From: Escherichia virus TH43
Reading direction: 5' to 3' (one strand)
Sequence record: MT446414.1
Length of the DNA stretch: 64,000 bases
Below the pieces are notes generated by a model, which saw nothing but the letters and a program-made list of their open reading frames with translations, ran no database searches and was not told the origin of the DNA. Both the position numbers and the translations under genes were made by a program. Below are positions 1-64,000 of the stretch, piece by piece; positions within the stretch are counted from its first letter, which is position 1; every line of letters starts with the position of its first letter.

Positions 1-207
1 GGCTAACAAAGCTCTTGGTGGTGATTGTATTCAATTATTCAACACAAGACAAGAGGCTCGTCTTGCTAAGAAAACTATAAAAGCTACAAAAGCTTTAGGA
101 ATCGCTGAAAAGGTGGAGATTCATCGTTGGATTGAAAATATCCAGAACAGTGCTGGATTCATATCCAGCAAGGTTTATTACTAGTTGGTAGTAGATATGA
201 TAACTCT

Positions 208-230
208 CAAATGTATATACAGTATAAGAA
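208..230 (+). promoter_or_regulatory. candidate phage-specific promoter motif (AAATGTATATACAGTATAAG)
   Basis: member of the recurrent TAATGTA(T)ATA motif family; lies upstream of the first ORF. Confidence 0.35.
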
Positions 231-236
231 TATTGT

Positions 237-584
237 ATGAAACAGGAGAGAGTTATGTTAGATTTGAGTAAAGTGGCCCCGCCATCTGAAGAGATTAGCA
301 AAGCTAAAGTTATGCAGCAGTTCTATCATCGTGATATGCTTGGTCGTTATATCAAGAATCGTGATGTTGTTGCATGGTCTATTGGAAATCAAGGTTATCT
401 TCTCAAAGTGTTGCAAGTTACTGGCTCAACAGCCAAGCGTGTTAAGGTGTATGACCCTGAAATGGGGCGTTCTAAGTCTGTAGACCCACAGAACTGCATT
501 GTTATTACCCAGCAGGTCATGGACAACATTGCTCGTAACGTAGCCAATTCAACCAACTTAGAAGGAGAGACTCCTAATGCATAA
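237..584 (+). CDS. hypothetical protein (more likely start ATG 255 after RBS AGGAGAG)
   Basis: ORF track; RBS at 243-249. Confidence 0.5.
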   Translation: MKQERVMLDLSKVAPPSEEISKAKVMQQFYHRDMLGRYIKNRDVVAWSIGNQGYLLKVLQVTGSTAKRVKVYDPEMGRSKSVDPQNCIVITQQVMDNIARNVANSTNLEGETPNA

Positions 585-1143
585 TAATGTCTTCGACTTA
601 CCTGAACTAACACGAGTGGGTTCTAGTAACCCATTCTCTACAACTGACTCCTCTATCTCTCGTCTTGAGGGAATGAATAAACTGATCAGCGGTAACAGTC
701 TAGAGCACATCCTATGCGGTGTGCAGGCTAACCTTGAGCTTCTACACATCAAAGCAAAGAATTACCACTGGAACGTCTCTGGAGCTGGTTTCCAAGGTGT
801 TCATGGTATGTTCGATGAATTAGAAGACTATGCTCGTGAAACAGGAGACCGAGTAGCTGAGCGAATGCGTTATCACTGTATCAAAGTGGATGCAACAGCT
901 AGTAGCTATCTTAGTTGTGCTTGGTTCAGAGAAGGTAGTGCTGATCTCGACATGGACGGTATGCTTTCCGACATGTGCATGACTCTGATGTGTATCATTG
1001 AAAAGATGGACGAGTTTGATTCAGACTTGTGCACCTATCCAGTAGACCAGAGTATGCTTCAAGAAATTAATGAAGGTCTTGGCAAGTTCTGTTACTTCGT
1101 CAAGAGCAACATGTCCCACTCTAGTGGTGACGTGTCTTACTAA
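577..1143 (+). CDS. hypothetical protein
   Basis: ORF track; RBS GGAGAG upstream; start overlaps previous stop. Confidence 0.55.
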   Translation: MHNNVFDLPELTRVGSSNPFSTTDSSISRLEGMNKLISGNSLEHILCGVQANLELLHIKAKNYHWNVSGAGFQGVHGMFDELEDYARETGDRVAERMRYHCIKVDATASSYLSCAWFREGSADLDMDGMLSDMCMTLMCIIEKMDEFDSDLCTYPVDQSMLQEINEGLGKFCYFVKSNMSHSSGDVSY

Positions 1144-1164
1144 TCAAACCTCCGCCCTGTCTCT

Positions 1165-1386
1165 TTGTTTAAGAGGTGGGGCGAACTTCTTTATAAGGAT
1201 GTGAATATGTTTTCAGCAATCGTATGGTCTGTGTGGGCAATTCTTGTTGGTGGTATCGTTTATCTGGCTCAGAAACAGATGCTTAAAGAAAATCCGAATG
1301 ATGCTAAACCCATTAAACATGGCAGCATTGCTCTGGTAATTTTCTCTGTTGTCATTCCTTTCCTTCTCCACCTGTTGACTGCATAA
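1165..1386 (+). CDS. small membrane protein (alternative start 1207); paralog of the next ORF
   Basis: hydrophobic helices; RBS AAGGA before ATG 1207. Confidence 0.45.
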   Translation: MFKRWGELLYKDVNMFSAIVWSVWAILVGGIVYLAQKQMLKENPNDAKPIKHGSIALVIFSVVIPFLLHLLTA

Positions 1387-1395
1387 GGGTTTGAT

Positions 1396-1581
1396 ATGAT
1401 TTCACTGATTGTGTGGGCCGTGTGGTCGTTAATAGTTGGTACTGTTATATATAAAGCTCGAAATTTAGCAATTAAAGAAAACCCAGCAGAAGAGGATGTT
1501 AAAGCTATCAAGCTAGGTAGTGTTGTTCTGGTACATTTTGCTATAACACTACCTCTTGTTATTATTCTTTGTATGCTGTAA
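1396..1581 (+). CDS. small membrane protein; paralog of 1165..1386
   Basis: shared VW-x-W..LVGG..Y.A....KENP...K.IK.GS pattern. Confidence 0.45.
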   Translation: MISLIVWAVWSLIVGTVIYKARNLAIKENPAEEDVKAIKLGSVVLVHFAITLPLVIILCML

Positions 1582-1593
1582 GGAACCTGAAGA

Positions 1594-1770
1594 ATGAAAC
1601 TAAAACTCCCTGAAGAGTTGCAAGCACACGCCATTATTGTTAGTGGCTGTGTGATGGGTCTTGGTCAGACAAAGAAGATTGCTCATGACTTAGCAAAAGG
1701 TCAGTATAAATCTTTTATTGTTGTTCCTGCTACCCAGCGTCATATCAACCTGTTTATTAACAAGGAATAG
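1594..1770 (+). CDS. small hypothetical protein (58 aa, below track cutoff)
   Basis: manual translation; RBS AAGGAA 9 nt upstream. Confidence 0.35.
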   Translation: MKLKLPEELQAHAIIVSGCVMGLGQTKKIAHDLAKGQYKSFIVVPATQRHINLFINKE

Positions 1771-1771
1771 A

Positions 1772-2047
1772 ATGAGTAAAGTAATTAAGTTTTACAGTAA
1801 TTCATGTGCTCCGTGTGCAGCTATGGCTCCTGTGTTTAAGAAGGTTGTGGCTGACTACAGTGTAGAAGTTGAAGAAGTAAATATCTCTGAAGGTGATGGT
1901 CGAGAGCGAGCCATTGAATACGGTGTTCGCAGTATCCCAGCCTTTGTCGTCCCTGATAAGAATAGTGGTGCTCATTATAGTTTATCAGGTATGCAAACTG
2001 AATCTAATCTCCGTGCATTTTTAGACACGGCTCTGAAAGGTATTTAA
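1772..2047 (+). CDS. thioredoxin-fold redox protein (CxxC)
   Basis: N-terminal KFYSNSCAPCAAMAPVF motif; RBS AAGGAA. Confidence 0.6.
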   Translation: MSKVIKFYSNSCAPCAAMAPVFKKVVADYSVEVEEVNISEGDGRERAIEYGVRSIPAFVVPDKNSGAHYSLSGMQTESNLRAFLDTALKGI

Positions 2048-2048
2048 T

Positions 2049-2264
2049 ATGGAAAAGAAACCTTGGATTACTTTTTGGGTAGTTAAGTGGTTTAATTTTG
2101 ATAGCACAATCCCTAGTTTCTCCTCATATACAACACGGAGAGAGGCTCGCCGCTTTAAGCGAGCTTTAAAAATTGCTAACACTGGCGCTTCTAAGATTAC
2201 AATTCAGAAAGGGATTGAAACAGAAAGTGGAAGCAACATGATTTATAAAAAGATTCATTATTAA
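2049..2264 (+). CDS. hypothetical protein
   Basis: ORF track. Confidence 0.4.
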   Translation: MEKKPWITFWVVKWFNFDSTIPSFSSYTTRREARRFKRALKIANTGASKITIQKGIETESGSNMIYKKIHY

Positions 2265-2278
2265 GGAAGAGTTCAAGG

Positions 2279-2929
2279 ATGAATGAACAATTACAAGCAA
2301 CACTAATCGAAGCAATGGGTTCTGATAAATCTGTTGTTAATGCAGCTCGAGTTTCCTTTGGGGTTACTCGTGAAGGAGAGTTAAATGAACGAGATGAACG
2401 CCTTATCAAATTCCTTGCCAGAGAAAAGCATGTCACACCATTCCGTCATCCGACAATTAGCTTCCGATGCAAAGCGCCAATCGCAATTGCGAGACAGTTG
2501 GGCAAGCATCAAGTTGGATTCTCGTGGAACGAAATGTCCCGGCGGTATAAAGATGGAGCAGTTGAACTCTTCATCCCTAAAGAGATTTTTGAAAGACCTT
2601 CGGACCTCCATGCAGGTGCAGGGAATCTCCTCACCACAGGAGCACAAAACTCTGCACTAGTTCTGATTAATCGAGCATATGAAACAGCTCTTGAGTCGTA
2701 CGATGAATTGATTAAGTTCATTGCTCCAGAACAAGCTCGATTCGTATTACCTCAGGGTATGATCACTGAGTGGGTATGGACTGGTTCTCTATATGGTTGG
2801 TCAGAGTTGTGTCGTCAGAGATTGTCAGACCATGCTCAGTACGAAGTACGAGTGTTCGCATCAACAATTGATGAAGAGCTTCGTAAAATATACCCAATCT
2901 CTTGGGATGCATTACGTGAAGCCCACTAA
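2279..2929 (+). CDS. thyX: flavin-dependent thymidylate synthase ThyX-like protein
   Basis: AARVSF...TPFRH...FRCKAPIAIARQ...SWNEMSRRY resembles the ThyX core; canonical RHR appears as KHQ. Confidence 0.6.
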   Translation: MNEQLQATLIEAMGSDKSVVNAARVSFGVTREGELNERDERLIKFLAREKHVTPFRHPTISFRCKAPIAIARQLGKHQVGFSWNEMSRRYKDGAVELFIPKEIFERPSDLHAGAGNLLTTGAQNSALVLINRAYETALESYDELIKFIAPEQARFVLPQGMITEWVWTGSLYGWSELCRQRLSDHAQYEVRVFASTIDEELRKIYPISWDALREAH

Positions 2930-3101
2930 AGCATGTAGCTTCTGTCGAAAGCAGAAGCTTCTTATCAATTTCAAACTGAATGAGGAAACAGGTTTGGGTC
3001 ATGCTTTTTGTCATGATTGCAGGCACTACCTCGAACAGAAGCAATACATAAACTGGTTGCATTACTACAACCCTAACATCTATAATCACAAGGTTATCTA
3101 A
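2906..3101 (+). CDS. small zinc-ribbon protein (CxxC...CxxC); overlaps thyX 3' end; start uncertain
   Basis: ORF track 2793..3101; Cys pairs CSFC and CHDC. Confidence 0.35.
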
Positions 3102-3581
3102 ATGAAAGCTATTTTTGAAGGAAGGGAGTATGATGTTCCTGATTGGGTTAAATACATAGCCCGTGACTATGATAATCTGGTTTGGGCATATGGAGACGTA
3201 AGACCTGTGTTTAATGAAAACACTGGTAGTTGGTCTAACATGTCAAAATTGCCAGGATTTATTCGGGCACTTGGCTCTTCTAGTCGTCCTGTAGGTTTCG
3301 CTGCTGACTCACTTGTTGAGGTTGGTGTTGAAAAGGAAATAGACAAGCCAGAAACGATTTGGGTTTTATCTTCGAGTACCCCAATCAAAGGGAGTCGTGG
3401 GATTTCCTTCTATGTTGAACCGGTCGCTTACTTCAAAAATAAGCCAACCATCAACGCTCTGATGTTAAAGAACATTCCTTATTCACAAGTTGCTACTCTG
3501 TTAGATAATGGTACAGTGCTTGTTGAGAATAATGGGACAAATCAAATCTTTTATGATTTAGAAGAAAGGGTTTTGGAATGA
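3102..3581 (+). CDS. hypothetical protein
   Basis: ORF track. Confidence 0.5.
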   Translation: MKAIFEGREYDVPDWVKYIARDYDNLVWAYGDVRPVFNENTGSWSNMSKLPGFIRALGSSSRPVGFAADSLVEVGVEKEIDKPETIWVLSSSTPIKGSRGISFYVEPVAYFKNKPTINALMLKNIPYSQVATLLDNGTVLVENNGTNQIFYDLEERVLE

Positions 3582-3787
3582 GAATCTACAAATTAAGTCT
3601 ATGCTTTAGTGAATGGACTCACGACACAGAAGTAAAAGCAACTTATTACAAAGACCGTCCTACTCGTGGTCAGCTGATGCTAGATGGTATGGGTAGTGAT
3701 GCTTGTGATGTTGTTCTTCAATACGGAGCTGTTCAGGACTCTTCTCCCGGATATGTTTGGAAACTTGGGATTATTGAGGTTAAGTAA
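3578..3787 (+). CDS. hypothetical protein
   Basis: ORF track; ATGA overlap with previous gene. Confidence 0.45.
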   Translation: MRIYKLSLCFSEWTHDTEVKATYYKDRPTRGQLMLDGMGSDACDVVLQYGAVQDSSPGYVWKLGIIEVK

Positions 3788-4000
3788 ATGAAAGGTTTAG
3801 TATTAGGAAAACATCGATTTACTTTCCGTATCTCAGACAGGAATCCATACCCCACCAAGATTGAACCTTATGAGATTATCTCTGAAGTGTTTATCTGGCC
3901 TTGGCAAAGCATCTATGATGTTGCCCTTAAATCCAAGAAGAAGCTGATACCTGTTGGTATTTGGGCTGATGTTGATTTAATTAAAATCGAAAAGGTTTAA
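3788..4000 (+). CDS. hypothetical protein
   Basis: ORF track. Confidence 0.45.
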   Translation: MKGLVLGKHRFTFRISDRNPYPTKIEPYEIISEVFIWPWQSIYDVALKSKKKLIPVGIWADVDLIKIEKV

Positions 4001-4001
4001 A

Positions 4002-4322
4002 ATGATTAATGATAATACATTTAGGACTGGTAACGGAAACGAGATTAGTCCTGCTGAAGTGATTAAACGACACAGAACGCAGATGCTTATCCACTCCTAT
4101 TTGTATTATTGGTTGGATGACCCAATCTGGTCTGATGATAAATGGCAACAAGTGGCTGATGACTTAACCACTTTGCAAGAGATGTATCCTGAGCCTATTG
4201 GATTCTTTGATTCAGAGTTCAATGGGTGGAATGGCTCTACTGGTATGCATCTCCCTCATGACGAGCGTATTGCTTGTATGGCTACTGAAGTATATCGTTT
4301 ACATAAGGACAAATCTATCTGA
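4002..4322 (+). CDS. hypothetical protein with NAD-ligase domain Ia-like motif
   Basis: HSYLYYWLDDPIWSDDKW...LQEMYPE resembles the LigA N-terminal Ia domain (recalled). Confidence 0.45.
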   Translation: MINDNTFRTGNGNEISPAEVIKRHRTQMLIHSYLYYWLDDPIWSDDKWQQVADDLTTLQEMYPEPIGFFDSEFNGWNGSTGMHLPHDERIACMATEVYRLHKDKSI

Positions 4323-4500
4323 AATGTTTTAAATGTGAATCCACTCTTCTCCATCTGGACTCGAAAGTAATACGAGAGCTTGCTAAAGGCTCTCCGACGA
4401 AAGGGAAGAATAAGAAATTTGTCGAAGTTAAGGTTATAGGTACTCATTGTTCAGAGTGTAAATCCTGTAGCTACACGTATGAAGAACTTGGAGGTAGAAA

Positions 4501-5238
4501 ATGAATCGCAGAGAAACTCGTAGAGAAGCACGGAAAGCAGCTCGTCGTGGTGAACAGGTGACTAATAAAGGTAAACGTGAGTATCAAGAAGTTGTTCTTG
4601 CTAAGCCTGTAGTCCCTCAGAATCAGTTTCAATCCGAACTGCTCAATGCTATCAAGACTAAACAAGTAGTCTTTACGGATGCTCCTGCTGGCTGTGGTAA
4701 GACCTATGTTATCACAACAACAGTTATTGATGCTCTGAAAAGTGGAAAGATTCAAAAGATTATCCTAAGCCGGCCTGCTGTTGGTATGGGTAACTCACTT
4801 GGATTACTTCCCGGTGGATTGCGTGAGAAGTTCGAACCTTACCTGATGCCTATCGTTGATGTTATCACTCAGCGTTACGGTAAAGGCTTCTACGAGTGTC
4901 AAATTGGTAATGGTAACATAGAGTTCGTACCTCTGGAATACCTCCGTGGTCGTTCGTTCAATGATGCTATTGTGATTGTTGACGAGTTTCAGAACACCAC
5001 CCCTGATGAAGCATATTCTATTATGACTCGTCTTGGTGAAACCTCTCAGATGTTCTGTATGGGTGACACTAACCAGCACGACATGCGTGGTGAGAGTGGT
5101 TTGGAATGGGCTACTGACTTCATTGACAAGCACAACCTGTTTGAGTTTGCTGCTTTGGTTGATGGTGAGTCAGATGATATTGTTCGTTCAGGTTTCTGTA
5201 AAGCTATTGTTAAAGCAATGGAATCTGAAAAATCCTAA
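4501..5238 (+). CDS. phoH: PhoH-like ATPase
   Basis: Walker A GCGKTY; Walker B VIVDEFQN; PhoH-like LEYLRGRS block. Confidence 0.75.
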   Translation: MNRRETRREARKAARRGEQVTNKGKREYQEVVLAKPVVPQNQFQSELLNAIKTKQVVFTDAPAGCGKTYVITTTVIDALKSGKIQKIILSRPAVGMGNSLGLLPGGLREKFEPYLMPIVDVITQRYGKGFYECQIGNGNIEFVPLEYLRGRSFNDAIVIVDEFQNTTPDEAYSIMTRLGETSQMFCMGDTNQHDMRGESGLEWATDFIDKHNLFEFAALVDGESDDIVRSGFCKAIVKAMESEKS

Positions 5239-5239
5239 A

Positions 5240-5256
5240 CATAATGTATACTCCTT
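5240..5256 (+). promoter_or_regulatory. candidate phage-specific promoter motif (ATAATGTATACTCC)
   Basis: TAATGTATA-like motif 27 nt upstream of the 5283 gene. Confidence 0.35.
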
Positions 5257-5282
5257 AGTGTACACTGATATATTAAGGAGTT

Positions 5283-5600
5283 ATGATGACTGATAAGGCA
5301 AAACGTGATTATGCACAAGAACGAAGAACTGCAATCGCAAGGGGTGAAACCGGCGTTGGTAGCAAGAGCGGAGATGCTCAGCGCCACCGTGCACGTCGCA
5401 TCGTTGAAAAGCGCGATGGAAAAGCTGCTGTCCGAGGTAAAGATGTTGGACATAAACGATCAATCAAGTCGGGAGGTTCTAATGCGTCAAGTAACTTACG
5501 TGTTGAATCAGTCTCTGGAAATCGCTCGAACGGCGGCAAAAGTGGAGATCGTGCTGGAAAATCAGCAGGCGGTCGCAAAGGAGCTTTAAGCTCAAGTTAA
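5283..5600 (+). CDS. basic Gly/Ser/Arg-rich protein
   Basis: RBS AGGAG before ATG 5283; terminator follows. Confidence 0.5.
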   Translation: MMTDKAKRDYAQERRTAIARGETGVGSKSGDAQRHRARRIVEKRDGKAAVRGKDVGHKRSIKSGGSNASSNLRVESVSGNRSNGGKSGDRAGKSAGGRKGALSSS

Positions 5601-5604
5601 TATA

Positions 5605-5636
5605 AGGCTACCCATTTCGGGTGGCCTTTTCTTTTA
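5605..5636 (+). terminator. rho-independent terminator
   Basis: AGGCTACCC-ATTTC-GGGTGGCCT hairpin followed by a T-tract. Confidence 0.6.
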
Positions 5637-5656
5637 TATAATCTAAGGTAGTAAAT

Positions 5657-5908
5657 ATGTCTAAAGTAACTTATATCACTGTAACTGATTTCCTCCCTTC
5701 TCAGAATGTAACTGAGAGCTACACTTTTCCTGTAGAAAATGTTACAAGCTCTGTTGAAATGATTCAGTTTAACCCAACAACAGCTCGCACTAATGTAGCC
5801 CTTCGTGGTGCTAATGGTAAGTTCATCTCCTTCCGTGATAAGAGTGTTCCTAAGCGTATTGCTAAGTCTATTGAAAACCTGAAACCTTTCCCTAACTTTG
5901 GTGCATAA
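5657..5908 (+). CDS. hypothetical protein; paralog of the next ORF
   Basis: shared TARTNV.LRG..GKF.S.RD...NLKPFP. Confidence 0.5.
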   Translation: MSKVTYITVTDFLPSQNVTESYTFPVENVTSSVEMIQFNPTTARTNVALRGANGKFISFRDKSVPKRIAKSIENLKPFPNFGA

Positions 5909-6167
5909 TATGAAGATCAGCTTAATCCAAATCCGTGATCATCTTTTTAATGGTGATGCTCAGACTCATGATTACAAGGTTAATCAAGGACAACACCCTA
6001 CCAACCACCTGATTGGAGGGATTTCTTTATTGCCTAATAAAACAGCACGAACTAATGTAATGATTCGTGGTAAGGATGGAAAATTCCTTTCTTATCGTGA
6101 TCTTGAAATCTGTGCTGATGTTCGTACAGCTATGAACAATCTGAAACCTTTCCCGACAGTGGAGTAA
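5898..6167 (+). CDS. hypothetical protein; paralog of 5657..5908 (possible start 5910)
   Basis: shared TARTNV.IRG.DGKF.SYRD...NLKPFP. Confidence 0.5.
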   Translation: MVHNMKISLIQIRDHLFNGDAQTHDYKVNQGQHPTNHLIGGISLLPNKTARTNVMIRGKDGKFLSYRDLEICADVRTAMNNLKPFPTVE

Positions 6168-6170
6168 GTT

Positions 6171-6524
6171 ATGCCAGTACCTCAACGCCTAGAACGTCAC
6201 TGCGTTCTCAAATGGGACAATATTCATGACAACCTCTCCATTCAAGAGTTTCGTCAGTTTATTGAATTAACAGCGAAGATTAACCGAAACCAACCAGCTC
6301 GAAACTTTGTAGTGGTTAGTGATAAGTATCCTGAGTTGTATGAGCAGGTGTGGGGTATGAAACTTGCACAGGTTCAGAGAAACAGCAATGAACGAAGAGA
6401 AACTCGTAGACAGCGAGCAGAAGATATTCCAGCAGTCTTTTATGTGGATGAATTAACGGAATCCTATGAACAGTTAGATATTGTCGAGGATAACCAAGCG
6501 TTCACTGATTTAATATACCAATAA
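6171..6524 (+). CDS. hypothetical protein
   Basis: ORF track. Confidence 0.5.
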   Translation: MPVPQRLERHCVLKWDNIHDNLSIQEFRQFIELTAKINRNQPARNFVVVSDKYPELYEQVWGMKLAQVQRNSNERRETRRQRAEDIPAVFYVDELTESYEQLDIVEDNQAFTDLIYQ

Positions 6525-6537
6525 TTATAAGGAGTGG

Positions 6538-8385
6538 GTGATGGATAACCCTGATAAGTTACCTTTCATAACGGAGATGACAGTCGCTGATATAATCTCA
6601 AAGCAGGCGAAGCATGGCGTCAACTTCCACAGAAGAAACGCTCGGTGGTTTGTTCACCTTCTCAAAGAGATTATTGTCAATATTGATAAAGAACTGATTC
6701 CTCTCCTCCCCAAAATGCGGGTGGATGGTTCAACTTATTCGAAACCTTTTAAGAAGTCAGGTGCTTTACAGAAGTGGCCTCAGCTCTATTGTGACAGAGT
6801 TGGTCTTAAAAGAGAAGATATCGGTGGGGCGTTTACTTGCGTTGAGTATGTAGACTTCGACCCATCGAAAGATGCACGTATCAAAGAAGCCTTGATGGAC
6901 GAAGGCTTTATTCCTCCAGAGTGGAACACATCCAAGAAACCTTGGAATACTTACGAAATCCGTAAAGCGATGAAGAAGTATGGCACATATGCTGCTTGGT
7001 ATTCTGCTTGGATGCGGGGAAACGCTAAAGAAAAACAGACAGCTGAGATGATTGACGCTGACATTCGTCGGTTCTTGGATAAACACTTCCGTTATCACAC
7101 TGTCAATTACATGAAAGCGTACGTTAGTGGTTTAGGTTTGAATCCGAACAGGAAGAAGCCTGTAACCTTTGATGAAATTAAGAAAGCTTTAGCCATGTCA
7201 AACAAGTGGCCTACAGCTCCTACAAACCTCGAGGAGACGCTTGAAGAAGGTCTTGGGGGTGAGCTAGGGGGTGTGGGAGGTTTGCTTAAGAGACGTGTTG
7301 TAGCGGCTCACAGGCTTGGCTTGATTAATGGTCTTATAGACAAGGAACGAGAAGATGGTAAGTTGTCCGCCGAAGCTAATAGCTGCGCTACTCCGACATT
7401 TCGTTTTAAACACCGTATTGTTGTTAATATTCCTTCTCGCGGTTTGTTTGGTCACGAGTGCCGCAGTCTATTTCAGTCTGACTGTACCTCAAGTGATAGT
7501 AATCACAATCCTATCATCATTACCAACCATATCCCTGATGGGTGTTACGTACGAAAAGGTACAAACACTATCTACGAAGTGGGAAAACCGGGCAAGAAAG
7601 ACAAACCGATAGGTGCTCTGAAATATTACATACCTTCTGGTCATGAAGTATTTCTTGGTTATGATGGTTCAGGGTTAGAACTGCGTATGCTGGCTCACTA
7701 CCTTATTAAAGAGTGTCGTGAGATGTTGGCAGAGGCAGAACAAGAGAATAACCCAGCTAAGAAACGAGAAGCTGAACGCGGTTTAGCATCTGCCGTATTG
7801 TACAGAGATATTCTCTTACAGGGTGATATTCACTCCCATAACCAGAAACTTGCTGGCTTGCCTACCCGTGATAATGCTAAGACGTTTATCTACGCATTCA
7901 ACTACGGAGCTGGTGATGCTAAGCTAGGTAGTATTGTTGGTGGTGGGGCTGATGAAGGTTCTATAATGAGAGCTAGATTCTTAGCAGAGAACCCTTGTAT
8001 TGCAATCCTTATTGAACGTATGACAGAGAAAGCACAAAGTGGATACATCTACGGTGTTGACGGTCGTCGTATTACAATGAGACGTGACGGTACAGGAAAG
8101 GTCATGACACACAAAGCCTTAAATACGCTCTTACAGAGCGCTGGGGCGATTGTTATGAAGTATGCAATGCTATTCCTCAATAAATGGATTGAGCGTGATG
8201 GTGTTCGTTGTGCGAAGGTTATCGACATGCATGATGAAGGCCAGTTCACTGTACATCGTGAAGATGTTAACAAACTTCGTACTCTCACTGAAGAGTGTGT
8301 TCGTAAAGCGGGTGAATACCTCAAGATGGAATGTCCTCTTGCATCAGATTGTAAGATTGGGCTTAACTGGAATCATACTCACTAA
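6538..8385 (+). CDS. DNA polymerase, family A (Pol I-like)
   Basis: motif A DGSGLELRMLAH, motif B RDNAKTFIYAFNYGAG, motif C MHDE; RBS AGGAG. Confidence 0.85.
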   Translation: MMDNPDKLPFITEMTVADIISKQAKHGVNFHRRNARWFVHLLKEIIVNIDKELIPLLPKMRVDGSTYSKPFKKSGALQKWPQLYCDRVGLKREDIGGAFTCVEYVDFDPSKDARIKEALMDEGFIPPEWNTSKKPWNTYEIRKAMKKYGTYAAWYSAWMRGNAKEKQTAEMIDADIRRFLDKHFRYHTVNYMKAYVSGLGLNPNRKKPVTFDEIKKALAMSNKWPTAPTNLEETLEEGLGGELGGVGGLLKRRVVAAHRLGLINGLIDKEREDGKLSAEANSCATPTFRFKHRIVVNIPSRGLFGHECRSLFQSDCTSSDSNHNPIIITNHIPDGCYVRKGTNTIYEVGKPGKKDKPIGALKYYIPSGHEVFLGYDGSGLELRMLAHYLIKECREMLAEAEQENNPAKKREAERGLASAVLYRDILLQGDIHSHNQKLAGLPTRDNAKTFIYAFNYGAGDAKLGSIVGGGADEGSIMRARFLAENPCIAILIERMTEKAQSGYIYGVDGRRITMRRDGTGKVMTHKALNTLLQSAGAIVMKYAMLFLNKWIERDGVRCAKVIDMHDEGQFTVHREDVNKLRTLTEECVRKAGEYLKMECPLASDCKIGLNWNHTH

Positions 8386-8696
8386 TGATTGATATCAAAA
8401 CTGAAGTTAAATATAATCCCAAGCTCAATTTTGATGCTTGGGCAAAACGGATTCTTGATATACCTCTCCAAGATGTGGGTTACACACAAGTAACCTGCAC
8501 AGCAGAAATTCCTACTCATGGGTTACGTCCGTGGAAAGGCGTATCAGTTGTAGATGTGATAAAAGAGATGGTTAAAAGATGTGCCACTCAGTACGGAGGT
8601 GCATTAGAAGGTCGTCATTTCTACTACACCCGTAAGCAGGAGTCAACACAATACGAAACTTTCATTGAAGTTAACCTCTTTGTGGTGGAGAAGTAG
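8385..8696 (+). CDS. hypothetical protein
   Basis: ORF track; ATGA overlap with polymerase stop. Confidence 0.5.
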   Translation: MIDIKTEVKYNPKLNFDAWAKRILDIPLQDVGYTQVTCTAEIPTHGLRPWKGVSVVDVIKEMVKRCATQYGGALEGRHFYYTRKQESTQYETFIEVNLFVVEK

Positions 8697-8777
8697 TGAT
8701 TAGTTCAGTGGAAGAGTTGAATGGTATTACGAAATGAACTAGTCTTATTGATTAGTTCTTTTTAAGGAGACAAGGAA

Positions 8778-8912
8778 GTGGAAGAAGTAAAAAGTTCTGA
8801 ATGGTGCTTGAAGCAACAAAAGCTCGCACAGGATGAAGGTCGTTTTGAAGACGCTAAAGCTTATGGTGAATTATTTCAAACATGGGTAGAACGAGAGGAG
8901 AAAGCTAAATGA
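8778..8912 (+). CDS. small hypothetical protein (GTG start, 44 aa)
   Basis: manual translation; RBS AGGAGA upstream. Confidence 0.3.
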   Translation: MEEVKSSEWCLKQQKLAQDEGRFEDAKAYGELFQTWVEREEKAK

Positions 8913-9076
8913 TGGACCTGATTCGTAAACCCGCCCCAAAGTGGAACATCTATTACCAAGATTCCACTGGTAAATTTCATAACCAACTGGTTTATACTGA
9001 TGAAGAGCGAGATGAAGTCGTTGCTCAGATTGAAGCAGATGGTGGTACAGTTCTCAAAATCTACGAAAGGAATTAA
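8912..9076 (+). CDS. small hypothetical protein (54 aa)
   Basis: manual translation; TGATG overlap. Confidence 0.3.
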   Translation: MDLIRKPAPKWNIYYQDSTGKFHNQLVYTDEERDEVVAQIEADGGTVLKIYERN

Positions 9077-9078
9077 TA

Positions 9079-9321
9079 GTGACTCTAACCTCTAAAGAAT
9101 TAAAAGAAACTCTGGAAACAACCGAAGGTAAACAACATCTCCTTGCACAGATTCACTCTATGGGTAAGGATACCTTACGTCAAGCTTTGTATGAACTGAC
9201 TACTGCTGTTATCCAGATTGAAGCTAACGCTGAAGAAAGTTTGATTAAGTTAGAAGCTGCTGATGCAGAGATCAATGGATTGAAGGTTCGTATTGCCGAG
9301 CTGGAAACACAAAATAAATAA
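9079..9321 (+). CDS. coiled-coil protein (GTG start)
   Basis: ORF track; terminator directly downstream. Confidence 0.45.
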   Translation: MTLTSKELKETLETTEGKQHLLAQIHSMGKDTLRQALYELTTAVIQIEANAEESLIKLEAADAEINGLKVRIAELETQNK

Positions 9322-9345
9322 GCTACCTTCGGGTGGCTTTTCTTG
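9321..9345 (+). terminator. rho-independent terminator
   Basis: AGCTACC-TTCG-GGTGGCT hairpin plus T-tract. Confidence 0.6.
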
Positions 9346-9359
9346 TATAAGGGGCTGGT

Positions 9360-9752
9360 ATGAAGATTGGCTTAGATTATGACGACACTTTTACAGCGGA
9401 CAAAGAGATGTGGACACATATCATAGGACTTATGAAGTCCCGTGGTCATGATGTTCGTATCGTGACTTACCGATTCGCTGAACCTAATGGGTATACAAAT
9501 GAAGAACTACTGGCAGATGCTGCTAGTCTAGATATCCCGGTTATCTTTTGCAATGGTGTTCAGAAGGATTCTGTTACCCAGAGCTTAGGTTTCTTTGTGG
9601 ATGTTTGGATTGATGACTTCCCTGTTGGTATTCCTAAAATGGACCACCTAGAAGGGATGCTGAAGGGCGTAAGACTTAACGACCTTAGAGCAGCACCTCC
9701 AGTAGAAATAGCTTCTCCTGTGTACTCTGAAGAGCCTCTGGTGATACGATGA
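9360..9752 (+). CDS. HAD-superfamily phosphatase-like protein
   Basis: HAD motif I LDYDDTF and motif IV WIDDF. Confidence 0.5.
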   Translation: MKIGLDYDDTFTADKEMWTHIIGLMKSRGHDVRIVTYRFAEPNGYTNEELLADAASLDIPVIFCNGVQKDSVTQSLGFFVDVWIDDFPVGIPKMDHLEGMLKGVRLNDLRAAPPVEIASPVYSEEPLVIR

Positions 9753-9928
9753 AAAAGTTCCTATGCTGGTCTATTGCCATTGCTCTATTTCTTTGGGTGA
9801 TGGATGCTCTTGGAGATTACAGTAAAGAAGATTGCGAGACTCGAATCTCAAAAGAGTTTAAATCAGAGACCAAGTGGGTTGACGGTCGCTGTTACATCAA
9901 GGATTGGGGGAGAGTCTTATCAAGATGA
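9749..9928 (+). CDS. small secreted/membrane protein (59 aa)
   Basis: manual translation MKKFLCWSIAIALFLWVMDA...; ATGA overlaps. Confidence 0.35.
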   Translation: MKKFLCWSIAIALFLWVMDALGDYSKEDCETRISKEFKSETKWVDGRCYIKDWGRVLSR

Positions 9929-10104
9929 AGAAATACAGCGTATGGTTTAATGAAGAAGAAGAGGGTTTTGATGAAGTTGGTGGTTGGGTTAATATCCTAA
10001 ACACAGACGACATAGAAGAGGCCGAGAAATGCGCCCTAAACTACAACTCTGGATATTATGAAAGAAATTGGGAGCACGATGAAATACTACAAAGTAGTTT
10101 ATAA
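9925..10104 (+). CDS. small acidic protein; paralog of 10672..10839
   Basis: shared VW..E..E...GGW..IL.TDD.EEAE....NY.YYE. Confidence 0.45.
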   Translation: MKKYSVWFNEEEEGFDEVGGWVNILNTDDIEEAEKCALNYNSGYYERNWEHDEILQSSL

Positions 10105-10264
10105 GTTAAATTTATACCTTCGTGGAACAGGAAGTCTTGAAGTGTCAGGGTGTAAAGTTGTAGAAGAAGAAAACCCTATTAAAGCTGTTGAGAAGGTTGA
10201 AGAGATTATCAAACTTGAAGAAATAGGAAGTTTTGAATTAGTCGATATTGAGGAAGTTAAATGA
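10079..10264 (+). CDS. small acidic protein
   Basis: ORF track 10058..10264; internal ATG 10079. Confidence 0.4.
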   Translation: MKYYKVVYKLNLYLRGTGSLEVSGCKVVEEENPIKAVEKVEEIIKLEEIGSFELVDIEEVK

Positions 10265-10485
10265 TCTACGTTCACACTTACACGATTGGAAAGAAGACAG
10301 TTGACCGAGTTCATACTGATGAATCCGAAGCTCAGGCTTCTCTAGCGGTTCTAGGTGGCAAGGTTAAAAATTATGTAGAGGCTAGTAAACCAGCTAGTAG
10401 CCCACCTGTTCTAGAGTATCTCGGAACAAATAATCCAGTCACAGCGATGACTATCATCAATAATAAACAGAGGGAGTTGTTGTAA
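10261..10485 (+). CDS. hypothetical protein
   Basis: ORF track. Confidence 0.45.
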   Translation: MIYVHTYTIGKKTVDRVHTDESEAQASLAVLGGKVKNYVEASKPASSPPVLEYLGTNNPVTAMTIINNKQRELL

Positions 10486-10688
10486 TGTCTAATATTTACG
10501 TCACACAAACTGTAGGACATATCAGTGATTACAAATACCAAGTGATTGCTGATCGGCATGAACTACTGACTTTTGTTGACCTTATGGCTCTGAAAGAAGA
10601 GGTTGATAAGCTGGTGTCAGATGAACAATCCCGACTCTTACAAGAGTCTCTCAGCGGAGATTATATCTGCGATGGCTGTACTATCTAA
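10485..10688 (+). CDS. hypothetical protein
   Basis: ORF track. Confidence 0.45.
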   Translation: MSNIYVTQTVGHISDYKYQVIADRHELLTFVDLMALKEEVDKLVSDEQSRLLQESLSGDYICDGCTI

Positions 10689-10839
10689 AAGGTTTAAAGT
10701 CTGGCTAGACGAAGGGGCTGAATATCCTGAAGGTTTTGGCTGGAGAGTGATTCTGGAAACAGACGATAGGGAGGAGGCTGAAACGAAAGCCGAATCCTTC
10801 AACTACTCATATTACGAGGACACGTACGAGAATGGCTGA
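10672..10839 (+). CDS. small acidic protein; paralog of 9925..10104
   Basis: ORF track 10603..10839; internal ATG 10672. Confidence 0.4.
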   Translation: MAVLSKRFKVWLDEGAEYPEGFGWRVILETDDREEAETKAESFNYSYYEDTYENG

Positions 10840-11452
10840 AGTTTACTTTGCAGGTGATGGTCACCTAGGCCATCGTAACATCTGTAATTTTAGAAAGAAG
10901 TTTAGCAGTATTGAAGAACATGACAAAGCTATCCTAGCAGCTTTTGACCATGTTACTAAACGTGATAAAACTTTCTTTACAGGTGATTGGGTGTTTGAGA
11001 AATACGCACTTGATATTATCGCTGAAGTGAAAGGAGAGAAACATCTTGTCCTAGGAAACCATGACAGATTAGAACTTCTCCCTGATATGATGAAAGTCTT
11101 TAGACACATCAGTGGTGATTATAAGTACAAAGAGTTTTGGGTAACTCATATTCCTATTCACTCTGATGAAATGAGAGGGAAGTATAATATCTATGCTCAT
11201 ACTCATAATTCTACTATTAAAGATTGGAGATACTTTTGTACTTCTATGGAACAAATTGATTATAGAGCTGTATCTCTGCAAGAGATTAGAAAAGAACTAG
11301 AAAGTAGGAAAGAGTGGGTAGCTTCTTTATTACAAAAAGATTATCCAATTACCAGCGAAGTACAAGAGATGTTAAGTAAACAAGCTGAATCTAACTCACC
11401 TTTTCAGAGAACAGTAGAACAAACTAGCTTTAAAGGTCTTTTAGAATGGTAG
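10832..11452 (+). CDS. calcineurin-like metallophosphoesterase
   Basis: GDGHLGH and LVLGNHD metal-binding motifs. Confidence 0.65.
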   Translation: MAEVYFAGDGHLGHRNICNFRKKFSSIEEHDKAILAAFDHVTKRDKTFFTGDWVFEKYALDIIAEVKGEKHLVLGNHDRLELLPDMMKVFRHISGDYKYKEFWVTHIPIHSDEMRGKYNIYAHTHNSTIKDWRYFCTSMEQIDYRAVSLQEIRKELESRKEWVASLLQKDYPITSEVQEMLSKQAESNSPFQRTVEQTSFKGLLEW

Positions 11453-11724
11453 AAGTTCTTGTTTTTAAGTTAAGTTAATTAGTTTTCTTTTGATTTTAAT
11501 AGAGAATCAAAGTCCTAGGAGTCCTCAACCTAAATCAAGGATTTCCTTAATTCTCTATTTTTATCTCGCAGGTGTCTCCTGCCCTTCGGTACTTGCAAGG
11601 GTTACGATGATTGCCCAATATACAAGCCTGCAATAGCTTTACTAGCTATACCATATATACATTACTACTTACTGTTATCTACTACCAAAAAGGTTATAGT
11701 ATAATAGAACCTTATCTGTATAGG

Positions 11725-11745
11725 TGTAATGTATATAGTATACCA
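11725..11745 (+). promoter_or_regulatory. candidate phage-specific promoter motif (GTGTAATGTATATAGTATACC)
   Basis: best copy of the TAATGTATATA motif, 50 nt upstream of the SSB-like gene. Confidence 0.4.
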
Positions 11746-11794
11746 ACCGCTCAAAGAGAGCAACAATCTTAAATTTATATAAGGAAATATTAAT

Positions 11795-12535
11795 ATGTCT
11801 ATGATCCCTGAACTGTCTGTATCCCGTAAATCCAACTACGATGTAATCCCTGATGGCGAGTACGAAGCACGCATTGTTCGTGTAGTAGGTTTAGGTGTTC
11901 ACAATCGTGACCCTTGGATTGACCCTAAGACCAAAGCAGTTACTCCTAAGAACCCAGCTTTCCGTATGGACTTGGCATTTGAACTGATTGGCGTTGACGC
12001 GACTGGTACAGATAATGATGGTAAGGCATTGGACCCACGTCCGGCTTGTCAGTTTAAATCCTTCGATGTAAACCCACGAGCTAAGAACTCTGGTATTCTG
12101 AACCTAATTAAAATGATCGACCCAAGTGTTCAAGCACTGAAAGGTGATTTGGGTTGGTTCAAAGATATGCTGCTTGGTCAGCCTGTCAACATTCTGGTTA
12201 ACTCTTACACCAACAAAGCTGGTGAGAAGAAAAACTCTATCAAGAGCATCACCCCCATCCCAACTAAGTATCGCGATGCTGTAGGTGCTCCTCGTAGTGA
12301 GTTGATCTTCTTCGAACCGTATGCTGAAACTGACGCTAACTTGGCTGCTTATCAAGCTATGTTCCCATTCCAACGTAACCTTCTGACCCAAGCTAACGAT
12401 GCTAAAAACATTCCTCTGGCTGGTCGTGAGGTTACTCGCGCTTCTGACACTGAACAGAAAGACGCGACTCCAAGTATCCCTACTATTAATGAAGAGCCGC
12501 AATCTACCTTTGAAGAAGATGACAGCCCTTTCTAA
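11795..12535 (+). CDS. candidate single-stranded DNA-binding protein with acidic C-terminal tail
   Basis: C-terminus FEEDDSPF; strong RBS; sits after a 340 bp noncoding region. Confidence 0.5.
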   Translation: MSMIPELSVSRKSNYDVIPDGEYEARIVRVVGLGVHNRDPWIDPKTKAVTPKNPAFRMDLAFELIGVDATGTDNDGKALDPRPACQFKSFDVNPRAKNSGILNLIKMIDPSVQALKGDLGWFKDMLLGQPVNILVNSYTNKAGEKKNSIKSITPIPTKYRDAVGAPRSELIFFEPYAETDANLAAYQAMFPFQRNLLTQANDAKNIPLAGREVTRASDTEQKDATPSIPTINEEPQSTFEEDDSPF

Positions 12536-12557
12536 TGAATCTCTCCTTGTAATAGCT

Positions 12558-12583
12558 TAGCCACCTTCGGGTGGCTTTTTTCG
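12558..12583 (+). terminator. rho-independent terminator
   Basis: AGCCACC-TTCG-GGTGGCT perfect hairpin plus TTTTTT. Confidence 0.65.
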
Positions 12584-12594
12584 TTGGAGTTAAA

Positions 12595-12942
12595 ATGGAA
12601 AAGCTTCAAAACAATATCGGCTTCTTAGTCTTTACAGCCCTTGTATTCTTTGGTGGGATGAAGTTTGAGCAATATCGAAATGATAGTAACACTCTTGACC
12701 AAGAGAAGAAACAACAAGAGATTGAGATTGAGAGAGCTAAGGCTGCTGATGAAGTAGCTCAGAAAGTTCTTACCAGTATAACCAACTGGAAGAAGAACAC
12801 AGAAACTGTTTATAAAGAGATGCATTATGAGAAGACTAAGCCAGTTTTTTACAATGTGTGCGCTAGCGATGAGTATGTCAGCTTGTTCAACGAGCGACAA
12901 CAGCAGGCAGCTAATGCCCTTACCAACAAACCTAAAAGCTGA
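12595..12942 (+). CDS. i-spanin-like protein (N-terminal TM helix, periplasmic coiled coil)
   Basis: TM IGFLVFTALVFFGG then a charged coiled-coil region. Confidence 0.45.
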   Translation: MEKLQNNIGFLVFTALVFFGGMKFEQYRNDSNTLDQEKKQQEIEIERAKAADEVAQKVLTSITNWKKNTETVYKEMHYEKTKPVFYNVCASDEYVSLFNERQQQAANALTNKPKS

Positions 12943-13087
12943 GTGTGATGTTGATCTCCCTTTGCTTCAGAGTGCACAGGGAGTGGCATTTGCAACGACA
13001 TTAGAGTGGTATCAGGATAATTATACAACCTGTGCTGCTAATCATAATGGTTTACTGAAAGCTCTCAAGGAGAGAGGAATACAATGA
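12854..13087 (+). CDS. o-spanin-like secreted lipoprotein candidate
   Basis: signal peptide MCALAMSMSAC; Pro-rich with Cys residues; starts inside 12595..12942 in a different frame. Confidence 0.4.
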   Translation: MCALAMSMSACSTSDNSRQLMPLPTNLKAECDVDLPLLQSAQGVAFATTLEWYQDNYTTCAANHNGLLKALKERGIQ

Positions 13088-13308
13088 TCAGAGCGGAACT
13101 TACAATACCAGAAGGTGTTACTCAATTTCATGCAGTATGGGAACATAATAATCAGATTTGGGGACGAACATTCAAATTCTTCATCAACGATGGTGAGTCT
13201 TATTGGGCTTATTATATAGCAGAAGATGATGAATGGGATAGAATTAGGCAACCTAGTGATCACATCCCTTGTCCTGACACAGCAATGTATTTGTTCTGTG
13301 TAGTTTAA
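13084..13308 (+). CDS. hypothetical protein
   Basis: ORF track. Confidence 0.45.
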   Translation: MIRAELTIPEGVTQFHAVWEHNNQIWGRTFKFFINDGESYWAYYIAEDDEWDRIRQPSDHIPCPDTAMYLFCVV

Positions 13309-13332
13309 TATAAAATAAGTTAAGGACGACTT

Positions 13333-13983
13333 ATGAAGAAGAAGACAACACCCACACGCTATCGTATTCATGGCATTCCTATTAAATATTATCCAACCTT
13401 CGATGAATTCTATCGAGAGAACTGGAAAGTTGTGCATCGCTATTTCATGTATGACATTAAAGATTATCACGAAGCAGAGGATGTTGCTCAGGAAGTGTTA
13501 CTGAACGCTTGGCGTTTTGTGTTCGCAAAGCAAGAAGAACTTCTGCTCACTGATGAAAAAGATATTGAACACATGACCTATCGTGTTAAGAATATCATCT
13601 GGTCTATTCGTTCTAATCGTCAGACAGTTGGAGATCGACGTATCTATTCTATTCCAGAGGCTGATATGTTTAGACCTCCTGAGATGAACTCATGGGAAAG
13701 TCCTTTAGAGATTGCGATGGATAAGCATGACTCTACTGGAGACCCATTCTTGGAATCTAGAATCTTTTTCTTCTTCCAAGACTTAAGTGATATTATGGAT
13801 ACCAAGAAAATGGCAAGCATGTTCTCTATGCTCTTCCTTGGAATACCTCATGATCATATTCAGCAGCAGTTAGGAATTTCACACGGAACCTTCTATCGCC
13901 GATATGCAGAGAATCGTGATCTGTATGAAGCTGTAGTAGAGAAGCACTTTGATAAAGAAGATCTTCAAGGGATGATTCAATAA
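13333..13983 (+). CDS. phage-encoded sigma factor (sigma-70 family, ECF-like)
   Basis: region 2-like RYFMYD...[14 protein letters not shown]; region 4 HTH-like [21 protein letters not shown]. Confidence 0.65.
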
Positions 13984-14579
13984 TGAGTAAACCATTAGTA
14001 GTAATTCTGAATGGACCTCCGGGTTGTGGTAAAGACACAATCGCTAATGCTTGGCTAGAATTCACTAAAGAGAACATCGAATTTAAGCCACATATAAAGG
14101 CTTTTAAGGAGCCTATGTACCGAGTTGCTGCTGCTGCATTAGGTATTCCTATTGACGAGTTCATGGAGCTGTATAGCGACCGTGAGTGGAAAGAACGAAG
14201 CCGTCCTGAATGGGGCGGTAAGTCAGTTCGAGATTTAATGATTGCAACTAGTGAGAGCTACTTGAAGCCAATGTTTGGTGACACCTGTATGGGTAAATTG
14301 GCTGTTAGTAGTATCAAACAACAACTGTTAGGACAGAAAGATGTTATCGTCTTCTCTGATGGTGGATTCAAAGCAGAGGTTTCAGAACTGGAAGAACAAT
14401 TCCATGTTCAAGTAGTTCAGATTCTTCGTGATGGTTGCACTTTTGAAGGAGACTCTCGTTCTTACATCGAAGGCAGTCAGAGAAACACATATTACCTAGT
14501 AAACGATTCTACTGTAGAAGATGCAATAGACTATTTAAATTGGATTGTTGTACGGACACGGAGAGATCTCTATGTCTGA
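13983..14579 (+). CDS. P-loop kinase, deoxynucleoside monophosphate kinase-like
   Basis: Walker A GPPGCGKDT. Confidence 0.55.
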   Translation: MSKPLVVILNGPPGCGKDTIANAWLEFTKENIEFKPHIKAFKEPMYRVAAAALGIPIDEFMELYSDREWKERSRPEWGGKSVRDLMIATSESYLKPMFGDTCMGKLAVSSIKQQLLGQKDVIVFSDGGFKAEVSELEEQFHVQVVQILRDGCTFEGDSRSYIEGSQRNTYYLVNDSTVEDAIDYLNWIVVRTRRDLYV

Positions 14580-15393
14580 TGTAATTTATCCTGAAGTAGC
14601 AATTGTGGATGCAGATGTTCTGCGATATGAAGTCGGTGCTCTTACACAAGAGCATCCTTTTCTAGACACAGGTCGTGTTCCAGTTGATTATGGATTCTTG
14701 ATTGAACGACTTCAACATAAAATAGATGTAATCATTGCAAGGTCTGGTTGCGAGAAAACAATCTTTTACTTCAGCGAAGGTGGTAATTTTCGGTTTGATA
14801 TTGCTAAGCAGCAAGGTTATAAAGCTAATCGACCACCGGGAGAAAGACCTCACCACTGGCAAAATGTTAGTGATTACATTAAAGAGAATTATGAATTCGT
14901 TGAAGTTTTTGGGAGAGAGGCAGATGACGCCTTAGCTGAAAGACAGAGACGTGATAAGAACACTATCATTTGCACCCGTGATAAAGATTTGTTAATCACC
15001 CCCGGATGGCATTACCGTTGGGCTTGCGGGGAGAGACAGAAAGAAGTACCTCCTCACTATGTACCAGAGGAAGTAGCATGGCAGAACTTCTTCTATCAGA
15101 TGTTGATTGGGGACAGTACAGATAACATCCCCGGATGTGGTGAGAAAGTTGAAATGATGTGGGGCGGTAACTTAGTTATGCGTCGTAAGGGTATTGGTAG
15201 CAAAGCTGCTATCAAGCTTATTGAGAAGGTATTCGATAAGTGGACTCTTTATCATATTATACGAATGGAATACTATAAGAGGTTCGAGGAAGAAGCAGAA
15301 GCTAAGATGTTAGAAAATGCTCGATTGCTCTTCGTTGGACAAGCTGAAGGCGACCTCTTTGATTGGTCGTGGTTAGATAAATCTTGGGAATAA
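14572..15393 (+). CDS. 5'-3' exonuclease / flap endonuclease
   Basis: FEN motifs GYKANR, READDAL, TRDKDLL, GDSTDNIPG; RBS GGAGAG. Confidence 0.75.
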   Translation: MSDVIYPEVAIVDADVLRYEVGALTQEHPFLDTGRVPVDYGFLIERLQHKIDVIIARSGCEKTIFYFSEGGNFRFDIAKQQGYKANRPPGERPHHWQNVSDYIKENYEFVEVFGREADDALAERQRRDKNTIICTRDKDLLITPGWHYRWACGERQKEVPPHYVPEEVAWQNFFYQMLIGDSTDNIPGCGEKVEMMWGGNLVMRRKGIGSKAAIKLIEKVFDKWTLYHIIRMEYYKRFEEEAEAKMLENARLLFVGQAEGDLFDWSWLDKSWE

Positions 15394-15403
15394 GGATATT
15401 ATA

Positions 15404-15595
15404 ATGGGTAAATTTGACTATCGTTCGTATGATGAAAATTCCTCTAATCGTGAGTCTCGTAAAGACCAGAAGATTAAACATCAAGCATTTGATCGTCGTA
15501 CTGGACGTATCCCTCGTGCTGAAAAAGAATCACATCGTATTAACAAACGTATTTGGGAAGATGCTGATATGGATGTAGGTTATGGCGAAAGCTGA
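15404..15595 (+). CDS. small basic protein
   Basis: ORF track. Confidence 0.4.
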   Translation: MGKFDYRSYDENSSNRESRKDQKIKHQAFDRRTGRIPRAEKESHRINKRIWEDADMDVGYGES

Positions 15596-15986
15596 GAAAA
15601 CTAGATGCTCCGGTCAGTGGACTGAAGCACGATATAACTCCTTCATCAAATCAGGGATTCGTTCTCTGACTAGAAAATGGAAGCCTATGTTTGACTCTCT
15701 TAAAGAGGCTCAGACAGAGCGTAAGATCAACCCTAAAACTGGCAAGCTGGCAATGCACTATAAGTGTGCCTTGTGTGGTAATGACTCTCCTCTGAAAGAG
15801 GTAGCTGTCGACCATATAGAACCTATTGTTCCAGTGGACCATGAAGCTACTTGGGATGAAATTATCGAGAGAGCTTTGGTTGAAGTAGATGGCTTTCAAG
15901 TCTTGTGTAAAGAACCTTGTCATAAGATTAAAACTAAGGAAGAGAATGATGCAAGACGAGAATTTAAAAAATCTAGAGACTCCTGA
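15582..15986 (+). CDS. HNH endonuclease
   Basis: CALCG...VDHIEPIVPV...CHKIKTKEEN. Confidence 0.65.
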   Translation: MAKAEKTRCSGQWTEARYNSFIKSGIRSLTRKWKPMFDSLKEAQTERKINPKTGKLAMHYKCALCGNDSPLKEVAVDHIEPIVPVDHEATWDEIIERALVEVDGFQVLCKEPCHKIKTKEENDARREFKKSRDS

Positions 15987-16248
15987 AGAAAGAGAAGTCT
16001 TTGAATCTATGAATAAGGAAAACACCTATGATCAAGTATCTACGAAACAAGTTCTTCGCTTTAGCTATCGTAATTGGAGAGGTGAAATTGCAGACCGCTC
16101 CGTTGTTCCTATACGAACCTCAGTTGCTTCTTCCCGTTATCATAATGGGGGCAAACCTTGTTGGATAATGACCGCTTGGGACAACGATAAGAATGACATT
16201 AGAGAGTTTAAGCTCTCTGATATTATTAAGTATTATGATTTAATCTAG
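15946..16248 (+). CDS. hypothetical protein
   Basis: ORF track 15889..16248; internal ATG after RBS AAGGAAGAGA. Confidence 0.45.
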   Translation: MMQDENLKNLETPEEREVFESMNKENTYDQVSTKQVLRFSYRNWRGEIADRSVVPIRTSVASSRYHNGGKPCWIMTAWDNDKNDIREFKLSDIIKYYDLI

Positions 16249-16256
16249 GAGAACAA

Positions 16257-16523
16257 ATGGATTTTAGTTCAGCACTTGTTAAAGTAAAAGAAGGGAAAAA
16301 GATCACCCGCTCTGGTTGGAATGGTGCAAACCAGTTCGTCTTTAAAGCAGGTGGTTATGAAGTAGAGGAAGCTCGACCGGGTTCTCTTTATGAAAAAGCT
16401 GATATTGTAGGTCAATTCTATATTGCCCCTCATTTAGTTTTAAAGAATGCTCAAGGTATTATACAGCCCGGATGGGTTCCATCTCAAGGCGACCTGTTTG
16501 CAAACGATTGGGAGATTTTATGA
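16257..16523 (+). CDS. DUF2829-like small protein (candidate Tad2-like anti-Thoeris sponge)
   Basis: MDFSSALVKVKEGKKITRSGWNG...GW.PSQGDLFANDWEIL pattern, recalled as DUF2829-like. Confidence 0.45.
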   Translation: MDFSSALVKVKEGKKITRSGWNGANQFVFKAGGYEVEEARPGSLYEKADIVGQFYIAPHLVLKNAQGIIQPGWVPSQGDLFANDWEIL

Positions 16524-16718
16524 TTGACTTCGAAGAAGAAAATTGGGATGTATGATGAATTCGATGGATTCTAGTAGCCTTGGGTTTTCTCTTTGTTCTA
16601 ATAACTTCTATTAAGAGCAAGGACACACCCCTACTGTACAGTAGATATGGCAAGAGAAGTGGAAAAGGTTTGATATTTAAGTGTCGAATCTTTTCTTATT
16701 TATATCTAGAAATAAAGA

Positions 16719-16752
16719 AGCCCCCTTCCTTTTCAGGTTGGGGGCTTTTCTC
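16719..16752. terminator. bidirectional rho-independent terminator at the convergent junction
   Basis: AGCCCCC...GGGGGCT hairpin with T-tracts on both strands. Confidence 0.6.
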
Positions 16753-16754
16753 GT

Positions 16755-19700
16755 TTACTCTTTAGCTCGAACTCTAACCCGGAGTTTAGCTTGACGCTTA
16801 CTTCTCTCCAACTTGTCAGACAGAGAACCACGTTTGACTTTCAACTCTCCCTCGTCATTATACTTCTCCAAGAACTGTAAATACTCTTGTCGAGTAGTTG
16901 TCTTGTAAGAAGGAATCTTAACATCAGGATTCTCTTCAATCACACGTCTAATCTTCGCTACATCATCCCGCCCTAAAAGTTTCCCTTTAGCTTGTTCAGC
17001 AGTAGAACCAAAGATTTTCTCCAGTGCTCTAGATTTGTTACCACCCGCTGAAGCAGCACCAAGTTTCGCAATAGCAGAGTAATCGTCAGCACTAAACCAA
17101 GCCACTGGATTATCTCCATATTGTTTCTTGTTCTCCGCAGCAGTTTGTAAAGCACGCACAAAGCGACGGTTATTACCAGCTTTGTCAGCACCATGAACCC
17201 TATCTAGAACTTCTGCTACACTAGCCAGCTCCTGCAAGTCTTTCCCTTCGATAAAAGCTTTCTCTGCTTTGTTAGCAAAGTCATCTTCCTGCTTCTTAAT
17301 ACTTTCCAGTATATCAGAGGAGGCTTGAGACCTTTCATCTTCCGGCAACGCCGAACGAACTTTCTCCATTTCCAACTCTTCATCCTGAAGTTTCTTCAAC
17401 TCAGAATCTACCTTCCTAGCATCTTCGATAGCTTTCGAAGTATCTGCATCCACCTCTACCTTCCCATCCATATCACCAGTTGCCTTAGCAATATCTTTCT
17501 CGATTGGTGTCATCTTCTCAAAATCCTTAGCAAACTTTGAAATATCCGATTCAATACGAGAACGAGCATTCTGGTGCTCAGTAGGAGTCATAGGTTTCTC
17601 CAGAAGAGAGTAACGGTTATCCATATAAGAACCTGCAAAGATTTCTGCATCTTCTTTAGGAATCCCTTTATCCTCCATAGAACGCATCAGGCGCTTATGA
17701 ATGTCATCACGTTGGCGTTGTATTGCCATGCGATCGTTCTCTGCTTCCTGAGCTTCTTTGAGCTTCTTGTCACGTTGTACACGGGAATCAATGTCGTATT
17801 TACGGTTCATCTCTTCCGCCTGTTCGTACATCTTATTCCACTTAGCTTCTCGAGCATCTTCTTCCGCTTCAGTGAGACGACGCTTACGGTCAATGTAATC
17901 ACTTTCTGCGTTGTGGATACGTTCGATAATACTACGGAAACGCTCCGGTGGCACAGGAGAGTTCTTATCGTGGTGAGCTGCTAACTGTTTCAGTGTACGA
18001 CCTTCCTGAGACTCACGTACCGACTCTGGTAAATCTTTCAACAGGTTCTCCATCTCCGATTTCTGAGCCGCTATAGCTTCGAGAGACTGTCTTTCTGTCT
18101 CTACTGCTGCCTTGGCATCACTACGAGCTTTAGCCCTGTTACGGAGCGTCTCAAGACGTTCTTGACGTGCTTGCAAATGTTTAGCTGCTGCTTCGTACTG
18201 AGAGTTCTTATTAGCTTTGTTGAACATGTTAACTTCACGGTTATATGTGTTAATGAAGCCATCCCATATATCCTTCATCTGTCCCACTTCCAAAGCATCT
18301 TCCCTTCCAGCCTTCTCTGAAGCTTTAAACTTCCCATCTACAAAGTCTTCCATCAACTTACGCATAGCATCTTTTTGAGCTGGACGTAATGGCTCTGCAT
18401 CAAGAAGTAAATTGATTTCGCTGTGTAACTCTTTCTTCTGGTCAACCAGCTTAGGAGCATCAGCTTTATCAAGCTTCTTATTCTCTGCAAGAGCTTCTTC
18501 ATACATCCTATTAAATTCATCATCACGTTGTTTCTGATACAGACGTTCAGACCTACGCTTCAGTGAGTCTAGACTAGTCACGTTCCCACCAATACCTTTC
18601 TCCTCAGCACGTAATGCCTTGGTAGCAATATCAGAAGGTAGACCACGTTCCTTAACCCAATCAGCAAACGAAGAACGAACACGTTGTGACTTAGCAGCAG
18701 CAATACCCTGTTGAGAAGCAAGTTGGTTACGAGCCATCTCAGCATGACGTTCAGCATTGTTGGCTTGGTCTTCCTGACGGATACGACGCATCAACTCTTT
18801 CGGGTCACCTTTATAAGAAAGGAAGTTCTCAGCTGTGGCTTTAGCCTTAGCACCTGCCGTATACAGAGAACGAGCAAAGCGATCTGCACGATCTTTAGTA
18901 GCTTGACGGGCAGCACTTGACATAGCAGCCAGACGCTCTATTCCAGTAGCTGGTTTAACAGGCTCAGGCTCAACCTCAGGAGCTTTAGGAGCACGGGTAG
19001 GTAATGGCTCGGCTTGAACGATAGGCTCCTCAGGAACGCTCTCAGCAGCCTTGCTAGCCTCTTCTGCTTCTTGACGTTTACGAGCTTCTGCAACAGCACG
19101 ACGCTGAGCAACTAAATCCCTTGCGGTAGTAACTGGTTCTTGTGGAACTGGCTCTGGAGTTGGTTCTTCCTGAACCCTGTTAGCTTCGGCTTCTTGACGT
19201 CTAGCTTCAGCTTCCTTCAAAGCACGTCTCTGTGCGACCAAATCACGAGCAGTTAAAGGAGAGGTTTCTGGAGAGGAAATTTCTTCCGTCACAGTAGTAG
19301 CAGAAGGCTCCCGAACCGGTTCGATTTCCGTGTCATTTTGAGTCTTAAATTTAATGTCATCAACTTCAGGTTCTTTCTCCATCGCAGCACGGGCTTCATC
19401 AGCCTGAGCACGAGCACGAGTTACTTCCATATCACTACGAGCAAGAGAACGAATAGCTTCACTGTTAGCAGCCTGCTGGCTTTCACGTTGAGAGCGAGCA
19501 CGGTCAGAACGGAAACGGTTAAGAACATGCTTAGCAGCACCAAGAGGATTCTTAATCAGAACTGGAGGAGCAGCTTCTTTAAAACCATCAGCAGTCAGAG
19601 AAGTCCAACCACGGTCTTGGTTACTCATTAACTTAGCTGTGTTATTCAGAGTGAAAGCATCTTGGATTGGGTTGAAACCTTCAGGCATTCCTTTAAGTTT

Positions 19701-21173
19701 CTTCAAACCACCAATAGCAGTTTTCATTTCTGGAGATACATTATCAGCCAGTTTCTGAAGCTCTGTAGCTTTCTCTATGAAGTTATTAAAGTCTTCACCA
19801 TCACGAGCTTTGAATCGATTAGCTTCGTTATAGAAAGTTTTATAAGCATCAATGAAATCACGATCTGCTTGGGTACGATTCTTAATGTCCATAGCACTAC
19901 CAGTAAAATCACCACTGGCACGAGCAGCTGTTAATTCACGATCAAGGTTATCCAGAACATCAGACAAAGATTTAGTGTTGTCTTTTGTATAATCAGCCAT
20001 TGCATCTTTCATTGCCACAGCTTGTTTCTGGTTATGTTCGTTGTCTGCGTTAGCTTTACCTTGCTTCTTATTAGGAGCAGCAAGAGGATTTAAACCCGGA
20101 ACATTAGAACGATCTTCCAGAATAGTAGCAGCCTTCTCGGCACGACTTTGATCAGTATTAAGGATACGCTGAGCAGCAGGAGAGTCCATAGCCACAGCAT
20201 CAGTAACACGGAAACCGTTCTCATCGAGGAGATTAAGAGCAGAAGCTGTGTTAGCGTTATCAGCTTTAGAGTAAGCCTCTCTTAGTTCGTCTGCATTTTT
20301 AGCTGAGCGAATAGCTTCATCTTCAGCGGCAATGTCAGTCTTAACGTGTTCTGGAGTACGGTCAAAGACTTGAGGACTAGGACGACTTATCAATCCATGA
20401 ACCCCACCAATAGCCCCACCGTAAGCAGCACCCATCGCACCTTCTTCTACAGCACCTTCAATGATATTAGCAAGAGTAGTGTCATCACCATATTTGTTCT
20501 GTGCTTCAGCAGCACCTACAAGAGCACCACCTTTAGCACCAGCCACTGCGTTAGATGCTACACTCTGACCAACACGACCTAGGGTAGTAGAAGCAGTGCC
20601 TGTCATCCCCGGAAGAATCTTCTGAGCTGCAAAGTTAGCACCACCAACTAAACCAGCATCAAGAACAGACTTCTCTTCACCCTCTTCTGGAGTTTGGTCT
20701 GCATAAGCTCTACCTGTTTCACGAGCTGCAATAACAGCAGCAGCTACAGCTGGGTTAGCAACCGTAAGACCAATATCAGCGGCAACGCCAGCATACTGAC
20801 CTACAGATTTACCTACACCATCTTCGATTTGAGAGAGACGTTCTTCTAGTAAGTTTTTAGAGTTGTCTTGAATACGCTTACCGTAACTTGTCTGTGTACC
20901 AGCTAGATTTTCTCCAATCTCAACTAATCCACCAATACCTCTAGCAGCACTGGCTGCAATGTTTGCACCACCTGATTGAATAGCGTTGGACACACCTTGG
21001 GCAAAATCACCAACCAACCCCGGTTGCTCTTCTTGTTTAGGAGCTGGAGCAGCCTCAGGAATCGTTCCACCCGCTGCTTTATACTGTTCTCGCATCTGAG
21101 ACTGTTGCTCAGGGGAGGCATTCAAATACGCAGGGCTTTTAGAAGCTTCTTCCCACGGTTTTAAGTTCGCCAT
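16755..21173 (-). CDS. large virion structural protein (internal/ejection protein candidate), 1472 aa
   Basis: long charged coiled-coil regions with internal tandem repeat; last gene of late block. Confidence 0.55.
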   Translation of the reverse strand: MANLKPWEEASKSPAYLNASPEQQSQMREQYKAAGGTIPEAAPAPKQEEQPGLVGDFAQGVSNAIQSGGANIAASAARGIGGLVEIGENLAGTQTSYGKRIQDNSKNLLEERLSQIEDGVGKSVGQYAGVAADIGLTVANPAVAAAVIAARETGRAYADQTPEEGEEKSVLDAGLVGGANFAAQKILPGMTGTASTTLGRVGQSVASNAVAGAKGGALVGAAEAQNKYGDDTTLANIIEGAVEEGAMGAAYGGAIGGVHGLISRPSPQVFDRTPEHVKTDIAAEDEAIRSAKNADELREAYSKADNANTASALNLLDENGFRVTDAVAMDSPAAQRILNTDQSRAEKAATILEDRSNVPGLNPLAAPNKKQGKANADNEHNQKQAVAMKDAMADYTKDNTKSLSDVLDNLDRELTAARASGDFTGSAMDIKNRTQADRDFIDAYKTFYNEANRFKARDGEDFNNFIEKATELQKLADNVSPEMKTAIGGLKKLKGMPEGFNPIQDAFTLNNTAKLMSNQDRGWTSLTADGFKEAAPPVLIKNPLGAAKHVLNRFRSDRARSQRESQQAANSEAIRSLARSDMEVTRARAQADEARAAMEKEPEVDDIKFKTQNDTEIEPVREPSATTVTEEISSPETSPLTARDLVAQRRALKEAEARRQEAEANRVQEEPTPEPVPQEPVTTARDLVAQRRAVAEARKRQEAEEASKAAESVPEEPIVQAEPLPTRAPKAPEVEPEPVKPATGIERLAAMSSAARQATKDRADRFARSLYTAGAKAKATAENFLSYKGDPKELMRRIRQEDQANNAERHAEMARNQLASQQGIAAAKSQRVRSSFADWVKERGLPSDIATKALRAEEKGIGGNVTSLDSLKRRSERLYQKQRDDEFNRMYEEALAENKKLDKADAPKLVDQKKELHSEINLLLDAEPLRPAQKDAMRKLMEDFVDGKFKASEKAGREDALEVGQMKDIWDGFINTYNREVNMFNKANKNSQYEAAAKHLQARQERLETLRNRAKARSDAKAAVETERQSLEAIAAQKSEMENLLKDLPESVRESQEGRTLKQLAAHHDKNSPVPPERFRSIIERIHNAESDYIDRKRRLTEAEEDAREAKWNKMYEQAEEMNRKYDIDSRVQRDKKLKEAQEAENDRMAIQRQRDDIHKRLMRSMEDKGIPKEDAEIFAGSYMDNRYSLLEKPMTPTEHQNARSRIESDISKFAKDFEKMTPIEKDIAKATGDMDGKVEVDADTSKAIEDARKVDSELKKLQDEELEMEKVRSALPEDERSQASSDILESIKKQEDDFANKAEKAFIEGKDLQELASVAEVLDRVHGADKAGNNRRFVRALQTAAENKKQYGDNPVAWFSADDYSAIAKLGAASAGGNKSRALEKIFGSTAEQAKGKLLGRDDVAKIRRVIEENPDVKIPSYKTTTRQEYLQFLEKYNDEGELKVKRGSLSDKLERSKRQAKLRVRVRAKE

Positions 21174-21204
21174 AATTTCTCCTTATAAATAAAAATGTCC
21201 TACC

Positions 21205-21222
21205 TCCTATATACATTATAAG
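21205..21222 (-). promoter_or_regulatory. candidate phage-specific promoter motif (minus strand TATAATGTATATAGGAGG)
   Basis: TAATGTATATA motif ~35 nt upstream of ATG 21173. Confidence 0.35.
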
Positions 21223-21238
21223 AGATAGGACTTAGGTC

Positions 21239-22870
21239 TTACTGAGTCATCCAATCAGTGTTAGAAGACAAAGCACCGTTAAGTTTAGGATTGGTTGCTG
21301 AACCACCAACAGCTGCTTCAGACTCTGCTTCGAATACACCGAGAGGGTCATAGAAACCAGCAGAAGGAATAGCTCGGTTAACAAGAGCAGTTGCACGTTT
21401 CTTGTCCATACCAGAACCAACATAAGCTTCAATAGTTGCTTTCTTAGAATCTTTAACACCTTTCTCAGCAGAAGTAGCACCGACCGTCGCTTGTTTACGA
21501 GCATAAGACAGAGCAGCATCAGATGGACGATAACCAGCTTTAAGAGACCAAGTGTTACCTACCTTAACAAGAATGGATGGGTCTTCTGCGAAGTGTGACA
21601 AGTCATCAGCTTGCAGAGAACGGTTAGCTCCAATCTCAGCTCTTGCGGAGTTCATAATAGCCTGCATGTAAGCAGAACGAGCAGTCTGATAATCACCATC
21701 CTTAACTGCTTTGTCTGCCAAATCCAAATCTTTATGAGACTGGTTAAACAGTCCTGCCTTCTCTGCCCACTGTTTAGCAACCGTACCTTCAGCAGTGTTC
21801 TGAGCAAGACGAACTTCTTTCGGGTTAAAGTTAAAACTTTGAGCAGCTTGTTCTGCACGGTCTGCCTTAACTTGATCACGATAACCAATCAACTCTTTCT
21901 GTTTCTCAAACTGAGCATCAGCACGTTGTTCAGCAGCACGACGAGTTTCAGCAGCACGTTCCCGCATCGAATTCTCTTGAATCTGTTGACGTCTGTCCCA
22001 CTCTTGATTAGCACGAGCTTCGTCTTGAGCGGCTAGAGCCATCTTCTCTTGAGGACTAATCTGACGCATCTTCAGAAGAGAAGGATCACCAGCAGCTACA
22101 GCAGCAGCTACAGAATCCTGAGAGTAACCTTGTTCGATCAGGTTATCACGGTTCAGTTCTAATTGTTGTTTAGCTTCATCCTGAGATGCCATACCAGAGC
22201 CAATCTGGAATGCTTCAATCGGAGATTTACCAGACATAATAGAAAGACCCACACCCATCAATCCTGTATAGAAACTAGAGTTTTGATAGAAAGGTTGTTT
22301 CTGCATAGTCTTCCAAGCTTCTGCTGGATTCTTGGACTGTGCAACTTTAAGAATATCCTGATTCACACGTTCCTGATCAGCAGCACGAGTAGCACCACCC
22401 ATACCTTCACCCTGAGGAACACCAGAAGCGATAGTATTCATGACACCTTGGGCCTGTTGTACTTGCTCAGGGGCAAACTCTTTATCTGACTCTTCAATTG
22501 GTTTAGCAGGAGCTGTAACCGGAAGAGGGTTAGAAGCAGGAGCTACGTCAGCAGGCATCATAGAGCCTTCATCACCCGGATTAATGCCAGCATCAATACC
22601 AGCCAAACTAGTAGGAGTAGAAATACCCTGCTGTTCATAAAGACGTTGCTTGAATCCCGGATTCATCATAGCTTCTTGGTCAGCCTGTGCTTGTTCGACT
22701 GTAGCTCCTAAGACAGCAGGAAGAGCTGGACGCTGATACATAGATAAGTCAGCTGCTGGACCAGCAGGTCTGGACATGTAAGGAGAGGCCGTAACCCCTC
22801 TCTGACGATCACCATAAATCTGATTTCGCGGGTCTTGACTACGAAGATACGCGTAAGATGTTTGTTGCAT
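21239..22870 (-). CDS. virion structural protein (internal virion protein candidate)
   Basis: position in structural block; low-complexity regions. Confidence 0.5.
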   Translation of the reverse strand: MQQTSYAYLRSQDPRNQIYGDRQRGVTASPYMSRPAGPAADLSMYQRPALPAVLGATVEQAQADQEAMMNPGFKQRLYEQQGISTPTSLAGIDAGINPGDEGSMMPADVAPASNPLPVTAPAKPIEESDKEFAPEQVQQAQGVMNTIASGVPQGEGMGGATRAADQERVNQDILKVAQSKNPAEAWKTMQKQPFYQNSSFYTGLMGVGLSIMSGKSPIEAFQIGSGMASQDEAKQQLELNRDNLIEQGYSQDSVAAAVAAGDPSLLKMRQISPQEKMALAAQDEARANQEWDRRQQIQENSMRERAAETRRAAEQRADAQFEKQKELIGYRDQVKADRAEQAAQSFNFNPKEVRLAQNTAEGTVAKQWAEKAGLFNQSHKDLDLADKAVKDGDYQTARSAYMQAIMNSARAEIGANRSLQADDLSHFAEDPSILVKVGNTWSLKAGYRPSDAALSYARKQATVGATSAEKGVKDSKKATIEAYVGSGMDKKRATALVNRAIPSAGFYDPLGVFEAESEAAVGGSATNPKLNGALSSNTDWMTQ

Positions 22871-22884
22871 AATTAATCTCCTAA

Positions 22885-23853
22885 TTAAGAACTAGCCAAC
22901 CCACCGATAACCCCACCTGCTAACGCACCCCAAGGTCCGAAGGAAGAGCCTGCTGCTGCGCCACTCATAGCACCACCTAAGAAACCACTCCCACCACCTG
23001 AAACCTTATTAGTAGTTGTAGTACCTAAAGCACCGTTGAGAACACCAGCTGCACCGAGTTGGTTGTTAATGTCTTGCCAGCCCCAATTGGCTGCATTCTG
23101 AGCATTTGTATAAGCATTATCCAGACCAGCTTGTTGCTGTTGCTGTTGCTGCAAACCTGCTGCCCACTGATTCTGCATCTGCTGCTGGGATAGTTGACCT
23201 GCTTGGGTTCCTAGATTAGATAAAGAACTACCAATTCCAGAGAGTCCACTTAGAGCAGAAGCTTGAGATTGTCTATTACCTGACAGAATGCTTTGAGCTT
23301 GATTAAGAGCTGAATCATAAGCACTGTTGGTAATATTGGTTGCTGTGTTCTGCATCTGATTAAGAGCATCACCTTGAGCAAAAGATTTAGCCATTCTAGC
23401 ACCTGAACCTTGCTGTCCAGCATATTGCTGAGCCAACTGAGGTAGAGCATTACGAGCCAAATCCTGTTGTGTCTGTTCATTGTTAGCTGTAATAGCAGCC
23501 TGAACAGCTTCATCGTCATAGAGCTGACCAGCCAAGGCACCAATCTGTTCACCAGTAATTTGACCAGAGTTAGATAGGTTGTTATATCCTGAATTGGCTT
23601 GGTCGAGATACCCCAGACCAGATTGAGCAGCATCCATATATTGAGAAGACAGAGCACCAAGTGCTCCTGATTGAGAAAGGTTATTCAGAGCCTCAGTTTG
23701 GTTCTGATTGAAACCTACATTATCTCTATAAACATAATCGCCTGAACTTGTGTTATTCACCTGATTAACCAGTTGGTCAATATAGGATTGAATATATTCA
23801 GGTCTTGTCATTTTGGAAGTAGAAGAGCTACTCCCTCCACCGAATAAAGCCAT
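22885..23853 (-). CDS. Q/N/G/S-rich low-complexity virion protein; paralog of 23863..24912
   Basis: M-x-LFG N-terminus, Q/N-rich body, Gly-rich hydrophobic C-terminus. Confidence 0.5.
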   Translation of the reverse strand: MALFGGGSSSSTSKMTRPEYIQSYIDQLVNQVNNTSSGDYVYRDNVGFNQNQTEALNNLSQSGALGALSSQYMDAAQSGLGYLDQANSGYNNLSNSGQITGEQIGALAGQLYDDEAVQAAITANNEQTQQDLARNALPQLAQQYAGQQGSGARMAKSFAQGDALNQMQNTATNITNSAYDSALNQAQSILSGNRQSQASALSGLSGIGSSLSNLGTQAGQLSQQQMQNQWAAGLQQQQQQQAGLDNAYTNAQNAANWGWQDINNQLGAAGVLNGALGTTTTNKVSGGGSGFLGGAMSGAAAGSSFGPWGALAGGVIGGLASS

Positions 23854-23862
23854 AAACCCTCC

Positions 23863-24912
23863 TTAGTTTGCCCCGAAGGCACCTAGAACACCACCCAAAA
23901 TATTACTCCCAGCTGTAGACAACCAGTTATTCTGATTACTCTGATTGGACAGGTTAGACCCACCGATCATAGGACCAGCCATACCAGATTGACCACCCGA
24001 AGCATTATAAGAGTTCCAAGCATTCTGAGTTTGTTGACTAGGAGTGAAAGCACCCAATCTACCAGCAATACCTAGACCAGTCACTCCAGCACCGAGAATT
24101 TGCTGGGATGTGTTAGGAGAGGCTCCTTTATTAGTAATTGTATAACCAGCCATAGGGCTTACTGAGTTTAATACATTTAATTGGTTGTTGAGTTGATTCC
24201 ATCCGTACTGTTGACTACCAATAGCATTCTGCCAATTAAGGTCAGCTTGAGTCTGATCTTGCTGCTGCTGTAAGTTACCAGCAGTAAGTTGATTCTGGAT
24301 AGCCTGTTGAGCTGCCTGAGTGCCTTGAGAGCCGAGGTTAAGGTTTTGTCCAGCCAACCCTGTTTGTGCGTTCAGAAGGCCTTGCTGGAAGGAACTGTTA
24401 GACCTTAAAGCGTCAACACCTAAGTTCTTACCAGAGATAGTACGAGACAGGTTGGTATTAGCAGAATTCAAAGCAGCACCCTGAGCAGCAGCCCTACGAA
24501 GAGACCCTGAATCAGAACCATTACCAAGAGATACGTTAGATGCAGCCTTTCCTGTTGCCTGAGCCAGTGCAGAACTGTTTAGACCAGAACTGAACTTGTT
24601 AACATCACTAGCACTGATTGAACTATTAGCCAAGTCTTGATATCTCTGAGCCAAAGTGTTCATCTGATCCAGACCTTGTTGTGTCCGAGGAGTATACATA
24701 TTACTCAGTTGATTCAAGGTGGAAGAGTTAGCTAAGTTAGATAGAGCAGCTTGTTGGTTAGGGTTAAGGCCAGCTAGTTGCTGAGAAATAAATCCAGCAT
24801 CATTGCTGTTCATATTCTGAGCATTAGCCACAATCTGTTTTAACAGAGCATCAACCTGAGAGGATGGAGCCACTGTAGTTTTAGTCTTAGAAGCAGACCC
24901 GAATAAAGACAT
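23863..24912 (-). CDS. Q/N/G/S-rich low-complexity virion protein; paralog of 22885..23853
   Basis: same architecture as its neighbour. Confidence 0.5.
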   Translation of the reverse strand: MSLFGSASKTKTTVAPSSQVDALLKQIVANAQNMNSNDAGFISQQLAGLNPNQQAALSNLANSSTLNQLSNMYTPRTQQGLDQMNTLAQRYQDLANSSISASDVNKFSSGLNSSALAQATGKAASNVSLGNGSDSGSLRRAAAQGAALNSANTNLSRTISGKNLGVDALRSNSSFQQGLLNAQTGLAGQNLNLGSQGTQAAQQAIQNQLTAGNLQQQQDQTQADLNWQNAIGSQQYGWNQLNNQLNVLNSVSPMAGYTITNKGASPNTSQQILGAGVTGLGIAGRLGAFTPSQQTQNAWNSYNASGGQSGMAGPMIGGSNLSNQSNQNNWLSTAGSNILGGVLGAFGAN

Positions 24913-24924
24913 ACGTCCTCCTTA

Positions 24925-25719
24925 TTATTTAATAACACCAACACTTGCCAAACGTCTAAGAACGGCTTGTGTCTGTGGGCTGTATTGAGAACCTGCTTGA
25001 GTTGGTGCATGTGCTCTCTGAACTGTTTGAGACTTAGGAGCCTTTCCTGCTAACATCGCAGCAGCAGCTAGTGCAGCATTACCGAAGTTCTGTTGTGGTT
25101 TCTGATCTTCCCCAGCCTCTTCTGCATCGTCAGAATAGAACTCAGCAGGAGAACCTCCTAGAGCGCCTGTCTTAGCAGCAGCAATCTCAGCTTGAGTAGG
25201 AGCATTAGCAGCACCTTCTTTAGTAACCAACTCAGGAGAGAATTGGTTCACTGGCTGTGCTGATTGTAAAGCCCCAACAGGATTAGCCACCTGACCAGCA
25301 GCATCATTAGCTGTATAGAAAGGAAGGAAGTTCTTATTGTTCATAGAATCCAAGGCTTGAGGTGTAAACCCCTTCTTACCAGCGAACATTTGTTTTGCTC
25401 CACCAGTCCCTTCAGAGTATCCCACCATAGCTTTCTTCACATCACCATTAAAAGCTTTCAAATTATCACGAATATATCTAGCACCCATGTCAATGTTTTT
25501 GGCTGGGTCTAAACGATCTTCTAGTTTGTATCCATAGTCTTTAGCCAACCCTTTACTAATTTGCATTAAACCTACTGGCCCTGTACCTGATGCAACAGAA
25601 GGTCTACCACTAGACTCCCTCTGAATGACCGCATGGATAAGAGCAGCAGGAATGCCATACTTCTTAGAAGCTTGCTGGACCATAGGGTCAAGCTCGGACA
25701 CTCCCATGCGTATTGTCAT
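24925..25719 (-). CDS. lytic transglycosylase (SLT domain) virion protein
   Basis: SLT motif IQRESSGRP...GLMQIS...Y. Confidence 0.7.
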   Translation of the reverse strand: MTIRMGVSELDPMVQQASKKYGIPAALIHAVIQRESSGRPSVASGTGPVGLMQISKGLAKDYGYKLEDRLDPAKNIDMGARYIRDNLKAFNGDVKKAMVGYSEGTGGAKQMFAGKKGFTPQALDSMNNKNFLPFYTANDAAGQVANPVGALQSAQPVNQFSPELVTKEGAANAPTQAEIAAAKTGALGGSPAEFYSDDAEEAGEDQKPQQNFGNAALAAAAMLAGKAPKSQTVQRAHAPTQAGSQYSPQTQAVLRRLASVGVIK

Positions 25720-25731
25720 AAATCCTCCTTA

Positions 25732-26763
25732 TTATAGACCCGCAAAAACTTTAGCCGCATTTATTACCGGAATTGATATATTAATGGCAGAGTTAGAACC
25801 TAGGTCATAATTGGTAGACCACTGGAACATATACCTACCATAGCCAGTACCTATAGAAGATCCTGTCATTACATGAGATCTCATTTGCTGATAGTACCAA
25901 CCACTACCACTACCCCGAATAGCACCTACACCAGAGGAGAGTGGTATCATTGGGTATGCCATACCAGTATCACCTCCAGCAGAACCTACAAAATTATCAA
26001 CAGTAAAAGGTGTTCTATTAGTAGAGAACACACACTGAGTTGTTCCGGGAGAATAAATATTTAATCCACCATTGTGCTCAGGAACTCCTGCTCCATTACA
26101 GAATACTGCGACCCTAGCAAATACAGAACCGCCTTCGTTAGAGTTTCCGTTATTATAAGATCTGTTCTGATATACACGGATCACTCTATCTCCAGATGTA
26201 TAAGAAAGGCCAACCCCTCCGTCAGACCAGTTAGCAAAGACTACAGCATTAGGCATATAAAACCCACCAATGTCAGGAATCTGTAAAGCGCCGTTTATAG
26301 TCCCTTGCCAAGCCCAAATACACTGACCAACAACACCAGCATCAGAGATAGAGAAGTAATCAGCTGTATTAGAGAAGGTAATACCATAATTTCTGTCAGC
26401 TCTTGGGTAGATTTGGTAAACGTTAAACCCACAATCAAACAGGGGGTTACTTCCGGGATTCTGGTTTAAGTTAACTCTGAAAGAGGAGTTATTCTCTACA
26501 TAAATGTTATTAACACAATAAACATCAGGAACCAAGTTAGGAGGAACTTCCCACTGCCAGCACAGAGACCCAGTAGGGACGATAATTATCTGACCGCTAC
26601 CATCCCAACCATTAATAGGGAAAGATCTCCCACCCCCGTTAAAGTTGAAACTCCCACTAATAGAGTTCTTAATCTGAGGGAATGTACTCCCACTATCAAT
26701 AAACAAAGGAGCCGGAGAGGCTGGCCCCGGTCCTACAGGTTGACACCATATTCCATATGCCAT
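25732..26763 (-). CDS. tail protein (Gly/Asn-rich, beta-rich)
   Basis: position; composition. Confidence 0.45.
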   Translation of the reverse strand: MAYGIWCQPVGPGPASPAPLFIDSGSTFPQIKNSISGSFNFNGGGRSFPINGWDGSGQIIIVPTGSLCWQWEVPPNLVPDVYCVNNIYVENNSSFRVNLNQNPGSNPLFDCGFNVYQIYPRADRNYGITFSNTADYFSISDAGVVGQCIWAWQGTINGALQIPDIGGFYMPNAVVFANWSDGGVGLSYTSGDRVIRVYQNRSYNNGNSNEGGSVFARVAVFCNGAGVPEHNGGLNIYSPGTTQCVFSTNRTPFTVDNFVGSAGGDTGMAYPMIPLSSGVGAIRGSGSGWYYQQMRSHVMTGSSIGTGYGRYMFQWSTNYDLGSNSAINISIPVINAAKVFAGL

Positions 26764-26764
26764 A

Positions 26765-27787
26765 TTACCAACTCCCTATTCTAATTCTCAAAGCACCACC
26801 ACCGTCATAGAAATCAATCCTGTTACCATTCATCCACAGCTGTGCCCCACCTGTACCACCCATAACAAAATCCCCACCAACTGTAAGTCTCCAGTTAGAA
26901 CCACTCATAGAGCCAGCAGTAATCTTGTTAGCAGTAAGGTTAGCAATCTGTCCATCTTGAATCCACACGTTATCAATCTGAGCAAACTGGATTCGAGCAT
27001 TAGCAATCTGAGCAGTTGTAATGTTGACATTCTTGATATCAGCGAATTCCATTCTAGCTCTACCACCTTCAAAAACAAAAGGAGTATTACCAGAGTTGCC
27101 ATCACCAACAATAAACTTATTAGCCGTTACTTGGAATTGGCTGTTCGTGCCGTTGTTAGTTAGTTTAACACCAGCGTACTGACCATTAACAGAAGAGTTG
27201 ACACCCCATGTAGCTTCGTAACTATCTAGTCTCATGTATTGAGAAAGAGAGTTCTGTACAGTAGTAACCTTACCATCCACTTCGGCAATCTGAGTACCTT
27301 GAGCAGTAAGTTCTGTCTGAACTAAAGCAATCTCTTGTCCTTGTTCATTCACAATACCTTGTACTGTCTGAATCTTTAAATCATTACCTTCAATAGAAGT
27401 TTTGAAACCTGCAACTGTACCATCTAGTTTAGTCGGAGGGTTAGTGCTTCTATCCCAAATATCTTCAGTAGAAAGATTACCCATCTGTGTTTGGATATCA
27501 GCAATAGCTGTTTCAATCTCTGTAGTAATTCGGTTCTCAAGTTCATCAAACTGTAGGTTCATTGCATTAAGAGCTTTAATACGAACATCTATCTCTTCAT
27601 GAATCTCGTCGATTGCTTGGAACATCTGGTTAGTTGCTGTACTGACTTTCTGTAATTCATCATAAACTGCAACGTTGTATTTATCCGTATCCTCTACATT
27701 GTTTAGAAACCCAACGTTGTAGGGAAGTGTGGTGTTGTTTCTTCCAGTATTCTTACGAAAACCTCCAGCACCCATAAGTACCTCCAA
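26765..27787 (-). CDS. tail fibre-like protein
   Basis: N-terminal coiled coil then repetitive beta-rich region. Confidence 0.5.
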   Translation of the reverse strand: MEVLMGAGGFRKNTGRNNTTLPYNVGFLNNVEDTDKYNVAVYDELQKVSTATNQMFQAIDEIHEEIDVRIKALNAMNLQFDELENRITTEIETAIADIQTQMGNLSTEDIWDRSTNPPTKLDGTVAGFKTSIEGNDLKIQTVQGIVNEQGQEIALVQTELTAQGTQIAEVDGKVTTVQNSLSQYMRLDSYEATWGVNSSVNGQYAGVKLTNNGTNSQFQVTANKFIVGDGNSGNTPFVFEGGRARMEFADIKNVNITTAQIANARIQFAQIDNVWIQDGQIANLTANKITAGSMSGSNWRLTVGGDFVMGGTGGAQLWMNGNRIDFYDGGGALRIRIGSW

Positions 27788-27824
27788 TTATAAACAATAA
27801 AAGGGAGCCGAAGCTCCCTAGTTG

Positions 27825-30800
27825 TTATCTTCGACCGCCAACAGCAAACTCTATGGTTAAACCATTCATAGACGCATTACTGTTAACATCATTATCTATA
27901 ACATTATAGAATAGGTATGGATGGTTCAGTCTGACTGCTACGTGACGATCTACACCAACCCTAAACTCTTTAGTAGAATGGTTGTGTCCATACTCGTTAG
28001 AGAATTGACTACCACCTGCTTCAAAAGTATAAGTCCCTGTTCCTGTTACTTGAGGTCTAAATCGGTTAATGTGTTTCTGATTCCATTCATTAGTGACGTT
28101 ATCAAAATCAATCCCCGTTCTCTCTAGTCTCATTTCCAGAGGCTTCTCTATAACCACATCATTTGTTCTGTCATAGATATAATCCAAAGCTCCTATATCA
28201 ACTTGGTAGAATCCTTTCAAGAAAGAACCTATGATTGTAACTCTCTGACGGAAGTTAGTTGCATCTTTTCTCCACACCAGTTTGTCAATCGAAGGGTCAT
28301 CCCAAGTGATCTCTTGGAAATCAGCCCAGATAGGACCACGTTCCAGAACCGGAGGATCAACCAGACCAATACAGTAAGAGTAAGGAATCGTACGGAAAGA
28401 CCAAGTATCGAACTCATAATTCCATACTGCTGCTTTAGTACAGGCAAAACTTTCCTTAGGCTCACCCGGACCTACATAAAGAACCCATACTTCTTTCTTA
28501 TCCTGATGAAGATGAACTCGTGTAGCAATTGGGTTCACCAGACAAATCTCATTAATGAGCATGTTCTTCACTCGGTTAGAAGCAATAGATTTCTTAGAAG
28601 CACCATTGTGCAGAATGACGTCGTTCTGAGTTACCACAAAGTGACCACCTTCAACTTCCACCACACACTCAGGAGCAAGTATCCCTGAATCATTAAACAG
28701 CTTTTTAAACATCAAAGGCTGATATGTGTTGTTAGTAGGAGAGCCGATATAAGTTTCAAACTCAGTGTAAACGAACAGATAATCTTTCAGAGGAAGAACA
28801 TCTAACAAACTACCATTAGAGTCAGCCAAATCAATATATCCTGCATAACCATTCTCAAGAGCTTCTGTCTGTCCTACGATGTTAGCTGCTAGGTCAGAAC
28901 TCACTGCTCGGTCATATGCATAATCATCCCAAAGCTGAGGGGCTTTGTTTTCCTCTGCAAAGTTAGACCAACGCAAACGAAGAGGGTAGTGAGTAGTAAC
29001 ACCAGAGGCATTAGACTCTCTCATATTCAGAGCAAACAGTCTATTGTTAAAAGCTCTCACTCGTTCACATTTCCAGTTATACTTCTTAACAGAAGGATTA
29101 CCATCTGCATCAACAACCGTCTGCTCACCCCATCCCGGAAGGTCAGTGAAGTATTCAGAATCGAATTCCTTAACCTGAGGAGTTTCGTAGTGAGTAGTTG
29201 CTACTGCACAGTTAGAGATGATCGCATGATACCAAGGATAATCTTCAAACGCATCATAGTCTTTCTGAACCATCTGGCTTACAGTACAAGTCACTTTAAC
29301 CTCACCCTTACGAATAGCAGTAAGTTTCAAAGTTGAGTTAGTTGTAGAAGTAGTAGAAACATAACCACTCTTATCAACTGTCCACTTGTAAGTATAGCTT
29401 CCAGTAGGAGATGCTGTAGCTGTGATAACAATCTCTTCACCTACATCAAGAGAGGCATCAATAACATCAAGAGTAACTCCAGTCAAAGGTGGATCATTAG
29501 CAAGCATTGCTGCTCTACCAAAACCTTCCAAGTCCATGACGTTAGAGTAGTCGTAGAAGTTGTTTCCTTCCGCCATCCCTGTTGTATCAATGCCAATTGT
29601 ATCAGCGTCAAAATAAGTAACTTCTTCTGACTCAACAATTGGTTCTTCTACAGGAGCTTCTGTAGTGATAGTCATTGCTGACATAGCCCTACTTGCCAGA
29701 CGAGAAGATAAATCAACACGTACAGTACAAACTGCTGAACGACCTCCTTCCGCTGTAACTGCTGTAATCTCTGTATACCCCGCAAGCAATCCAGTTATTG
29801 TAGCTTCTGTACCTGTACCACTTACTGTAGCAATGTTGGTGTTAGAAGAAGTCCAAGTGATCGTTTGGTTGGGTGCGTTAGCTGGACTAACTGTTGCAGT
29901 TAAGATGTACTGAGTACCACGACTCATTTGAATATCTGTCTGACTTAATGTGATGCTATCAATTTGAGGTATTGCTGTTACTGTACAAGATGCAGTCTTT
30001 GTTCCATTATCAGCAGTTATAGTTACCTGTCCTTCTCCAAGAGCTGTAAGAACAACTGTCTTTGTATTAGCATTAGGAGAAACAGAAACTAAGGATGGGT
30101 TAGAGGAAGACCAAGTTACAGACGGTTTGCCTGTAATTGCTGTAAGGGTTGATGTACCACCTTTACGCACAGTCAAAGTGTCTTGGCTCAAATAGATACC
30201 TGAATCACTATCAAGGATGTTAACTGCAATCTGAGCTGAGATAGATTCATCAGATGTGCTCACTGTCACAACTAAATTACCTTCAACAGACTTAGAAGTT
30301 AGGGTAGCCTTCTTGGAGTCAGTAGGGTCAACTTCAATACTACCATAAGAAGAGTTGCTTACTTCCCAAACTAGATTAGCATTTTGAGCATCTGTAGGGG
30401 TGACTTCAACTTCGAGAATCTTGGTCTGGTTAAAATTCATAGATACAGAAGTCTCTTTAGGAACAATATTTGAGACTACTGGATAAATCTTAATTGTCGC
30501 TGATGCTTTCTTTGTCGCTGTAGCAACCTTACGGCTGATATCAGTTAAACTCTCGTCGGTAAGTTTATACAGTTTCTTATCTGTACCTACCACAAGAAAG
30601 CTATTACCTGCGCTATAATAATCGAAAGGCATTGAAAGGAATGAGAGAGGAGTCAGATCTTTATCTTCGTCTACATAAGAAAGAGGGGCATTGCCCCCCG
30701 TCTTAAAGACTCTCTGCTCAACAAACCGAGCATTAATAGCGTTAGTGAAAGCATTTGGTGCTAAGTCAGTAGGTGCTTGGTCAGCGATAACCCCAACTGC

Positions 30801-30830
30801 GCCTAGTGATTTAATTGGATAGAGAGCCAT
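27825..30830 (-). CDS. large tail protein with Ig-like (BIG2-type) domains, 1001 aa
   Basis: repeated Ig-like segments (VTV..TD..A......SSN...A.V...G). Confidence 0.55.
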   Translation of the reverse strand: MALYPIKSLGAVGVIADQAPTDLAPNAFTNAINARFVEQRVFKTGGNAPLSYVDEDKDLTPLSFLSMPFDYYSAGNSFLVVGTDKKLYKLTDESLTDISRKVATATKKASATIKIYPVVSNIVPKETSVSMNFNQTKILEVEVTPTDAQNANLVWEVSNSSYGSIEVDPTDSKKATLTSKSVEGNLVVTVSTSDESISAQIAVNILDSDSGIYLSQDTLTVRKGGTSTLTAITGKPSVTWSSSNPSLVSVSPNANTKTVVLTALGEGQVTITADNGTKTASCTVTAIPQIDSITLSQTDIQMSRGTQYILTATVSPANAPNQTITWTSSNTNIATVSGTGTEATITGLLAGYTEITAVTAEGGRSAVCTVRVDLSSRLASRAMSAMTITTEAPVEEPIVESEEVTYFDADTIGIDTTGMAEGNNFYDYSNVMDLEGFGRAAMLANDPPLTGVTLDVIDASLDVGEEIVITATASPTGSYTYKWTVDKSGYVSTTSTTNSTLKLTAIRKGEVKVTCTVSQMVQKDYDAFEDYPWYHAIISNCAVATTHYETPQVKEFDSEYFTDLPGWGEQTVVDADGNPSVKKYNWKCERVRAFNNRLFALNMRESNASGVTTHYPLRLRWSNFAEENKAPQLWDDYAYDRAVSSDLAANIVGQTEALENGYAGYIDLADSNGSLLDVLPLKDYLFVYTEFETYIGSPTNNTYQPLMFKKLFNDSGILAPECVVEVEGGHFVVTQNDVILHNGASKKSIASNRVKNMLINEICLVNPIATRVHLHQDKKEVWVLYVGPGEPKESFACTKAAVWNYEFDTWSFRTIPYSYCIGLVDPPVLERGPIWADFQEITWDDPSIDKLVWRKDATNFRQRVTIIGSFLKGFYQVDIGALDYIYDRTNDVVIEKPLEMRLERTGIDFDNVTNEWNQKHINRFRPQVTGTGTYTFEAGGSQFSNEYGHNHSTKEFRVGVDRHVAVRLNHPYLFYNVIDNDVNSNASMNGLTIEFAVGGRR

Positions 30831-30839
30831 GCTACCTCC

Positions 30840-31643
30840 TTAGCTAATACGTCTCCAAATATGTGCTGCTCGGAATGGCGGTAATGTGTTGATAGGCTGA
30901 CGAGAAATGTCATCATAACCAAAACTAACAGAACCTGAGATTGAGTGTGAGTGAGTGTTTGTGTCAGTTACTTGAGTATAACCACCACCCGGACTATACC
31001 AGTTAGGGCTGCTGTTATGACCACTAGCATCCCCTCGGCCCATCGTAATGTTATGTGCGTGAGAGTAGGAGCTAACTTGGAAACTAGAACCATTGATTGT
31101 AGTTAGAGGCATATTCTCAGTACGAACTGTATTAAACACACGACCACCTGTACCGCCTGCTTGGAACTCAACACGCTGGGCGTTAGGAACAGACCCATCG
31201 GGGTTGACAACACCAGTACCCATAACAACACCAGTAACTTTAGCCCAAGAGCCAAAGCCGAGAGAGCTAGAATCACCGGGGTTGATATCTTCTTCAGTGA
31301 TGTAGTAAGCACCAATACGATACAGCTTGTTCTGCATCCAATTCAACATGAAAGCTTCCATCTGACCTTTGGTTACAGCGTCTTTATCACCAGTGCCCGG
31401 AGTCAGGTTTTTAATCATCAGATTACCAACATCCATAGCATCGCCAGTAAAAGTGATTTTCTCTGACAAAGCCTTAAAAGATTCAGAAGAAAGGTTCACT
31501 GGTTCAGTAATGTTAGGGAATGTGTTAATCAAGACTTGTTTGATAAGGCGGAGTTGAGCCGCCCCTTCATAAATATAATCCCTGTCACGAGGGTACAGGG
31601 GGTTTAAATCGGTAGTGACTACCGCTGTAGTTTCAATAGCCAA
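30840..31643 (-). CDS. tail fibre-like protein with His-rich tip motifs
   Basis: HAHNITMG and HSHSISGS HxH motifs. Confidence 0.45.
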   Translation of the reverse strand: MAIETTAVVTTDLNPLYPRDRDYIYEGAAQLRLIKQVLINTFPNITEPVNLSSESFKALSEKITFTGDAMDVGNLMIKNLTPGTGDKDAVTKGQMEAFMLNWMQNKLYRIGAYYITEEDINPGDSSSLGFGSWAKVTGVVMGTGVVNPDGSVPNAQRVEFQAGGTGGRVFNTVRTENMPLTTINGSSFQVSSYSHAHNITMGRGDASGHNSSPNWYSPGGGYTQVTDTNTHSHSISGSVSFGYDDISRQPINTLPPFRAAHIWRRIS

Positions 31644-31655
31644 AAGGCACCTCCA

Positions 31656-32147
31656 TTAGTATTTACCTGTGGTGTATAGGTCTGCTTCTGCAACCCTTCG
31701 GTTGTGAAGTCCCGGACTCTGTTGTTTTACACCTCTGACTGTTATTTTATCCCAACGGAGGAATTCAGAATAAACATCACCCTTCACATCTCCGTTAATA
31801 ACTTTCCTAAGTTTAGAAGTTGATAAAGCCCCACCACCAACGTTGAAATTGAAAGAGGTGAGAGCATCAAACTCGTGGGTTAACAAAGGAACCCTAATAT
31901 TTTTCTGAGTAGCACGAACAGAGTCTTGTGTGTCTCTATCTAGCAGAGCTAGACAATCCTCTATAGAATACGTTAATCCCTGTCTAACTGGATACCCATT
32001 CATATCGCGCGTAGCCCCAACACATATCGTCCAGATACCTGCGGAATCTCGGTAAGCACGAGTTCTCATACCTTCATGCTTCATGATGAATTCCATCCCT
32101 TCTGGGCTTAAGCTCAGTTGTATCGGTGGCAATGCGACATTATCCAT
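31656..32147 (-). CDS. lysozyme (GH24, T4/lambda-type endolysin)
   Basis: EGMRTRAYRDSAGIWTICVGAT catalytic region. Confidence 0.75.
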   Translation of the reverse strand: MDNVALPPIQLSLSPEGMEFIMKHEGMRTRAYRDSAGIWTICVGATRDMNGYPVRQGLTYSIEDCLALLDRDTQDSVRATQKNIRVPLLTHEFDALTSFNFNVGGGALSTSKLRKVINGDVKGDVYSEFLRWDKITVRGVKQQSPGLHNRRVAEADLYTTGKY

Positions 32148-32177
32148 TTTTCACCTCCCTTTCCAGTCAGCCCTAAA

Positions 32178-32396
32178 TTACTGAAGCATATTTCTCAGAG
32201 CACTAGAATCAGAGTCCGGACAAATAACCACAAGATTATTTTGAATTGTACGCTGCTTACATAATGCACTCAATTTCTCAATTGGTGCAGGTTGTGTTAC
32301 CAGAGGATGCACTGCGTTAACAGGAACAGCCACTGACACAGCAAAACCGGTAGCAACACAAGCTAGCCCATAACTGATTTGTTTCATCATTTTCAT
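32178..32396 (-). CDS. small secreted protein (signal peptide)
   Basis: N-terminal signal-like MKMMKQISYGLACVATGFAVSVAVPVNA. Confidence 0.45.
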   Translation of the reverse strand: MKMMKQISYGLACVATGFAVSVAVPVNAVHPLVTQPAPIEKLSALCKQRTIQNNLVVICPDSDSSALRNMLQ

Positions 32397-32491
32397 CTTT
32401 GTATCTCCTATGTGTATTCCTTTTGTGATATAGTAGTTTCATTACTTCTTGAACATACTCACTACTAAAGCCCCCCGAAGGGGCTATTAGA

Positions 32492-34699
32492 TTACTTCTC
32501 TGCTAACTTAGCTTCCAACAACTCAATACGCTTAAGCAAATCTTGAACAACCTGCATGGTATCTAAAAGCATCGGAGTTGCATCCAACTCTTTCTGTTCC
32601 TGCTCTACCCCATCGTTGCCATGGAAGTTACGAGTCTTAACATAAAGAGGTTCAACTTTCTCTGCCTGTTGTGCAATGATACCACGACGAGTTCTTCCTT
32701 GTTCATCGTTGTTGTACACAAACGATTTGAAATCCAAACCTTTTATCGCACGAATTGCTTCATCAGGTGAGATATCTTGGATGTTATGTTTCAACCTTTC
32801 ATCAGATACAGGATTCATAGCAAGAGTATAAGTTCCAGCGGAACCGGGCTGCCATGTGTAATAGAAAATCTCATTTCTGTTTGGTCGAAGGGTTAAACGA
32901 CAACCGTACTTGTTGTCTTCATTCCCCGAAATATGCCAGCAGGAGTCAGCAAAAGTTCCATTATCATTATGAATCATACCAATGTGAGTTGAGGTTTTAT
33001 ACCCACCACTAGATGATTGAGCTGCACTCAGTATAGAATTGAAAGAGTAGGTATTTCCTATTGCTTGATTGTCTATAGAGAAGGTGCCTTTTTTGAATCC
33101 AGTCTCATTCCAACCCATCGATGTCCCAAACCGAGCAACATATCTATCAGAGTTCAGGGTTCCAGAATCGTCAAAAGCTAATTGCTTAGTAACTCCTTTG
33201 GTTTTATTATAAACATTGATAATCCCATAATAAGCTCCGTCGATATAAGCATCAGTTTGGAGCGTAGTAGAAGCCTCTACTTCTGAACCAATTTTATATT
33301 CAGCAACAACAGAACCACTAGAAGCTCTGGTTCCACCAGCAGGGCGATTTGCATCACTGTTAATAACACTCCAAGAAGTGTTAGCAGCAGTAAAACCGCC
33401 ATTAGCACGGATAGTCCAAACACCTATAAAGTTACGAGGTATTACGTTTGATGTAATTCCATATCTACCATAGGTAGGATCAGATTGATTAGCATCAAAA
33501 CGAATGTTAGTATAAAGACCAGCCCCTCCACTAACAGGCCATACACCTTGAGTTGATGTGGTTGAAGTGAAAGCTCCATCAGTTGCCACCTGTCCTTGAG
33601 AGCTCGCCGCTGTTAGCAGGGTATGTGCGGTATAGCCCACGATATTAGGAAGAGCTGCATCATACATCATACCGTTATTAGAAGAATTACCACCGTCGCC
33701 ACGGGCAAACAATTCTTTAAGAGACCCTGCTTGTACGCCGTTTCTATCCGGAACCCTGAAAGTGGTTGTACCATCACCAGTAGAGTATTTACCCCTCTGC
33801 TGTGCATCCGCCAACCAAGCAGCGTCACTGATTGGAGTTAAGAGTTGAGCATAAGCCCATAAATCTGGGTAGTCAGCGCGATTCAAAAGCTGTCCATCAG
33901 AGACTACCTCAAAAGCGGGGATGAAAGCACGACTGTCACGTAGGTGAAAATCACCAATACCAAAGTTAGAAATACCACTCATGGTAGGACCACCAGAACC
34001 ACCACTATTACGAAGCTGTCTCAAAGTTACTGCATCATAATCACCTACAGCATCTGCAACAGTTACTGGTTGAGTGAAGGTTACTTTCTGAGTCATCTGA
34101 GTTATATCAGAGTTAATGCCAGTACGAGTTACACCAATAGTGCGACCCTTGGAATCCTTAACATATGAACCAATAGCTGCAAAAGGGAGTTCATCAATCT
34201 CAGGACGATAGCGTTTGGAGTAGATAGGATATTTAGTTTCTACACCACCGTCATTCAAATCTACAACCTGAAGACGACCAGCAGTGTGAACTTCTACTCC
34301 CTGAACAGAAGAAGCGTAGCTACCGATTTTGATAGTGTTCTCTGGTGTAACTTTAATCATATCGACAGACTCTACACCATTAGCCCCAGCAGCGCGGAAT
34401 GGTACATCGTTAGCTACAAAAGGGTCAGATTTAAACAGAGCACCTTCCATAATAGGAGCAATAGAGTCTGCAACATAAACCTTAGTAGCACCTTCAGTTT
34501 TTGTCATATAGGTGTTTTCAGCTGCAGTCTTCTGTAAATATTTATTAGTTAGGTCGATAGCGCCAGCAACACCATCAACAGTTGAGACACCCACCACCGC
34601 AGCATCTCGGTTAATAACAACATGAGGCATCATTATGCCAGATTTGGGCATTAATTCTCTAGACATTAAAATCTCCTTAAAGCTCCCCGAAGGGAGCAT
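32492..34699 (-). CDS. tail fibre/tailspike with C-terminal S74 intramolecular chaperone domain
   Basis: C-terminal SDERLKHNIQDI...GLDFKSFVYNN and terminal coiled coil. Confidence 0.7.
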   Translation of the reverse strand: MLPSGSFKEILMSRELMPKSGIMMPHVVINRDAAVVGVSTVDGVAGAIDLTNKYLQKTAAENTYMTKTEGATKVYVADSIAPIMEGALFKSDPFVANDVPFRAAGANGVESVDMIKVTPENTIKIGSYASSVQGVEVHTAGRLQVVDLNDGGVETKYPIYSKRYRPEIDELPFAAIGSYVKDSKGRTIGVTRTGINSDITQMTQKVTFTQPVTVADAVGDYDAVTLRQLRNSGGSGGPTMSGISNFGIGDFHLRDSRAFIPAFEVVSDGQLLNRADYPDLWAYAQLLTPISDAAWLADAQQRGKYSTGDGTTTFRVPDRNGVQAGSLKELFARGDGGNSSNNGMMYDAALPNIVGYTAHTLLTAASSQGQVATDGAFTSTTSTQGVWPVSGGAGLYTNIRFDANQSDPTYGRYGITSNVIPRNFIGVWTIRANGGFTAANTSWSVINSDANRPAGGTRASSGSVVAEYKIGSEVEASTTLQTDAYIDGAYYGIINVYNKTKGVTKQLAFDDSGTLNSDRYVARFGTSMGWNETGFKKGTFSIDNQAIGNTYSFNSILSAAQSSSGGYKTSTHIGMIHNDNGTFADSCWHISGNEDNKYGCRLTLRPNRNEIFYYTWQPGSAGTYTLAMNPVSDERLKHNIQDISPDEAIRAIKGLDFKSFVYNNDEQGRTRRGIIAQQAEKVEPLYVKTRNFHGNDGVEQEQKELDATPMLLDTMQVVQDLLKRIELLEAKLAEK

Positions 34700-34706
34700 A
34701 TATTAT

Positions 34707-37484
34707 TTACTCGGTTGGCATCTCTACACGAAGATCTACCCAACGGCCCTCTGGAATGTCAACAGGTTCTCCATCAACAACCCCTTCTTTTTCATTACTA
34801 GCAAAAGAAGGAACCTCACTGTGAACTCTGTGGTAAGTCTTAAGGGTTATATCACCAATCTCATCCACTTCATAATCCACCCACAGTAAAGGGAGTCCAT
34901 TAGAGTTTTGAGGAATAGAGAATCCACCCCCATTACCACCCCAAGAAGGGTCGGAGTTAAAACCTAAGACTCCAGAGATCTTATAAACACCAACATCTAA
35001 TCTTTCTGTGATTACGCCTTGTGCTTGATCATTAACTTCAGAGGAGCCATCTGGTTTAAGCTTGACAATAGGGGATGCTATTTTAACAAAACCGTTAACA
35101 TCCACAGTTGTGTTTAAGTCTCTGACCAAGAAGTCTCTCCAGTTAGTAATCAAAGCTGGGTCATTAGTTCTTTGACGATACCGAGGAGCTTGGTTGGTGA
35201 TGGTAGAGAAACCAATCTGAGACCAATTCCCACCACGACCTCCTTCAGAGATGGTCATAATCTCTGCATAGGAGTAGGGTGCTCCATTACCCCCGGGGAA
35301 CGGGGAAACATCTTGACTGTAGAATCCAATACCTGTTGGCAAATCTTCACTACCATAAAAAGTCGATTGACCATACTGATAGTGCATAGCTCCTAGTTTT
35401 TCAGAACCCTCGGCTGGAGTCTTCCCTCCTGTACCACCACTTATTACCGGCAAAGCTATTCGAGAAGAATCGGAGTTATTGAAATACCCCCAATCTGCAT
35501 CTGTAATAAAGAAGGTGTGTTCTCCAGAACCGTCCAGAAGTTTTGTGTCTGTTGAACTTTGAACAAGCTTATCCACCTTCAGATTGACACGAGCAGCAGC
35601 TTCAGAGGTCGCTCCTGTACCTCCTTGAGCAATATTCAAAGCTACGGTCCCTTTTGATGCACTGTAACACCCCCAAGATACGTCATTGATATAGATGTAC
35701 GATCCGTAGTCAGGAGAAATAACTTTGGTTTCCCCAACCTCTTCCCTAAATCTCCCCAAACCTAAAGAAATACGGGCATCATAAGCAGAGGTAGCTCCTG
35801 TTCCACCGGAATCTAAAGAAACAGGCACTGTAGAGCCATCAGAAACTTTGATTACTTGAGCAATGCCAGAGTTATTCATCTTCCACGCATATTGTGTATT
35901 CGGGGAATGGAAACTATTATAACTCTCTGGTCCCGTCTGATCGTTACACTCTACACCTTGGACCAAGGTGGCCCTACGGAGTGCACCAATATCAGTAACA
36001 CCTGTACCTCCCTGAGCAACAGAAAGAGGGGTAGTCAATCCACTAAGGGATGTGATATCAGAGTTAGCGCCTGAAGATGCTGCCCCAACATTAGCTGCTG
36101 TTAGAATCACATTCCCGTTAGCATCATCAGGAGCTTTACCGTTAACTGTAACAATATAAGGAACCTGAGACAAAACACGACCTTTGTAGTTAGCATCTTT
36201 ATCAGAGTCAGGGGAGCGAATAGCTTCGCCACCTGTCCAATCAGGAAGTCTTATGTTAATAAAATTAGAAGAATCAGCATCAGTAATACCATCAGCCAAT
36301 TTACCCCAAGAAAAATATTGACGAGCACCAGCTTGCCACTCTGTTTCAGAAACTACAGGCAATTGACCACTGACTAAAGAGGGTCCAAGGTCTGCTGCGG
36401 TTGCTTTCGGAACAAGACGACCGTCCGCAGGAAGAACTCCCGGATATGAAACAGTTTTAGCTGGGTCATAAGGGAACATCACCATCTCACCTAGATATAA
36501 AGATGGGTTTCCTGTTGGAATGGTAATGTCGATGTTACCTGTTGAATCAGGAGCACGAGAGTTAACAGTTAGGATACGGCCTTCTGTTTTAACTGGAGTG
36601 AGGGTCTTATCCGCTGCAACAGTATAGAATTCATACTTCGTTGAGTCCCACACCAAAACCTTTTCCCCTACCTGTCGGTATTGAGCATCTAAATCAGCTT
36701 CAGCTTTCGATTGGTATGTTTTAGTTGTTTTATCAAACTTATCGTTAATCTCTTGGCGACTATACTGAGCCACGTTCAAAACATTACCAAGACCTACAGT
36801 TTCTTTGTTGATCGTAAGAGATACTTCACCGTCAAGTGTAGGGCCTCCGTTAACAGAAATAGAACGAACAGATGGTATCAAGTTGGCAATATCTTCGAGA
36901 GTTGTTTTGTGAACAGTATTATCATCTTTGTCAACATAGAAACCAATGTCCCCCAATTCTGGTGTACCGGTAGGAGCAGTAGATAGGTCAGTAACAGAAC
37001 CATCTGCACCTTTCTCACCTTCAGGAATACCAAGTTTGATTTCACCAGTTTGGTTATTGAAAGAACCAGTAGCTTCAGAACCCGGAGGAAGGGTAGTCAC
37101 TGTAACTTTCATAGCCAACAGGATATCAAGTTGCTGATCGACTTCAATCAGTTTTTGGTTAATCAAAGCAATAGAGTTGTTAGCATTAGCAACAGCTGCG
37201 TTAGTCTGTGCAATCAGTTGCATCAGTCGAGCATCTTGATCTTTAAAGTCCTGTTTCAGATCTTCAATATCTTGCTGTAATAGAATACCTTGCTTATAAA
37301 GTTTCTCCACTTCAGCAATAAGATCATCAACTGTACCAAACTTAGACTCAGCTAAAAGTGCCCAATATTTAGAATCAGCAGCATACTCAGCTGCTTGTTT
37401 ATAGGCTCCGATAGAGCCTTCTGTTGCACCAAATTGGCCTACATTATTTACTGTAGTAGGTTCTTGGTTGTTATAAACGATCAT
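34707..37484 (-). CDS. tail fibre protein, 925 aa
   Basis: N-terminal tail-fibre-like region and coiled coil; long beta-rich body. Confidence 0.55.
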   Translation of the reverse strand: MIVYNNQEPTTVNNVGQFGATEGSIGAYKQAAEYAADSKYWALLAESKFGTVDDLIAEVEKLYKQGILLQQDIEDLKQDFKDQDARLMQLIAQTNAAVANANNSIALINQKLIEVDQQLDILLAMKVTVTTLPPGSEATGSFNNQTGEIKLGIPEGEKGADGSVTDLSTAPTGTPELGDIGFYVDKDDNTVHKTTLEDIANLIPSVRSISVNGGPTLDGEVSLTINKETVGLGNVLNVAQYSRQEINDKFDKTTKTYQSKAEADLDAQYRQVGEKVLVWDSTKYEFYTVAADKTLTPVKTEGRILTVNSRAPDSTGNIDITIPTGNPSLYLGEMVMFPYDPAKTVSYPGVLPADGRLVPKATAADLGPSLVSGQLPVVSETEWQAGARQYFSWGKLADGITDADSSNFINIRLPDWTGGEAIRSPDSDKDANYKGRVLSQVPYIVTVNGKAPDDANGNVILTAANVGAASSGANSDITSLSGLTTPLSVAQGGTGVTDIGALRRATLVQGVECNDQTGPESYNSFHSPNTQYAWKMNNSGIAQVIKVSDGSTVPVSLDSGGTGATSAYDARISLGLGRFREEVGETKVISPDYGSYIYINDVSWGCYSASKGTVALNIAQGGTGATSEAAARVNLKVDKLVQSSTDTKLLDGSGEHTFFITDADWGYFNNSDSSRIALPVISGGTGGKTPAEGSEKLGAMHYQYGQSTFYGSEDLPTGIGFYSQDVSPFPGGNGAPYSYAEIMTISEGGRGGNWSQIGFSTITNQAPRYRQRTNDPALITNWRDFLVRDLNTTVDVNGFVKIASPIVKLKPDGSSEVNDQAQGVITERLDVGVYKISGVLGFNSDPSWGGNGGGFSIPQNSNGLPLLWVDYEVDEIGDITLKTYHRVHSEVPSFASNEKEGVVDGEPVDIPEGRWVDLRVEMPTE

Positions 37485-37493
37485 ATGTTCTCC

Positions 37494-38240
37494 TTATCTG
37501 TATCTACGAATGCCGTACACTTCTCGTGAGCTATTAAGACGGCTAATAGTATTAGGGATTACTAGAGGGGAACCTGAGTATTCTGCTTTCTTACTCTGCT
37601 CCACAATCTCGTCAAGGATTGCTTTACCAAGTGCTGACCACTTTTGAACTCCATTATCATCTTGAACGAATAAAGAAGCATGACGCAGCGTAAAATATAG
37701 AAGCAGCTCAGGAGCAATAGTTAGAATAGCACTGGTATCTTCATCAGAGTGGAACTCCGGTGGGTCTGCATAATAACTTAAAACTACAGCATTCTCAGCA
37801 GGGATTTCAGGTGCTCCATCATCAGGATAAACAGGAGTATCTGCATCAATTAGAGGGTAGAACATAAACCGACTACCTAAACGAGCAAAAACAACTTCCC
37901 CTTGATTCCAATTGGATGGGTTGACTGAGTTATTTCTCTTCAACCAGTCAAGTTCTTCAGGAGAGGTTACTCTGAACATCATCCCATTTGAAGCTCTCAT
38001 AATCCATTGTGCTTCTAAAAAGTCAGGAGGGATAAAAGCAATACCATCCTTGATATCTAAATATACTTCTTTTTCCAGAGGAGGAATTCGTAAGTTACGA
38101 TAAATTTCCTTCTCTGCAAAGTTGATGAAATTTGGAATTTGATTAACAAATTCGTCGTCATCCCTATCGGCCCAGAGTGACACAGCCTTTTTAAGCCAGC
38201 CATAGGTGTTGATAGGATACTGAACTTCAGGCATTGCCAT
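37494..38240 (-). CDS. virion structural protein (head-tail adaptor candidate)
   Basis: position directly downstream of capsid; RBS AGGAGG. Confidence 0.45.
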   Translation of the reverse strand: MAMPEVQYPINTYGWLKKAVSLWADRDDDEFVNQIPNFINFAEKEIYRNLRIPPLEKEVYLDIKDGIAFIPPDFLEAQWIMRASNGMMFRVTSPEELDWLKRNNSVNPSNWNQGEVVFARLGSRFMFYPLIDADTPVYPDDGAPEIPAENAVVLSYYADPPEFHSDEDTSAILTIAPELLLYFTLRHASLFVQDDNGVQKWSALGKAILDEIVEQSKKAEYSGSPLVIPNTISRLNSSREVYGIRRYR

Positions 38241-38270
38241 AGTGTGTCCTCCTAATTATGTATAGACAAA

Positions 38271-38287
38271 GAGAGTACATTACATAT
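38271..38287 (-). promoter_or_regulatory. candidate phage-specific promoter motif (minus strand ATATGTAATGTACTCTC)
   Basis: TAATGTA motif between capsid terminator and next gene. Confidence 0.3.
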
Positions 38288-38304
38288 CTCCTTATAAGGG
38301 TCTT

Positions 38305-38337
38305 AAAATGAGAAAAGGCCACCCGAAGGCAGCCTTA
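38305..38337 (-). terminator. rho-independent terminator after the capsid/Ig ORF
   Basis: minus strand GGCTGCC-TTCG-GGTGGCC hairpin then TTTTCTCATTTT. Confidence 0.55.
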
Positions 38338-38340
38338 GTT

Positions 38341-39459
38341 TTAAGCACCAGATTTAACGGTGTAGGTTTTGAACACTGTAGAACCTGGGTCAGTTCTCAG
38401 GGTTACTTTAGTATCTTCACTAGTGATAGCACCAGAGAGCGTAATTGTTAAAGCATCACCAGAAATGGTAATACTCAATTTGTCTGCATCTGTGCCTTCT
38501 ACATCATATACGATAGTTCCTAGTGGAGCACCTTGAGGAACAGAAGCTATGTTAAAAACTCCTGGTTGGCTTGGGTCTGAGATTGTCAAAGTATCACCAG
38601 CTACTGACCCATCAGACACTGCTGAAACAACTAAACCAGTAAGTTTAGGTATTACGTCTTCTATGGTAGAAGTTGCAGTTACTGAAGTCTGGGTTTTATG
38701 AGTAGCCTTAACAGTTACATTGTCATTCGCTGTATCTGACAAGGTTAACAAGCCAGAGGTAGCATTAACAGAACCGGCAGCAGTAGGGGTTACTACAAAA
38801 TTATAGTCACTAGCAGCTGAGCGTTGAACAGTAAACATATCTGTAAAAGCGACACTGTCTCCACCAGATTTTCCAGTAATAGCAGCTTTAGCCGCGATAG
38901 TTGGAGGCTGAGGGTTGACAACAACGTTAATCACTTTAGTGACAGAAGGTTTAGTAGAAGATTTAACTGTAAGAGTAGTACTACCTGCTGCAACAGCAGT
39001 TACACGACCAGCAGTTGTTACCGTAGCCTTAGTCGGATCTGCAATTTCCCAAGTAACACCTTGAGGTGCACCAGCAGGAGATACAGAAGCAGTCAGATTG
39101 GTAGCATCTGGAACAGTTATGGTAAGAGTATCACCAGTTAGACCACCACCAGTTACAGCAATGGAAGCTGGGTCAGGGATTGGAGCTTTAATTTCCGAGA
39201 TAACGGCAGTACCTGATACATCTTTAAGAGTAGCAGTCACTGTAATATCAGCGGTTTGAGGCGAACCCGGAGCAGTGAACAGTCCAGAAACAGAAATGGC
39301 CCCACCACCGGCTACTGACCAATCGAAGCCTGTAGTAGATGTGGAGCCATCGCTTAGTTCTGCTTCAGCTGTAAACTGTTGGGTAGCCCCGGTCAGCAGA
39401 CTAGCCACTGACGCGGGACTAACAGTTACGCTGTCAACTGTTACGCCCCCGCCTTTCCC
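38341..39459 (-). CDS. Ig-like domain C-terminal extension of capsid, reached by -1 frameshift (minor capsid fusion)
   Basis: ORF in -1 frame overlapping the capsid 3' end; slippery GGGAAAG; BIG2-like repeats. Confidence 0.5.
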   Translation of the reverse strand, partial: GKGGGVTVDSVTVSPASVASLLTGATQQFTAEAELSDGSTSTTGFDWSVAGGGAISVSGLFTAPGSPQTADITVTATLKDVSGTAVISEIKAPIPDPASIAVTGGGLTGDTLTITVPDATNLTASVSPAGAPQGVTWEIADPTKATVTTAGRVTAVAAGSTTLTVKSSTKPSVTKVINVVVNPQPPTIAAKAAITGKSGGDSVAFTDMFTVQRSAASDYNFVVTPTAAGSVNATSGLLTLSDTANDNVTVKATHKTQTSVTATSTIEDVIPKLTGLVVSAVSDGSVAGDTLTISDPSQPGVFNIASVPQGAPLGTIVYDVEGTDADKLSITISGDALTITLSGAITSEDTKVTLRTDPGSTVFKTYTVKSGA

Positions 39460-40499
39460 GCAGCGGTGAACAGTACACCAGAAGCATACGGGTTGCGGTG
39501 ACGCAGACCAACTTCCATTTCGATCATCCACTTCTCGTAAGAACCATCTTTAGCCAGTTCAGTACGCTTCGGAGCACGAAGGACCATCTGAGTCCAGTCA
39601 GAGCTGCGGAAGAAGTAAACTGCATCAGTAGGCATCCAACGGTTAACGATGATTTTATAGCTCTGACCCAGCGGGTCGGTGATGCTGTTAACTTCGTAGA
39701 TGAATTGTTTAGTGTTCTCAAAGATACGCTGACGAGAACCAACAGAGTTTTCCTGCAGCTTAGCAAAAATGCTAGCGTGAGCAGGGTTAATCATGATGAT
39801 ATCAGCTTCAGAACCTGCGGTATACAGCTGAAGAGTCATATCAAAGATATCTGCTTCATCAAAGCCTACGTTAGTGGTAGGGTTAGATGCGTTCTGTGCA
39901 ACTTTAACAGTTACTGCACCGGTATCCGGGTCAGCAGGGCCGTTCTTAGTCTTATCAACAACGCTACCAGACAGACCACCATGAGCACACAGGAACTGGA
40001 AAGCACCAGTCTTACGAGCTGCATGAGTATCATTCAGACCAGCCAGAGCAGGATCAGCTGCTGAGTTAGTCAGATACTGGTCAGCCAGAACGTCGGTACG
40101 AGCCTGACCGGACAGCAAGATTTTCTCGAGATCACGTTTAATCTCTTTACCTTTCTTCTCCAGCTGATACATCAGTTCACGACCACGACCGTAGTTAGCG
40201 GTGGTGTTAGCAGTATCAGAAACACGAACTACTTTACGCAGGATCTGAGTTACGTTAGATTTGATAACAGTCGGTTGCATTTCACCGTCATCAGCGCGAG
40301 AGCCTTCAACGTGTGCGTTGTTAGCATCAACACTTGCCAGTGCATCGGTCTGCCAGCTGAAAATAGTCTGGTTGATAGACTCTTTACCAGTCATAGACAC
40401 AAACGGAGTATCTTGCGGAGAGAGGACAGAAATCCAGTTAGCAAAAGAAAGTTTTTTACCGTTCTGGTCGTAAGATACAAATAAAGTTGGATTTGCCAT
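39441..40499 (-). CDS. major capsid protein
   Basis: follows portal and acidic scaffold; strong RBS; frameshift into Ig extension; terminator downstream. Confidence 0.6.
   Translation of the reverse strand: MANPTLFVSYDQNGKKLSFANWISVLSPQDTPFVSMTGKESINQTIFSWQTDALASVDANNAHVEGSRADDGEMQPTVIKSNVTQILRKVVRVSDTANTTANYGRGRELMYQLEKKGKEIKRDLEKILLSGQARTDVLADQYLTNSAADPALAGLNDTHAARKTGAFQFLCAHGGLSGSVVDKTKNGPADPDTGAVTVKVAQNASNPTTNVGFDEADIFDMTLQLYTAGSEADIIMINPAHASIFAKLQENSVGSRQRIFENTKQFIYEVNSITDPLGQSYKIIVNRWMPTDAVYFFRSSDWTQMVLRAPKRTELAKDGSYEKWMIEMEVGLRHRNPYASGVLFTAAGKAGA
39453..39459 (-). other. slippery heptanucleotide G_GGA_AAG for -1 programmed frameshift
   Basis: X_XXY_YYZ pattern 4 codons before the capsid stop; stem-loop follows. 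Confidence 0.5.
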
Positions 40500-40539
40500 G
40501 TTATGTTAGCTCCTATACTATTTAAAAATAATTTGTCGA

Positions 40540-41619
40540 TTAATCTACGAGATACTTAAATGCATCTTCGTGACGAATGCGACCCTCTGAAAATGCCTTG
40601 GCAACCTTAGCGTTGTCTGGCGTATTGGAAGTACGAGACTTAGAAGAGTCGGACTTCACAACCTTACGTGGAGAACCCGGACGTTTAATCTTAGCCATTA
40701 CCTGTTGCTTACCTTTATCGAATTGGTATGCTTTGTGCAAAGCTAGGAAAATAGACGGACGATTCTCTTTCAAGACTTCTTCTTCTGTAGCACCGAGATC
40801 AATTGCATATTGCATCAGATTCTGATAAACACTGTCATCCCAATTAGGAATTTCACGTTTCAATACATTAACACATTCGGTACATTTAGCTTGGAAGGCT
40901 TGCTGTTCTTTTGCTGCTGCATCTTGCTTGATCTTAACTTGCGCTTGTTCAAGCTGCTGACGACGAGCAGTGTACTTCTCTAAAAAGCGTTTGTTTTCAA
41001 CATAGGCTTGTGGATCTTCAACTGCTAGCTTGTCCCAATCAAAACCGTTATAATCTTCAATTACTCGGTCTGCTTCTAAGGACGCTAATTCTAATACATC
41101 CGCTAAACCACCTACACGCTCTTCAAAAGCTTCAACATGACGCTGAAGAACAGCTTCCCGTTCAGTCATATCGGAGCCAGTAACATAGCCATTTGATAAC
41201 TCTTCAATAGTCATCTCACGACCATCAGGAAGGGTGATAACAGTTTCATAATCTACGTCGAAAGCATCACCTTCTTCGTATTCACTGTCAGTAGAATCAT
41301 CGTGATCTACATCACTTGGTTCTTCATCTTCAACAACTTCATCAGAGTCGTCGTCTGAATCACCTTCATCGTCTTCTCCTTCCTCTTCTGAATCATCCCA
41401 TCCTTCTTCATCTTCGAACGTGAGTTCATCACCCTTACCGAGAAGGTCGGAATCAAAGTCAAAGTTATCTCCAGTATCTTCTGGAAACTCACTGTCAATG
41501 TCCACTTCTGGTTCTTGTTCAGATTCTAATCGACTTAGGTCTTCTTTAAAAGATCCTTTCAAGTCATCAAGTTGGAGGAATGATTTAAAATCGTTTGGGT
41601 CTAAAAATTCATTTGCCAT
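40540..41619 (-). CDS. scaffolding protein (highly acidic N-terminus, coiled coil)
   Basis: D/E-rich N-terminal region; position between portal and capsid. Confidence 0.55.
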   Translation of the reverse strand: MANEFLDPNDFKSFLQLDDLKGSFKEDLSRLESEQEPEVDIDSEFPEDTGDNFDFDSDLLGKGDELTFEDEEGWDDSEEEGEDDEGDSDDDSDEVVEDEEPSDVDHDDSTDSEYEEGDAFDVDYETVITLPDGREMTIEELSNGYVTGSDMTEREAVLQRHVEAFEERVGGLADVLELASLEADRVIEDYNGFDWDKLAVEDPQAYVENKRFLEKYTARRQQLEQAQVKIKQDAAAKEQQAFQAKCTECVNVLKREIPNWDDSVYQNLMQYAIDLGATEEEVLKENRPSIFLALHKAYQFDKGKQQVMAKIKRPGSPRKVVKSDSSKSRTSNTPDNAKVAKAFSEGRIRHEDAFKYLVD

Positions 41620-41855
41620 TAGGAATTATCTCCTGCACTATTGATAGCAGCTTTTATGACCTCTTTTAAGCTACCAACCATTTTATACTTTTGATAACAC
41701 TCTTCGCGTTTCTTTGACTCATGCACATCAGTTAAAACTATGTCTTTCATGAGGGTTTCTTTTAATGCCTCTAATGCTGCGTCAAGAATGCCGTTATGAT
41801 TGAGAGCCGCCAAAGCGGCGGCATGCTCTTTATTGAATTGTTGTCTAGTATTCAT
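41619..41855 (-). CDS. small hypothetical protein
   Basis: ORF track. Confidence 0.4.
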   Translation of the reverse strand: MNTRQQFNKEHAAALAALNHNGILDAALEALKETLMKDIVLTDVHESKKREECYQKYKMVGSLKEVIKAAINSAGDNS

Positions 41856-41864
41856 TTAGTGTCC

Positions 41865-44108
41865 TTATTTTCTACTACCAAGCTTTCTATTAGGAATCCT
41901 AGAATCTTTGAGAGAACTCTGTTGTTCTTTCTTAGTTTCATTTGCTTCTTTCTTTTGGAGTTCCAAAGTCTTATCTTGAATTTTAGCTTGCTGGTCTACC
42001 TTCTCAAGATCAACCTGATGATTCATGGTCATCTGAAGTTCTTTCAGTATAGATTCATATTGACGAACCTGTTGCTGAAGGAGAGAAAGCTTATGCTTAG
42101 CTTGTTCAAGAGTAGCTGAGTTATCTTCCTTACGATTTTCAAGAGTCATCTGATCAGCAGCATTCTCTTGCTTGAATTGCAATTCTTCTTGACGTAAGCT
42201 GAACTCGTCCGCAGCTTTCTGCTGTTCAAACGTAGTACGTTCACGCTGGTCGAATGCATCAGCAATCATCTTCTGAGAAGAAGCCTGTACGTTCTCAACC
42301 TGAGCTTTAGTCATCTCGAGCTGGAGGATTTCCATCGGAGAAGGCTGAGGAGGTTGATACTGTTCAAGAGGCATAAGATATTTATGAGTGTCTTTAATAC
42401 CCATCAACTCAAAGATCTGTGCAGTCATATAACGATCTTGCTCCAGAGTAAAGAGAGGTGCAAGCTGAGCATCAGCAGCAATCAATTGCTTCAGGCTAAT
42501 CAGTTTCTGTGCACGTTCTGATTTCTCAGTAGGAGAGATAGCTACAACAACTTGTAAATTATGACGAGCTGGTAATTGTTTAGGATTTACTTCAACCATA
42601 CCACGAGGGGTTTGAACCTGTAAAGGAACTTCACCATTTTCTCTGATAAGGTTGTAAATACCACGCATTAATTCAACCATACCATTATGAGCAATGTTAC
42701 GACAGACCATACGGAGACGGTTCTGTGCAGCATTCATCATTAGACCTACGGTTGCATATGCGTTATCATTCTTAAATACATCAGGGTTAATACCCATACC
42801 AAGTTTAGTAACACCTGTACGAGTTTCTTTCAACTCTTCAGACATTCCTAACAGACCATCAATACCTTGAGGTAGATTGTGGTAAGGGAAGAGATCAATC
42901 GCATCCTGACGCTCCATTTCAACTACACCACCCGGACGGTTGTCTAGTAAAGAACGACGGTCATAGGCTCCTACAATGGCTTTATATCGACCATAGTTTG
43001 CGTTGTTAACGTTATCAATGTAACCACGGACAAGTGCTGTACGTAGGTCTTGAATATCTTTAGTAATGTCATACACGGATTGACCATAGAAGGAACCCGG
43101 AATAGGATAAGGACAGAAAGTAACAAACGGAATGCTAGTTACTTCTTCACAAGAGAGAATATGCTCACCTGCTTGGATTACTTGATAGAGTTTAGATTCT
43201 TTGTTATTATCCAATACACCTGTACGGATGTAATGCTCATAAACCCAAACCATGCAAGCCACATCTTCAGTGTCCACACCAATGTCTGCATCAATGTCCT
43301 GTCTCCAGTCAGTACGTGACCAAGCAACTGTAGACTGAGTGGTGTCCATTGTATCAGTCCAGTCGTTAAACGCTTCGATCTCGTCTTTAGGGAAGCCCAT
43401 TGCTAATAAATCATCTTTAGATTTACGTGTGCGATGACAGAAATACTGAGCATCTGCAAAAGAGGTAGCATGTTCATCAACAAAGATTTGCTCTGAAGGA
43501 ACATATTCTACTTTAACACGTTTTACTGTTTGTTTGTAAGTTACTTTAACATCCACTGTTCCATCATCGTTTTCAGTGGTAAAAATTTCTAAATCTTGAA
43601 GTCCGCCTGCTTCCATACCTTGTACGTATGCAGCCAAAGCTTCTGGAGGTACGCCCTCAGCCTCTTCTGTTTGAGTGGAGGTTTGTTCATCCCAATAGTA
43701 TTTGATAAAAGAGTTACGTGTAACCAAACATTCCTGAGCCGCTGAGGAAATGATGTTATATCCCGGATTATCACGAAGCAAAATTTGGTTTACCAGCTTA
43801 GTTGCTACATCAGCTGCATCAGAATCTGCTTGGTTGTCCGCAACAAACGTCACCGCTTCATCGCCTGAACAGAATACGTTAATGATATCTTGGAGAGTTC
43901 CGTTAACAGACTCCCATACTGTACGGTCTACCCAACTAGAGCTTCCAGCAGTTACTGGAGCTGGTAAGTTTCCGTAGAAATATTCCCATGCTTCACGAGA
44001 ATAGCCTTTTACAGCGAGGTCTACATAACCTTGTGCATAATTGAATCGACGTTGAAGGTCAACGCGTAATTCATCCAAAATATCTTCACTAAATTTCTTC
44101 TTAGCCAT
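41865..44108 (-). CDS. portal protein
   Basis: 747 aa ORF directly downstream of terminase large subunit; C-terminal coiled coil. Confidence 0.65.
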   Translation of the reverse strand: MAKKKFSEDILDELRVDLQRRFNYAQGYVDLAVKGYSREAWEYFYGNLPAPVTAGSSSWVDRTVWESVNGTLQDIINVFCSGDEAVTFVADNQADSDAADVATKLVNQILLRDNPGYNIISSAAQECLVTRNSFIKYYWDEQTSTQTEEAEGVPPEALAAYVQGMEAGGLQDLEIFTTENDDGTVDVKVTYKQTVKRVKVEYVPSEQIFVDEHATSFADAQYFCHRTRKSKDDLLAMGFPKDEIEAFNDWTDTMDTTQSTVAWSRTDWRQDIDADIGVDTEDVACMVWVYEHYIRTGVLDNNKESKLYQVIQAGEHILSCEEVTSIPFVTFCPYPIPGSFYGQSVYDITKDIQDLRTALVRGYIDNVNNANYGRYKAIVGAYDRRSLLDNRPGGVVEMERQDAIDLFPYHNLPQGIDGLLGMSEELKETRTGVTKLGMGINPDVFKNDNAYATVGLMMNAAQNRLRMVCRNIAHNGMVELMRGIYNLIRENGEVPLQVQTPRGMVEVNPKQLPARHNLQVVVAISPTEKSERAQKLISLKQLIAADAQLAPLFTLEQDRYMTAQIFELMGIKDTHKYLMPLEQYQPPQPSPMEILQLEMTKAQVENVQASSQKMIADAFDQRERTTFEQQKAADEFSLRQEELQFKQENAADQMTLENRKEDNSATLEQAKHKLSLLQQQVRQYESILKELQMTMNHQVDLEKVDQQAKIQDKTLELQKKEANETKKEQQSSLKDSRIPNRKLGSRK

Positions 44109-44175
44109 CTAATCTCTCCCTCGGTTGATAGCTTGGAGTAAACTACTAAAGGGAGGACTAGCCTCCCCACTATAT

Positions 44176-45717
44176 TTAGTAGCTTTGATTCCATCTGTTA
44201 ATATTTTCTTGATAAAGCGACGAGCTACCATAGCTAGCGTCATGCTTAGACCGACCTCTGTGTGTAACAGAACAAGCTGAATATCGCATTGCGTCCATAA
44301 GGTCATCATGTTCTTTAATAATCTTACCAACTTTTCGATGGTAACGTGCTTTCTCTTCAAAGAGCTTAGCACATGCGGTAGTATTAAAGACTTTGAATCG
44401 ACCTGACATCATACGCTCACGAATATCAGTAATTCCTGGCTCCACAAAGAAGTTCTTCTTACCATCCATTCCGATCTTGTTATGGAAGGTATCATTTTGT
44501 ACGTTTACTCCTGCATTTTTATAGAATTGTGCTACAGAAGCACCACTTCCCTTCTCAATGTTATCAGCATCGTGAGGAAGAATGACTGGAATCCACTGAC
44601 CACGACCATTAATAGCTGGTGCATGATACACTGGAGTAAAGCCACTTTCTTTATAGCAGTCATAAATGTAGATTGTATCGGTGTTAGCATCATAAGCTGA
44701 CCATACAGCTGCCGTCGGGTGATCAATACCAATATCAATGGCACAAACACGTTTCCACGTATCAGGAATTTCAAACGGGTCACACTTAATTGAATCATCA
44801 GATACATCATAAATCAAACCTGAACCCAACAGAGGCATACCTTTAGAGCGCATCTCTAGCTGCCATGCCGGAATACCTTCTGTCATATCCTTTATGTCTT
44901 GGTCAGAGATGTGACCACCTAGGTCCACATGAGCATCCCACCAAGAAGCATTTTGGAAATATAGAGAACCTGTGTTCTCGTCCCCTTCACCTTTCATAAA
45001 CTTGTCCACCAGCTCTGTTAATCCGTTCTCTGGTGTAGCTGTAATCGTAACTAAACCTTTAGTAGTAAGTGTACGTGTTACGCACTGAGAGAAGATTGCC
45101 ATACTTTCATAAGGATCTTCTTCGTCCAGCCAAATGTAATCCACTGTAGCACCCATTAATGTGTGTTCACCCTGTTGGGTAGAACGAAACTCTAACGTAC
45201 TCAGCCCATCAAATTCGCCTCTAGCATTTTGGTGCTTGATTTGTACGATCTGTAATTTGTTTCCATCTCGTTCTATCGTGTCAATGACGATAGCGTCACG
45301 AGGAATAACACCCGTCCCTAATAAGTTTGTATCCTTTCCGATAGGTGTTCCAAATAATTCCTTTTGCAATACCTTTCTTGTAGAGTCCCCTGTAATCCCT
45401 ACTGCCCAAGCCAATATGGGTCGATTAAATCTATATCCTGTCCACCAAGTTGGGTAGCGACCTGTGACATGACAAGCAAACTCGTATGCCTCGCTGTAAG
45501 ATTTACCAACACGGTTAGCTGCACACAGGAATCTAAAGCGATGCTTCAGTCCCGCTGCATAAAAGTCTTTCTGAAACTGGTATGCTTTAAAAGAAAGAAT
45601 CCTATTATACTTTCTCCATTGATCTCTATCCTTCAGCATTTCAAGCAGAGCCTTCTTCTCCTCTACCGATAGCTTGTCTCCAGTTAGTGCTTCATATATT
45701 TCTTTATCTAATGACAT
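44176..45717 (-). CDS. terminase large subunit
   Basis: Walker A CAANRVGKS, Walker B IWLDEE, C-terminal nuclease-like region. Confidence 0.8.
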   Translation of the reverse strand: MSLDKEIYEALTGDKLSVEEKKALLEMLKDRDQWRKYNRILSFKAYQFQKDFYAAGLKHRFRFLCAANRVGKSYSEAYEFACHVTGRYPTWWTGYRFNRPILAWAVGITGDSTRKVLQKELFGTPIGKDTNLLGTGVIPRDAIVIDTIERDGNKLQIVQIKHQNARGEFDGLSTLEFRSTQQGEHTLMGATVDYIWLDEEDPYESMAIFSQCVTRTLTTKGLVTITATPENGLTELVDKFMKGEGDENTGSLYFQNASWWDAHVDLGGHISDQDIKDMTEGIPAWQLEMRSKGMPLLGSGLIYDVSDDSIKCDPFEIPDTWKRVCAIDIGIDHPTAAVWSAYDANTDTIYIYDCYKESGFTPVYHAPAINGRGQWIPVILPHDADNIEKGSGASVAQFYKNAGVNVQNDTFHNKIGMDGKKNFFVEPGITDIRERMMSGRFKVFNTTACAKLFEEKARYHRKVGKIIKEHDDLMDAMRYSACSVTHRGRSKHDASYGSSSLYQENINRWNQSY

Positions 45718-45783
45718 GTTTCCTCCAATTAAAACAGAAAAGGGAGAGATCCCTCGCGAAAAGAACCCTCCCCTTTATTCCTA

Positions 45784-46251
45784 TTAACTCTCGTCCGCTT
45801 CCTCCTCCTTTTCAGCGTCCTCAGAGTCCTCTGGAGGTAGCACATCTGCACCTAATGCTCCAGCCAAGAAGTCCTTGATTTGTGCGTTCAATGAATCTTC
45901 ATTAATTACATTCTCTTCCTCAATCTTAATCTCAACAGAAGCTGCCTTCGGATATACCAGATCTGCAACTTTACTTGCAGCCTTGAATCTAAGATCAGGT
46001 GGAATATTTGGATCTTCATAAATTTGAATCAACACTTCATCAGGGGACAGATGACTTGAAGCAACTCGGTCCAACATGAGCTGTGTCAACTTACCTCTAC
46101 TACCTTTGGGTCGTCCGAACTTATTTCCCTTTTGGAACTTCCCTGTGCTTGGCTCCATACCACGGTTTTCCAATTCATCAGTTACACCGGGCAATCTTCC
46201 TGTAACCTCAGCTACCTGTGCAGGCGTGAGTTCTCCTTTTTCTCCAAACAT
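45784..46251 (-). CDS. terminase small subunit candidate
   Basis: small basic/acidic protein directly upstream of TerL with HTH-like GNKFGRPKGSRGKLT. Confidence 0.5.
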   Translation of the reverse strand: MFGEKGELTPAQVAEVTGRLPGVTDELENRGMEPSTGKFQKGNKFGRPKGSRGKLTQLMLDRVASSHLSPDEVLIQIYEDPNIPPDLRFKAASKVADLVYPKAASVEIKIEEENVINEDSLNAQIKDFLAGALGADVLPPEDSEDAEKEEEADES

Positions 46252-46260
46252 CTTATACTC

Positions 46261-46275
46261 CTTCTACATTATCGT
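46261..46275 (-). promoter_or_regulatory. candidate phage-specific promoter motif (minus strand ATAATGTAGAAGGAGTATAAG)
   Basis: TAATGTA motif immediately upstream of the terminase small subunit. Confidence 0.3.
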
Positions 46276-46279
46276 TATA

Positions 46280-46306
46280 ACAAAAAGCCTCCCACTAGAG
46301 GAGGCA
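46280..46306 (-). terminator. rho-independent terminator
   Basis: minus strand GCCTCC-TCTAGT-GGGAGGC hairpin then TTTTTG. Confidence 0.55.
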
Positions 46307-46316
46307 ACACTTTTTA

Positions 46317-47003
46317 TTAATCTACATTACCTACGTGCAGGTTGAACAAAGTCTGGAGAGCTACGGTTTCACCTTCCCAAGTCACTGGAACAGATTTGTC
46401 ATTCTCTACATCAAAAGAAGAGGACGCCAAAAATTTTTTGTATTCTTCAAGCTCGGGGTCCAGAGCTTGTTCACTAGCATGTACCCACGTAACTACTTCA
46501 TTACCTTCTTCATCAATTACTACATTACGTGACCATTGATCTTTTGAATTTAAATAATTATTCAGAGCCTCATACTCGGCTTCTTCAATCATCTCAATCA
46601 TCTCACGGGCATAATCCGGTAGGTGTGCATGTTTGTCAGCTACATACGGAACAACTTCTAAATTGGATGGACACTTACGTTTAACTTCTTTTGCTACAGT
46701 GAAATAGTCTTTCACATCTTTAGCTTCTGTACGAGGAATCAAACCTTCCCATAGTTCACGGGTTGAAGGAGCGTGACCATACACAGAACCATGAGCCAAT
46801 TGTTTTACCATCTCAACTCGGGATTTACCTCCAGTGGTTTCATGAACACGATTCAGATAGAGAGTGTCCTCTGATAAAGGACGGAGATTACCATTGTAAA
46901 CAACCTCACCTTTACATCCCATGTTCTCGTAGATTGCGTTCAGTGTACTAGTTCCTGTCATATTGTTATTCATCATTCTCTCCTTCAGTGTCAGTGTTAT
47001 CAC
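46317..47003 (-). CDS. hypothetical protein
   Basis: ORF track. Confidence 0.5.
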   Translation of the reverse strand: MITLTLKERMMNNNMTGTSTLNAIYENMGCKGEVVYNGNLRPLSEDTLYLNRVHETTGGKSRVEMVKQLAHGSVYGHAPSTRELWEGLIPRTEAKDVKDYFTVAKEVKRKCPSNLEVVPYVADKHAHLPDYAREMIEMIEEAEYEALNNYLNSKDQWSRNVVIDEEGNEVVTWVHASEQALDPELEEYKKFLASSSFDVENDKSVPVTWEGETVALQTLFNLHVGNVD

Positions 47004-47232
47004 TATAACGATAGTCTTTATAAGTCTCAGCTTTGTAGGTTACAAAGCATCTCATGTACAACCAGCCCAATGAACTCAGGTCTATTGTAACATCAAAATC
47101 TTCATCATCGTCTAGGTCTACTAATCTACCCAAACAAGTTATTACTTCAGTGTCCCCAACTTCTTCAACTTTAAATGCACATTTTTCAGTGCGGAAGTAA
47201 GGAATCAACTCTGATAAAAAGTCTAGAATCAT
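46966..47232 (-). CDS. hypothetical protein
   Basis: ORF track. Confidence 0.4.
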   Translation of the reverse strand: MILDFLSELIPYFRTEKCAFKVEEVGDTEVITCLGRLVDLDDDEDFDVTIDLSSLGWLYMRCFVTYKAETYKDYRYSDNTDTEGENDE

Positions 47233-47264
47233 TTTTATATCTCCTCTGATAAACGAGAGTGGCT

Positions 47265-47361
47265 AACCCATAAAGGCGTATTCATCTAAAGGCCCACCCA
47301 TGTATGAACCCATGTACGCTGATGTAAAGGGGACTCTATAAAGGCATACCCATAAAGGCCA
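47265..47361. repeat. cluster of ACCCAT(AAAGGC / GTA) direct repeats
   Basis: ACCCATAAAGGC twice, ACCCATGTA twice, ACCCATGAG once. Confidence 0.5.
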
Positions 47362-47454
47362 TGTCACATTAAGGCCACCTCATACCCATGAGCATGTCTC
47401 CACTCTACTTCATAATCCTCTTCGGTGAAGCTACCGTAGTCTTCTTCAGTCATG

Positions 47455-47646
47455 TTAAGGCCTATCCACCCATTTACTATTCCTCACCTTACCACAGTCT
47501 GCACATCTCCATGTACTCTTGTAATAAGCGTGTAATCGTTCATCACCTCTTGATATCCGGATTGGATAGTACTCGTGATTACATTTGAATTGCTTAACTA
47601 GTAACTTAATCTTCCACATAAAGTTGTTCCTCACTCTTAAATCCAC
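47455..47646 (-). CDS. small zinc-finger protein
   Basis: CNHEY...CADCGK Cys/His pattern. Confidence 0.4.
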   Translation of the reverse strand: MDLRVRNNFMWKIKLLVKQFKCNHEYYPIRISRGDERLHAYYKSTWRCADCGKVRNSKWVDRP

Positions 47647-47819
47647 AACTAACGTTGGGGCATATAGTTATATATAAGGGTTTTAAATTCTGATTTGACC
47701 GAGTGGACCTAGCCCCTCCGAGCGCGTTTCCTAAAAAGGGGGAGTCCTCATTTAAAAAAGGGTTATTACCAATGCAATTGCCTTTAGGAAATCAATCAGC
47801 CTTTAAGCTCTAAGCCTTG

Positions 47820-48395
47820 CCCTACCTGCTATCAGTGGCATGCCTACCCATAAATACCCTACCCATTAATATAAGCCATCTATTTAATACCCATGTATAT
47901 CTAACCAGTGATTTCCTACCCGTATTTCTCTTACTCATATTGAGAAGGGATGAAAGGCTAGACTCTGATGCACTGTTAAGGGGTTATAATAAGAGGGCTA
48001 ATAGTAAGGGCTATTATAGTAAGGTTAGTGATGGTAACACCATGCAATTATATCAATCCTCACACTACCCCACGTTTAATAGTAATAACCTATGTTAATG
48101 TTTCATGAGTGGATTATTGATGTATGTATCATTAGACTGGAAGTAATAACTTTCTTTTATTATTCTCTTTTAATCTTTTCTTTTTCAGCGTGCTGTTGGT
48201 CTTTTTCTTTTGTTGTTTGAGTAAATTATTTGACTGGTAATTAACTCCCGCATGGTCTGGTCTGTCATCTGTAACTAACTTACATTATACCCTACCCGTT
48301 TCCCCTTCCTCGTTAGGCTTCTTACCCATTGGCTAACCTATGCGGCACGTTCTACCCATCTGTCGTTGCCGTTGGTCTGCTACCCGTTCTATAAG
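47820..48395. repeat. dispersed YTACCC(A/G)T repeats plus TAAG(A/G)GGCTA direct repeats in ORF-free region
   Basis: about 8 CTACCC(A/G)T copies; AATAAGAGGGCTAATAGTAAGGGCTATTATAGTAAGG at 47981-48020. Confidence 0.5.
48100..48240. other. AT-rich segment (candidate DNA-unwinding element)
   Basis: long AT-rich stretch between repeat clusters. Confidence 0.3.
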
Positions 48396-48504
48396 TGTTA
48401 TAAAGTAACATTCTGTTAGTAAGCTGTACCTCTGAGTAAGAAAGTTTAGTAAATTAAATTCCTTTTAGATTCAATGAGTTATGAAATAGTTTGAAAATAA
48501 GTGG

Positions 48505-48532
48505 TTGACATGTTTTTCCTTTAATATATAGT
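48505..48532 (+). promoter_or_regulatory. sigma70-type promoter (TTGACA-16-TATAGT)
   Basis: consensus -35 and near-consensus -10; ~40 nt upstream of gene at 48571. Confidence 0.6.
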
Positions 48533-48570
48533 TGCGACTGTAGTTCACATCAACCGAAAGGATTAATGAA

Positions 48571-49434
48571 ATGTCAAAGTTAGCAATTAAATACTTGAAT
48601 CAGGCAAATGATGTACTTTCTCTGTTAGGTCTTTCCGTTGGTGTGCCTTCTCAATGGATGGATAACCAGCAAGCTCGTACCAGCTTTAAAAACTCTGTCA
48701 TTCTGGCTTGTCTTATCATAGATTCCGCTGCGAACGCCTTACAGTGTGAAGATGAGCAGTCAATGAAAGAGAATGGTTTTACAGATATGCAAGATGCTAT
48801 CAACTGTTACATTCAGGCTAATTTAGATAGTTGGACTCAGAATGATTGGCCTGAATCTTGCCGCGATGTTAACGCAGTATTATCCCGCTTGTCTGCTATG
48901 GTTGAAGCTGTTCAGAACAAGAAGAAGAAAGATAGCAAGCCTTCTATTGCAAGTAAGATTATGAAGTCTGTCAACCTTGCAAGTTATGCACTGGTTGCAG
49001 CTATCGGTGTCAGTGCTATCGCTCCCAATGTGCAGGCAAAAGACTCTCTTTCTACTGGTCTGCAATCCTTTGTTAGCACGTTTAAGAATGCTCCTGATAT
49101 GGCTTGCCGTGACGTTGGCAGTGATGGTAATGATTCATTCTGGAAGGTGCATTTTAACTCTGTAACCGTAAAAGATGTGCGTGTCACTCTTACCCCGTTA
49201 GGTGAGAAATCAGGCATTCAGTCGGTTATTAATTTAAAGCGTGCTGACAGTGATCATGATATGGTTACTTATTCTCTATATCAGAAGATTGAGAAAGAGA
49301 AATTACAGTTTGTAACTAATCTCGTTAGTTATGGTGATGTGAGTGAAACTGTACTCGCTACCACTGCTTACAATGACGGTGTAGCAGTTTATACAACCTT
49401 TATTAACTTTGCTAATTGCGAGGCTATCCAGTGA
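48571..49434 (+). CDS. hypothetical membrane protein (one TM helix)
   Basis: RBS AAAGGA; TM segment LASYALVAAIGVSAIAP. Confidence 0.5.
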   Translation: MSKLAIKYLNQANDVLSLLGLSVGVPSQWMDNQQARTSFKNSVILACLIIDSAANALQCEDEQSMKENGFTDMQDAINCYIQANLDSWTQNDWPESCRDVNAVLSRLSAMVEAVQNKKKKDSKPSIASKIMKSVNLASYALVAAIGVSAIAPNVQAKDSLSTGLQSFVSTFKNAPDMACRDVGSDGNDSFWKVHFNSVTVKDVRVTLTPLGEKSGIQSVINLKRADSDHDMVTYSLYQKIEKEKLQFVTNLVSYGDVSETVLATTAYNDGVAVYTTFINFANCEAIQ

Positions 49435-49679
49435 ACGAATCATTTGCAACCGTAATAAACTCTCATATGTGCATTCAGCATGGTGATTTGGTTATCAGCG
49501 GTAAATATGGGCTTGTACTGATCCCTATCCGTGCGCTAGTGTCTTTATCTTCATTGCGTGCACGCATGACCATCGCTCAGTTGTCCGGCCTTGATCCGAT
49601 GGATGCTAACGAATATCGTGATTTGCTGGTTAAATCTGGTCTATCGCTGGAAGAATTACTAACCATTGAGGATAATTAA
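49431..49679 (+). CDS. hypothetical protein (GTG start; track ORF begins 49416)
   Basis: ORF track. Confidence 0.4.
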   Translation: MNESFATVINSHMCIQHGDLVISGKYGLVLIPIRALVSLSSLRARMTIAQLSGLDPMDANEYRDLLVKSGLSLEELLTIEDN

Positions 49680-49681
49680 CG

Positions 49682-49954
49682 ATGGAAACTATTGCCATTA
49701 TTGAAACACATAATTACGGCGTAGGCATTACACTGAATTATGATGCTATGGCTGACGTTGGTAATTTGTTATTGATCACCCCTAGCGATATGAAAATTAT
49801 TGCCTTCACTGGTATTATGCTTATTGGTGCGGATTATCTTGAGCTAGCCCAATTCTTTGCCCGTAATGGCCTACTATTGGACGTTGACGAGGTGCAAGCC
49901 ATTTGTGAAACCTTTGATAACTATCTAGATAAGGTAGTAAGTGGTGAGCAATGA
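49682..49954 (+). CDS. small acidic protein
   Basis: ORF track. Confidence 0.45.
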   Translation: METIAIIETHNYGVGITLNYDAMADVGNLLLITPSDMKIIAFTGIMLIGADYLELAQFFARNGLLLDVDEVQAICETFDNYLDKVVSGEQ

Positions 49955-50053
49955 TTCATAAATATTTCTTGCATTGCCTGATTGCTTTCTGTATCATGTT
50001 ATTTACCTATGACATGATTTCTTATGTTGCACGTTCCTTGTAAGGGTTGGATT

Positions 50054-50380
50054 ATGAAAATTAAATTAGCTGTATGTGCTGCCTTGTTCGCTGTTTCTTC
50101 CGTGTCACATGCTGCCGTATTCAATGAGGCTAGCCTTGATGGTCTGCAATGCACCTATCTAATGGAAAATTACGACACTGGCAAAAAGTCTAGCAAGGTA
50201 GTATTGATTGACCTGAATGATTATGATCATCGTGTCGTTGATGGCAAGCATGCAATGCTAGTCAATGAAACTACAGGCAAGCAAATTACTATTGATCACA
50301 TGATGCGGTCTAGCATGACGTTGTTCGATGAGTCGATGAACGAAATAGCATCAGGTAACGGCACTTGCACCAATCCGTAA
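50054..50380 (+). CDS. secreted protein (signal peptide)
   Basis: MKIKLAVCAALFAVSSVSHA signal peptide; RBS AAGGG. Confidence 0.5.
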   Translation: MKIKLAVCAALFAVSSVSHAAVFNEASLDGLQCTYLMENYDTGKKSSKVVLIDLNDYDHRVVDGKHAMLVNETTGKQITIDHMMRSSMTLFDESMNEIASGNGTCTNP

Positions 50381-50400
50381 CCAACCCGTAAGACTCTCTA

Positions 50401-50426
50401 AGCGCCCTTTTGAGGCGCTTTTTTCA
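50401..50426 (+). terminator. rho-independent terminator
   Basis: AGCGCC...GGCGCT hairpin plus TTTTTT. Confidence 0.55.
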
Positions 50427-50586
50427 TTTCTAAGGTGATTGCACATCTTGCCCCTGTTTATCTCGTTAGAACGCCTCCTACATGCCTAGCTTTTGATTAT
50501 AATGCTTGTTTTCTTCCTCCCTTGATGTTATTCGTGCGCGTGCTCATCTATACCTAAAAGAAAGTGAAATTATTTTAGAAAAAGGT

Positions 50587-50615
50587 ATTGCTTTCTTTGC
50601 TTGATAGATTTATAT
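50587..50615 (+). promoter_or_regulatory. sigma70-like promoter (TTGCTT-17-TATATT), weaker
   Basis: sequence match only. Confidence 0.3.
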
Positions 50616-50675
50616 TTGAATCTCAGGTTTAGTTATGCAGTCGGTAGCAAGCCTGATAGGCTAGACTTTTAGCCT

Positions 50676-50688
50676 TGCTCTTTAAAAA
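50676..50688 (+). promoter_or_regulatory. boxA-like antitermination element (TGCTCTTTAAAAA)
   Basis: matches rrn/lambda boxA consensus; preceded by short hairpin. Confidence 0.5.
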
Positions 50689-50742
50689 CTCGATTAGTGT
50701 ATCTTGATAAACTCCCAACCATGCCATAATGAGGATTTATCA

Positions 50743-50943
50743 ATGAACATCTATACCTTCTCAAGCAAAGACACACAAATCACTTGCACTAGCATTAACG
50801 TTACTAACATGATTATGAGAATAGTCGGTAGTACATTACAGCAAGCGAAAGAAATGGTAGCCGATGCCGATAAAGGTAAAGCTATCGCGGTCTTATCGCT
50901 GGTAAGTACAGATAAAGATTTAACCTTTAAACGTATGAACTAG
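50743..50943 (+). CDS. small hypothetical protein
   Basis: ORF track 50704..50943; ATG 50743 after RBS TGAGGA. Confidence 0.45.
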   Translation: MNIYTFSSKDTQITCTSINVTNMIMRIVGSTLQQAKEMVADADKGKAIAVLSLVSTDKDLTFKRMN

Positions 50944-51010
50944 GGTAAGGTAAGGTTAGCGGCCTTAATGGTCGCTAGTTTATCAAGATGCATTAATCGA
51001 AAAATAGTTG

Positions 51011-51038
51011 TTGACACGTCGAATCGTTATGATAAGAT
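51011..51038 (+). promoter_or_regulatory. sigma70 promoter (TTGACA-16-TAAGAT)
   Basis: consensus -35; -10 TAAGAT. Confidence 0.55.
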
Positions 51039-51084
51039 GTGCACATGGTCAGCGATGACATAAAACATCCGGCACTAAGTGCCC

Positions 51085-51097
51085 CGCTCTTTAATAA
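51085..51097 (+). promoter_or_regulatory. boxA-like antitermination element (CGCTCTTTAATAA)
   Basis: preceded by hairpin GGCACTAAGTGCC; followed by TTTATC as in rrn leaders. Confidence 0.55.
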
Positions 51098-51172
51098 TTT
51101 ATCGTCTTGCCCTTTCGCAAAGATTCACGCGAGATAAGGGAAGAGAACAAAAAGAAGACGATAAAAAAAGAG

Positions 51173-51200
51173 TTGACAAGGTGAAACGTTCTGATAGAAT
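51173..51200 (+). promoter_or_regulatory. sigma70 promoter (TTGACA-16-TAGAAT) with A-rich UP-like element
   Basis: consensus -35, strong -10, A-tract upstream. Confidence 0.65.
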
Positions 51201-51223
51201 GTTCACTAAGCAGTAAGAAACAC

Positions 51224-51236
51224 CGCTCTTTAAAAA
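51224..51236 (+). promoter_or_regulatory. boxA-like antitermination element (CGCTCTTTAAAAA)
   Basis: ~25 nt downstream of promoter at 51173. Confidence 0.5.
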
Positions 51237-51340
51237 TATGAATCAGAAAGTTAAGCGCAACCGCTTACAATCTTGTTAATCCAATACGTGATTAACTGGT
51301 CATTCGAAAGAATAGACGAGAAAAAGATTTAAAAAAGTGG

Positions 51341-51369
51341 TTGACACGCTAAACAGGATGATTCATAAT
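51341..51369 (+). promoter_or_regulatory. sigma70 promoter (TTGACA-17-CATAAT) with A-rich UP-like element
   Basis: consensus -35, good -10, A-tract upstream. Confidence 0.65.
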
Positions 51370-51458
51370 GAGCACTCACTAAGCAAATCACCGCGAAGTG
51401 AACAGCGTAACAACGGCTAACAGTTGCATAGTGTGAGAAAGCACACTGATAGATTTAC

Positions 51459-51472
51459 CGCTCTTTAACAAT
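51459..51472 (+). promoter_or_regulatory. boxA-like antitermination element (CGCTCTTTAACAATTTA)
   Basis: near-identical to E. coli rrn leader boxA; preceded by hairpin GTGTGAGAAAGCACAC. Confidence 0.6.
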
Positions 51473-52285
51473 TTAAACATTCTCCTATATCGGTTGAATA
51501 TGCTAGATGATAATAACCATCGGATAGCATACCAGATAAAACGGTGTAAGATTCTCTAAGTTATCAGAGTAAACAATCTCACAATCCCTTACTGGAAACG
51601 TCACCACTGATAAGCAGATTCATCGAGTGCACGCAAAGACTTAAGCTAATCGCCCACGGTTAAGGGTAGCGGCGGTCATCGCTAACAAGGCGCTACGGTG
51701 AAAGAAGTTAATCAGGGTAGACAAGCCCGACTAATTAACGCTCAATTGAGAGCGGCGGGGAGTGGTTAAAAAGTGGCAAATTGCTATTTAACAATAAGGT
51801 TTAGTGTGAACGTTTACGAAGTGAATGATTTGAGGCCACTATTGATGGCGTACATAATCAGTTTATGTAGTAAACCTGCTGAAAGATATAAAACGTCAAT
51901 GTATCAGGCGGCTAATGACTCTTTCGCAATAACCTCCCGTAGTGGGCGATGGTTAGCGATTGAGAGTTGGTATAAAAGGATAGGCGGGAGCGAAAGCAAA
52001 GTAAACGATATTACCGACGGTTACAATAAAGTAACTAATTAGAGTCGGGCACACTGCCTTATTGTGATGATTGATCATCGCTATCAGGTCGGCTTCGTTT
52101 ATAGCGACTAATTAAAGATACCAGATGAAACATCACGGATAATGGGGCGGCTAGGTTAACTCCTGATAAGACCGCCCCACTTACCTATAACTACTTAATA
52201 ACGAGCGGTTATAGTTAAGTCATTGTGACTTGAATAGCTCATAGAGAGCGGCGCATAGAGCGTTTCAATTAAAAGGTAAATTATC

Positions 52286-53188
52286 ATGGCTAAATCTTTC
52301 AATCTGGTTAACGAATCTGGCTTTAACGCACTGGCTAACAACATTCGTAGCAACAACGCAGCGATTAAGCAAGATGTTTCTAACTTCCTGTTAGGTCACT
52401 TACAGCACTTCCGTGCTAACGGTAAGAAGTTAGATGTATTGCAGGCGGCAGTAGACTTCCTGTTAACCGAGCGTTACCGTGATTTAGATGTGATTGCGGT
52501 TGCAATCTCTTTCCTCACTCCTATCAAGTACAACAGCGACGGGGCGAACGGTAAAAAGAAATGGATTAATCTGGAAGGTGAAGCGAAAGCGAAAGAAGAC
52601 GCTAAGCCGGAACAAGTTAAGGCCAAAATGGAACAAAACCGTGCCCGCTGGTCTAACTCCTTTGAACGCTTTGCGAAAGGTGAAGACGTGCAGGTTGATA
52701 ATCCAGCTTTCTATAAAGGTTGCAATGACAACGTGCCAGTTGCCAACCAAATCAACCAGAAAGTTGGCGAAAACTTCAGCCAGGATATTTACGCCTTAAC
52801 TGATCGTTTGGCTGCAATCCGTATTGAAGCGGCCTTACTGGCTGATGAGCGCAACGGTGCATCTTCTGATAACACTATCGCATTGAGTGAAGAGGTAGGC
52901 AAAGTTAAGAAAACTTTTGATTCACTCCTTAAGAAAGTAACCGCATCAACTGTATCTATCAGCGATGACTATCTGATCAATGCCTCAGCCAAAGAGCTTG
53001 AATCTCTGGATTCATACGCTGATGAAATGGAGAAAGCGATCAACGAAATGACTGAAAAATTGTCTAACCTTCGCGGTCGTATCTCAAATGCTTCAACTGT
53101 CAAAGCGAACGAGAAGGCGGCGGCAGATGAGGAAGAAGTATTGCGCAAAGCTGCCGCAATCATGGCAGCACGCCAACAAGCTGCATAA
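52286..53188 (+). CDS. hypothetical protein (300 aa), first gene downstream of the tandem early promoters
   Basis: ORF track; terminator downstream. Confidence 0.55.
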   Translation: MAKSFNLVNESGFNALANNIRSNNAAIKQDVSNFLLGHLQHFRANGKKLDVLQAAVDFLLTERYRDLDVIAVAISFLTPIKYNSDGANGKKKWINLEGEAKAKEDAKPEQVKAKMEQNRARWSNSFERFAKGEDVQVDNPAFYKGCNDNVPVANQINQKVGENFSQDIYALTDRLAAIRIEAALLADERNGASSDNTIALSEEVGKVKKTFDSLLKKVTASTVSISDDYLINASAKELESLDSYADEMEKAINEMTEKLSNLRGRISNASTVKANEKAAADEEEVLRKAAAIMAARQQAA

Positions 53189-53208
53189 CTTACAATAAAG
53201 AACATATA

Positions 53209-53242
53209 AGGCGCTATTCGAAAGGGTAGCGCCTTTTCTTTT
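53209..53242 (+). terminator. rho-independent terminator
   Basis: GGCGCTA-TTCGAAAGGG-TAGCGCC hairpin plus T-tract. Confidence 0.6.
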
Positions 53243-53296
53243 ACTAGTGCATTGATTCAGTGTACTAATCAAAGAAGCTAAAAAGAGATAAACACC

Positions 53297-53521
53297 ATGC
53301 CAAAATTGAAAACAGAAGTTAAGATGTATCGTAATATCTTAAACAACATGACCTATCGTAAAACCGATAAGTATGGAATCGAGTGTAAATGCATCCTTAC
53401 CGGTGAATGGTATCCGTCACCGATTCAAGAACAAGCATTGATTGAAAACTCTGTTACTTACACCATCACGCAGGAAACTAAGCTAGGCCGATTCCTTCGT
53501 AAGTTAGGGCTACGCAAATGA
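53297..53521 (+). CDS. hypothetical protein
   Basis: ORF track. Confidence 0.45.
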   Translation: MPKLKTEVKMYRNILNNMTYRKTDKYGIECKCILTGEWYPSPIQEQALIENSVTYTITQETKLGRFLRKLGLRK

Positions 53522-53739
53522 TCTTAACTCAATCCCACCTTTGCCCTATCTGTAAGAAAGCGCGTGCTAATAACAACCATCGCAAGTGTAGTAGAATCTT
53601 ACAACGACGTCGTAATGATGCCGAGATGGATAAGCTGCACAAAAATCAGCATGAGCACGAAAGAAAACAAGCGGCGATTAGTGCATCTTCTGTAATGTAT
53701 CGTCGTGTAAGATCACTCCAATATAGGGAGGTTATTTAA
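53518..53739 (+). CDS. small basic protein with CxxC
   Basis: ORF track. Confidence 0.45.
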   Translation: MILTQSHLCPICKKARANNNHRKCSRILQRRRNDAEMDKLHKNQHEHERKQAAISASSVMYRRVRSLQYREVI

Positions 53740-53948
53740 TGACCAGCTTAAGCACGTTAGAGAAGAAAGCTACTCGTTTGTTAGGGCGTCGTGTCCGCTA
53801 TCACTACCTGAATAAAGGCAAGGCATTAACCGGACGTATTACCACGGTATCCAGTTGTCGCGGTAAACTGATCTCTGTAAGTGTTCTCTTTGATGGCGAA
53901 CGGGTAGCAATTACGCGTAGCTGGAAGTCGTTTAGTTTGATTGATTAA
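53739..53948 (+). CDS. hypothetical protein
   Basis: ORF track. Confidence 0.45.
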   Translation: MTSLSTLEKKATRLLGRRVRYHYLNKGKALTGRITTVSSCRGKLISVSVLFDGERVAITRSWKSFSLID

Positions 53949-54018
53949 GTTATTTGGTTAAGCCTTGCTATGTGGTAAGGCTTGCACGATATAATTTATC
54001 AGCGAAAGGAATAAAGCA

Positions 54019-54462
54019 ATGGCTAAATCTAAAATCAGCATGAAAGGCGGGCGTGTGTTCTCGATGAGTGAACTGGAAAAAGATAAGCCAGTCGCCACTA
54101 ACCACGTTAGCAAACGTAGCCTTAAACGTAGAGCTATCAAACAAGCCGCTCAAGAACATAAACCGTCTACCGTAGCAAAGGTGTTAGGGCGTCGTGTTCA
54201 CCGTGCTGATGCGCTTCTTCTTGCTGATCATAAGCGTTCCTTGTTAACCAACGGTGCAGCGAAAACAGAAGAAGAGAAACGTTTAGAAATCTTCTGTAAT
54301 GGTCGCACTAAGGGTAAGCAAAAGAATAAAGGTAGCACTAAGCCACCGAAAGCTTTCCCTACTACCAGCCAATGTGCACCTGATGTTTTCTACGCTGACA
54401 GTCAGCATAAATGGGGAGTCGAAAAATACATCGACCCCATCAAGGAAGCGAGAGTGAAGTAA
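54019..54462 (+). CDS. basic hypothetical protein
   Basis: ORF track; RBS AAAGGA. Confidence 0.5.
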   Translation: MAKSKISMKGGRVFSMSELEKDKPVATNHVSKRSLKRRAIKQAAQEHKPSTVAKVLGRRVHRADALLLADHKRSLLTNGAAKTEEEKRLEIFCNGRTKGKQKNKGSTKPPKAFPTTSQCAPDVFYADSQHKWGVEKYIDPIKEARVK

Positions 54463-54494
54463 GCCTCTTCTCTGTACCAGTAGTCAACTACTAT

Positions 54495-54547
54495 GACGCT
54501 CTTCTTGAGCGTCTTTGTGTCTGCCGCCTTTGTGCGGCTTTTTGCGT
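54495..54547 (+). terminator. two tandem rho-independent terminator hairpins
   Basis: GACGCTC...GAGCGTC then GCCGC...GCGGC, each followed by T-tract. Confidence 0.5.
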
Positions 54548-54703
54548 AGCTAGTGATGCCTAAAGGGAAAGCCCTTTGTGAATCATTGGCATGGTTCAAT
54601 CCCTATTGGATGGTCATTTGACCGGGCCTTTAACGAGGCCGCTTTTTTAAGAGTCTTTACGAGGATTCTTAAATGAGTGAGGTCATGTTCACTCTTTCAG
54701 GTC

Positions 54704-54730
54704 GCCCCGTCTTCGGATGGGGCTTTTTTA
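54704..54730 (+). terminator. rho-independent terminator
   Basis: GCCCCGTC-TTCG-GATGGGGC hairpin plus TTTTTT. Confidence 0.6.
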
Positions 54731-54781
54731 TGCCCGTAAAACAGGAGGTAGTAAGTTCTGATAACGACAGCCCAGCTACTT

Positions 54782-55168
54782 TTGACATTGACTATTTATT
54801 ATGAGGCAGGGAATCAGCCAACCGCTTGCAAAGCATTAGTAGCGGATACCGTAATAAACAGAATGTCACAACGAAAACTGACTGCCGAGCAGGTTATAAA
54901 CCAACGAAACCAGTTCGAGTGGATACCCGTCTTATTAAAGAAGGAGAAACCTTTCAAACGTTATGTAAAGCTAATTCGTGATGATAACCCTCTGACGAAG
55001 AAGTCAATCAGGGAGAGCGAGCAGCTTGCAAGACGTGCACTGAAGAAAAGTTATGTGCCTTTGTATAGCGGTACATACTTTCAGAGTAAGAGCGAAGGGG
55101 TGCCAAAGTGGTATACCAATCCAATGTATTGTGGTGATTTAGTGTTCAATAATAGTGCCCGTGACTGA
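54782..55168 (+). CDS. cell wall hydrolase SleB/CwlJ-like (Hydrolase_2-like) protein; start codon uncertain (no ATG)
   Basis: IYYEAGNQP...VADTVINRMSQRK...VINQRNQFEW resembles the SleB-type domain; AGGAGG at 54744. Confidence 0.45.
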   Translation: MTLTIYYEAGNQPTACKALVADTVINRMSQRKLTAEQVINQRNQFEWIPVLLKKEKPFKRYVKLIRDDNPLTKKSIRESEQLARRALKKSYVPLYSGTYFQSKSEGVPKWYTNPMYCGDLVFNNSARD

Positions 55169-55369
55169 TTCATAGGTGCCAAGATTGACAAACTAAATTC
55201 CCTTATAAATCACCTACTTATGATTTTCTCTGCAAAAAGTGGTAGTGATTCGGAACCAGAGGTAATGACTGTATATAGACCTCTGAAAATTATTGATAGA
55301 AATTAAGTTTAGAAATAATAAATTCTAAATAATATTTCTTATAATATCTTACTTTAAGAGGATAAAGAT

Positions 55370-55675
55370 ATGACTTTAGAGGTTTATAAGCTCCTTCTCG
55401 TACTCACTGTAACGATTTCTACTCTAGGATTTATTGCTTTAAGTAATAAGTCAGCAAGCTGGAAGCGTCGTTATGAGTTCCTTCTTAAGCAAGAGGAAGT
55501 CTTTAATGCTGATATTCGTTCCAAGTTGGTCAAGATGCAGGAGCAAATTGAAGCACGTAATGATCGTTTGGCTTCTTTGGGTTGGGAGATTAAGCGTATT
55601 CAAGATCTCAATAAGCAACTCACTGAAGAAATTAAACGCCAGAATGAGGAAACAGAGGATGCGCTCAAGGGTTAA
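55370..55675 (+). CDS. membrane-anchored coiled-coil protein
   Basis: N-terminal TM helix; coiled-coil C-terminus. Confidence 0.5.
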   Translation: MTLEVYKLLLVLTVTISTLGFIALSNKSASWKRRYEFLLKQEEVFNADIRSKLVKMQEQIEARNDRLASLGWEIKRIQDLNKQLTEEIKRQNEETEDALKG

Positions 55676-55835
55676 GTTCACCACTGGTCACACTGTTCGC
55701 CTTGTTGGCGGTACTCAAACAGGTGTTATTCGTCGGAGAACAACGATTGATGGTGTTCTCTGTTATCTTGTTCAGTGGAATGGTGAATCCTCTCCTTCCT
55801 TCGAACGTCGTACTGATTTGGTGTTAATCAAATGA
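55644..55835 (+). CDS. small basic beta-rich protein
   Basis: ORF track 55473..55835; internal ATG. Confidence 0.4.
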   Translation: MRKQRMRSRVKFTTGHTVRLVGGTQTGVIRRRTTIDGVLCYLVQWNGESSPSFERRTDLVLIK

Positions 55836-56062
55836 AAATTAATCTCCCATCTTTAGTTGTTACTAAAAAGCTCAGCGATCTACGTCCGGGTGATGTATTC
55901 CGTCTACCAACTAACTCTGAACACCTCTATCTAAAGACAGACACCTGCCTGAATGATATGCATCGTGTGGTTGGTCTTCGTCAGGGAACACTATTCCAGT
56001 TACAGGAACATCATGAAGTTATCCCTGTATTTGATGTTCAAGTGACTAATATTGGTGGTTAA
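55832..56062 (+). CDS. small protein, PGDxF paralog family
   Basis: LSDLRPGDVFRL motif. Confidence 0.5.
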   Translation: MKINLPSLVVTKKLSDLRPGDVFRLPTNSEHLYLKTDTCLNDMHRVVGLRQGTLFQLQEHHEVIPVFDVQVTNIGG

Positions 56063-56287
56063 ATGAAGATTGACATTGATAGTACGCCAGAGGTTGTAAC
56101 TCTCGGAGACCTAAATCCGGGTGAAGTCTTCCAGTTTAACTACAATGAAACTCAATACTACATGCGTACTGCGTGTTATGGTGAAAACAAAAGTTATTTT
56201 GTTAACCTTTATACAGGTAAGCGTGATTCTGAGTGTAAATCGACTGTAGTCAGACCTGTACCTAACGCACAACTAACCAACAAGTAA
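56063..56287 (+). CDS. small protein, PGDxF paralog family
   Basis: LGDLNPGEVFQF motif. Confidence 0.5.
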   Translation: MKIDIDSTPEVVTLGDLNPGEVFQFNYNETQYYMRTACYGENKSYFVNLYTGKRDSECKSTVVRPVPNAQLTNK

Positions 56288-56296
56288 CATCGACTT

Positions 56297-56324
56297 ATAG
56301 CCCTTGTGCTTATCAGAGGGCTAT
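56297..56324 (+). repeat. conserved hairpin ATAGCCCT-N12-AGGGCTAT (copy 1 of 2)
   Basis: near-identical copy at 62206..62233. Confidence 0.6.
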
Positions 56325-56589
56325 GTGAGGATGTTCCTCAATTAACTATAATCTCAATGCCATATGGCTCACCGCTAGGGCGAGACTTGTCTCAAACATC
56401 CGGTGATAGACTAAAACCTGTTAATTTTCGAATGGCATTCCGATATGTAGGGGTATGTATCGGTTTGGGATAGAGAACAATCTAGGGGTAGAAAGTTCTC
56501 GACAGTTTGTACAAGCGGAAGCCTTAACGTGTAGGGCTTCCCTTTATATTAACTGGCAATCCTGCCTCCATTAACAAAGAGAGAACGTT

Positions 56590-56730
56590 ATGAAAAAGAC
56601 AACCAAACGTATGAACCGTCCTGAACGTATGGATGCAGTAGCAAATGGTGCTCTGAAGATTGAGTCTGCCATGCTCCGTCTGACAACTAACATCCGTAAA
56701 CGTCAGGGTGATTGGTTCTATGGCGGCTGA
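56590..56730 (+). CDS. small basic protein (46 aa)
   Basis: manual translation; RBS AAAGAGAGAA. Confidence 0.3.
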   Translation: MKKTTKRMNRPERMDAVANGALKIESAMLRLTTNIRKRQGDWFYGG

Positions 56731-56923
56731 GCATGACATTGGTATTCGTGAGATTATTCGTCTTGCGATAATTGACCATCCTAATAGTCGTGATGGTTTG
56801 TTGTTACAGATCTCTAAATGTCTCAATTGCGATCGGGATGTAGCAAAAGAGTTGTTCTATGCATTCCTGTATAATGCAGAAGATCGCTTCTTGAATAACA
56901 AACTGCGTAGTGCTTGCACTTAA
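56720..56923 (+). CDS. hypothetical protein
   Basis: ORF track 56708..56923; internal ATG. Confidence 0.45.
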   Translation: MAAEHDIGIREIIRLAIIDHPNSRDGLLLQISKCLNCDRDVAKELFYAFLYNAEDRFLNNKLRSACT

Positions 56924-56928
56924 ATAAG

Positions 56929-56960
56929 AGGCTGCCCTTCGGGGTGGCCTTTGTTGTTTT
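56929..56960 (+). terminator. rho-independent terminator
   Basis: GGCTGCCC-TTCG-GGGTGGCC hairpin plus T-rich tail. Confidence 0.55.
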
Positions 56961-57003
56961 AATTAAGGGGCAACTCTTACTTAAACTAACAAGAGAGGTT
57001 GGT

Positions 57004-57213
57004 ATGAACATTCGTTTAGTTCGTAAACAAGATGGCAGACAGGTTGTGCTAGGTGAGATTGTTTGTGCTGCACACAACCTACTCCCTGAAAAAGATGAAA
57101 CTATCTGGTTTGATGGAGAACAGCGCCGAGTATTATCGGTTGTTAAATCCTTTGAGCCAAAACGCAACAATGAAAAAGCTCTTACCTGTTGGTTTGAGGT
57201 TGACATTACATAA
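57004..57213 (+). CDS. small hypothetical protein
   Basis: same frame as track ORF 56914..57213; RBS AGAGAGG. Confidence 0.45.
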   Translation: MNIRLVRKQDGRQVVLGEIVCAAHNLLPEKDETIWFDGEQRRVLSVVKSFEPKRNNEKALTCWFEVDIT

Positions 57214-57222
57214 GGGGTTGAT

Positions 57223-57474
57223 GTGTTCAATCGTTTATTTGACCGTAAAGGTCGCACTGACATACTGATACCTTCTATCGGTGTGCCAGCTAAGTTCGGT
57301 GAGATACGTGCTGGTGACTTCTTCATGGAATCAGGTCGTCTTCATCTGAAGATCAACCTCGATCACGCTGTTGAAATCCTCAGTGATGATAAGCCAATCA
57401 TCGGCACTTCGGTGTACAGTGCAAACCATACTGTATTTGTTGTCAATGTTCAGATTGAGATTAAATCACCATGA
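57223..57474 (+). CDS. small protein, PGDxF paralog family (GTG start)
   Basis: FGEIRAGDFFM motif. Confidence 0.45.
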   Translation: MFNRLFDRKGRTDILIPSIGVPAKFGEIRAGDFFMESGRLHLKINLDHAVEILSDDKPIIGTSVYSANHTVFVVNVQIEIKSP

Positions 57475-57728
57475 AGACAAACTTCCGAGCAGCAGTTATT
57501 ACGAAAGTAATAGCAGTTGGCGATGTAATGATGCAGGTTCCTCTGAACACTCGTTACATTGCCATTGACCGAATGGGTTATGTGTGGGCTTGGAAGTGGA
57601 AGCCTACTTATAACGAACTGTTCGACGAATACCAGTGCGCTGGACCTTACATGCCAACCTTAATCGGTGTGTATGAAGATGGTCCTTGTCGTACTCCTCA
57701 GTTAATCGAACTACCGGCGTGTGCTTAA
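57471..57728 (+). CDS. hypothetical protein
   Basis: ORF track. Confidence 0.45.
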   Translation: MKTNFRAAVITKVIAVGDVMMQVPLNTRYIAIDRMGYVWAWKWKPTYNELFDEYQCAGPYMPTLIGVYEDGPCRTPQLIELPACA

Positions 57729-57729
57729 T

Positions 57730-57891
57730 ATGATTAAGTGGCTAAAGCGTGTCTTCCATTGTCATGATTGGAAGATTATTAACACCCGTCCTCTGGTCTA
57801 TACAGATTCAGATGGGAACAATGACAAGGGCACACGTTACGTTATTCAGTGTAAGGTGTGTGGTGATGTTAGTCATCGTGATGTAATCTAA
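57730..57891 (+). CDS. small zinc-ribbon protein, tandem paralog A (53 aa)
   Basis: manual translation MIKWLKRVFHCHDW...CKVCG. Confidence 0.4.
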   Translation: MIKWLKRVFHCHDWKIINTRPLVYTDSDGNNDKGTRYVIQCKVCGDVSHRDVI

Positions 57892-57900
57892 GGAATCATT

Positions 57901-58065
57901 ATGATTAAATGGTTCAAACGTCTATTTCATTTCCATGAGTGGGAAGATCTTTCTACTTATGAACTGACGATCACAAATAAACTTACTGACAGAGAGCGAC
58001 AAGGGTTGCGTATCTACTCTCGCTGTAAAGTGTGTGGTCTGCACAAGAAAACAGACCTGATTTAA
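57901..58065 (+). CDS. small zinc-ribbon protein, tandem paralog B (54 aa)
   Basis: manual translation MIKWFKRLFHFHEW...CKVCG. Confidence 0.4.
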   Translation: MIKWFKRLFHFHEWEDLSTYELTITNKLTDRERQGLRIYSRCKVCGLHKKTDLI

Positions 58066-58073
58066 GGGGTGTT

Positions 58074-58283
58074 ATGTTCTTTCGTAAGAAAAAGCCCGAA
58101 GATTCTGGATGTAAACACGAGTGGGTGATCACTGAAAACCTTCAAATCACTCACGCTAAAGACACTCCAGTCGAGAGAAAAGAGTCTCGTGTATCTCGTA
58201 TCTGTAAACGCTGTTTGAAAATAGAACAGCATAAAGTTCCCGGTCATATCGGTCACGATGTGGCCTTGCGTATCTTCAGTTAA
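58074..58283 (+). CDS. small zinc-ribbon protein, tandem paralog C
   Basis: CKHEW...CKRC; same frame as track ORF 58032..58283. Confidence 0.4.
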   Translation: MFFRKKKPEDSGCKHEWVITENLQITHAKDTPVERKESRVSRICKRCLKIEQHKVPGHIGHDVALRIFS

Positions 58284-58317
58284 ACAAACTCAGCATCCTT
58301 AGCTCAATGGAGGGGTT

Positions 58318-58740
58318 TTGAAGATAGAGTTAGAATACCCCTTCGTTAATGACTGGCGATTGGGCTACTTAAGAACAAGCAGAGACGGTAGGAAGCGTGT
58401 TGATTTGTATAATACCGACACGGAGAGGACAACCATTTCTTACGCAAGATATTTAATGTCTTGTCACATAGGCAGGTACCTAACTGAAGACGAGGAGGTT
58501 GATCATATTGACAGAAATAAAACTAATGATGACATATCTAATCTTCAGATACTTTCCATAGAAAATCACAGAAAGAAGTCAACATTAGAAGCAACTACTG
58601 GAAGAACAATGATTTCAGTTGTTTGCTCTTATTGTGGAAGATCTTTTGAAAAAGAAAAGCGAAATGTTAAATATGCAAATTCTTTTTGTAACAGATCATG
58701 TGCAGGTAAGTATAACGGTTTCAAATCTATCGGGGCGTAG
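58318..58740 (+). CDS. HNH homing-endonuclease-like protein
   Basis: EEVDHIDRNKTNDDISNLQILSIENHRKK HNH motif. Confidence 0.55.
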   Translation: MKIELEYPFVNDWRLGYLRTSRDGRKRVDLYNTDTERTTISYARYLMSCHIGRYLTEDEEVDHIDRNKTNDDISNLQILSIENHRKKSTLEATTGRTMISVVCSYCGRSFEKEKRNVKYANSFCNRSCAGKYNGFKSIGA

Positions 58741-58806
58741 TCTAGTGGAACAGGCAGCGAGCTTCTAACTCGCCTTACGAGGGTTCGAATCCTTCCGTCC
58801 CGACCA
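58731..58806 (+). tRNA. tRNA-Arg (anticodon TCT)
   Basis: hand-folded 76 nt cloverleaf: 7 bp acceptor, D-loop with GG, anticodon loop CTTCTAA, T-loop TTCGAAT, encoded CCA. Confidence 0.8.
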
Positions 58807-58951
58807 ATTTTAAACAAGGGCTAGTATGGGTACGGCACCAGAGTTAGTGTATCCCTGTTGAGGCAAGTGCTTTTATAACAGTGGGAATTGCTTTCTTAGT
58901 GAGCTTCTGGTTCGATTCCAGATAGTCCACCAAATCAAATAGGAGGTGCTT

Positions 58952-59278
58952 ATGAGTTGGGGTGGTGTAATTACCTTAACCTGTATCTTTATCGCCTGTG
59001 TAGCTCTTACAGGCTGCGTACAGCATCGTCCTGATGGATGGTGTGCATTATCGGTAGAAGGTGTCTGTGTTTCCCGTTGGCATAGCGGGGAGAAGATTCC
59101 TAGTGGTGAAATTGATATGCGTTATGCTGGTGCTTCTTGTTCCAATGGCGGTGCTGTTGACGAGAAGGCTTATGCAAAGCGTGATATGGCTACCCAAGGT
59201 GATTGGTCACGTTATGACTTCATCTCCCGTGGTGAGCTGTGTGGTGGCTCTGTGACAACAACAGGTAAGGAGTGGTGA
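58952..59278 (+). CDS. lipoprotein (lipobox LTGC), Cys-rich
   Basis: signal peptide with lipobox ALTGC; RBS AGGAGG 5 nt upstream. Confidence 0.5.
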   Translation: MSWGGVITLTCIFIACVALTGCVQHRPDGWCALSVEGVCVSRWHSGEKIPSGEIDMRYAGASCSNGGAVDEKAYAKRDMATQGDWSRYDFISRGELCGGSVTTTGKEW

Positions 59279-59279
59279 T

Positions 59280-59534
59280 ATGTCCGGTCATTATTCTGAT
59301 ACGAAAGCTCTACTTGAAACAGCGGCTCAAACTTCATGCCAACAGCAAGTAAAAATGCTGTTGGTTGATATCCGTAATCTTCGTTGGCTTATTAAAGAAG
59401 GTCATCTCGGTAACGCTGCCTATTACAACGTTAAAGATATCCTTCGCCGCCAGCACTTTCTTATCCACGGAAACGTGGTAACTCGCAACTATCAATGGAA
59501 CGGTGAATGGTTACAGCAGCGTATGTCCTCCTGA
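59280..59534 (+). CDS. hypothetical protein
   Basis: ORF track. Confidence 0.45.
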   Translation: MSGHYSDTKALLETAAQTSCQQQVKMLLVDIRNLRWLIKEGHLGNAAYYNVKDILRRQHFLIHGNVVTRNYQWNGEWLQQRMSS

Positions 59535-59761
59535 TTTATGTTATTGGTTGGTGGTTGGCAGCCATTGTAGTTAAATGGTGCTTCAAAACCAATACACTCT
59601 ACAACTTCTTCCATTCCTCATGGAGTGGTAAGCCTGATGAATACTCTATTTGGACGGTGATATTCTTCTGGCCTTTTATGCTGATCTTTATCCTCTTCTT
59701 ACCTTTACTTATGTTGATAGGCTGGGTAATGGATAAGGTGACAGTCTTTATTACTAAGTAA
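59507..59761 (+). CDS. small membrane protein (2-3 TM helices)
   Basis: hydrophobic segments. Confidence 0.45.
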   Translation: MVTAAYVLLIYVIGWWLAAIVVKWCFKTNTLYNFFHSSWSGKPDEYSIWTVIFFWPFMLIFILFLPLLMLIGWVMDKVTVFITK

Positions 59762-59780
59762 TATCATCCTTGGAGTTTTT

Positions 59781-60029
59781 ATGTCTTCTAAAAAGAAAGA
59801 ACTGTTCAACAAACGCCTTTCTGATGCCCTTCAGTGGCGTCGTGATGTTGCTAATGGCTGCGTAAAAGCAAGCTATGAAACATTCAGTGGGTTTGATGAA
59901 ACCTATGCAGGGTTCAAAGGAAGCATCTCCTGTGATGATCTCGATAAGATTTGTGAAAAGTCTTATGAGATGGAAGATAATCTTTGTATTGGCTGGAGCA
60001 TGGGGGAGCTTCGTCCCAACACTAAGTAA
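59781..60029 (+). CDS. hypothetical protein
   Basis: ORF track. Confidence 0.45.
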   Translation: MSSKKKELFNKRLSDALQWRRDVANGCVKASYETFSGFDETYAGFKGSISCDDLDKICEKSYEMEDNLCIGWSMGELRPNTK

Positions 60030-60305
60030 TATCGTGAAGGATTCTTACGAGAGTCCTTTGAGATAGGACTTCAGATCTCCTATCAACTAACCGCTCAATG
60101 TTGAGCATTTTAATCACATAAGCCCCTCATGGGCTGGGTTTAATGCCGGTAAGCGTTTTATGCTATCCACTACAGCATCGGATTGTTAGGTCTTACATGC
60201 AACATTAATTAATAGGATATGGGAGGATTCGTCCCCTCCCCCTATTTATGAAAGCATTCTTCCGAGAGTTCTCTCATAAATTGGTCCATAACTAAAGGTG
60301 GTAAA

Positions 60306-60560
60306 ATGAAAGTTAACATGCCAGCAGGTAAAAATTCAATACCCCTCAGTGCTTTGCGACTTGGGGATTGCTTCATGTACCCTAACAGTGAAGATGGTGA
60401 TTTGTACATCTTACTGTCTACCGAGTTCTCAACTCGCTTGTGCATTAAGGGTGCGGACGAGCACAGACTTGTAGCCTGTCTTAACACAGGCCGAGCGACA
60501 GCGCCTCGTAAAGATGTTGCTGTTATTCCTATTAAAGCTGAAGCAATTATTAAGGAATAA
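60306..60560 (+). CDS. small protein, PGDxF paralog family
   Basis: LSALRLGDCFMY motif. Confidence 0.5.
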   Translation: MKVNMPAGKNSIPLSALRLGDCFMYPNSEDGDLYILLSTEFSTRLCIKGADEHRLVACLNTGRATAPRKDVAVIPIKAEAIIKE

Positions 60561-60563
60561 GCA

Positions 60564-60830
60564 ATGACAGTTCTTACTATCAATAAGACTCGTGTTGCAG
60601 ATATCCCTCTGACTGTTCAGGGGATTCTTCCCGGCTCTTTCTTTACCCTTAAAGAAGATAAAGAACAAACCCTTTACATGAAGGTAAACAAAAGCTCTAA
60701 CGGTTCTGAATACTCTCGAGCCGTGTCTATGCAGAGTGGGTACGTTCGTAATATGGCACCTAATATGCCAGTTGGTGTTGTATTTGAATCAGCAACTCTG
60801 GATTTAGTGGAGAAGGTTAGTGAAACGTAA
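60564..60830 (+). CDS. small protein, PGDxF paralog family (divergent)
   Basis: GILPGSFFTL motif. Confidence 0.45.
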   Translation: MTVLTINKTRVADIPLTVQGILPGSFFTLKEDKEQTLYMKVNKSSNGSEYSRAVSMQSGYVRNMAPNMPVGVVFESATLDLVEKVSET

Positions 60831-61092
60831 AGATCATCCAAAATATGTGTCACTATTGGATGCAGCCCTTCTCTGCACATATTGGCTCCTCATTGTTGTT
60901 GGTGTCGTGCTAATAATATGTGGTGTCGTACAGTTCTTTATGTATCTGCAAAGCGTGTTAGATATCACATTAGCTAACACTATAATCCTTGCAATTCTCG
61001 GTATTATTGCTTTCTGTGTGATTGTCTTCTTCGTTTGGTTATCTATGAACGACGACTCTACACACCTTCTATTGACAGGAGAAAATCAGTGA
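60820..61092 (+). CDS. small membrane protein (2 TM helices)
   Basis: hydrophobic segments. Confidence 0.45.
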   Translation: MKRKDHPKYVSLLDAALLCTYWLLIVVGVVLIICGVVQFFMYLQSVLDITLANTIILAILGIIAFCVIVFFVWLSMNDDSTHLLLTGENQ

Positions 61093-61273
61093 GAAAACGT
61101 GCCTACTCTGAAGAAGAAATGGTTAACCTGAAAGGCTTTGGTCAGCGACAGCCTGATGGCTCAGTTATCTGGTACATTAACGGACAGAAAAAGGCAAGTA
61201 AATAAGCCCTCTTCTCTCCTCCCTTTAGCTACTATGACGCCTCTCTTTTCGGCGCTGTTTTGGAGCTTCAAAA

Positions 61274-61687
61274 ATGGCTGGGAAACTCCCCAACGTAAGC
61301 AAGAAATTGGCCTACCTCACGTATAAAGAAAACATTGATCTTCTGGTCAAGCTTTATCCGGCTTCATTCAACAAGCAATTCCCTCTTCCTTTGGAGCTTA
61401 ACATCCATAAGGAAATAGCCCGTAAGACCGGTTGGTCAGCGGAGAAAACAAGCATGGTGCTCAACATCTGGACTACTCGTATGGAGTATGTGATGATGGC
61501 CTGTAGCACTGGTAAACGCTTCAAGCTGCACTCTGTAGCTATGAAGATTCGTAGTCCTATTGACCCTGAGCCAATGGCTGGGTTCAGCAGCCGTCTGAAA
61601 TCTTTCCGTGATCGTGGTCGTGTAGTGAAGTTTAAGCACGACTTCTCTTATAAGTTTGGATACGAAGCGTTCCAATTCGTTGTTTAA
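61274..61687 (+). CDS. ProQ/FinO-domain RNA-binding protein candidate
   Basis: LVKLYPASF...PLPLELNIHKEIARKTGWSAEKTSMVLNIWTTRMEY...GKRFKLH resembles the ProQ N-terminal domain (recalled). Confidence 0.5.
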   Translation: MAGKLPNVSKKLAYLTYKENIDLLVKLYPASFNKQFPLPLELNIHKEIARKTGWSAEKTSMVLNIWTTRMEYVMMACSTGKRFKLHSVAMKIRSPIDPEPMAGFSSRLKSFRDRGRVVKFKHDFSYKFGYEAFQFVV

Positions 61688-61715
61688 TCTCTCTTTAATA
61701 TAAGGTAATAGAAAC

Positions 61716-61949
61716 ATGTCTAAAGTTAGCGCAATTGATGCCATCCGCCAGCCGTTCCAGTTCCAGTCCAAATCAACCCAAACCTTCAGCGAACCTCGCC
61801 AGATTCGTCTGGGCGGCACAGAGAAATCTGTGTTTGATATTGCGAAAAATAAAAGCGTGACCATCGTCGAAGGTGGTGAGCTGGTTAATGTTTCCCATCG
61901 TATCCGCACTGGTAAAACTGCCAAAGATCGTGCTAAGAAAGGTCTGTAA
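61716..61949 (+). CDS. hypothetical protein
   Basis: ORF track. Confidence 0.45.
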   Translation: MSKVSAIDAIRQPFQFQSKSTQTFSEPRQIRLGGTEKSVFDIAKNKSVTIVEGGELVNVSHRIRTGKTAKDRAKKGL

Positions 61950-62200
61950 TGCAAATTGCTAATAAAACCCCTCCTGAATCAATTATCCAAGTAAAGGATA
62001 TGTCACCGGGAGATGTATTTCGTGCAACGGAATATCCGGGGGATTTCTTTATTCGAATCCCCTCAGCATCTGTTGGTGGTATCGCTAAACCGGTAACAGC
62101 AGTTCAGCTAAGTACGGGTCATCTCTTCCGTTTAGAGATTGATATGATTGTGATTCCTGTTCCAACAGCAATCCTCCGCTTCGACGGAGCCACAGAGTAA
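61949..62200 (+). CDS. small protein, PGDxF paralog family
   Basis: KDMSPGDVFRA motif. Confidence 0.5.
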   Translation: MQIANKTPPESIIQVKDMSPGDVFRATEYPGDFFIRIPSASVGGIAKPVTAVQLSTGHLFRLEIDMIVIPVPTAILRFDGATE

Positions 62201-62205
62201 CATCT

Positions 62206-62233
62206 ATAGCCCTTGTGAGTATCAGAGGGCTAT
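62206..62233 (+). repeat. conserved hairpin ATAGCCCT-N12-AGGGCTAT (copy 2 of 2)
   Basis: near-identical to 56297..56324. Confidence 0.6.
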
Positions 62234-62441
62234 GTGAGCTATTCTGGCTCAACTAACCTAAACTTAATTTAATCTTACCCGTATGGGGCCGATGCTAGGG
62301 AGAGGAACAGTCCTCGAACATCCGTCGGATAGAATATTTTAAGAGCAGGTTATCCACAGATATTGGGTGATATCTATTTAATTGGCCTTAAAGCTTGGCT
62401 CTCTTAGGAGAGTCCTTTTTTAAGTTCAAAGAAGAGGTTGT

Positions 62442-62609
62442 ATGGATAATAAGTTGAAAGTTAAGTTCTTATTGGCAGCAATCTTTATTTGCTTAGCCAC
62501 CGTGGGGTTTGCCCGTGTGACTTCCTTTGTATCTTGTGAATTAAGCAAGAACAACAGAGGGTCTTATAACTGGCTTACCAATCAATGTGATAAACAGGAG
62601 AAGTTATGA
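62442..62609 (+). CDS. small secreted protein (55 aa)
   Basis: manual translation MDNKLKVKFLLAAIFICLATVGFA...; RBS GAAGAGG. Confidence 0.4.
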   Translation: MDNKLKVKFLLAAIFICLATVGFARVTSFVSCELSKNNRGSYNWLTNQCDKQEKL

Positions 62610-62968
62610 ACCTACGCCCCATCAAAGGCCATGTGAACCTGTCTACGCTGCATAAAGTAGCAAATGATTTGGGTGGCATGGACGAGAATGATTTGGAGCA
62701 GCAATTGCTCTGGATTGCTCATGGCATCAAGGCGGCAAAGGCCAAAATGGCTCGTGCACAAAGCAAGTTAAAGGCGAATAAATATCTTATTCGTCGTCGT
62801 AATACCTTACCTCAGGATGTGGTGAGTTTGGCTGTGGCAGGATACAATGCAGCAGAGGTAGAACTTCAGGAAGCAGAATTCGAAAAAATGCGCTTCCAAG
62901 AAAACTACCGAAACTTCCGTAGCATTGCCTACATTCGCAAATCTCTGGGCCTTCTGGTAGCAGAGTAA
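62606..62968 (+). CDS. hypothetical protein
   Basis: ORF track. Confidence 0.5.
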   Translation: MNLRPIKGHVNLSTLHKVANDLGGMDENDLEQQLLWIAHGIKAAKAKMARAQSKLKANKYLIRRRNTLPQDVVSLAVAGYNAAEVELQEAEFEKMRFQENYRNFRSIAYIRKSLGLLVAE

Positions 62969-62979
62969 AGAGGTAAAAG

Positions 62980-64000
62980 ATGTTCCCTGTAACACTTCAA
63001 AGCTGGAAAGAATCAGAAGATGTTGTAACCGTCTGGCCTCCTTGTTATGGTTTCCTTAAAGCAGGTTACTATCAGGGTGGTGATTATGATGAAGATGATG
63101 AAGACGGTGATCCTGACTACTACAACACGTATGACAGCAACTACGGCTGGAATATCCGCATCAAGGTGTGGAGTACAAATATGATGGTTCGTCAAGGCAC
63201 TGCTGAAGAGAATGTTCTTGAGAATATGTTGCCTATGTCTGAAATCAAGTATATCTGGAACTCCGGAACACATCTTCCAGCTCACGGTGTAAGACGTTAT
63301 GGTGATACTGAATATATCGCTACTCAGTATTTCCGTGAAGGGTTAGAAAATGAAGACCCTCGTCCTCCTTCTCATGTAGAAACATGGGCAGAAGAAAACA
63401 ACCGTCCTGACATCACTGATCGTGTTGTTATGGAAACCTTTGCAGCATTTATGGACAAAGACTCTGACTCATGTCTGGTGTGGCATGAAGTGGGGTTCAT
63501 GGGTGTTTGCACTGATGGCTGTCCCGCTGATCGTGCTCTGTTCTATCTGATGTTGAATCGCACATTCTATACAGATGATGAAAAATCTGCTGTGTATGAA
63601 ATGTTGAACAAGATGTATAAGAAGGGCTGGTCTCCTTTAGCCTCTCTTGCATTCAGCCGACTGATCAACTCTTCAGTGGATGTGTTCGGTAACGAACGTG
63701 TTGCTTTAACAGGGAATGATTACGATTCCTGTATCTTCCAAGCATCTCTGTATACAGTGGGTGTTGGTAGTACAATGGTTGAGCCTCGCCAGACCAAATG
63801 GCGACAGTGTGAATACACTGAAGGTGAAGGTCATCTTCGTGATGAAGACTTCTCCAGTCTGATCTATCGCAGTGAAGGTGTTCGTGATTGTCGAGTGAAC
63901 AACTCGATGTTCTTGCCAATCCTTTTGCCTCAATATTGCCATCTGTCGGAAGATACCCGCCCAATCATCACAGAAAAGTCACTCTTGGTTGAATTTATCC
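62980..64000 (+). CDS. hypothetical Cys-rich protein, 5' partial (open to window end)
   Basis: manual translation from ATG 62980 after RBS AAGAGG; no stop before 64000. Confidence 0.5.
   Translation, partial: MFPVTLQSWKESEDVVTVWPPCYGFLKAGYYQGGDYDEDDEDGDPDYYNTYDSNYGWNIRIKVWSTNMMVRQGTAEENVLENMLPMSEIKYIWNSGTHLPAHGVRRYGDTEYIATQYFREGLENEDPRPPSHVETWAEENNRPDITDRVVMETFAAFMDKDSDSCLVWHEVGFMGVCTDGCPADRALFYLMLNRTFYTDDEKSAVYEMLNKMYKKGWSPLASLAFSRLINSSVDVFGNERVALTGNDYDSCIFQASLYTVGVGSTMVEPRQTKWRQCEYTEGEGHLRDEDFSSLIYRSEGVRDCRVNNSMFLPILLPQYCHLSEDTRPIITEKSLLVEFI

Follow-up and report, generated by a model that had tools for sequence, protein, structure and literature searches.

Multiple diverged copies of a small, predicted SH3-like barrel protein in the putative early region of Escherichia virus TH43

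Introduction

Virus multigene families that behave as "genomic accordions" include the amplified K3L gene of poxviruses and the MGF families of ASFV, and phages carry clusters of anti-CRISPR and anti-defence genes. The family described here resembles them in that an accessory early region contains numerous diverged copies of a single small fold, and that their number grows and shrinks between relatives (1 to at least 15). It differs from them in that gene-wide positive selection was undetected in the copies studied, and that a role against defence targets is a proposal.

The closest relatives of these copies are gp21 of phage N4 and the members of PHROG groups 16423, 9955, 7832, 12612, 6570, 7431, 8365 and 10911, which belong to the same family, together with group 22099 for the probable member m3. 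They agree in size (70–90 aa), in motif pattern and in lying among small genes of the early or middle class. In PHROGs the family is spread over at least eight groups with no link between them, each labelled "unknown function", and the literature on these PHROG identifiers, on the Kuravirus paralogues and on N4 gp21 gave no function or partner for any family member.

The DNA analysed, hereafter the window, is a 64,000-nucleotide stretch of Escherichia virus TH43, a Suseptimavirus/Kuravirus-type, phiEco32-like podophage (Gordonclarkvirinae). In the related phage SU10, the early genes are CDS 69–125, and one promoter and a terminator are followed by three σ70 promoters (PMC4281155). The one small early protein characterised in this phage group is phiEco32 gp79, also the product of an early operon, which binds a host machine, inhibits σ70 transcription and activates the phage sigma factor gp36 (PMC12276001). 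The elements described for it are a hydrophobic pocket and, for binding gp36, an N-terminal α-helix (α1); no barrel is mentioned (PMC12276001). We considered gp79 as a family member and rejected it, given this description and the lack of a family-profile match to it in PDB sequences or in phiEco32. The Gordonclarkvirinae are also reported to be remarkably resistant to restriction–modification and other defences, withstanding nearly all of the E. coli systems tested, and no inhibitor is known (PMC11990801).

Results

Six small ORFs in the putative early region

A sequence-only reading of the window had listed six ORFs of 74–88 aa as an expanded family, and all of them were found on the plus strand. 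The first, m1 (55832..56062, 76 aa), overlaps the stop codon of the upstream ORF with its own start in an ATGA and is the hub of pairwise similarity; m2 (56063..56287, 74 aa) directly abuts it. The third ORF, m3 (57223..57474, 83 aa), begins with GTG, has a longer N-terminal tail and is a probable divergent member. Further downstream, m4 (60306..60560, 84 aa) carries a longer β2–β3 insert, m5 (60564..60830, 88 aa) begins 3 nt after m4, and m6 (61949..62200, 83 aa) starts in an overlap with the stop codon of the ORF before it. Each of the six has a Shine-Dalgarno-like stretch rich in purines or an overlap of stop and start, and all are annotated CDSs in the close relative Bas88. Their PHROG matches were phrog_16423 (m1), phrog_9955 (m2), phrog_7832 (m4), phrog_12612 (m5) and phrog_6570 (m6), and only 22099 for m3. 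A gene for a ProQ/FinO-like RNA-binding protein lies between m5 and m6, and conserved RNA hairpins follow m2 and m6.

The placement of these ORFs in an early region agrees with the genome layout: phiEco32 genes ~91–115 are colinear with this region, and its promoters and terminator are arranged as in SU10. In the window, a hairpin resembling a terminator lies at 50400, and a consensus scan found near-consensus σ70 sites at 48505, 51011, 51173 and 51341. The last three sites (51011..51369, plus strand) lie upstream of co-directional early genes and may act as early promoters in the same layout as in SU10 and phiEco32. From the colinearity with these phages, whose early genes were classed by experiment, and the σ70 consensus promoters, we infer that the six genes are early and would be read by host RNA polymerase.

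Common descent of five copies

The shared N-terminal motif that had drawn attention to the six ORFs held up in part. Its strict form, hydrophobic-x-[DE]-[LI]-x-PG[DE]-[VFC]-F, is present only in m1 (LSDLRPGDVF) and m2 (LGDLNPGEVF), and a relaxed form, [LIVMF]..[LIM]..G[DES][VFC]F, is present in all six. In a six-frame translation of the whole 64 kb, the relaxed form matched exactly these ORFs and nothing else, with a mean of 0.27 matches in shuffled sequence; because it was composed with the six ORFs already known, this is not an independent test.

The likeness extends over the full length, beyond the N-terminus. Alignments showed the pattern L..L..G..F / Y-[MIL]-K / V.L..G / V.PV, and the window copies fit the core pattern L..L..G..F / Y-[MIL]-[KR] / V.L..G / V.[PV]V in single-domain proteins of 70–90 aa, with m3 retaining blocks one, two and four only. 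Leave-one-out HMMs that used no sequences beyond the window copies, searched against the 742 ORFs of the window, recovered m1 (1e-11), m2 (9e-8), m6 (4e-7) and m4 (3e-4), and missed m5. With a broad family profile from which all sequences more than 33% identical had been removed, m1 (7e-18), m2 (5e-19), m4 (2e-16), m5 (3e-13) and m6 (2e-16) were matched, with hhalign probabilities of 97–99% (97% for m5). Independent PHROG models also cross-matched between members; for example, phrog_12612, the group of m5, was matched at 4e-7 by m6, as well as by 41 of the 125 family representatives. The proposal that these are diverged copies of one small fold is thus borne out by the identity of 21–32% among window copies, the full-length alignment and matching predicted models. 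A profile search of the ORFs found no seventh copy in the 64-kb window.

A pattern arising by chance, or spurious and non-coding ORFs, would be the simplest alternative to common descent. The strict motif in just two of the six ORFs and the failure of m3 to reach significance by HMM alone would fit it, but it does not account for full-length matches at E values of 1e-13 to 1e-19 with close relatives excluded, for the cross-matching PHROG models, for orthologues kept with dN/dS well under 1, or for annotated counterparts in relatives. DNA-level repeats are also absent inside the genes. We regard this explanation as highly improbable overall and reject it for the five copies, whose common descent (m1, m2, m4, m5 and m6) is shown by the alignments and HMMs built here.

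The membership of m3 is less firm. Against the family HMM it gave E = 0.1, not significant, although it ranked first among non-members in the 742 window ORFs; as a single sequence with relatives above 33% identity removed, it gave E 0.12 and 64% in hhalign. A five-sequence m3 profile matched the family profile at 95.3% (E 2e-8) over 57 columns, the whole domain, and the m3 and m1 groups matched profile to profile at 89% over 61 columns. The m3-group HMM matched m1 at 7e-4, the family HMM matched the TH34 orthologue of m3 at 4e-4, and m3 is syntenic with phiEco32 gp109, itself a family member. The second conserved glycine is absent from m3. These results suggest that m3 is probably a divergent member of the N4 gp21-like family. 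Since it is weaker in the homology tests, the earlier count of "at least six" paralogues becomes five robust copies and one probable copy.

A predicted SH3-like barrel with a conserved core

The AlphaFold (AF2) model of m1 is a five-stranded SH3-like barrel with a pLDDT of 83. BFVD models of a relative of m2 (the ECBP2 allele J9RW27) and of m5 (the SU7 orthologue A0A8F3C9H7) matched the m1 model with TM scores of 0.72–0.80, and that of N4 gp21 matched it with E 1e-4 and TM 0.76–0.78. The m3 model reached a pLDDT of only 41 from five near-identical sequences and is uninformative for fold comparison. Structure prediction thus gave a confident barrel for m1, agreement from relatives of m2 and m5, and none of this for m3; m1 is the only window copy with a confident model, and all fold matches are those of predicted models. 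The predicted fold of the family is a five-stranded SH3-like β-barrel of about 75 residues, predicted with confidence for m1.

High per-position information was confined to M2, I4, L15, L18, G21, F24, Y34, M35, V49, L51, G54, V65 and V68. In the family alignment, only two turn glycines and the residues of the hydrophobic core are conserved, and surface positions vary freely; m1 orthologues differ mainly in the N-terminal tail and the hairpin tips. The alignment has no conserved polar or catalytic residue and no conserved surface Lys, Arg or aromatic residue, and signal peptides and membrane segments are absent from the family. Charge is not uniform, with pI values of 5.2–7.7 in the window and 4.1 to 10.5 (median 5.8) in the family. 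This core-only conservation, together with the absence of a catalytic residue, signal peptide, membrane segment or uniform charge, leads us to propose non-enzymatic binding modules.

Several known small barrels were compared. SH3-like barrels such as the uL2 C-terminal domain, the KOW domains of EF-P/eIF5A and Spt5, and Tudor/PWWP domains are alike at the level of fold, with no sequence-profile relation; the same fold-level likeness applies to FeoA, the DtxR C-terminal SH3-like domain and the RNA-polymerase-binding Tudor-like domains of CarD and UvrD-CTD. An identity with KOW (PF00467), Tudor or CarD_TRCF RID was rejected, as no Pfam match exceeded threshold. FeoA (PF04023), suspected from the L..L.PG motif, was likewise rejected, with no Pfam match and an hhalign probability of 0.3% against E. 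coli FeoA. VapX (PDB 6zn8), the antitoxin in the VapXD pair, has no sequence similarity to the family, and the phage copies have no adjoining toxin partner gene. Foldseek against the PDB gave a best E of 0.07, and a PDB sequence search with the family profile gave nothing significant (best bL25, E 0.17). No Pfam family matched the six ORFs at E ≤ 1 or the 125 family members at E ≤ 0.01, neither set had a family in NCBIfam or PADLOC, and weak matches to FliMN_C, RLAN and DUF3114 in curated libraries fell far under their cut-offs.

The closest structural neighbours are RNA- or DNA-binding barrels, namely uL2, EF-P/eIF5A KOW, Spt5 KOW and PWWP with ssDNA. This likeness, the nearby ProQ/FinO-like gene and the hairpins after m2 and m6 would suit nucleic-acid-binding small barrels (KOW, Sm or Sso7d/Cren7-like) whose ligands would be phage or host RNA or DNA and not host proteins, and which might, for example, stabilise or process early transcripts or coat DNA. 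However, the family is not basic, has no conserved surface Lys, Arg or aromatic residue and matches neither KOW nor any other Pfam family, and one shared ligand poorly explains many diverged copies per genome. We therefore consider nucleic-acid binding unlikely as the common role.

A large phage family with variable copy number

A search of 1.84 billion proteins with a cut-off of E ≤ 1e-3 gave 499 representatives, or about 500 clusters at 50% identity, which were mostly 70–90 aa long and matched end to end. The longer matches either repeated the family domain in tandem or came from repeat proteins (RCC1, for example) and are spurious; a few of the latter are among the 499. A third protein search, made with a wide alignment, added little. 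Among 125 family representatives, phrog_7832 matched 105, phrog_6570 matched 104 and phrog_7431 matched 92, and the family HMM matched N4 gp21 at 3e-17. A tblastn search with the family consensus matched only Kuravirus-type phages and is too insensitive for mapping distribution; the first 50 kb of T4 contained no family member. Taken together, these profile matches describe a large, phage-wide family that is unnamed in curated libraries. One distant member adjoins a Gad2-like gene.

Copy number ranged from one to at least 15 per genome. Counting certain copies plus one probable copy, the window and Bas88 have 5+1, Bas87 and EK010 4+1, ECBP2 6+1 and TH34 7+1; phiEco32 has nine, LAMP three and N4 one, and a metagenomic contig (L009) carries 15 family genes in one head-to-tail array. 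Two-domain fusions made up 11 of the best 150 proteins, and fusions span two to six domains, with five or six family domains in the protein P0075.

Repertoire turnover and selection

The sequence-only reading had suggested diversifying selection, which in its strict form is unsupported here, as pairwise dN/dS was below 1 throughout. NG86 values for all copies against six relatives were 0.05–0.42, and the median was 0.15 for the family and 0.08 for neighbouring early genes (Mann–Whitney p ~0.02, with non-independent pairs). In this region m3 and m4 rank among the best-conserved genes, the latter 94–100% identical within the genus, and four or five of the six copies (m1, m3, m4 and m5 among them) were present in all 21 closest Suseptimavirus-type records.

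The repertoire itself changes. Alleles of m2 (57–93% identity), m5 (66–99%) and m6 (60–99%) have been replaced between flanking genes of 95–100% identity, and m2, either absent or present as one of these alleles, is the most variable slot in close relatives. Related genomes carry 4–9 copies, and the variable slots are that of m2 and two additional ones. Between sister genera turnover of the repertoire is almost complete; the entire early region, not the family alone, diverges strongly from genus to genus. As judged from these comparisons, the copies are old paralogues, and their repertoire appears to change as genes are gained, lost and expanded in tandem and as alleles are replaced, and not by detectable gene-wide positive selection.

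Such turnover among near-identical genomes, the small early genes, the 15-copy array, the distant member beside a Gad2-like gene and the defence resistance of the Gordonclarkvirinae (PMC11990801) could all reflect an anti-defence arsenal, in which each copy acts on a different immune system or variant and arrays grow under defence pressure in the manner of genomic accordions. Against this, dN/dS stays under 1, most copies are fixed in the genus, the known defence and anti-defence models of PADLOC and NCBIfam do not match the family, and the BASEL authors suspect DNA modification behind the resistance (PMC11990801). Low dN/dS, the conservation of m3 and m4 and the fixation of most copies resemble stable housekeeping of the infection cycle and not an arms race. 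An arsenal of this kind is a subset of the broader binding-module proposal and is less supported; as the general explanation it seems doubtful.

Discussion

Our leading proposal, to which we assign a probability of about 0.45, is that the six genes encode old-paralogue SH3-like barrels that act early as non-enzymatic binding modules, each directed at a different host molecule. The copies would be made early from an operon dependent on host RNA polymerase, and the variable hairpin tips and loops of each would bind a separate host macromolecule soon after genome entry and thereby block or redirect it. Candidate targets are those of host takeover and possibly defence proteins. Because relatives elsewhere are fused, with two to six domains, the adjacent copies m1–m2 and m4–m5 may work as pairs. 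The generic fold speaks against the binder proposal, as for many SH3-like barrels the ligand is RNA or DNA and not a protein. So do the gene-wide dN/dS below 1 in every copy, the strong conservation of m3 and m4 within the genus, the presence of most copies in all 21 Suseptimavirus-type records, the divergence of the entire early region between genera, and the restriction of confident structure models to m1. The resistance of the Gordonclarkvirinae to defences (PMC11990801) is circumstantial support for it.

A more speculative version, which we hold to be rather improbable, is an evolvable binder scaffold: a rigid 75-residue barrel whose loops are re-tuned in each copy against host defence or housekeeping proteins, with arrays expanding by tandem duplication, to as many as 15 copies and to fused multi-domain chains, when a lineage meets new defences, and which would account for part of the unexplained broad resistance of the Gordonclarkvirinae. 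Such a scaffold would be a natural counterpart of engineered SH3 and monobody libraries.

With this analysis, N4 gp21, about 500 metagenomic clusters and at least eight PHROG groups, each separate and labelled "unknown", are brought together as one family. Tiny ORFans that defy annotation make up most of the early genes in virulent phages, and here a confident predicted fold, a pattern of conserved scaffold and variable surface, and recurrent expansion in copy number are available. The host phage group is common, used therapeutically and little studied, and six genes of about 250 bp form a defined and tractable target set. Should the copies prove to be inhibitors, a host target could be traced from each; a lack of any measurable effect would also be informative on the dispensable share of the phage early region.

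Common Descent of the Small ORFs

All six small plus-strand ORFs named in the sequence-only reading, which start at 55832 (m1), 56063 (m2), 57223 (m3), 60306 (m4), 60564 (m5), and 61949 (m6), are present in the window and are the same as CDSs annotated in phage Bas88. They are tightly packed, with stop/start overlaps or, at m1-m2 and m4-m5, gaps of 0–3 nt, and Shine-Dalgarno-like stretches are present for them. The pattern said to unite them, hydrophobic-x-[DE]-[LI]-x-PG[DE]-[VFC]-F, was fitted in its strict form by m1 and m2 but not by the other four. A relaxed form, drawn up post hoc after the six ORFs had been seen, matched exactly these six across six frames of the 64 kb (0.27 expected), and across the family the P and D of "PGD" are 14% and 29% conserved, respectively.

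Using HMMs built from the window copies only, we recovered m1, m2, m4, and m6 by leave-one-out and missed m5. The same four each matched several of the independent models phrog_16423, 9955, 7832, 6570, and 7431, and phrog_12612, m5's own, was also matched by m6 (4e-7). For a stringent test, the 125-sequence family alignment was stripped of everything sharing more than 33% identity with the candidate, which was then scored among 742 window ORFs. The results showed that m1, m2, m4, m5, and m6, which are 21–32% identical pairwise, were found at E 1e-13 to 1e-19 with hhalign probabilities of 97–99%. Chance similarity of a short motif is excluded for these five copies by the full-length homology tests, and sequence comparison identifies them as paralogues beyond reasonable doubt.

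The remaining ORF, m3, was borderline against the family HMM (E 0.1) and the top non-member in every scan. Its 5-sequence profile aligned with that of the family across the entire domain (95.3%, E 2e-8) and with the m1 orthologue group over 61 columns (89%); the m3-group HMM matched m1 (7e-4), and the family HMM matched the m3 orthologue of TH34 (4e-4). The positional counterpart of m3 in phiEco32, gp109, is a family member; directly downstream of it, gp108 shares 65% identity with window 57471-57728. Homologues of m3 also occur in Cronobacter and Salmonella phages. The structure model of m3 failed because the alignment was too shallow. On the profile and positional matches, m3 ranks as a probable divergent member, so that "at least six" paralogues becomes five firm copies and one probable; family profile scans of the window ORFs found no seventh.

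Fold, Breadth, and Conservation of the Family

The family comprises unnamed phage proteins of about 75 residues, predicted from the model of m1 to fold as a five-stranded SH3-like beta-barrel. At E<1e-3, a Foldseek search of BFVD with the m1 model returned about 24 small proteins of phages. Among them are N4 gp21 and several proteins of the N4-like phages EP335 and EcoN5 and of Kuravirus ES17, as well as models predicted independently for the ECBP2 allele of m2 and for the SU7 orthologue of m5. Pfam, NCBIfam, and PADLOC hold no model for these proteins, and a literature search on the family found nothing. A full scan with HMMER, covering 1.84 billion representative proteins, gave 499 matches at E<=1e-3, nearly all of 70–90 aa, aligned end to end and typically starting with MKI; a handful of long repeat proteins among them are spurious. 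Two-domain tandem fusions make up 11 of the 150 best matches, and P0075 has five or six family domains strung together. Among 125 representatives, 105 matched phrog_7832, 104 phrog_6570, and 92 phrog_7431, all of "unknown function"; PHROGs thus catalogues the pieces and leaves them unjoined.

High per-position information was confined to M2, I4, L15, L18, G21, F24, Y34, M35, V49, L51, G54, V65, and V68, that is, to hydrophobic residues of the core and two glycines at turns, and by this measure the family profile contains no conserved polar position. Among m1 orthologues, substitutions were concentrated in the N-terminal tail and hairpin tips. The family pattern is that of a rigid scaffold whose surfaces are free to vary, and it does not fit an enzyme. 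The pI is near neutral in the window members (5.2–7.7) and ranges from 4.1 to 10.5 in the family (median 5.8). Together, conservation and charge do not fit a nucleic-acid binder of uniformly basic charge, nor an acidic mimic of DNA.

Copy Number, Selection, and Turnover

Copies were counted with the family HMM plus the m3-group HMM. Besides m3, there are five in the window and in Bas88, four in Bas87 and EK010, six in ECBP2, and seven in TH34; phiEco32 has nine (gp95-98, 104, 109, and 113-115), LAMP three, and N4 one. The largest expansion seen is on a metagenomic contig (ENA ERZ16268292 scaffold_2832; 61 kb, 32% GC), where 15 genes (16 domains) lie head-to-tail at 8832-14418.

Diversifying selection had been proposed for the copies. 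In pairwise Nei-Gojobori comparisons of each window gene with six relatives, median dN/dS was 0.22 for m1, 0.35 for m2, 0.09 for m3, 0.06 for m4, 0.15 for m5, and 0.11 for m6. Every pairwise value of every copy was below 1, so these comparisons give no sign of gene-wide positive selection. The family median was 0.15 versus 0.08 for neighbours (Mann-Whitney p ~0.02, the pairs being non-independent).

Orthologue identity was 78–87% for m1, 57–93% for m2, 66–99% for m5, and 60–99% for m6, against 95–100% for adjacent genes; by these identities, some family slots contain alleles much older than their flanks. In Bas88, which plates on K-12 with O16 antigen, m3-m6 are 98–100% identical to the window copies. 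EK010 and Bas87 lack a gene in the m2 slot, and extra copies occur in ECBP2 and TH34, while each of the 21 closest phage records has m1, m3, m4, and m5. Between phiEco32 and the window, identity of family copies does not exceed 47%, compared with 92% for a neighbour such as 61716-61949. The entire early region, not the family alone, is divergent between genera, and in divergence and turnover the family stands out only moderately.

Early Region and Its Other Elements

At 55.3–62.7 kb, the window is 93–96% identical to Bas88, HC-25922, NC-B, IME267, ECBP2, and EK010, all ~77-kb podophages of E. coli; EK010 and ECBP2 are classified in Gordonclarkvirinae, genus Suseptimavirus, which is sister to Kuravirus/phiEco32. 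Gordonclarkvirinae number some 109 genomes. Plus-strand genes at 1–15 kb are followed by a long minus-strand structural block (16.7–47 kb) and a dense plus-strand array of small genes from 48.5 kb to the window end, colinear with phiEco32 genes ~128 down to 89. In phiEco32 and SU10, the counterpart block belongs to the early class, which host sigma70 RNA polymerase transcribes, and the SU10 early genes (CDS 69-125) have one promoter, a terminator, and then three promoters within a spacer (PMC4281155; PMC8948821). A consensus scan found near-consensus sigma70 sites at 48505, 51011, 51173, and 51341, with a terminator-like hairpin at 50400, an arrangement that matches the SU10 layout. By this homology and gene layout, m1-m6 are assigned to the early class.

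Several other early-region features were observed, all on the plus strand. Three consecutive ORFs (57721-57891, 57901-58065, and 58032-58283) form a second small paralogue set sharing W/F-K-R-x-F-H-x-H-x-W ... C-K-x-C-G, which looks like a His/Cys zinc-ribbon type and has no Pfam match. An HNH_3 homing-endonuclease-like ORF (58318-58740; Pfam 27.5 bits) overlaps at its 3' end the start of tRNA-Arg(TCT) (58731-58806); none of six close relatives has a counterpart, which makes a recent mobile insertion probable. Just 3' of the tRNA, ORF 58946-59278 matched Pfam "Phage lipoprotein family" (3.8e-36). The 82-aa ORF 59781-60029, just 5' of m4, had no orthologue in six related genomes compared, and the stretch holding it differs among relatives. 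Between m5 and m6, 61274-61687 encodes a 137-aa early protein, 96–99% conserved in relatives, whose ProQ/FinO RNA-binding domain match is barely at the Pfam threshold (27.2 vs 27 bits).

A 34-nt element, TATAGCCCTTGTG..TATCAGAGGGCTATGTGAG, occurs twice on the plus strand, at 56296-56329 (9 nt 3' of the m2 stop) and 62205-62238 (5 nt 3' of the m6 stop). It folds into an RNA stem of 10 bp (fold z -3.2 and -3.4) with a second hairpin 3' of it, and has no Rfam match. Both slots keep it in Bas88, Bas87, EK010, ECBP2, and TH34, including where m2 is absent; phiEco32 has a single copy directly 3' of family member gp113, and LAMP a single copy. The element may serve as a signal to process or stabilise early-operon transcripts. 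The 55-aa plus-strand ORF 56306-56473, a CDS in the annotation of relatives, shares sequence with the conserved hairpin and has hardly diverged, with dN ~ dS (e.g., 0.038/0.035, 0.012/0.000); a terminator-like hairpin lies at 56517-56541. Judged from this sequence pattern, 56290-56590 may be a conserved non-coding element and not a gene.

Proposed Role

We take paralogy, predicted fold, family breadth, conservation confined to the scaffold, location in the early region, and variable copy number as established. The proteins would work by binding: shortly after infection, each copy would engage its own host macromolecule through a surface distinct from those of the other copies. Because other phages carry fused relatives, adjacent copies may act as pairs. 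We give this general binder/host-takeover reading a probability of roughly 0.45. The BASEL authors report that Gordonclarkvirinae are remarkably resistant to restriction-modification and, with a single exception, to every other defence tested; no inhibitor is known, and these authors suspect a DNA modification instead (PMC11990801). This report is circumstantial backing for the binder/host-takeover reading; a narrower anti-defence function of the family seems improbable to us, and equally so a nucleic-acid-binding role.

The fold type is already known, and the sequences are databased as "hypothetical"; new are their unification as a single large family, the pattern of scaffold and surface, and the repeated expansions. 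The finding would be no surprise for a phage biologist, and the family genes are a good, cheap experimental target.

Follow-up and report, generated by a model that had tools for sequence, protein, structure and literature searches.

A highly structured, undescribed noncoding RNA element present in paralogous copies among the early genes of a phiEco32-like coliphage

Introduction

Why should two gaps between early genes of one coliphage contain almost the same hairpin, each followed by a related stretch of noncoding sequence? The question was raised by an earlier note on 64,000 nucleotides of Escherichia virus TH43 (record MT446414.1), the stretch that we analysed in full and refer to as the window. 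We find that the two loci, designated A and B, are paralogous copies of a highly structured noncoding RNA element that is located between early genes and has not been described before. To our knowledge, elaborate noncoding RNAs are not a known feature of lytic coliphages; here is an RNA of 240-300 nt with covariation support that is better conserved than the host-takeover genes surrounding it and has been exchanged between three phage families.

Results

Genome setting

Phages of the Suseptimavirus/Kuravirus group are 98-99% identical to the window, which derives from a phiEco32-like coliphage. Sigma-70 promoters at 48.5 kb and 51.0-51.4 kb precede the early genes, which lie on the + strand (PMC4281155), and it is the host RNA polymerase that transcribes the early operon. 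Modules A and B, at 56.3 and 62.2 kb, are found 5 and 11 kb 3' of the early promoters and downstream of strong terminators at 53208 and 54704, neither of which is preceded by a module. A tRNA-Arg gene (58731-58806), the only ARAGORN match in the window, is situated in the same region, and the ORFs flanking the modules gave only matches of unknown function in Pfam and PHROGs. As a side observation, an rrn-type boxA (at 51085, 51224 and 51459) follows each of the three early promoters, and one of these early-leader elements matches the E. coli rrnB leader exactly over 16 nt.

Two copies of one module

The hairpins ATAGCCCTTGTGCTTATCAGAGGGCTATGTGAG (56297-56329) and ATAGCCCTTGTGAGTATCAGAGGGCTATGTGAG (62206-62238), both on the + strand, differ at two loop positions only. 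A search of the window allowing up to three mismatches returned exactly these two matches and none in 100 shuffles, confirming the near-identical pair reported in the earlier note; over 34 nt this H1 repeat is 94% identical between A and B (32/34). The related element described further downstream is also present, as 56359-56410 and 62278-62333 share GCTAGGGNGAG...CTCNAACATCCG...ATAGA. Hairpin and ~90-nt element are not separate units, however, but parts of a single larger module of ~300 nt in A and ~240 nt in B.

Each copy begins 9-12 nt past the stop codon of an upstream ORF (56063-56287 for A, 61949-62200 for B). Because the proteins of these two ORFs are 29% identical, the statement that a PGDxF-family gene precedes each copy holds for the window; it does not extend to phiEco32 and Bas94/LAMP, where other genes (gp91 and gp116, respectively) precede modules, making the PGDxF neighbour frequent but not universal. 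The noncoding elements were said to have diverged less than their flanks, and indeed the upstream coding sequences are 55% identical at the DNA level versus 94% for H1. We therefore rejected a recent segmental duplication with equally conserved flanks. In Kuravirus proper, the B-copy H1 has another stem and a CUUCGG loop, and for this reason the near-identity of H1 in A and B is best explained by lineage-specific (Suseptimavirus) homogenisation between the copies and not by purifying selection alone.

Module A

Module A (type A; 56285-56589, +) extends from the stop codon of the upstream gene to the ribosome-binding region of the next. Its 5' edge (56285-56296) contains the TAA (56285-56287) of the PGDxF-family ORF inside a conserved (A)GUAAC(A/G)YC motif that precedes H1 regardless of the identity of the upstream gene. 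H1 (56297-56324), the hairpin of the earlier note, has the stem AUAGCCCU / AGGGCUAU and a 12-nt loop; its nine pairs are 98.8% paired, and seven of the nine show double-sided changes when Gamaleyavirus is included. H2 (56326-56340; UGAGG-AUGUU-CCUCA), for which covariation was seen in the B-type equivalent, contains GGAUGUU, which is also complementary to AACAUCC of H4. An AU-rich, unpaired linker (56341-56358) that includes TATAAT at 56347-56352 leads to H3 (56359-56368; GCC-AUAU-GGC), 100% paired and with compensatory changes in two of three pairs. H4 (56369-56410) consists of the stem UCACCG/CGGUGA, the internal loop CUAGGGC / AAACAUC and the apical hairpin GAGAC-UU-GUCUC, followed by UAGA; four of the six outer-stem pairs are compensatory, and the internal-loop nucleotides are invariant in alignment A4. 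From the sequence, AAUUAAC (56340-56346) and GUUAAUU (56420-56426) may form a long-range helix, P1.

The 3' part of the module is specific to type A. H5 (56440-56463; alignment pairs 149-172) and H6 (56473-56500; pairs 184-211, three of them compensatory) both present the loop UAGGGGUA, and H7 (56503-56555; pairs 214-266, at least five compensatory) is a long irregular hairpin. The upper part of H7 (56517-56541) scored as terminator-like, but the tail pairs into the lower stem; in most phages the long 3' hairpin of type A has neither a U-tract nor a canonical terminator. H8 (GGCAAUCCUGCC) and the ribosome-binding region of a gp112-like gene occupy 56555-56589, with the ATG at 56590.

Module B

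Module B (type B; 62198-62441, +) likewise starts at the upstream stop codon, and its last hairpin is a canonical intrinsic terminator. The 5' edge (62198-62205) has the TAA (62198-62200) within GUAACAUC. H1 (62206-62233) has the same stem as its A counterpart, carries the loop CUUCGG in Kuravirus and has an extended stem in 7-11; H2 (62235-62251; UGAGCUA-UUC-UGGCUCA) shows two compensatory pairs. The linker (62252-62277) includes the conserved ACUAACCUA and would provide the 5' strands of two tentative helices, P1a (UAACCU, 62254-62259) and P1b (CUUAA, 62263-62267), both conserved in Gamaleyavirus; P1a is invariant and P1b covaries weakly. H3 (62278-62287; CCC-GUAU-GGG) comes next, and H4 (62289-62333) is built from CCGAUG/CGUCGG, the internal loop CUAGGGA / GAACAUC and GAGGA-ACAG-UCCUC, then AUAGA. 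The putative 3' strands of P1b (UUAAG) and P1a (AGGUUA) lie within 62339-62358 and overlap a perfect DnaA-box 9-mer, TTATCCACA (62350-62358), which is invariant in type B and not kept in the Gamaleyavirus copies. H5 (62358-62375; AGAUAU-UGGGUG-AUAUCU), absent in 7-11, is followed by a U-rich stretch. The intrinsic terminator (62387-62424) comprises a 7-bp stem, GGCUCUC/GAGAGUC, with the loop UUAG, then C and U6; its upstream A-tract pairs with the U-tract, and compensatory pairs are present. The order in type B is conserved domain, rho-independent poly-U terminator, gene, with a hairpin and U-rich stretch before the terminator; this kind of terminated 3' end is absent in type A.

A 5' cassette shared with a third module

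The 5' cassette of each copy consists of H1, UGAG, H2 and the linker CAACUAACC. The same arrangement is found in a type C module (60030-60260, +), with H1' at 60037-60058, UGAG, H2' at 60063-60083 and CAACUAACC at 60084-60092. Type C shares only this two-hairpin cassette with A and B and has a different body and the end GGGAGGAUUCGUCCCCUCCC (60221-60240). The cassette thus occurs with differing bodies at three junctions in the window, whereas the early region has several dozen intercistronic junctions, of which only these 3 have a module of this kind. The cassette also stands alone between two genes of an unrelated viral contig (L163).

Structure, covariation and conservation

The core shared by A and B is the small hairpin H3 together with the adjacent stem-loop H4, which has 6 bp, an invariant 7x7 internal loop (CUAGGGN / NAACAUC) and a further 3-5 bp. 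Without Gamaleyavirus, 99.0% of cells pair, with a covariation score of 0.305 compared with no more than 0.068 for slid controls. Adding Gamaleyavirus gave 38 distinct sequences in which 15 of 23 pairs show double-sided (compensatory) changes and 99.1% of cells pair. The sequences represent only ~6 lineages, so that the changes counted did not all arise independently; alignment A8, moreover, had been fitted to the model. Further compensatory pairs are found in H2, P1b and the terminator of B and in H5, H6 and H7 of A. The core is probably closed by a long-range helix to form a three-way junction, although P1 shows little covariation and on inspection looks broken in phiEco32 copy A. G·U pairs are frequent (for example, UG in 28, 14 and 19 sequences at different pairs) and fit the transcribed strand alone; compensatory changes together with such one-strand pairs point to RNA, rather than duplex DNA, as the level at which selection acts. 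Between the window and phiEco32 the modules are 82-86% identical over their full length, versus 16-79% for the flanking coding sequences. This conservation above the flanking genes, the compensatory substitutions in the helices and the occurrence of both copies in ~100 related genomes bear out the proposal that the noncoding sequence is under selection, here acting on an RNA, and the folding analysis suggested in the earlier note shows helices kept by such substitutions.

Distribution among phages

A search of related phages, also suggested there, recovered both copies as ancient paralogues in ~100 genomes. Copy A is present in 98 phage records and a homologue of copy B in 103, Salmonella phage 7-11 included. 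Every relative examined has both copies; in phiEco32 they are syntenic, in the gaps gp113|gp112 and gp91|gp90. Salmonella phage 7-11 has one copy and so do N4-like phages of Gamaleyavirus, which brings the distribution to three phage families. Phages 7-11 and phiEco32 have only 41 homologous ORFs in common (PMC8948821). The Gamaleyavirus copies, in G7C-like phages, are full-length matches to the A+B covariance model (37-41 bits, E ~1e-6 to 1e-5). For viral contigs a degenerate pattern was used as a prefilter before the covariance model, so that only pattern-prefiltered loci were searched; most pattern loci (L015, L017, L025, L040 and most of L041-L215) were chance matches that the model removed. 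Host mimicry at the sequence level was rejected, since nothing meaningful was matched in 5,426 genomes of E. coli.

Among related phages the upstream genes vary while the module and the downstream genes are retained. Over the whole distribution the gene 3' of the module differs as well, being gp112, gp90, the endolysin gene (7-11) or, in G7C, another noncoding module; the function is therefore not linked to any single gene downstream. The module of G7C-like phages is at the end of the middle-gene block, and in N4 it is the phage RNAPII that transcribes the middle genes. The module region goes unmentioned in the G7C horse-phage preprint, and the Kuravirus RNA-seq papers contain no analysis of phage transcripts.

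Known classes and signals

Rfam 15 was applied to the window and to both module regions, with gathering as well as permissive thresholds, and the tRNA at 58731 alone passed. Inside the modules Ocean-VII matched best, over 12 nt of the H1 loop and with 10 bits where the threshold is 53.5, and TarB/STnc100 reached 21-22 bits against thresholds of 80/47 by matching the terminator region alone. ARAGORN, run on the window and the G7C noncoding region, found no tRNA or tmRNA at the modules. Promoter scans upheld the view that the copies are not sigma-70 promoters, the best combinations inside the modules reaching no more than 9/12, with 3/6 at -35, and not being conserved in relatives; the TATAAT of copy A was rejected as a promoter for want of a -35 and because it is not conserved in other phages. 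The promoter motif of the phage sigma factor gp36 (tAATGTAtA; PMC8948821; TAATGTATA) had no match with up to one mismatch inside either module, and neither boxA (CGCUCUUA / UGCUCUUUAACA) on the + strand nor lambda boxB occurs inside A or B.

We also considered and rejected several other candidates. The window has one perfect DnaA box (62350) and one with a single mismatch (62441, minus strand). A DnaA-box cluster or origin was discarded, the perfect box being single and degraded in Gamaleyavirus (TTATCTCAG / TTATCACAG), where the P1a strand GGUUAU alone is kept; complementarity to the dnaA leader amounts to the DnaA box plus one base only. Small ORFs in the module (56306-56473; a 33-aa CDS in Bas94) were dismissed, as apical-hairpin indels shift the frame and substitutions preserve pairs, and reading of the sequences revealed no conserved ORF spanning the module, the frame shifting between lineages. 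A riboswitch-type antiterminator pairing, AAGAGC:GCUCUU, was rejected as not conserved: by inspection it is possible in Kuravirus B alone, 7-11 and pSal-SNUABM-01 having lost it. The PGDxF proteins were considered as a specific RNA-binding partner, but an AlphaFold model (pLDDT 83) gave an uninformative, generic SH3-like barrel with weak structural matches to FeoA, EF-P/KOW and Tudor (E ~0.1).

Discussion

We consider it very likely that the module is a functional structured RNA. As to what this RNA does, we tentatively favor, without calling it probable, the possibility that a stable ncRNA is cut out of the polycistronic early transcript, binds protein and acts in trans. Given that no promoter of its own was found, a discrete RNA would need processing. 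The module would be released from the early transcript as a stable RNA of ~150-290 nt, with a 3' end supplied by the terminator (B) or the H7 hairpin (A) and a 5' end created by an endonuclease that cuts either within the linker or 5' of H1. With its hairpin, U-rich stretch, terminator hairpin and U6, the 3' part of B resembles that of stable terminated RNAs. Such an RNA could act as a platform for protein binding, using the invariant unpaired nucleotides of the H4 internal loop and of the repeated UAGGGGUA/UGGGUA hairpin loops, and its partner might be a small protein of the phage or a factor that enterobacterial hosts have in common. High conservation and sharing across families with unrelated transcription programmes point to a host-directed function. 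A more specific form of this proposal, possible but somewhat doubtful, is that the modules are genes for a new class of structured, horizontally mobile phage ncRNA common to Kuravirus/Suseptimavirus, the 7-11 group (Moazamivirus) and N4-like Gamaleyavirus, which would be excised from an rrn-like, boxA-antiterminated early 'stable-RNA operon' and would bind and subvert an Enterobacteriaceae-conserved host factor (RNA polymerase, ribosome, RNase or a defence protein) via CUAGGG/AACAUCC and the G-rich hairpin loops.

Two alternatives would have the module act in cis. It may serve as mRNA punctuation, that is, as a processing and stability signal cut in its AU-rich linker by RNase E or in its core by RNase III/P, with H1/H2 protecting the upstream 3' end, the 3' hairpins insulating the next cistron and the whole doubling as a recombination junction for early-gene cassettes. 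That the module always runs from a stop codon to the next ribosome-binding site, that its 5' cassette recurs with differing bodies and stands alone in L163, and that the genes upstream of it differ between related phages are all in keeping with this, as are the precedents of the T7 early RNase III sites and the PeSL cassettes of T4-like phages (PMC4122927). We nevertheless consider this explanation unlikely, as punctuation does not account for why so few early junctions carry a module, and invariant unpaired nucleotides and multiple helices maintained over three families exceed what a cleavage site plus hairpin requires. RNase III substrates typically extend over about two helical turns, and H4 falls below this. 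Punctuation is also compatible with the excised-ncRNA reading and may be one step of it. Alternatively, the nascent core, alone or with a protein, could gate read-through of the following terminator and hence expression of downstream early genes, in the manner of put/nut sites or an attenuator. In type B a terminator does lie between the core and the next gene, where there is no room for a promoter (~20 nt in Kuravirus, 35 nt in 7-11), and two copies per operon recall putL/putR and nutL/nutR. We also counted in its favor the statement of Lavysh et al. that an antitermination strategy for 7-11 'remains to be defined' (PMC8948821). Gating of this kind is nonetheless quite improbable, because the modules are far from the promoters and come after strong terminators that have none, the promoter-adjacent rrn-type boxA elements already offer a processive antitermination device, and type A mostly has no canonical terminator after it. 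Moreover, inspection revealed no conserved alternative antiterminator/terminator pairing, and the G7C-like module would, by inference from N4, be transcribed by phage RNAPII.

Explanations that dispense with an RNA fare worse. The perfect TATAAT of copy A and the window's only perfect DnaA box, invariant in type B, might suggest an element acting as DNA (a phage-sigma or sigma-70 promoter, a DnaA-dependent origin or roadblock, or an operator). This is very improbable, however, since neither signal is retained throughout, the gp36 motif is absent from the modules and the compensatory changes and one-strand G·U pairs reveal selection on RNA. Least credible is the idea that the similarity is a functionless relic of segmental duplication or inter-copy recombination. 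The confinement of the 94% H1 identity to the Suseptimavirus lineage, best explained by recent homogenisation, speaks for it, but the copies are syntenic in ~100 genomes, two other families have one copy with structure-preserving substitutions and the modules are conserved above neighbouring genes, so that the comparative data already contradict this reading.

There is precedent for structured RNA in phage early transcripts. The T7 early polycistronic mRNA carries RNase III processing sites, and these are similar to our modules in being structured intercistronic RNA in the host-transcribed early operon of a podophage, with hairpins that have an internal loop, few copies and a position between stop codon and next ribosome-binding site. 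The modules differ in their much greater length (240-300 nt), their 6-8 helices, a junction core with invariant unpaired nucleotides and an H4 shorter than a typical RNase III substrate. As with HK022 put and lambda nut, each genome has two related elements in its early transcripts, a pair of neighbouring stem-loops has conserved internal-loop nucleotides and, in type B, a terminator follows directly; unlike put/nut, the modules are far from promoters and past other terminators, contain no boxA or boxB (boxA being elsewhere, beside the promoters) and also occur where a phage RNAPII is probably the transcriber. T4 species 1 and 2 RNAs, P4 CI RNA and P1/P7 c4 RNA are phage structured RNAs cut from longer early transcripts. 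Here the likeness lies in a tRNA gene in the region and in the excision that we propose, and the difference in the lack of sequence or Rfam-model similarity and of a tRNA-like fold (ARAGORN). Type B, as the 3'UTR of its upstream gene ending in hairpin, U-rich stretch, terminator and U6, is also reminiscent of 3'UTR-derived, terminator-ended bacterial sRNAs, but type A is without a poly-U terminator and the conserved part is a folded core and not a linear seed. In the PeSL cassettes of T4-like phages a stem-loop is followed by a near-consensus sigma-70 early promoter (PMC4122927, PMC2839356). Like these, the modules are conserved noncoding cassettes that begin with a stem-loop and are situated among small early ORFs in a mosaic region, with genes on one side, the upstream one, that vary among relatives; unlike them, the modules have no sigma-70 promoter, occur in 2-3 copies (three cassettes in the window) and not dozens, are 5-6 times longer and have an RNA fold with covariation support.

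E. coli uses rrn boxA to transcribe long untranslated structured RNA. The combination of module and promoter-following boxA suggests that the early operon of Kuravirus resembles, in part of its design, a stable-RNA operon. Such a design would address how early transcription crosses many terminators, a problem raised for 7-11 (PMC8948821) that applies equally to Kuravirus. As phiEco32, G7C and 7-11 can be cultivated on standard hosts, the module is a concrete, mutable target. Even if it were mere punctuation, it would be a useful annotation for ~190 phage genomes, in which the region is now empty or filled with spurious small ORFs; at the B site, a terminator is annotated in the 7-11 and SU7 records.

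Structure of modules A and B

The earlier note described a near-identical hairpin followed by a noncoding element of about 90 nt, present twice, and both parts of this description hold: the two 33-mers lie exactly where they had been placed and differ at two loop bases only, and the similarity of the sequences downstream of them is confirmed. There was no third copy of the 33-mer in the window at up to 3 mismatches, and none in shuffles. Each copy follows a small PGDxF-family ORF, as had also been noticed, and begins 9-12 nt past its stop codon; the two ORFs are 29% identical. The hairpin corresponds to helix H1 and the downstream element to helices H3 and H4 of two longer paralogous modules on the + strand, module A (56285-56589) and module B (62198-62441).

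Folded separately, A and B give the same helix set despite their differing sequences. The 5' cassette comprises H1 (AUAGCCCU/AGGGCUAU in both copies; among the sequences compared its loops vary between 12 nt and CUUCGG tetraloops), H2 (UGAGG..CCUCA in A; UGAGCUA..UGGCUCA in B) and an AU-rich linker between H2 and H3. The core consists of H3 (GCC-AUAU-GGC in A; CCC-GUAU-GGG in B) and H4, in which an outer stem of 6 bp (UCACCG/CGGUGA in A; CCGAUG/CGUCGG in B) is followed by an internal loop identical in sequence in A and B (5' side CUAGGGN, 3' side NAACAUC) and a variable apical hairpin. The 3' parts are type-specific. In A, hairpins A-H5 and A-H6 both present the 8-nt loop UAGGGGUA, an irregular 53-nt hairpin (A-H7) lies 3' of H6, and a small hairpin (A-H8) precedes the ribosome-binding site of a gp112-like gene. 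In B, a short AU hairpin (B-H5, loop UGGGUG) and a U-rich stretch are followed by a canonical intrinsic terminator with a 7-bp stem and U6, the upstream A-tract of which pairs with the U-tract. The start of the gp90-like gene is 20 nt beyond this terminator. A long-range helix, P1, is predicted by both RNAalifold and single-sequence folding (P1a UAACCU/AGGUUA and P1b CUUAA/UUAAG in B; AAUUAAC/GUUAAUU in A) and possibly joins H3 and H4 in a three-way junction. We treat P1 as tentative because its covariation is slight and because, on inspection of the sequence by eye, copy A of phiEco32 appears to disrupt it. A further pairing is conceivable in type A, where GGAUGUU of H2 (56328-56334) is fully complementary to the invariant H4-loop segment AACAUCC (56395-56401); the H2 segment reads GGGUGUU in other phages, where G·U keeps the pairing potential. 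Such pairing might represent either a pseudoknot or an alternative fold, and the complementarity is absent from type B.

The pattern of substitutions supports the fold. When 39 sequences were aligned with MAFFT, 99.0% of cells at the 23 pairs of H1, H3 and H4 were able to pair, and 9 of these pairs change on both sides; the counts are not independent events since the sequences represent about six lineages. The covariation score is 0.305 and is at most 0.068 when the partners are slid by 1-3 columns. With the copies from Gamaleyavirus added, in an alignment that is model-fitted, 15 of the 23 pairs change on both sides, and pairing is kept in 99.1% of cells. Further compensatory pairs occur in H2, P1b and the terminator of B and in H5, H6 and H7 of A, and the signal is consistent across every helix. 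Many of the pairs are G·U, which the opposite strand would turn into A·C mismatches, so the fold belongs to the transcribed strand.

Conservation and distribution

Over 55.8-57.0 kb the window shares 98-99% identity with the Escherichia phages vB_EcoP_HC-25922, MLP3 and IME267, and some 90% with ECBP2; these are phiEco32-like podophages (Gordonclarkvirinae), to whose GenBank records it is reverse in orientation. The early genes start at about 48.4 kb on the + strand, where consensus sigma-70 early promoters are found at 48505, 51011, 51173 and 51341, in agreement with the layout described for SU10 and phiEco32, which have a single promoter at the genome end and three more in a spacer (PMC4281155). 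Modules A and B are thus placed 5 and 11 kb into the early operon. The same point, about 48.4 kb, equals coordinate 1 or the last base of the GenBank records; the window crosses the genome end and so derives from an assembly that is permuted or circularised. GC skew tracks the direction of transcription (positive at 1-16 kb, negative at 16-48 kb, positive at 48-64 kb).

That the noncoding elements have diverged less than the genes beside them, as had been proposed, is borne out by comparison with phiEco32: full-length identity is 82% for module A and 86% for module B versus 16-79% for the flanking coding sequences. Within the window, A and B are 94% identical in H1, 67% in the remaining core and 55% in the upstream genes. 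The near-identity of H1 is peculiar to the Suseptimavirus lineage (the window, ECBP2 and two metagenomic contigs) and B-H1 is unlike A-H1 in Kuravirus, so it reflects homogenisation between the copies.

Copy A is present in 98 phage records, nearly full length in 97, and A and B are syntenic in every relative examined (phiEco32, ECBP2, MN05, SDYTW1, LAMP and Bas94); in phiEco32 they occupy the gaps gp113|gp112 and gp91|gp90. Pattern scans and BLAST also revealed a type B copy in Salmonella phages 7-11, SE131 and pSal-SNUABM-01 (Grimontviridae), at the syntenic position, where the amidoligase gene block lies downstream of it. The 7-11 group has only 41 homologous ORFs in common with phiEco32 (PMC8948821), and module B is 71-75% identical to its 7-11 counterpart. 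A covariance model was made from 39 different sequences of types A and B. In the window it matches copies A and B alone, and in 7-11 a single copy; it also gives full-length matches of 37-41 bits in the N4-like, G7C-like Gamaleyavirus phages ECBP1, G7C, pSb-1 and PhAPEC5, a set that BLAST widens to dozens of records. In G7C the module begins a stretch of ~1.9 kb annotated as noncoding, from gp47.2 to the virion RNA polymerase gene. This stretch (HQ259105 6065-7991, between gp47.2 and gp50) holds B-like and C-like modules in tandem and two tRNA T-arm-like motifs, GGGGTTCGATTCCC and GGTGGTTCGATTCCATCC, where ARAGORN calls no tRNA; near its end we saw by eye two small ORFs, each seemingly without annotation, that come with Shine-Dalgarno sequences and terminators.

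A third module type and the PGDxF paralogues

A further module, type C (60030-60260, +), follows the stop codon of ORF 59781-60029. Its 5' cassette is that of A and B (H1', UGAG, H2', CAACUAACC) and its body is different, with GCUCAAUGUUGAGC, an invariant UUGUUAGGUCUUACAUGCAAC and a last hairpin GGGAGGAUUCGUCCCCUCCC. Type C is kept in phiEco32 (gap gp101|gp100), Bas94, MN05, G7C and ECBP1. A bare H1-GNGAG-H2 cassette (UAUAGCC..GGCUAU GCGAG..CUC) lacking the H3/H4 core also occurs in unrelated viral metagenome contigs (L163 5472-5535; L205 2921-3019, - strand; L178 1242-1354), in L163 between a stop codon and the next gene's ribosome-binding site. This suggests that the 5' cassette might be an element in its own right, with a wider distribution.

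Four PGD/E-V-F paralogues of 74-84 aa adjoin the three modules on the + strand: two upstream of A (55832-56062 and 56063-56287), one downstream of C (60306-60560) and one upstream of B (61949-62200). In 7-11 and pSal-SNUABM-01, too, there is a homologue ahead of the module. The AlphaFold model is a five-stranded SH3-like barrel (pLDDT 83), a generic fold that matches FeoA, EF-P/KOW and Tudor only weakly.

Possible roles of the modules

The modules matched no Rfam family, and contained no tRNA-like gene, no conserved ORF and no motif of promoters for gp36, the phage sigma of phiEco32; E. coli genomes held no counterpart. The view that they are not sigma-70 promoters also stands, as the TATAAT in copy A is unconserved and has no -35 element, and no sigma-70 promoter is conserved. 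The sole perfect DnaA box of the 64 kb window, TTATCCACA (62350-62358, +), is in module B, and a box with 1 mismatch (62441-62449, -) shares bases with the start codon of the gene that follows. The perfect box is invariant across all type B copies including 7-11 and is degraded in Gamaleyavirus, which retains of this segment only GGUUAU, the P1a strand; complementarity to the transcript of the dnaA promoter region spans only 10 nt. We regard the box as incidental.

The modules are most like the structured intercistronic elements known from other phage early operons, namely T7 RNase III sites, put/nut and the PeSL cassettes (PMC4122927), and phage stable RNAs resemble them too. As the modules do not clearly show the testable defining features of any of these, we assign them to none; they form a family of RNA motifs that is undescribed, although its general kind is familiar.

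The downstream neighbour differs by setting (gp112, gp90, endolysin or another noncoding module), making a leader dedicated to a single gene unlikely. Invariant unpaired nucleotides and repeated G-rich loops are retained over three phage families with differing transcription machineries, which suggests that a partner common to them, probably a host factor, recognises the module. Observing sequence, fold, strand and distribution, we infer function, and tentatively favor the possibility that the module would be excised from the early transcript as a stable noncoding RNA and would then act by binding a protein. Our second choice, which we consider rather unlikely, is that the modules serve purely as punctuation for mRNA processing or stability, with side effects as recombination junctions; a punctuation role may, however, simply be the first step of the excised-RNA model. 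Cis-acting control of termination ranks third and seems improbable. The modules are far downstream of the promoters, and the strong terminators at 53208 and 54704 lie upstream of them with no module in front; boxA-like sequences follow the promoters closely, so that processive antitermination is better assigned to boxA than to A and B.

Three exact copies of the boxA-like CCGCTCTTTAA (51085-51094, 51224-51233 and 51459-51475, +) lie one each 20-90 nt past the early promoters at 51011, 51173 and 51341. The third, GCTCTTTAACAATTTA, has a 16-nt identity to the boxA region of the E. coli K-12 rrnB leader (positions 267-282 of the sequence used for comparison), and a hairpin, GGCACTAAGTGCC, precedes the first. 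Two to five copies per genome are kept in the matching spacer of phiEco32, ECBP2, MN05, LAMP, Bas94 and SDYTW1; none were found in the examined part of 7-11, and our literature search found no link of phiEco32 to boxA. The arrangement suggests that the Kuravirus early operon may be under Nus-factor, rrn-type antitermination, which is the host's means of transcribing long untranslated structured RNA.

Between the boxA copies and module A, about 300 nt without long ORFs (54463-54780, +) carry four serial terminator-like hairpins (54495, 54523, 54625 and 54704) and could represent one more region of noncoding RNA within the early operon.

Follow-up and report, generated by a model that had tools for sequence, protein, structure and literature searches.

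Four micro-proteins encoded in a 64,000-nucleotide stretch of Escherichia virus TH43 (MT446414.1; the whole stretch is referred to as the window) very probably belong to one widespread superfamily of tiny, basic proteins whose fold is probably pinned by zinc, which is a statement about structure and family membership. Three of the genes, g1, g2 and g3, lie side by side at 57730-58283, and a divergent fourth, g4, lies elsewhere in the window (Table 1). Our overall explanation, on which confidence and doubt are evenly matched, is that the genes encode early accessory binders built on a zinc scaffold, and that they are old paralogues swapped between phages as cassettes; the narrower proposal that the proteins act as accessory host-takeover or counter-defence binders is put forward more tentatively. 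A sequence-only reading of this DNA had described three tandem zinc-ribbon micro-proteins of 53, 54 and 69 aa directly upstream of an HNH/tRNA locus. The coordinates and sizes were exact in an ORF check, every motif quoted was found in the three sequences, and the HNH gene and the tRNA-Arg gene do lie directly downstream; however, the array is not the whole set of members in the window, as g4 on the opposite strand had been missed.

Genomic setting and conservation of g1, g2 and g3

A megablast search with positions 57400-58700 of the window returned 47 phage records, all of them phiEco32-like podophages of E. coli or Shigella of ~76-79 kb. Bas88 was the best match, with 98% identity across the shared part, and the matched phages whose taxonomy was read are placed in the Gordonclarkvirinae (Kuravirus or Suseptimavirus); the window represents a Kuravirus/Suseptimavirus-type (phiEco32-like) podophage. 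A promoter scan of the window located the phage-sigma promoter element TAATGTATA in exact form at four sites only, 5242 and 11727 (+) and 11656 and 21210 (-), and nowhere in the small-gene arm at 47-64 kb that holds g1, g2 and g3, while a consensus scan located near-consensus, strong sigma70-like promoters in that arm at 48505, 51011, 51173 and 51341. The element TAATGTATA is that of the phiEco32 phage sigma factor, gp36, and its exact matches are confined to the middle and late gene blocks; this distribution, with none in the early arm, agrees with the published transcription scheme. Papers on phiEco32, 7-11 and SU10 assign CDS 69-125 plus CDS 1-3 to the early class, and describe the early arm as more variable than any other part of the genome, its uncharacterised genes being regarded as likely host-takeover genes (PMC8948821; PMC4281155). 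With the class assigned from the phiEco32 and SU10 papers, g1, g2 and g3 sit in the early, sigma70-transcribed arm.

The three genes are part of a tightly packed, single-strand block (57004-58283) that is bounded upstream by a terminator-like hairpin. The block also holds three small genes at 57004-57728, which match phrog_2458, phrog_22099 and phrog_1972 (function unknown in PHROGs), whose start and stop codons abut or overlap, and which probably share an early transcript with g1, g2 and g3. One base separates the stop codon of the last of them from the ATG of g1, so g1 is probably translationally coupled to this upstream gene; Shine-Dalgarno sequences lie 5-7 nt upstream of g2 (GGAA) and of g3 (GGGG). 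The encoded proteins read MIKWLKRVFHCHDW...QCKVCG (g1), MIKWFKRLFHFHEW...RCKVCG (g2) and ...GCKHEW...ICKRCL (g3). An Rfam search for an RNA element overlapping the g1-g3 stretch gave the tRNA only.

The genes g1, g2 and g3 are real, conserved and under purifying selection. Across seven related phages (Bas88, Bas91, EK010, O18-011, NJ01, ECBP2 and phiEco32), synonymous changes greatly outnumber non-synonymous changes in all three, with pairwise dN/dS of 0.00-0.37 for g1, 0.05 for a second g1 allele type (g1b), 0.00-0.39 for g2 and 0.02-0.27 for g3. Several GenBank records of relatives annotate the three genes as CDSs for hypothetical proteins, and the conservation in related genomes on which the sequence-only reading had staked its claim is thus present, both as dN/dS of 0.00-0.39 and as annotated CDSs. 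Furthermore, the motif [HC].H.[WYF].{18,42}C..C occurs 4 times in the six-frame ORFs of the window, where 50 shuffles gave an expectation of 0.04, and three of these matches are g1, g2 and g3, the remaining one being g4. The notion that the genes are chance ORFs, or that their similarity is a compositional artefact, draws on their very short length, on two of them falling below common ORF cut-offs and on the lack of a Pfam match; it is refuted by dN/dS well below 1, by 135 family representatives (see below) and by the motif enrichment, while the Shine-Dalgarno sequences and the conservation across genera also count against it, and we regard its probability as negligible.

Table 1. Features of the window discussed in the text, in order of position
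Feature	Position	Strand	Evidence or remarks
Plus-strand block	1-16 kb	+	window layout
Structural block	16.7-47 kb	-	window layout
Small-gene block (arm holding g1, g2 and g3)	47-64 kb	+	window layout
g4, 54 aa, divergent fourth member	47455-47619	-	phrog_7696; motif scan; MWKIKLLVKQFKCNHEYY...WRCADCGKVRN
Terminator-like hairpin, upstream bound of gene block	56927-56952	+	11-bp stem, 6 GC pairs, T-rich tail (consensus scan)
Upstream small gene	57004-57213	+	ORF; PHROG hit
Upstream small gene	57223-57474	+	ORF; PHROG hit
Upstream small gene	57471-57728	+	ORF; PHROG hit
g1, 53 aa micro-protein	57730-57891	+	ORF; phrog_8294; H10-x-H12-x-W14 ... C41-x-x-C44-G
g2, 54 aa micro-protein	57901-58065	+	ORF; phrog_8294; H10-x-H12-x-W14 ... 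C42-x-x-C45-G
g3, 69 aa micro-protein	58074-58283	+	ORF; phrog_13426; C13-x-H15-x-W17 ... C44-x-x-C47
5' remnant of type A tRNA-Arg, 19 nt	58293-58311	+	GCATCCTTAGCTCAATGGA matches tRNA start in HNH-less relatives
Free-standing HNH homing-endonuclease gene	58318-58740	+	PF13392, 27.5 bits vs cut-off 24.8, E 2.4e-6
tRNA-Arg(UCU), type B	58731-58806	+	ARAGORN; Rfam RF00005, 52.9 bits

Paralogy, superfamily and predicted fold

BLASTP aligned g1 and g2 at 41% identity (E 6e-14), and both belong to phrog_8294, whose HMM matches g1 (E 2.5e-24; residues 1-53 on 1-56 of 56) and g2 (E 1.2e-17) over the full length; on these grounds g1 and g2 are, as judged from sequence, clear paralogues. The g3 protein does not match the phrog_8294 HMM and is a member of phrog_13426 (E 3.1e-37; residues 2-69 on 3-74 of 78), with BLASTP E values of 4e-4 against g2 and 5e-3 against g1. 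When the window was searched with an HMM of 127 g1/g2-type proteins from which g3 sequences had been excluded, g3 was the top non-member ORF (E 1.7e-4), and the alignment paired its C13/H15/W17 and C44/C47 with the H/H/W and C/C of the family. In hhalign, the g3 alignment (A3; homologues from related podophages plus Vequintavirinae) matched the family alignment (A2) with 82% probability (E 1e-5, 39 columns), and from this profile-level match g3 is judged to be a remote member of the superfamily, with an extra, conserved C-terminal helix; its closest kin are found in Vequintavirinae myophages. The alignment proposed as a check by the sequence-only reading thus bore out g1 and g2 and brought in g3 at the profile level, so that the paralogy claimed for all three genes holds in full for the first two and as a remote relationship for the third.

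The fourth gene, g4, matches phrog_7696 (E 1e-11) and the family HMM (E 0.0034), on which g1 scores 92 bits and g2 73 bits, and its alignment (A7) matches A2 in hhalign with 94% probability (E 1.1e-7); by profile similarity, all four proteins are members, and a profile comparison of the g3 family with the g4 family gave no direct link (5%). A Shine-Dalgarno sequence, GAGGAA, precedes g4, and the gene is kept in essentially all of the related phages examined. A gap separates the structural (- strand) block from the early (+ strand) arm, and g4 lies in it; the gene is the counterpart of the left-most gene in phiEco32-type genomes, which is of the early class according to the SU10 paper (PMC4281155). 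The phiEco32 homologue of g4 (L029, 253-414) is in another frame than the annotated phi32_1 (296-496), and in Pseudomonas phage TL (L021) a clear family member at 2399-2638 (HMM E 8e-12) is read in another frame than gp08, the 126-aa product annotated there; both records appear to miss or mis-annotate a family member.

Of 1.84 billion cluster representatives (clusters at 50% identity) searched exhaustively with a HMMER profile, 135 matched at E<=1e-3, nearly all of 47-66 aa; word-indexed homologue searches with g1 and g3 gave near-identical proteins only, and a locus search of IMG/VR gave three known phages only. Among 126 short members, [H/C]xH followed by CxxC is found in 119 (HxH in 103, CxH in 16), the second histidine being separated from CxxC by 20-38 residues, and two family members are without the histidines. 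The family consensus, M-x-x-W/L-L-x-x-L-F-(x-G)-H-x-H-x-W-E-I-I ... G-x-R-Y-x-L-Q-C-x-x-C-G-x-V-K-K-R-D-L-I, is laid out as an N-terminal helix, [H/C]-x-H-x-W, a variable hairpin, G-x-R-Y, C-x-x-C-G and a basic tail, with column conservation of H86%/C11%, H98%, W92%, G87%, C99%, C100% and G95%. The superfamily is defined here as proteins of 45-70 aa with [H/C]-x-H-x-[W/Y], 20-38 residues and C-x-x-C, a description that all four window proteins fit. The His/Cys block that the sequence-only reading regarded as shared therefore stands as the conserved [H/C]xH...CxxC core; the cysteine inside the g1 'HCH', however, is not conserved in the family and is unlikely to be a ligand, and the 'CKH' of g3 represents CxH, the less common of the two variants. 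The family is basic (median pI 9.2, 85% above 8; g1-g4 9.0-9.8), and weak cross-hits link phrog_8294, phrog_3036, phrog_7696, phrog_4188 and phrog_13426.

Curated resources do not hold this family. The best Pfam match of g1 reached 14.2 bits against a cut-off of 30.6, g2 and g3 had none, and 127 family members gave scattered sub-threshold matches only; the gathering cut-offs of the zinc-ribbon and zinc-finger families PF25232 (DUF7848), PF19769 (CPxCG_zf), PF13695 and PF24230 were not reached. NCBIfam gave no match for the window proteins or the 127 members, a PDB sequence search found nothing significant for the window proteins, and PADLOC gave no meaningful match that would place them among known defence or anti-defence systems. 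In literature searched for Kuravirus together with zinc, and for zinc-ribbon early or anti-defence proteins of phages, no description of g1-g4 was found. The four proteins are an uncurated variant of a known fold class, and their genes have already been deposited as hypothetical proteins.

Cultured phages with the g1/g2 type are mostly those of the phage group of the window; Pseudomonas phage ventosus, LUZ24-like phages and some cyanophages have it as well. The g3 type also occurs in Vequintavirinae myophages that infect Cronobacter, Pectobacterium, Enterobacter, Serratia and Salmonella. At other loci, family members are embedded in runs of unannotated small ORFs on one strand of phage contigs, among them a nin-like region (with DUF968, HNH and NinG) and regions of large phages that are rich in tRNA genes, and one contig carries two copies 0.5 kb apart; neither a conserved neighbour gene across these contexts nor a fusion to a domain of known function among family members was found. 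A metagenomic protein of 182 aa, P0117, has three [C/H]xHxW...CxxCG modules in a row joined by proline-rich linkers, mirroring the tandem genes within one polypeptide. In one large-phage lineage (two related metagenomic contigs, L023 and L024, 4761-5171), a member begins 166 nt 3' of a tRNA-Asn gene in a tRNA-rich region, and on a third, unrelated contig (L009) a tRNA-Asn gene (1464-1550) lies 2.5 kb upstream of a family member. A functional tie to tRNAs as a general rule was considered and rejected, as a tRNA gene was present in the fetched flanks of 3 of 16 other loci, representing two lineages.

AlphaFold2 modeled g1 (pLDDT 78) with a helix at residues 3-8 and strands at 14-25, 31-41 and 47-52, with C41-x-x-C44 at the turn that joins strands 2 and 3. 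The g3 model, which was built from a mixed alignment and has a low pLDDT (65.5), shows the strand order of g1 plus a helix at 63-68. The zinc ribbon fold group has a three-stranded sheet with a CxxC-type knuckle, a second knuckle that is usually also CxxC, and one tetrahedral zinc. In both models, a CxxC-type knuckle occupies a hairpin turn of a three-stranded antiparallel sheet; however, a second zinc knuckle on the primary beta hairpin is not seen, and the first candidate ligand pair is instead H/C-x-H in the loop from the helix to strand 1. Because this pair has a single spacer residue and lies in the helix-strand 1 loop, the predicted fold is best described as a zinc-ribbon-like variant. 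The nearest solved fold is the zinc ribbon of NrdR, a match that is weak and not significant.

The structure prediction called for by the sequence-only reading gave a modeled helix and three-stranded sheet with CxxC in the strand 2-3 turn; its zinc ribbon is upheld as a predicted, zinc-ribbon-like fold (AlphaFold2 and structure matches), and the zinc itself is something that we infer. With [H/C]-x-H and C-x-x-C as candidate ligands in g1-g4, one zinc ion most likely pins the fold. Against this, H-x-H, which has one spacer residue and lies in the loop leading from helix to strand, is a non-canonical zinc knuckle, and the histidines are absent from two family members.

The gene array beside the HNH gene and tRNA-Arg

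Downstream of g3, the HNH gene matches phrog_14913 (E 4.3e-55) in addition to PF13392; it is context and falls outside the micro-protein family. It is present in Bas91 and O18-011 and absent from Bas88, EK010 and phiEco32, the relatives with which the 19-nt remnant GCATCCTTAGCTCAATGGA was compared. An alignment of six tRNAs showed intact type A tRNA only in the HNH-less genomes (Bas88, EK010 and phiEco32), and the type B tRNA-Arg(UCU), which overlaps the 3' end of the HNH gene, only in the HNH-carrying genomes (the window, Bas91 and O18-011). The loci compared were 58293-58806 of the window, L001 3391-3464, L002 3318-3828 and L005 1890-2419. These sequences suggest that the HNH gene entered the resident tRNA-Arg(UCU) gene as a homing cassette, and the endonuclease seems to carry with it a replacement tRNA that is presumably resistant to cleavage.

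The gene content of the array differs between relatives. All three genes are present in EK010, Bas88, Bas91 and the window, O18-011 and NJ01 have g1 and g3, and phiEco32 has a single gene (the g1b allele) directly 5' of the tRNA, so that g2 is absent from the last three phages. A tblastn search with g1 matched 114 records at 147 places, which means that at least 33 records have a second copy, and g3 was found by tblastn at >=90% identity in 47 records. The identity of g2 to g1 is 42% in this comparison, against up to 48% to unrelated metagenomic members, and the alleles g1a and g1b are 55% identical. Since g2 is no nearer to g1 than to unrelated members, the paralogues are old. The local triplication envisaged by the sequence-only reading is contradicted by this distance, by the placement of g3 in another PHROG and by the varying copy sets; recent tandem duplication was likewise rejected, the divergence of g1 and g2 being equal to that from unrelated family members.

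DNA identity between the window and EK010 is 88-100% in the flanks and falls to 52-63% inside g1 only; because the drop is confined to g1, it marks the replacement of an allelic cassette. A sharp mosaic boundary is seen at 57730-57846 of the window against EK010 (L004), with identity recovering near the 3' end of g1, and g1 occurs as two alleles, an HCHDW type and an HLHDW type, on backgrounds that are otherwise nearly identical. In genomes without g2, the junction reads ...ATCTAAGGGGTGTTATG, the end of g1 being joined to the g3 spacer within ATYTAAGG. The motif AT(C/T)TAAGG, which comprises the last codon, the stop and the start of the Shine-Dalgarno sequence, is common to the 3' ends of g1 and g2, and this junction sequence suggests unequal recombination between the paralogue ends. 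Sites of the gene-end motif are at 57886-57900 and 58060-58073 in the window and at 1655-1670 in L005. Taken together, the one-, two- and three-gene sets in different combinations indicate that the array looks to have been assembled and edited by cassette exchange.

This setting also raises the possibility that g1, g2 and g3 are low-benefit passengers of an HNH/tRNA homing hotspot, spread by recombination. The genes adjoin an HNH gene inserted in a tRNA gene, come and go in gene-sized units with junctions in a repeated gene-end motif, and have relatives with homing endonuclease genes less than 5 kb away at several other family loci; moreover, homing endonucleases beside phage tRNA genes can drive local amplification (PMC13096335). 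However, purifying selection is strong, the full array is also present in Bas88 and EK010, which have no HNH gene, the paralogues are old without recent copies, and the family is conserved across distant phages, all of which make the passenger account improbable.

Proposed role and comparison with known systems

The explanation that we favour, early accessory binders on a zinc scaffold, would operate as follows. The genes g1-g4 would be expressed early in infection, and in each protein a short N-terminal helix would pack on a three-stranded antiparallel sheet, with one zinc pinning the fold; [H/C]-x-H, in the loop that leads into strand 1, would supply two ligands, and the C-x-x-C-G knuckle in the strand 2-3 turn the other two. 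Soon after infection, each paralogue would bind host (or phage) nucleic acid or protein, using the length-variable strand 1-2 hairpin and the basic C-terminal strand as the contact surface. The old paralogues would sit side by side in a recombination-prone spot adjoining a phage tRNA gene, where whole genes or alleles may be swapped, lost or gained between related phages. The small size argues for binders, as the proteins are too small for enzymes, and the basic charge together with the NrdR-like shape suggests binding to nucleic acid or to acidic surfaces. The early position, the dispensability in close relatives, the allelic replacement and the multi-copy state fit takeover or counter-defence factors; it should be noted, however, that no neighbour, fusion, defence-database match or literature report indicates a target, and that the early class rests on the phiEco32 and SU10 papers.

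It is also conceivable, although unlikely, that g1-g4 are regulators which, like the small zinc-finger proteins P2 Ogr and Mu Com, recognise specific nucleic-acid sequences; they would then tune the early or middle transcription or translation of the phage itself and would not be directed against the host. A basic pI, a DNA-binding NrdR zinc ribbon as the nearest solved fold, a location in the early expression arm, and the retention of g4 in essentially all relatives as the first gene at the left end of the genome would agree with such regulators; but g1, g2 and g3 are dispensable in close relatives with the same regulatory layout, the family occurs in unrelated phages with different programmes, and the structural match to NrdR is not significant. 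Growth inhibitors are common among small early phage proteins, and in combination with the conserved hydrophobic/basic N-terminal helix (M-x-x-W/L-L-x-x-L-F) this could mean that the proteins are toxic early peptides whose amphipathic or hydrophobic helix acts on the membrane or the cell division machinery, with the zinc module as a mere scaffold. With ~6-9 residues, however, the helix is too short to span a membrane, g3 has a charged N-terminus without it, and in so small a protein it more probably contributes to the hydrophobic core, which makes a toxic helix very improbable. A further extension of the favoured reading, that of early accessory binders, is speculative and on balance rather unlikely: the family could be a toolkit of interchangeable hairpin-display binders, in which a minimal zinc-pinned scaffold would present a hypervariable strand 1-2 hairpin and the various paralogues and alleles (g1a and g1b, g2, g3, g4) would neutralise different host immunity or takeover targets, with the tRNA/homing-endonuclease spot as a diversification hotspot at which phages exchange such cassettes.

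The early genes of lytic phages are mostly tiny ORFs of unknown function, many of them below gene-calling cut-offs. The present analysis defines one widespread family among them, which spans phages of enterobacteria, pseudomonads and cyanobacteria and comprises at least 135 clusters (50% identity), and the signature, the predicted fold and the cassette-like evolution make up a model that annotators can use. The four paralogues in the BASEL phages Bas86-Bas91, which infect E. coli K-12, together with the natural one-, two- and three-gene variants, form a tractable test set. If the proteins are indeed counter-defence or takeover binders, a class of very small zinc scaffolds would be added to those factors; if they are not, the genes are ordinary accessory genes.

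Among known systems, PHROGs lists phrog_8294, phrog_13426 and phrog_7696 as separate families of small phage proteins of unknown function, whereas here profile comparison and a common ligand pattern unite them in a single superfamily. The N-terminal zinc ribbon of the NrdR repressor (PDB 9fxk, 9fzf and 7p37) is the nearest solved fold, a weak match; the zinc ribbon plus ATP-cone, with significant sequence or structure similarity, that marks NrdR itself was not found here. The zinc ribbons of TFIIS, of the baculovirus LEF-5 C-terminus and of aIF2-beta have the same three-stranded topology as the family, and structure neighbours bearing these names in BFVD were found with TM of 0.6-0.75 and E of 3e-3 to 1.4e-1. 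However, these ribbons differ from the family in the first ligand pair and in the N-terminal helix, there is no significant Pfam match, and the tblastn match to a phage 'baculo_LEF5_C superfamily protein' (E 7) is far from significant.

Phage P2 Ogr/Delta and Mu Com are stand-alone, basic, zinc-binding phage proteins of ~60-70 aa that bind RNA polymerase or mRNA; they have all-Cys ligands and are late-gene activators. The likeness of the present family to them lies in size and stand-alone nature only, since the ligands differ and the genes lie in the early arm, and none of the searches with g1-g4 gave a sequence or profile match to Ogr/Delta or Com. SegB is a homing endonuclease of the GIY-YIG class. 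In T-even phages, it causes recent head-to-tail amplification of accessory loci (PMC13096335). SegB hotspots and the g1-g3 locus have in common a free-standing homing endonuclease beside a phage tRNA and an adjacent accessory copy number that varies; however, the copies at SegB hotspots are recent, whereas here the enzyme is of the HNH type, the paralogues are ancient, and the array also occurs in genomes without the HNH gene.
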